The notes under the pieces are model-generated. The model saw only the letters and a program-made list of their open reading frames with translations, had not been told where the DNA came from and ran no database searches. A program made the position numbers and the translations under genes. Shown here piece after piece: positions 1-13,211 of a stretch of 13,211 nucleotides of DNA (positions are counted from its first letter, which is position 1; every line of letters begins with the position of its first letter). Source of the stretch: Myxococcota bacterium (GTDB taxonomy: Bacteria > Myxococcota_A > UBA9160 > PR03); contig JBFIML010000070.1 of NCBI GenBank assembly GCA_041611735.1, forward strand, positions 1 through 13,211, in the 5' to 3' direction.

Positions 1-19
1 GCGACTCGCCCCAGTCCAT
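1..19 (-). CDS. Possible 5' end of a divergent gene running off the window (MDWGES...)
   Basis: Minus strand reads GGAGG-GATGGC-ATG GAC TGG GGC GAG TCG: an SD motif 6 nt before an ATG at 19. Only 6 codons are visible, so no product can be assigned. Confidence 0.35.
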
Positions 20-134
20 GCCATCCCTCCTCGGGCCGGCGAGGCCCGCCGGCGACGGAGTGTTCCCCGCGGCGTCGCCGGGCGCGACCCGGCGGCTTCG
101 CTACCTTCATCCGGGGTTCACGTCCGGAGGCCCC

Positions 135-1265
135 ATGCCCCCCCAGGTCCGCGAACCGGTCCGCGAGCAGGACGTCCTCGAGGCGCTACGCCCCATCGTA
201 GACCCGGACTTCGGACGCAGCATCGTGGACCTCGGCTTCGTGAAGCAGGTCCGCATCGACGGCGGGCGGGTCGCCTTCGCAATCGAGCTCACCACACCCG
301 CCTGCCCGGTCAAGGCCGAGTTCGAACGCAGCGCCCGGGAGCGGGTGGCGGCGCTGCCCGGCGTGGAGGCGGTGGAGGTGCACATGACCTCCCAGACCCG
401 CGGCCGGACGACCGTGGGCGGCCAGGGCGGGCCGCACCCGGAGATCCTCCCGGGGGTCCGCAACGTGCTGGCCGTGGCCTCCGGCAAGGGTGGCGTCGGC
501 AAGAGCACGGTGGCCGTGAACCTGGCCCTGGCCCTGCGCGAGAGCGGCGCGACGGTGGGCCTGATGGACGCCGACGTCTACGGCCCCTCGCTGCCCCTTC
601 TCACCGGGGTCTCGGGCCGGCCCCCGGTGCACGAGAAGCGGATCCTTCCCCACGAGGGCTACGGGCTGAAGCTCATGTCGATGGGGTTCTTCCTGACCGA
701 CGACTCGCCCGTGATCTGGCGCGGCCCCATGGTGCACGGCCTCGTGCGACAGTTCCTGACCGACGTGGAGTGGGGCGAGCTCGACTACCTGGTGGTGGAC
801 CTGCCCCCCGGGACCGGCGACGCCGCCCTGACGCTCACCCAGCAGGCCCCCCTCTCCGGTGCGGTGATCGTCACGACCGCCAACCAGCTCGCGCTGATCG
901 ACGCCCGCAAGGGACTCCGGATGTTCGAGAAGGTCAGTGTGCCGGTGCTCGGCATCATCGAGAACATGTCCTACTTCGTGCCGCCGGATCTGCCGGATCG
1001 CAAGTACCACCTCTTCGGCCAGGGCGGCGGCCGACGCGTGGCCGAGGAGATCGGCGTCGAGTTCCTGGGCGAGATTCCGATCGACCCGCGCGTGGTGGAG
1101 GGCGGGGACCGGGGCCAGCCGATCCTCGTCTCGGCCCCGGATTCGCCCGCGGCCGAGGCGCTGCGGACGCTGGCGGGCCACGTCGCCCGCAAGCTCGCCG
1201 TGCTGGCGAGCCGCACGCCCCCCACGGCCGACGCGAACATCACCTGGGTGACGGATCCGGCCTGA
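135..1265 (+). CDS. apbC: Mrp/NBP35 (ApbC-type) Fe-S cluster carrier ATPase with an N-terminal FeS-assembly (MIP18/DUF59-like) domain
   Basis: N-terminal DPDFGRSIVDLGFV...ELTTPACP; deviant Walker A VASGKGGVGKST; DADVYGPS; PVIWRGPMV; WGELDYLVVDLPPGTGD; GIIENMS. ATG 135 follows GGAGG (126-130), so the ORF-track start at 18 is probably too early. Confidence 0.95.
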   Translation: MPPQVREPVREQDVLEALRPIVDPDFGRSIVDLGFVKQVRIDGGRVAFAIELTTPACPVKAEFERSARERVAALPGVEAVEVHMTSQTRGRTTVGGQGGPHPEILPGVRNVLAVASGKGGVGKSTVAVNLALALRESGATVGLMDADVYGPSLPLLTGVSGRPPVHEKRILPHEGYGLKLMSMGFFLTDDSPVIWRGPMVHGLVRQFLTDVEWGELDYLVVDLPPGTGDAALTLTQQAPLSGAVIVTTANQLALIDARKGLRMFEKVSVPVLGIIENMSYFVPPDLPDRKYHLFGQGGGRRVAEEIGVEFLGEIPIDPRVVEGGDRGQPILVSAPDSPAAEALRTLAGHVARKLAVLASRTPPTADANITWVTDPA

Positions 1266-1401
1266 GGAGACGGAGTCGTCGGGACGCGGCTTGCCCGGAT
1301 CGAGTCCCGGGGACGGACATGGACTTCCCGACCCACCAGCTCCCCCGCCTTGACGTCATCCGGAGGGACGCCTGCGACCAATCCCGAGCAGGAGACTCGC
1401 C

Positions 1402-1833
1402 ATGACCCGCCCGACACGGAGCAGCGCCACCGTCATCCCCTGCCTGCGTTACCAGGACGCTCCCAAGGCCATCGACTGGCTGTGCCGGGCCTTCGGCTTC
1501 GAGAAGCAACTGGTGGTCCCCAACGACGACGGGACCATCGCCCACGCCCAGCTCACCCATGGGCGCGGCATGATCATGCTGGGCTCCGCGGGCCGTCACG
1601 GCGGCGGCTTCGACCAGCTCGTGAAGACGCCCGCGCAGGTGGGCGGCACCGGCACCCAGAGCTCCTACGTGGTGGTGGACGACGCCGACGCCCATCTCGC
1701 GCGCGCTCGCGCCGCGGGCGCCGAGATCGTGCTGGACATCCAGGACGCGGACTACGGCGGCCGCGGCTACACCTGCCGGGATCCCGAGGGCCACGTCTGG
1801 AGCTTCGGCAGCTACGACCCCCGGGCCCACTGA
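1402..1833 (+). CDS. VOC family (glyoxalase/bleomycin resistance) protein
   Basis: VIPCLRYQDAPKAIDWLCRAFGF...HAQL..G.GMIMLG...YVVVDDADAH..RA.AAGAEIV...DYGGRGYTCRDPEGHVWSFG; SD AGGAG upstream. Confidence 0.93.
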   Translation: MTRPTRSSATVIPCLRYQDAPKAIDWLCRAFGFEKQLVVPNDDGTIAHAQLTHGRGMIMLGSAGRHGGGFDQLVKTPAQVGGTGTQSSYVVVDDADAHLARARAAGAEIVLDIQDADYGGRGYTCRDPEGHVWSFGSYDPRAH

Positions 1834-1840
1834 GCCAGAG

Positions 1841-3604
1841 CTACAGCCACAGCACGCTCACGATCGTCACCGTCACCCCGGCCAGCAGGAGCTGGAGCGG
1901 AACGCCGAAGCGCAGGAAGTCCGTGAAGCGATAACCGCCCGGCCCGTAGACCATCAGGTTGGTCTGATAGCCGATCGGCGTCGAGAAGCTCGCCGAGGCA
2001 GCCATCATCAGGATGAACAGGAACGGACGCATCTCCATGCCCGCCGCCTCGGCGGCGGCCGCGGCGATCGGATACATGAGCACCGCGGCGGCGTTGTTGG
2101 TGATGAGCTCGGTGAGCACCATCGTCGAGAGGTAGACGCCCCCGAGGATCCCGATCGGGCCGAAGGGCCGCACGGCTTCGAGCAGTCCCTGGGCGATCTC
2201 GCGGGCCGCGCCGGTCTTGTGCAGCGCCTCGCCGATCCCGAAGGAGGCGGCGATCGCCAGGATGACGCGCACGTCCACCGCCCGCACGGCCTCGGGACCC
2301 GTCAGGCAACGCGCGGCGATCAGGGCTCCCGAGGCCAGCAGGGCCGCGGTGAGCAGGGGAATCCCCACCACCACGTGCGCCAGGACCATGGCCAGCAGCA
2401 GCGCCGAGGCGATCCAGGCCCGCTCGTGGCGCGGGGGCTCGCTTCCCGCCACCTCGGCCACCAGGGCGAAGGTCGAGTCGTTGCGGCGCTCGCGCTCGAA
2501 GGAGGGGTGGGTCTCGACCAGCAGCGTATCGCCCGCCCGCAGCACGATGTCGCCGATGCGGCCGGCGATCCGCTCGCCGTGGCGATGGACGGCGATGATC
2601 GCGGCGCTGTACTGGGTGCGGAAGCCGCTCTCGCGCACGCTGCGTCCCGCCAGGGGAGAGGCGGCTCCCACCACCGCCTCCACCAGCCGGCGCTGGCTGC
2701 GCGCCTGCGCGAGCTTGTCCACCTGGTCGTCGGCGGGCACCAACCCCCGGATCCGGCGCAGGTCCACCACGCTCTCCACCAGGCCCACGAAGAGCAGCCG
2801 ATCCTCGGGTGCGATGCGCACGTCGGGCGCTACGGCGGGCATGGGCTCGCCGCCGCGCTCGATCTCGGCCAGGAAGAGGCCGGGGAGGTGCCGGAGCCCC
2901 GCCGCCTCGATGGTCTGGCCCACGATCGGGGAGCCCGGCTCGACGCGCATGGCGACTGCGTACTGCCGGGGGTTCGCGAGGGCGGGCTCCGGCGCGCCCC
3001 GGTCGGGCAGCAGCCAGCGGGACAGCAGCAGCACGTAGGTCATGCCGATCAGGGCGACCGGAACTCCCACCCAGGCGATCTCGAAGAGACCCACGCGCAG
3101 GCCCCGATCCGCCGCGAGGCCTGCCACCAGCAGGTTCGTGCTCGTCCCGATCAGCGTCACCGTCCCACCCAGAATGGTGGCGTAGCTGAGGGGCATCAGG
3201 AGCTTGGAGGCGGCGATGCGGGTGCGCCGCGCCCAGTCCATCACGACGGGAACCATCACCGCCACGACGGGCGTGTTGTTGACGAAGCCCGAGACGAAGG
3301 CGACGGGAAGCATGAGCCGCAGCTGCGCAGTCCCCACGCGGCGGGGATGGCCGAGCCAGCGGCGCGCCACGAAGTCGAGCGCCCCGGTCTCGCGCAGCCC
3401 CGCCGCCACCACGAAGAGGACGGCGACCGCCGCCACGCCCTCGTTGGAGAAGCCCGCGAGCCCCTCCTTGGGCGTGATCACGCCGAGCGCCAGGAGCGCG
3501 GTCAGGCCAGCGACCAGGACGAGATCCGGGGCGGCGACGTTCCACGCCAGGGCCGCCACCACCGAGAGGGTCACCGCGACCGCGACCCAGGCGTGCCAGT
3601 CCAT
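1841..3604 (-). CDS. SLC13/DASS-family permease with two TrkA-C domains (putative sulfate or di/tricarboxylate transporter)
   Basis: Many TM segments; motifs GFSNEG, SGFVNNTPVV, TLIGTSTNL, TELITNNAAA, ASFSTPIGYQTNLMVYGPGGY.F.DF.R.G; central soluble TrkA-C repeats (SPIVGQTIEAAGLR, SPLAGRSVRESGFR). ATG 3604 follows GGGAG; a TATGCT -10-like box lies at 3642-3647. Confidence 0.92.
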   Translation of the reverse strand: MDWHAWVAVAVTLSVVAALAWNVAAPDLVLVAGLTALLALGVITPKEGLAGFSNEGVAAVAVLFVVAAGLRETGALDFVARRWLGHPRRVGTAQLRLMLPVAFVSGFVNNTPVVAVMVPVVMDWARRTRIAASKLLMPLSYATILGGTVTLIGTSTNLLVAGLAADRGLRVGLFEIAWVGVPVALIGMTYVLLLSRWLLPDRGAPEPALANPRQYAVAMRVEPGSPIVGQTIEAAGLRHLPGLFLAEIERGGEPMPAVAPDVRIAPEDRLLFVGLVESVVDLRRIRGLVPADDQVDKLAQARSQRRLVEAVVGAASPLAGRSVRESGFRTQYSAAIIAVHRHGERIAGRIGDIVLRAGDTLLVETHPSFERERRNDSTFALVAEVAGSEPPRHERAWIASALLLAMVLAHVVVGIPLLTAALLASGALIAARCLTGPEAVRAVDVRVILAIAASFGIGEALHKTGAAREIAQGLLEAVRPFGPIGILGGVYLSTMVLTELITNNAAAVLMYPIAAAAAEAAGMEMRPFLFILMMAASASFSTPIGYQTNLMVYGPGGYRFTDFLRFGVPLQLLLAGVTVTIVSVLWL

Positions 3605-3798
3605 GGGATCTCCCTGCCGGCTCCAGGCGCTCGGAGCCCGGAGCATACCGCTCGGCTGCGCAGTCGCGGCAAGGGGCCCGAGGTCGAGGGCGAGGCCGGC
3701 GGGGTTTCCGCTGCGGCCCGACGCCGCGGAAGGGACCTTCCTCGAGGGTGGAAGACATTTTCCCTCCTCGCGTGGGCCTCGCATTCCAAATCACCGGA

Positions 3799-3811
3799 AA
3801 TCAGGAGCTTG
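3799..3811 (+). promoter_or_regulatory. Putative IHF binding site
   Basis: AATCAGGAGCTTG matches WATCARNNNNTTR, in a locally AT-richer patch just upstream of a sigma-54 promoter. Confidence 0.55.
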
Positions 3812-3825
3812 GAGCACGTGGGGCG

Positions 3826-3841
3826 TGGCTCCGAAATTGCT
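3826..3841 (+). promoter_or_regulatory. Sigma-54 (RpoN) -24/-12 promoter for the PEP-CTERM gene
   Basis: TGGCTCCGAAATTGCT has exact GG-N10-GC spacing and one mismatch to TGGCAC-N5-TTGCW. It lies about 110 nt upstream of ATG 3954. Confidence 0.75.
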
Positions 3842-3953
3842 TGCAAGGAGGTGCAAAGGGCGCCGGCCCTGCGGCTCCTCCCCCTGCTGCCGTTCGAGCT
3901 CCTGGATCTCGTTCCCCCCCACCGCCGGGCGCGGCCTCACCGGGAGGGCAACG

Positions 3954-4712
3954 ATGAGCGCCATCATCCGACGATTCTCATTGGCCGCGCTGGGGTCCCT
4001 GGCCGCGTTGGCGATCCTGTTCGTGGCACCCGACGCGCGGTCCCTCGACTGCGGACCGGGTCCCCACTGGATCGACACCTGCCCGGCGGGCCTCGACGTG
4101 TTTCCGAACTCCGGTGCCCTGGTCGGGATCGACCTCGACCTGGACACGATCGAGGACTTCAGCGTGGTCCTGTTCGGACCGACCGTGATCCAGCGCCAGG
4201 CCGCCTCGGACGTCTCGCTCAACTTTCCCGGCGCCCTGGGCTCCTCCCTCGACAGCCACATCGACGTGATCGACACCGAGATCGTCTCGCTGAGCCTGAC
4301 CGGCGGGGGCTTCACCCTCACCGCCGGCCAGGGCATCACCCCGGGCGGCGTGTTCCTCCTGCCTTCGCTCGGCGCGATCGTGGAGCAGGCGGGTGACCCC
4401 ACGCTGGGCGACAGCTTCTTCGACGTGTTCTTCGAGGTGGATCTCGGCGGGGGGAACTTCGCCTACAACCAGAACCCGTTGACGGTCGTCGCGAACCCCC
4501 CGCTGCAAGGAGTGCCCCCGATCCCCCAGCCCTACATCCACCCGACGGGCCCGATTCCGCTCTTCACGCTTCCGGTCGGCGGCGTCCAGATTGCCAACCT
4601 GGTGAGAGCCGTACATGTGACGCCGGAGCCCGGGAGCGGCCTGCTGCTCGGAGCCGGGCTGCTCGGCGTGGCGCTCGCGCGCTCGCGTCGGGCGTCGCCG
4701 CCGCGCTCCTGA
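3954..4712 (+). CDS. PEP-CTERM sorting domain-containing exported protein (252 aa)
   Basis: SD GGGAGG; signal peptide MSAIIRRFSLAALGSLAALAILFVAPDARS; C-terminal VTPEPGSGLLLGAGLLGVALARSRR (PEP motif, TM helix, Arg cluster). It is the 3' part of track ORF 3204..4712. Confidence 0.9.
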   Translation: MSAIIRRFSLAALGSLAALAILFVAPDARSLDCGPGPHWIDTCPAGLDVFPNSGALVGIDLDLDTIEDFSVVLFGPTVIQRQAASDVSLNFPGALGSSLDSHIDVIDTEIVSLSLTGGGFTLTAGQGITPGGVFLLPSLGAIVEQAGDPTLGDSFFDVFFEVDLGGGNFAYNQNPLTVVANPPLQGVPPIPQPYIHPTGPIPLFTLPVGGVQIANLVRAVHVTPEPGSGLLLGAGLLGVALARSRRASPPRS

Positions 4713-4746
4713 ACGCGGGTACCGCCCGCCCGATCGAGCTGCTTGG

Positions 4747-5451
4747 CTACCGCCCGTGCAGGAGCGGCGCGTAGAGAACGGGCGCCGGGCCGACGGGCCC
4801 CTGGCTCACCCGCTTCAGGTAGTCGTCGTAGTCGATCGACTCGAGCGCGACACGCGGGTCGGGCTCGAAGAAGGCGTCCGGGATGGCCAGCTCCCGGGTC
4901 CAGTCCACGTAGTCCAGGCGCGCCTTCGAGGTGGTGCCGCGGTCGAAGGTCTCGAGGCGGACGGGGAGCGCGAGCGCGTCCTTCGTGACCCAGAGCTCGC
5001 GGCGACCGCGTGCGTCGGTGACCCGGTAGACGTCGCACAAGCGGCCCGCCAGCCGCTCGCTGCGCACGCGCTCCGCACCCTCCGCCAGCAGACGTTCGCG
5101 ATCGTCGCCGAAGGGCCGTCGCCCCGACGCGTCGGCCGCCTGGGCCGCAGGGCTGCGCCGGATCGCGATGCCGCGACCGGCCAGGGCGTCGATCACGTAG
5201 TAGCGCTCGCCGTTCACGAGGGTCACGATGGGGCGGCCGAGGAGCACGGTTTCCGCCCGGAAGCGGCTGCCGCTCGCCCACAGGAACTCGACACGCAGCG
5301 GGACGTCCCCGCTCGTCACCCGCTGGGCGAACCAGGTCTCGGCGCCCTGCGCCGCGCCCCCGGGAAGGGCCAGGGCGAGGACCAGCCCGGCCCGCAGCAC
5401 CGGACGGGCGAAACGGCGCGAGCCGAAGCTCCCAAGCTCAGTTCTCGACAC
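4747..5451 (-). CDS. Secreted/periplasmic hypothetical protein, possibly LolA-like fold (234 aa)
   Basis: GTG 5451 follows AAGGAGG and overlaps the upstream gene's stop; signal-peptide-like RRFARPVLRAGLVLALALPGGAAQG; beta-rich pattern with E.LAGR.CDVY, ELWV, LPVRLE and IPDAFFEP resembling LolA-superfamily proteins. The fold is an inference. Confidence 0.7.
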   Translation of the reverse strand: MSRTELGSFGSRRFARPVLRAGLVLALALPGGAAQGAETWFAQRVTSGDVPLRVEFLWASGSRFRAETVLLGRPIVTLVNGERYYVIDALAGRGIAIRRSPAAQAADASGRRPFGDDRERLLAEGAERVRSERLAGRLCDVYRVTDARGRRELWVTKDALALPVRLETFDRGTTSKARLDYVDWTRELAIPDAFFEPDPRVALESIDYDDYLKRVSQGPVGPAPVLYAPLLHGR

Positions 5452-6682
5452 CAGATTCCTCCTTCGCAACGAGTGCGGCGATGGGACCCGCTTCCATGGC
5501 GTCCGGAATCGGGACGCCGAGCAGGGCCAGCACGGTGGGCGCCACGTCGAGGGCCGAGACCCGCCCGACCTCGGTGCCCGCCGGAACCGCGCGCCCGTAG
5601 GCCACGAAGAGCGCCTCCAGGCCCGGGGCCCCGGGCGGGTAGCCGTGGGCGGCTCGCATGCCGAGCCGGGCGAAGCCGAAGGCGGCGGCCAGACGGGCCC
5701 CGCCGCCGGGGCTCCCGATCGCCGTCCCGGGCGGGGCCACCACCACCACCGCGCCGAAGCGCGGGTGTGCCACGCGCAGCCCGGCCGGCGCCTGCTCGCG
5801 CCGCCACGCCTGGAGGCCGCTCTCCCGGGCCACCGCCAGCACCGCTTCGACGCTCTCCGCCGGCGCCACCACCGAGGCGAAGCCCCCGCCCCCGAGGACG
5901 CGGGCCGCCGCCAGGCCGGCCCGCGTGAGCGCCCCCGCCAGGTCCACGGCCCGCTCCACGGGCAGGCTCCCGTGGTCGGAGACGACGAGCAGGGTCGTAT
6001 GGGACCACAGCCCCCGGGCGGCGACGCCCGCCACGAGCCGCTCCAGGGCGCGGTCCTGGCCGCGCAAGGCCGTGGCGACCCGGGGCGAGTCGGCACCGTG
6101 GCGGTGGGCCGCGTCGTCGCCGCCACGGAAATAGCTGGTGATGAGCCGCGGGCGCTGCGCCGGGTCGGGGAGGTCCAGCCAGGCCAGCATCTGCGCGACC
6201 TTCTCCTGCTCCGGCGTCGACGCGTCGAAGGGGCGCCAATGGCGCGGCCCGAGCCCGCTGCGCCAGGGCCCCTCGGAGCCGACCCAGTGGAAGGCGGCGG
6301 AGGGAATCCCACGCCGCGCCAGGATCGACCACAGCGGCTCCGTCTCGCTCCAGGTGGGGTCGGAGGCGTAGCGGTGCAGGCCGCGCTCCGGATCCAGGAA
6401 GACGTTGTTTACGACCCCGTGCACCTCCGGTGCGACACCCGTCACGAAGCTCACGTGGTTCGGAAAGGTGTTGCTCGGGAAGACCGGGACGAGGCGCCCG
6501 CGCGCGCCCTCCCGGGCCAGGCGCCCCAGGGTGGCGAGTCCGGCCGTCTCCACCGCGTCCGCCGGAGTGCCGTCCATGGAGACCAGCAGGACGGTCGGCT
6601 CCACGGCTCCGACGGCGGGGGCGAGCCCGAGAAGGACGGCAAGGAGCAGCGCCAGCCTGCGCAGGAGGAGGAGCGGCTTCAT
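5438..6682 (-). CDS. Alkaline phosphatase superfamily nucleotide pyrophosphatase/phosphodiesterase (NPP type), exported
   Basis: Signal peptide MKPLLLLRRLALLLAVLLGLAPAVGA; VLLVSMDG; FPSNTFPNH.SFVTG (catalytic Thr); DDAAHRHG; VVSDHG; AHGY metal ligands. It is the 3' part of track ORF 5438..7762. Confidence 0.92.
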   Translation of the reverse strand: MKPLLLLRRLALLLAVLLGLAPAVGAVEPTVLLVSMDGTPADAVETAGLATLGRLAREGARGRLVPVFPSNTFPNHVSFVTGVAPEVHGVVNNVFLDPERGLHRYASDPTWSETEPLWSILARRGIPSAAFHWVGSEGPWRSGLGPRHWRPFDASTPEQEKVAQMLAWLDLPDPAQRPRLITSYFRGGDDAAHRHGADSPRVATALRGQDRALERLVAGVAARGLWSHTTLLVVSDHGSLPVERAVDLAGALTRAGLAAARVLGGGGFASVVAPAESVEAVLAVARESGLQAWRREQAPAGLRVAHPRFGAVVVVAPPGTAIGSPGGGARLAAAFGFARLGMRAAHGYPPGAPGLEALFVAYGRAVPAGTEVGRVSALDVAPTVLALLGVPIPDAMEAGPIAALVAKEESGVEN

Positions 6683-6735
6683 GAAAGCATCGCTTCGACG
6701 CGATGCCGGCGCCCGCGATTCGACGGCGCCACCCG

Positions 6736-7863
6736 TCAGGCCGGCGCGGCCGCGTAGCGGGCGAGTCGCACCGGGGCGCGACGCGGCCCCCAGGTGCCCG
6801 GCTCGGCCTCGAAGATTCCGGCGCAGGGGGCCCCGCAAGCCCGGCAGCGACCCTCCGGGGTGAGCTGCCAATCCGTGAGCACGTACCAGTCGCGCCCGAC
6901 GAGGCGCGCGCCGCAGGCGTGGCAGGTCGTGCTCTGGCCCTCCTCGTCGTGGACGTTTCCGGTGTAGACGTACCGCAGCCCGTGGCGGCGGGCGATGGCG
7001 CGGGCGCGGCGCAGGATGCCCGCCGAGGTGTGCGGCTTGTCCATCATCTTGTAGTCGGGGTGGAAGGCCGTGAAGTGCCAGGGGACGTCGATGCCCAGAT
7101 GCTCCACGATCCAGCGGCTGGCGGCCTCGATCTCCGCATCCGAGTCGTTCTCCCCCGGGATGAGGAGCGTGGTGATCTCGAACCAGACGTCGGTCTCGCG
7201 CTTCAGGTAGACGAGCGTGTCGAGCACCGGCTGGAGGTGCCCGCTGCAGACCCGGTGGTAGAAGTCCTCGCTGAAGGCCTTGAGATCCACGTTGGCGGCA
7301 TCCATGTGGGCGTAGAACTCCCGGCGCGGCGCCTCGCACATGTAGCCCGCGGTCACGGCGACGCTTCGGACCCCGACCGATCGGCAGGCCTTCGCCACAT
7401 CCACCGCGTACTCGAGGAAGATCACGGGGTCGTTGTAGGTGAAGGCCACGCTGCGGCAGCCGAGCTCCCGGGCGGCGCGGGCGATGGTCTCGGGAGTGGC
7501 GGCGTCGGCCAGGGTGTCGATCTCCCGCGACTTGCTGATGTCCCAGTTCTGGCAGAAGCGGCAGGCGAGGTTGCAGCCCGCCGTTCCGAAGGAGAGCACC
7601 GGCGTGCCGGGCAGGAAGTGGTTGAGCGGCTTCTTCTCGATGGGATCGACGCAGAAGCCGCTTGACCGACCCCAGGTGGTGAGCACCATCTGGTCGTCCT
7701 GGCGGGCGCGGACGAAGCACAGGCCCCGCTGGCCCTCGAGGAGGCGGCAGTAGCGCGGGCACAGGTCACATTGGATCTTCCCGTCCGGCAGGATGTGCCA
7801 GTAGCGGCCCGGGACGATCGATCCCTCCGGGGAACGAGGCGGGGACTCTCGGGAAGGAGACAT
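6736..7863 (-). CDS. amrS: AmmeMemoRadiSam system radical SAM enzyme
   Basis: N-terminal QCDLCPRYC...GLCFVR; DPIEKKPLNHFLPG; radical SAM motif GCNLACRFCQNWDIS; AFTYNDP; NVDLKAF; EITTLLIPGENDS; HFTAFHPDY; YVYTGNVHD; C-terminal CHACG/CRACG. Start ATG 7863 (TTG 7884 possible). Adjacent to amrB/amrA. Confidence 0.95.
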   Translation of the reverse strand: MSPSRESPPRSPEGSIVPGRYWHILPDGKIQCDLCPRYCRLLEGQRGLCFVRARQDDQMVLTTWGRSSGFCVDPIEKKPLNHFLPGTPVLSFGTAGCNLACRFCQNWDISKSREIDTLADAATPETIARAARELGCRSVAFTYNDPVIFLEYAVDVAKACRSVGVRSVAVTAGYMCEAPRREFYAHMDAANVDLKAFSEDFYHRVCSGHLQPVLDTLVYLKRETDVWFEITTLLIPGENDSDAEIEAASRWIVEHLGIDVPWHFTAFHPDYKMMDKPHTSAGILRRARAIARRHGLRYVYTGNVHDEEGQSTTCHACGARLVGRDWYVLTDWQLTPEGRCRACGAPCAGIFEAEPGTWGPRRAPVRLARYAAAPA

Positions 7864-7932
7864 GGAAGAGCAATCCGTCGTCAAGCATGGGTCCCGCGCG
7901 GCTCCGCGTCAATCGAGCCGGGGGGCTTCGGC

Positions 7933-8727
7933 GTGACGCGCGTACGCCCGCCGGCCGTGGCCGGGCTCTTCTATCCGGCGGACGCGAAGCCCCTGCGTGC
8001 CACGGTGGAGCGCTGCCTCGCGGAGGGCCGGCGGCGCGGCCTCGACGGCCCCGCACCCAAGGCCTTGATCGTCCCGCACGCGGGCTACGTCTACTCCGGG
8101 CCGGTGGCTGGCTCGGCCTACGCCCTGCTCGAGCCCCTGCGCGACGCCCTCGAGCGCGTGGTGCTGCTGGGCCCCTCCCACCGGGTGCCCGTGCGCGGCC
8201 TCGCCCTCTCCCGGGCCGACGCCTTCGCCACTCCCCTCGGCGAAGTGCCGCTCGACGCCGACGCCGCGGCCCGCGTGGCCGACCTGGCGCAGGTGACGGT
8301 CTCGGATGCGGCCCACGCGGAGGAGCACAGCCTCGAGGTCCAGCTTCCCTTCCTGCAGGAGCTCCTCACCGACTTCACCCTGGTGCCCTTCTCGGTGGGG
8401 AACGCCTCGCCGGACGAGGTGGCCCAGGTCGTGGACGCGCTCTGGAACGGCCCCGAGACCCTGATCCTGATCAGCTCGGATCTGTCCCACTACTACGACT
8501 ACGAGACCGCGCGCCGCCTCGACGCGGCCACGACGCGGGCCATCGAGGCGCTGCGGCCCGAGGACCTGGACGAGGAGAGCGCCTGCGGGCGGGTGCCCGT
8601 GCGGGGACTGCTGGTCTCGGCGCGCCGTCACGGACTCACGGCTCGCACCCTGGACGTGCGCAGCTCCGGCGATACGGCAGGCCCGCGGGACCGGGTGGTG
8701 GGCTACGGATCGTATGCGTTCGCCTGA
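7933..8727 (+). CDS. amrB: AmmeMemoRadiSam system protein B (MEMO1 family)
   Basis: VRPPAVAGLFYP, PHAGYVYSG, LLGPSH, TPLGEV, EEHSLEVQLPFLQ, ISSDLSHY, ACG, SGDTAG...VVGY. GTG 7933 chosen from the family N-terminus. Confidence 0.95.
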   Translation: MTRVRPPAVAGLFYPADAKPLRATVERCLAEGRRRGLDGPAPKALIVPHAGYVYSGPVAGSAYALLEPLRDALERVVLLGPSHRVPVRGLALSRADAFATPLGEVPLDADAAARVADLAQVTVSDAAHAEEHSLEVQLPFLQELLTDFTLVPFSVGNASPDEVAQVVDALWNGPETLILISSDLSHYYDYETARRLDAATTRAIEALRPEDLDEESACGRVPVRGLLVSARRHGLTARTLDVRSSGDTAGPRDRVVGYGSYAFA

Positions 8728-9298
8728 GGAGGCCGCCGCCGAACGGCTCTCGCCCGGGGATCGGGCCTCGCTCCTGGAGGTGGCCCGCGCCTCCGTGGAC
8801 CACGGCCTGCGGGAGCAGCGACCCGTTCCGCTGGAGCCGGAGCGCTTCGCCGGCCTGCTTCGCGAGCTGGGAGCGAGCTTCGTGACCCTGCGGGTGGAGG
8901 GCTCCCTGCGAGGCTGCACGGGCGCCCTCGAAGCCTGCCGGCCCCTGGTCGAGGACGTGGCGCTCCACGCCTTCTGCTCCGCCTTCCAGGACCCGCGCTT
9001 CCCACCCCTGCGCGCCGAGGAGCGCGCAGGCCTCGAGTTCCACGTGGCGGTCCTCGGCCCGCCCGAGCCCCTGCGGTTCGAGGACGAGGCGGGGCTGCTG
9101 GCCCAGCTCGAGCCGGGCGTCCACGGCCTGGTGATCCAGGCAGCCGGCCGGCGCGCCACCTTCCTGCCCGCCGTCTGGGCCCAGCTTCCGGAGCCCCGGG
9201 CCTTCCTGCGGGCACTCAAGGAGAAGGCGGGCCTGCCGCGGGAGCCCGACGCGCTGCGCCTGTACGCCCTGCGCTACGTGGTGGAGGAGTTTCCGTGA
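8714..9298 (+). CDS. amrA: AmmeMemoRadiSam system protein A (AMMECR1 domain)
   Basis: GASFVTL...LRGCTG (family LRGCIG), SAFQDPRFPPL, PGVHGL, ATFLPAVW.QLP, LKEKAGL; 14-nt overlap with amrB. Confidence 0.94.
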   Translation: MRSPEEAAAERLSPGDRASLLEVARASVDHGLREQRPVPLEPERFAGLLRELGASFVTLRVEGSLRGCTGALEACRPLVEDVALHAFCSAFQDPRFPPLRAEERAGLEFHVAVLGPPEPLRFEDEAGLLAQLEPGVHGLVIQAAGRRATFLPAVWAQLPEPRAFLRALKEKAGLPREPDALRLYALRYVVEEFP

Positions 9299-9353
9299 GC
9301 AGTCGGCGGCTCACGCACACGCCGCTAGACTCGTCGTGGGAGGAGAGCTTCCG

Positions 9354-9890
9354 GTGAGCGTTGCGAGTGCCCTGGCTCCCATCGAGGTGCTGGATCCCGA
9401 GGGCCGGGCAGTCCGTCTGGGCAGCCTCTGGAAGGACCGGCCCGTCGTCCTGACCTTCATCCGACACTTCGGCTGAATGCTCTGCCGCGAGCAGGTCGCG
9501 CAGTTGCGCGACGCGTTGGACGAGATCCGGGAGCTCGGCGCGGAGCTGGTGGTGGTGGGCAACGGCCGGCCCGAACAGGCCAGGCAGTTCAAGGAGGAGC
9601 GGCAGCTCGACTTCCCGGTGCTCGTCGACCCGGAGCTGATCGCCTACCGGGCCGCGGAGCTGCGGCGAGGAGCCTCGACCTTCGGCCTCGGGTCGCTCCG
9701 CGGCGGGTTGCGCGCCCTGCGCAAGGGCCACCTCCAGGGCCGCACCCAAGGCGACCCCTGGCAGCAGGGCGGGGTCTTCGTCGTCACCCCGGCGGAACGC
9801 GTCGCCTTCTCCTACGTGAGCGAGGAGGCCGGCGACCATCCGGAGACCAGCGCCGTCCTGGAAGCGCTGCGCCGGCTCCCGAGCGCCTGA
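9354..9890 (+). CDS. Peroxiredoxin-like (AhpC/TSA-2, PRXL2/SelU/SelL-related) selenoprotein, Sec at codon 41 (TGA 9474-9476), 178 aa
   Basis: SD GGGAGGAG then GTG 9354: MSVASALAPIEVLDPEGRAVRLGSLWKDRPVVLTFIRHFG-TGA-MLCREQ..., in frame with track ORF 9477..9890. TGA falls at the first Cys of the family RHxGCxxC motif; C-terminal DP..AY and GDPWQQGGVFVV; hairpin just downstream. Confidence 0.88.
9477..9520 (+). promoter_or_regulatory. Candidate bacterial SECIS element
   Basis: Stem GTCGCGC (9495-9501)/GCGCGAC (9506-9512) with loop AGTT, 25 nt after the TGA. Possible lower stem 9481-9488/9513-9520 with G-U pairs and one mismatch. Confidence 0.65.
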
Positions 9891-9902
9891 GCGCGTCTCT
9901 CG

Positions 9903-10169
9903 TCACGGAGCCGTCTCGAAGATCGCCGCGTGGAGGGCCTCCAAGCTGGGCAGGAAGCCGTCCGCCACGGGTCCCTGGTCGCGCACCAGGAGCTCGAGCT
10001 GGAGGACGAGGCGCGCCCGCTCCTCCCGGTCCCGGGCGCGGCGCAGCTGGCGCAGCTGGCGCTCGATGCGTGCGAAGACGTCGTTGCCGTGCCGCGGCTG
10101 GCGACGGCGTCCGAGCCACTCGCGCAGCTCCCCCAGACACTGGCCCAGCAGGTATTCGATCCGGTCCAC
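9903..10169 (-). CDS. Small hypothetical alpha-helical protein (88 aa)
   Basis: GTG 10169: MDRIEYLLGQCLGELREWL...FARIERQLRQLRRARDREERARLVLQLELLVRDQGP..FLPSLEALHAAIF, with amphipathic helical patterning. It fills the gap between genes, and an extended -10-like TGGTAGGCT ends 10 nt upstream. No recognisable family. Confidence 0.55.
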   Translation of the reverse strand: MDRIEYLLGQCLGELREWLGRRRQPRHGNDVFARIERQLRQLRRARDREERARLVLQLELLVRDQGPVADGFLPSLEALHAAIFETAP

Positions 10170-10179
10170 CGGACCGCCC

Positions 10180-10226
10180 AGCCTACCATCCCGCCGGCTC
10201 CCCGGGGCGACCGGCTCGGGTACAAT
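10180..10226. promoter_or_regulatory. Back-to-back sigma-70-type -10 elements for the orphan gene and the histone gene
   Basis: Minus strand TGGTAGGCT (10188-10180); plus strand TACAAT (10221-10226), followed by GGAGG (10240-10244) and ATG 10249. Confidence 0.45.
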
Positions 10227-10248
10227 GCGGCCCTTGCGCGGAGGTCCC

Positions 10249-10755
10249 ATGGCAGAGACGGCCCCGGGCTGGCGGCGCTGCAGCGCGTGCAAGCGCCCCA
10301 TCGACTTTGCGACCTCCTTCTGGGTCTGCAGCGTGTCCACCTGCAACCGCAAGCGCACCGGCCTCGCCTTCTGCTCCGTCGGGTGCTGGGAGGTCCATCT
10401 GCCCACGGCGAACCACCGCGAGGCCTGGGCCCTGGAGCGGACCGCCCCCACCCGCGCCGAGGCCGCCGCGCAGGCACGCGGTGAGAGTCCGCCGCGCCCA
10501 CCGCGGCGCGTGCTGGTGCGCGACGCGGAGAGCGGAAAGACCCAGGGCCCCGCCGCTCGCCAGCTCCCGATCGAGATCCTGATCGTGGCGAGCCGCTTGA
10601 GGGACTACGTGCGTGCCCGCTCGGGCATGAACACCTCCGACGGGGTGCTCGAGCCGCTCTCGGAGATCGTGCGCGAGGTGTGCGACCAGGCCATTCGCAA
10701 CGCGGCGGCGGAAGGCCGCAAGACGCTGCTGGAGCGCGACGTCCCGAAGCGCTGA
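10249..10755 (+). CDS. Bacterial histone-fold protein with N-terminal Cys6-His2 (ZZ-like) zinc finger (168 aa)
   Basis: SD GGAGG; N-terminal C11xxC14, C27x4C32, C42x3C46, H50, H56; Ala/Pro/Arg linker; C-terminal EILIVASRLRDYVRARSGMNTSDGVLEPLSEIVREVCDQAIRNAAAEGRKTLLERDV with a histone alpha1-L1-alpha2-L2 pattern and the RKTxxxxD signature. Confidence 0.88.
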   Translation: MAETAPGWRRCSACKRPIDFATSFWVCSVSTCNRKRTGLAFCSVGCWEVHLPTANHREAWALERTAPTRAEAAAQARGESPPRPPRRVLVRDAESGKTQGPAARQLPIEILIVASRLRDYVRARSGMNTSDGVLEPLSEIVREVCDQAIRNAAAEGRKTLLERDVPKR

Positions 10756-10764
10756 CCCCCGCGT

Positions 10765-11100
10765 CTACCCCGTCGCCGGGGGAGGCACCGGAGACGCAGC
10801 CGGCGTCCGCCTCATGGCCCGCGCGCAGGTCAGCGCCCGCAGCCCGGCGGCCGCGAGGACCGCCAGGGCGAAGGGCACGTAGAAGGGATTCTCGAGCGCC
10901 CGTGGTGCGTAGCTCTGGGCGAAGACGATCCAGACATACCAGGCTCCCAGGGTGTGGAGCCGGCGCCAGCGTAGCGGGCCGAGCCGGGCCACGGCCCGGT
11001 CCGAGGAGGTCGCGGCCATGGCGGCGATCAGGACGTAGGCAAAGCCACCGCCCACGATCGTGGTCGGCTGGAGTTCGCTGCGGAACGGCTGCGGGAAGGC
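10765..11100 (-). pseudogene. 5'-truncated ferric-reductase-like (MsrQ-type) membrane protein remnant
   Basis: AFPQPFRSELQPTTIVGGGFAYVLIAAMAATSSDRAVARLGPLRWRRLHTLGAWYVWIVF carries the TS...LG..W..LH motif. The frame has no start codon between the TGA at 11206-11208 and GTG 11055, so the N-terminal TM helices are missing. Confidence 0.6.
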
Positions 11101-11101
11101 C

Positions 11102-11340
11102 TCAAGGCCCGGAGGCCGAAGGCTCCGGCAAGCGCACGGCCACGGAGCGCGAGGTGTCCTGGAGCAGCCCCACCCAGAGGTCCGCCAGACCGTACTTGGC
11201 GCGCATCAGCGCGCGAACGCGGGCGTGCCCGGCGGGGCACCCGGCACCGGCTCGGCGCGCAGCGCCTGCGGCACGCCGTCGAGCACGAGCTCCACCGCCG
11301 GCTGGCCCGAACGCGCCCGGCTGCCACGGAGTCTCGTGCC
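11102..11340 (-). pseudogene. Frameshifted remnant of a split-barrel (deazaflavin-dependent oxidoreductase/DUF2255-like) gene
   Basis: Protein-like segments lie in two frames: GQPAVELVLDGVPQALRAEPVPG (frame of ORF 11206..11550) and HARVRALMRAKYGLADLWVGLLQDTSRSVAVRL (frame of ORF 11102..11368). The family is inferred from the P.VEL...RA.PV...M.AKYG pattern. Confidence 0.45.
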
Positions 11341-11410
11341 TCCCCGGCGGGGATTCGCGCGCAGGCACGCACCGGAGAGGTCCCCACGCTCCTGCCCCCC
11401 GTCGAGCCCC

Positions 11411-11827
11411 TCAGCGGGGGTGCAGCACCATCTGGGTGCAGCGGAACAGGGCCACGGCCTTCCCGGTAGCCTCGTCCGACACCTCCACGTCCCAGACGTG
11501 GGTGCTGCGGCCCCGGTGCACCGGCCGCGCTCGTCCCGCCACGGCACCACCCAGGCGCACCGTGCCCAGGAAGTTCGCCTTCATCTCGAGGGTGGTGAAG
11601 CTGGCTCCCTCGGGCAGGTTGGGTCTCATGCCACAGGCACACAGCCAGTCGGCCAGGGTGATCACCACCGGGGCCCAGAGGAAGCCGGTCCCGGCCACGA
11701 GCGGCGCCGTCACCTGGAGACGGCCCGTCACCAGCTCGGGCTCGCAGCGGAGCACCTCCACGCCGACCAGGCCGGGGTGCCGGCCGCGGGCAAACTCGTT
11801 GGCACCCCTCACGCGGTCGTCGGACAT
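11411..11827 (-). CDS. PaaI family thioesterase (hot-dog fold)
   Basis: GLVGVEV...GFLWAPVVITLAD..C, FTTLEMKANFLG, ARPVHRGRSTHVWDVEV, ALFRCTQMVL. Confidence 0.92.
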   Translation of the reverse strand: MSDDRVRGANEFARGRHPGLVGVEVLRCEPELVTGRLQVTAPLVAGTGFLWAPVVITLADWLCACGMRPNLPEGASFTTLEMKANFLGTVRLGGAVAGRARPVHRGRSTHVWDVEVSDEATGKAVALFRCTQMVLHPR

Positions 11828-11833
11828 GCGCGA

Positions 11834-12256
11834 TCAGACCCGCTTCGAGCCCTTGCGACTCGAACGCGGCGGCGGGTTCTTCGCCACGAAGCGCCGACCC
11901 TCGACCAGTTTGAGCAGGTCGAAGGCGCTCAGGACTCCGACCACCTTCTGCTCGTGGGTGACGACCACGCGGTGGATCTTTCGATTGCGCATGACGCGGG
12001 CCGCGGTGCTCACGTCGCCGTACCGGGGGACGGTGTAGACCTTCTGGGTCATGATCGTGCGGACGGGGGAGCTGGCCTTGAGCGCGGGGACGAGGTCGGT
12101 GGCGGACACGATGCCGACCGGTCGCCCCTCGGCGTCGACCACCGGGATGGCGGTCACCCCATTGCGCTCGATCAGCTTGCGAACGTGCTCGATGCTCTTG
12201 TGGGGCTGGGTGGTCACGACGGTCTCCGTCATGAGCTCGTGGACCCGGACGTTCAT
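11834..12256 (-). CDS. CBS domain-containing protein (tandem CBS pair)
   Basis: VHELMT..VVT, AIPVVDAEGRPVGIVSATDL, VRTIMT, IHRVVV...VVGVLSAFDLL; SD GGGAGGAG. Confidence 0.93.
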   Translation of the reverse strand: MNVRVHELMTETVVTTQPHKSIEHVRKLIERNGVTAIPVVDAEGRPVGIVSATDLVPALKASSPVRTIMTQKVYTVPRYGDVSTAARVMRNRKIHRVVVTHEQKVVGVLSAFDLLKLVEGRRFVAKNPPPRSSRKGSKRV

Positions 12257-12286
12257 GGCTCCTCCCGCCAGCGACCGACGCGCGCC

Positions 12287-12295
12287 AGCATACCA
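12287..12295 (-). promoter_or_regulatory. Extended -10 promoter element for the CBS-PaaI unit
   Basis: Minus strand TGGTATGCT (TGnTAnnnT), about 30 nt upstream of ATG 12256. Confidence 0.45.
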
Positions 12296-12331
12296 CGCCC
12301 GCGGAATGGGTCCGGACGTCGGGCTTCGCAG

Positions 12332-12727
12332 CTACGACCAGAACTCGTCGACCGCATGGAGGTCCCAGACGAACTCCCAGATCTCCACCGGTCGGCCGTT
12401 CTCGAGGCGCATCTTGAGACAGGTCGGGTTGTCGAGCTGGCGGCCCTGACGCCGCGCGCGGCCGCGGAAGAAGGCCACGGCGTGGGCATCGTTGGCGAGC
12501 ACGTCCTCGAGCTCGAGCTCGAAGGAGCCGTGCGTGAGCGCGCCCACCTGCGCCAGGAAGCTGAAGATGGCGTCGCGCCCGCGGTGCGTCCCGGCCAGGC
12601 GTCCGTCCCTGCCCGGGAAGTGCCACACCGCCTGCTCGGGGATCGCGTCGCGAACGGCACCCACGTCCCGCCGGCGGAAGGCGTCGAAGAGAGCCCGGAT
12701 GTGCGCTGCGTTCGGGTGCTCGGTCAT
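12332..12727 (-). CDS. SnoaL-like / NTF2 family protein
   Basis: HPNAAHIRALFDAF.RRDV...AVWHFPG..LAGTHRGRDAI, DVLAND.HAV, ENGRPVEIW..DL.AVDEFWS. Start ATG 12727 (GTG 12733 possible). Confidence 0.9.
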   Translation of the reverse strand: MTEHPNAAHIRALFDAFRRRDVGAVRDAIPEQAVWHFPGRDGRLAGTHRGRDAIFSFLAQVGALTHGSFELELEDVLANDAHAVAFFRGRARRQGRQLDNPTCLKMRLENGRPVEIWEFVWDLHAVDEFWS

Positions 12728-12988
12728 GGCCACCGCCTTCGCGAGCCTAGCCCAGGGCCGTGCACCCCTCGGCTCGGGGACGACGAGCCGGAAGGGCAGC
12801 TGGAGGCGGTGTCGGGCGGGCGTTCCCCCCGCAACGGCAGGACCGCTCCGCGGCGGGCCGCGGGGAGCGCCCGGGAAGGTCCCGGCCTCCCCTTTCCCCT
12901 GGTTCGGAGGTACGATGTCGGGGCAACGCCGGCGACGAAGACCCCGCGGTGGAGGTCGCTCGCGGCGACGGGCAGCAAGGAGAGCGGA

Positions 12989-13204
12989 ATGGGTGAGAGC
13001 GTCTACACGGTGGTCGAGCTGGTGGGAACGAGCACGGAGTCCTGGGAAAAGGCGGCTGCAGCGGCCGTGCAGCAGGCTTCGAAGAGCTTGCGGGATCTGC
13101 GGATCGCGGAGGTGAAGGAGCTGGACCTGCAGCTCGAGGACGGGCGCGTGCGCCTGTACCGGGCGAAAGTCAAGGTCTCCTTCAAGTACGAGAGCGGCAA
13201 GTAG
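12989..13204 (+). CDS. Dodecin family protein (71 aa)
   Basis: SD AAGGAG; SVYTVVELVGTSTESWEKAAAAAV..ASKSLRDLRIAEV.ELD...YRAKVKVSFKYE; TACGAT -10-like box at 12911-12916. Confidence 0.93.
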   Translation: MGESVYTVVELVGTSTESWEKAAAAAVQQASKSLRDLRIAEVKELDLQLEDGRVRLYRAKVKVSFKYESGK

Positions 13205-13211
13205 CCCTCGC

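Follow-up and report, generated by a model that had tools for sequence, protein, structure and literature searches.

The window, by which we mean the whole 13,211-nucleotide stretch analysed here (contig JBFIML010000070.1 of the Myxococcota bacterium assembly GCA_041611735.1), holds on its forward strand a reading frame that opens with a GTG start codon at 9354-9356, presents 40 sense codons, meets a TGA at 9474-9476, and then continues in the same frame until a second TGA at 9888-9890. A Shine-Dalgarno-like purine run, GGGAGGAGAG, can be read directly from the sequence at 9338-9347 of the same strand, 6 nt before the start codon, and in the protein alignment the GTG lines up with Met1 in 9 of the 13 full-length homologues. 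The codon adjoining the in-frame TGA is an ATG (9477-9479), a TGC follows at 9483-9485, and from there the frame stays open to its end. In the ORF listing (translation table 11), this gene is represented only by a 137-aa ORF at 9477..9890.

Read through, the frame makes a complete gene of 178 codons plus stop (9354-9890, forward strand), which we describe, on the strength of its translation and of matches to NF040769, PF13911, PF00578, and PF08534, as a SelL-related/PRXL2-like selenoprotein gene. The active-site motif, RHFG-U-ML-C, occupies residues 37-44 of the read-through translation. The UGA at 9474-9476 is codon 41 and would supply, as selenocysteine (Sec), the first residue of a U-x-x-C motif, as suggested by the conservation of that column and by the Cys found there in homologues. 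The TGC at 9483-9485 encodes Cys44, which, judging from the translation and the homologue column, is presumably the resolving Cys. Downstream of the terminal TGA (9888-9890) there is no SECIS-type context, and because the gene's own terminator is a TGA, this codon is evidently not generally reassigned in the organism. The preliminary description had set out the same arrangement, with a Shine-Dalgarno sequence and GTG at 9354, 40 codons, a TGA placed exactly at the first Cys of the redox motif, and the same frame running on to 9890, and it had blamed the ATG after the TGA for a 137-aa gene call. Its coordinates and peptide were exact, homologues do have Cys where the TGA stands, and the short call is present both in the ORF listing and in the protein collection, where entry P0002 is a 137-aa protein 99% identical to ours. 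The layout of 9354-9890 goes beyond chance, since the protein segment encoded ahead of the TGA by those 40 codons is conserved in the relatives and the TGA column is shared among them. We hold with high confidence that 9354-9890 is one gene and that it encodes a cytoplasmic, 178-residue thioredoxin-fold oxidoreductase of the SelL-related/PRXL2 (AhpC-TSA_2) kind, with a predicted selenocysteine at position 41.

Upstream on the same strand lie genes for AmmeMemoRadiSam system proteins B (7771-8727) and A (8714-9298), the latter separated from the GTG by a gap of 55 nt. A conserved operon with these genes was considered and rejected, as none of the six neighbouring ORFs was found at any of 51 orthologue loci (E <= 1e-5, flanks of 1.5-3 kb). 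As the neighbourhood is not conserved, it offers no contextual clue to the substrate, and the gene behaves as a stand-alone unit.

Protein family and the U-x-x-C site

The read-through protein matched the Pfam family AhpC-TSA_2 (PF13911) with an E-value of 1.9e-18 and 67.3 bits, against a gathering threshold of 27, over profile positions 1-113 of 114. It also matched AhpC-TSA (PF00578; 2.2e-14, 53.9 bits) and Redoxin (PF08534; 1.3e-7), and no SelP_N match was retrieved from Pfam at E <= 0.01. The NCBIfam model NF040769, "SelL-related redox protein," gave 139.8 bits against a curated cut-off of 120 (E 6.5e-41), with residues 8-171 spanning profile positions 4-172 of 173. The top match by sequence in the PDB was 9us9, a prostamide/PGF synthase (human PRXL2B), at an E-value of 1.6e-9 over residues 16-172, and in this alignment the PRXL2B sequence RRFGCVVCR stands opposite RHFG-U-MLCR, so that CxxC falls over UxxC. 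The PF13911, NF040769, and PRXL2B matches thus agree with the earlier assignment of the gene, made from the sequence by itself, to a PRXL2/SelU/SelL-type thioredoxin-fold protein with a UxxC site.

Structural prediction gave a consistent picture. AlphaFold2, given 14 sequences, produced a model with a mean pLDDT of 94.1, in which residue 41 sits between the strand at 31-35 and the helix at 42-53, where thioredoxin-fold enzymes have their CxxC. When this model was searched with Foldseek, 9usa (PRXL2B) came first with a TMq of 0.81, followed by Bcp/PrxQ peroxiredoxins and ResA. Of the 13 full-length homologues in the alignment, all have Cys at column 41 and 12 have it at column 44, and the first 40 residues of our protein are conserved and can be aligned with those of the full-length Cys homologues.

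Two narrower assignments were tried and set aside. The peroxidatic-Cys motif of peroxiredoxins has a conserved Pro and Thr/Ser upstream. The residues before U41 are F-I-R-H-F-G, and the peroxiredoxin structures match residues 5-97 only, which does not fit a canonical peroxiredoxin (Prx/Bcp). With the canonical motif absent, peroxidase activity is not assured, and we have not filed the protein as a peroxiredoxin proper. It is also not SelL proper, whose motif is U-x-x-U, as codon 44 is TGC here and the TGA loci of relatives likewise have Cys at this position (17 of 17).

The in-frame TGA, the downstream hairpin, and the selenocysteine machinery

We searched 40 related genomes together with the window's own and obtained a match in 33 of the 41. 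Leaving aside the row of the window itself, the 19 best-scoring rows each have one in-frame TGA. At column 41, 17 of 19 relatives' loci share the TGA with the window, in the motif RHFG*xFCR, and the other two (L041 and L042), which are more distant, have TGC. Of the relatives' 17 TGA loci, 16 gave tblastn alignments that begin within query residues 1-7, and the remaining one (L039) gave an alignment that begins at residue 18. Diverged paralogue loci, with 27-58% identity, have TGA at column 41 in 11 of 11 matched cases, within the motifs RHFG*, RHLH*/RHLR*, or RG[VIG]W*PYCN; a twelfth paralogue locus (L054, G026:C63) had no tblastn match at 1e-3 and is outside all counts given here. Another eight loci, none of which contains a stop, carry TGC or TGT at column 41. 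In named metagenome-assembled genomes (MAGs), scanned at one genome per species, the codon is TGA at 35 of 36 loci and TGC at one (L080), and the labels of these MAGs include Candidatus Binatia, Deltaproteobacteria, Myxococcota/Myxococcales, Kofleriaceae, Polyangiaceae, Archangium, Acidobacteriota, Dormiibacterota, Desulfobacterales, and one "Rickettsiales."

Protein entries and metagenome contigs were examined as well. From a collection of 5.8 billion proteins, we inspected the best 120 entries, of which 15 reach the N-terminus and 105 are N-terminally truncated. Column 41 is Cys in 14 of the 15 N-terminus-reaching entries and Arg in one (P0005). Contigs from four metagenome runs, one of them possibly the source of the assembly and three from other studies, were aligned to 9250-9950. 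Across the four runs, no other letter occurs at 9474-9476 or at 9483-9513, and the nearby positions 9464, 9470, 9473, 9477, 9479, 9480, and 9482 vary among the related contigs. Of the sequencing runs listed as containing this DNA, none is an RNA run, which speaks neither for nor against expression.

Downstream of the TGA, the minimum-free-energy fold contains a hairpin at 9495-9512 on the forward strand, which we take as the bacterial SECIS element of the gene. It consists of a 5' arm at 9495-9501 (GUCGCGC), a loop at 9502-9505 (AGUU), and a 3' arm at 9506-9512 (GCGCGAC), with 7 bp and a dG of -12.1 kcal/mol. Eighteen nucleotides separate the UGA from the hairpin and 25 separate it from the loop, and the codons of the hairpin encode Val-Ala-Gln-Leu-Arg-Asp. 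The bSECIS rules as quoted from a 2026 review allow loops of 3-9 nt and stems of 4-16 bp, ask for a G among the first two loop nucleotides, set the spacing at 16-37 nt, and cap the MFE at -7.5 kcal/mol (PMC13188914), and the hairpin agrees with every one of these quoted rules.

Stability by itself says little at this locus. The 96-nt region containing the hairpin gave a z-score of -1.04 against shuffled sequences, with 24 of 200 shuffles folding as well, so energy alone does not single the hairpin out in DNA of 72% G+C. A scan of 9300-9950 against Rfam at E <= 10 returned no SECIS family and three chance-level miRNA/riboswitch matches; as bacterial SECIS elements are diverse, a missing Rfam match is expected. 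Some Cys-form loci also have strong hairpins at other positions, such as L060 (-16.6 kcal/mol) and L058 (-12.6 kcal/mol).

The evidence for the hairpin comes from comparison. Across 16 orthologues with 48-62% protein identity to the window's copy, the hairpin codons are frozen at synonymous sites: GTC in 15 of 15, GCG, CAG, TTG, and CGC each in 16 of 16, and GAC in 15 with a single GAT, which retains a G-U pair. Elsewhere in these genes, Leu is rarely encoded by TTG. Among the four- to six-fold codon columns of these orthologues, 4 of 4 are invariant inside the hairpin versus 0 of 15 conserved columns outside it. Paralogue classes have different hairpin sequences at nearly the same place, a pattern of compensatory replacement; examples are GCACCUG-GUC-CAGGUGC, GCAUCU-GGUCG-AGAUGC, GCACCUC-GUC-GAGGUGC, UUGUCGC-AGUU-GCGACAG, GAGCU-GGA-AGCUC, CAGCUC-GGC-GAGCUG, and GUGGUGC-AGUU-GCACCGC. 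Over 29 Sec-form loci, which between them have 14 distinct hairpins, pairing holds for 196 of 203 stem cells versus 34-93 of 203 with slid partners, in a count that favours pairing in that the register was taken from each sequence's own best hairpin and anchored on the loop. A MAFFT alignment of the 29 hairpins was not used for these pair counts because the hairpin classes fell in different registers. At 27 of the 29 Sec-form loci, versus 1 of 10 Cys-form loci, the best hairpin places its loop 20-25 nt past the UGA and has a G as the first or second loop nucleotide, and two of the 29 Sec-form loci failed a perfect-stem test, namely L045 through a bulge and L053 through a mismatch.

The preliminary description had also supposed that the organism has the selenocysteine machinery, and its genome (4.09 Mb in 118 contigs, 95% complete) bears this out. 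A tRNA-Sec of 95 nt scored 71.9 bits, with anticodon TCA according to ARAGORN, and SelA was found at 420.9 bits. The GTPase part of SelB (264.5 bits) is encoded by a 3'-open ORF that runs off the end of its contig, and the SelB wing-3 domain is encoded close to the beginning of a second contig, selB being split between the two. SelD (327.7 bits) has an in-frame TGA of its own, with U in AGGUARK. By its tRNA-Sec, SelA, SelB, and Sec-containing SelD genes, the organism is a selenium user, from a marine or sediment setting. Alignments with homologues had further been expected to run through codon 41 and to show either TGA or Cys there, as they do in relatives, paralogues, MAGs, and full-length proteins. 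A complete genome lacking the machinery, absence of the TGA from all close orthologues, or reads with TGC/TGT had been named as grounds for abandoning the selenoprotein reading; we found the machinery present, TGA in close orthologues, and neither TGC nor TGT in the metagenome contigs.

Alternative readings of the frame

One could suppose that the TGA is simply a nonsense mutation of TGC or TGT that killed a CxxC gene, leaving a pseudogene from which a 40-residue fragment or nothing at all is made. TGA is indeed one base away from both codons, and Cys codons stand at the same column in the Cys-form homologues. Against this, the TGA recurs in the relatives (17/19), the paralogues (11/11), and the MAG loci (35/36) with protein conserved on both sides of it, and this sharing across three sets of loci excludes a nonsense mutation as well as a sequencing error. 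A dead gene would also sit oddly with a hairpin frozen at synonymous sites after the TGA, with selenocysteine machinery in the genome, and with a GC3 after the in-frame TGA of 0.94, as in real genes, and we give a pseudogene a vanishingly small probability. Another possibility is that translation really begins at ATG 9477 and yields the 137-aa protein, the upstream 40 codons being a separate small ORF or an untranslated leader. The ATG does lie directly after the TGA, P0002 has exactly this extent, and 27 of the 105 truncated entries among the best 120 begin there, at residue 42. However, 71 of the 105 begin instead at residue 51, at the TTG inside the hairpin loop, and the remaining 7 elsewhere in 43-64; because so many of them start at the loop TTG, we regard the short-form starts as artefacts of gene callers. 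Codon 42 is not a conserved start, being CTG, CTC, ATC, GTG, CCC, CCG, or CGG in orthologues and paralogues. Moreover, a protein beginning there would be without the strand at 31-35 and the attacking redox residue, and without an N-terminal segment that is conserved among the full-length Cys homologues. We therefore consider the 137-aa product extremely unlikely.

The UGA could also be read as a standard amino acid, whether Trp or Gly through a variant code or Cys or Trp through near-cognate suppression. No result of the analysis favours such decoding, and several stand against it: the same gene terminates with TGA, a dedicated tRNA-Sec, SelA, SelB, and SelD are encoded, the homologous residue is a redox Cys, and the downstream hairpin agrees with the bSECIS rules as quoted in the 2026 review. 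Decoding as a standard amino acid is, in our estimate, very unlikely, and we proceed with selenocysteine at codon 41.

Proposed mechanism, relatives, and distribution

Delivery of Sec-tRNA(Sec) to UGA codons by SelB is established biology in bacteria. From the parts found here, the hairpin at 9495-9512 would recruit SelB-GTP-Sec-tRNA(Sec) at the UGA of 9474-9476, and Sec would be inserted at UGA41 in place of termination, thus incorporating selenium. Lying at the N-terminal end of helix 42-53, where CxxC thioredoxin-fold enzymes carry their attacking Cys, Sec41 is probably the attacking nucleophile, and its selenolate may attack an oxidised substrate such as a peroxide, an endoperoxide, or a disulfide. 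Cys44 would then resolve the intermediate by forming an intramolecular selenenylsulfide, to be recycled by a thioredoxin- or glutaredoxin-type reductant. Our grounds for this putative chemistry, and likewise for the proposed substrate and reductant, are the fold and the PRXL2B and Prx relatives.

The type of protein is not new. U-x-x-C Prx-like selenoproteins were counted among the commonest bacterial families in the Sargasso Sea (2005) and GOS (2008) surveys of Zhang and Gladyshev, and the GOS Table 2 lists Prx-like 1 (pfam00578, UxxC, 225 Sec sequences), Prx-like 2, and Prx-like 3 (PMC2398784). A "Prx-like thiol:disulfide oxidoreductase" was reported in several Deltaproteobacteria in 2006 (PMC1794560) and appears again in a table of the 2026 review, which also gives Prx-like PF00578 with UxxC/UxxU and Redoxin PF08534 with UxxC (PMC13188914). 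Going by the published descriptions, our protein has in common with the Prx-like U-x-x-C families a thioredoxin/peroxiredoxin-like fold, the U-x-x-C motif, many Cys homologues, and a SECIS within the ORF. NF040769 and PF13911 do not occur in the available text of the 2026 review (PMC13188914), and our literature search returned nothing under the name SelL-related and nothing relevant on the selenoproteome of Myxococcota. Within NF040769 itself, P0009, a full-length Cys-form homologue that is 57% identical, carries the NCBI name "SelL-related redox protein"; the window's copy has Sec where P0009 has Cys, and its own database record is the 137-aa short form.

The other relatives differ in more respects. 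PRXL2B has its CxxC in the same place and shares with our protein a GD..Q.GG block near the C-terminal half, but it is only 22-23% identical and eukaryotic, has Cys rather than Sec, and acts on a lipid endoperoxide without a known counterpart here. The Bcp/PrxQ proteins (5epf, 3hjp, and 2cx3) align in fold and N-terminal half, with E-values of 1e-5 to 4e-5 and a Foldseek TMq of about 0.7, but the match is limited to residues 5-97 and our protein is without the Pro/Thr-containing peroxidatic motif. SelL is reportedly, after Shchedrina et al. in 2007, a eukaryotic/marine selenoprotein with U-x-x-U. It has in common with the window's protein a Prx-like thioredoxin fold and Sec in a CxxC-equivalent motif, but the window's protein has one Sec only. 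The GOS report mentions "SelL (a Prx-like protein)" (PMC2398784).

Sec forms are widely spread, with the 35 Sec-form loci among the 36 from named MAGs spanning at least six phylum labels, and MAGs labelled Binatia, Deltaproteobacteria, and Rickettsiales share the 18-nt hairpin letter for letter. A quick, unrooted maximum-likelihood tree was computed from 86 rows (62 Sec and 24 Cys), with column 41 set to a gap and L048 and L050 dropped for their short alignments. By parsimony, the Sec/Cys label needs nine changes on this tree, with at least three changes forced by well-supported branches, and none of 500 shuffles gave a number as low. Some Cys forms, P0010/P0013 and P0003/4/7/9 for example, sit within groups of Sec forms on this unrooted tree. 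One may speculate that Sec is the prevailing and possibly ancestral state in this branch, that gene and SECIS moved between phyla as a unit, and that, given the likeness to PRXL2B, the protein is a bacterial enzyme that depends on Sec, with Cys as a poor substitute, to reduce (endo)peroxides of lipids or other organic compounds, but we consider this combined reading doubtful.

As a bacterial selenoprotein, the protein thus belongs to a known type: U-x-x-C Prx-like selenoproteins have been catalogued since 2005-2008, a curated NCBI model exists, and, such proteins being long known, the finding opens no new biological question. Its main value lies in annotation. It also provides, for a single protein family, a clean set of bSECIS variants backed by covariation. 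Most database records, going by the best 120 entries, are without the active-site half of the enzyme. As a consequence, selenocysteine use is under-counted in family profiles, in selenoproteome counts, and in metabolic reconstructions of uncultured Myxococcota-like bacteria.

Annotated start sites and an Arg-containing homologue

In the SECIS hairpin, the TTG codon for Leu51 of the selenoprotein gene (window positions 9504-9506) runs from the loop into the 3' arm, and it is taken as a false start in gene calls: 71 of the 105 database homologues with a missing N-terminus begin at the aligned residue. Another 27 of these 105 truncated entries begin at the codon that follows the UGA. One full-length homologue (P0005, 184 aa, ENA source) was found to carry Arg at the Sec/Cys column of the alignment (RHFGRLFC), and the VAQLRD stretch typical of the Sec forms is still present in this protein. 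The Arg could reflect a CGA codon, or the gene could have been called under another code.

Gene neighborhood in the window

The selenoprotein gene is located immediately downstream of two plus-strand genes of the AmmeMemoRadiSam system, i.e., those encoding protein B (7771-8727; TIGR04336, 269.6 bits) and protein A (8714-9298; TIGR04335, 168.3 bits, and Pfam AMMECR1), which overlap each other by 14 nt. This pairing of AmmeMemoRadiSam genes and selenoprotein gene is not kept across the 51 orthologue loci. The plus strand of the window also encodes an Mrp/NBP35-type Fe-S ATPase (18-1265; PF10609 plus PF01883) and, at the window's end, a dodecin domain (about 13001-13204). On the minus strand are genes for a DASS-like anion symporter that carries a TrkA-like insert (1841-3784), a type I phosphodiesterase/nucleotide pyrophosphatase domain protein (5438-7762), a hotdog thioesterase (11411-11827), and a CBS-pair protein (11834-12256). 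Three further ORFs in the window (1402-1833, 3791-4402, and 9903-10451) have gene-like GC3, and no family match was found for any of them.

Selenocysteine machinery of the window's genome

The SelD protein of the window's own genome (G000) is a selenoprotein too, with U within the active-site stretch AGGUARK. The selD gene, at positions 1441-2520 of locus L012 (contig C7, about 77003-77929), has an in-frame TGA in this stretch, and another TGA is present 22 codons upstream, ahead of the likely Met start. The selB gene appears to be split by an assembly break in this genome: the GTPase part (locus L015, 1438-2532) runs off the end of contig C95, and the C-terminal wing-3 domain (locus L011, 742-879) is found near the start of contig C47.

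A second gene copy, paralogues, and SECIS variants in related genomes

One relative (G014) was found to have a second copy of the selenoprotein gene (locus L053; contig C50, 8562-9608). The 3' arm of this copy's hairpin has a C-to-A mismatch, the residue following the UGA is Arg, and the alignment stops at query residue 149. This copy may be a decaying duplicate.

The AGUU hairpin is absent from one Myxococcota subclade, represented by MAG loci L071, L088, L089, L092, L095, and L097. In its stead, starting about 10 nt past the UGA, we identified by eye the hairpin GCGAGC-AGGUC-GCUCGC, which, judging from the sequence, is a shifted candidate SECIS in the same protein family.

In many related genomes, several matches of the Prx/Trx-like type contain one in-frame TGA (e.g., 4-5 matches per genome), with G004, G007, G026, G030, and G012 among these multi-match relatives. 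The U-x-x-C paralogues of the relatives fall into at least three classes, and every one of these has a SECIS design of its own. The lineages of these five genomes, and others, seem to be rich in redox selenoproteins.
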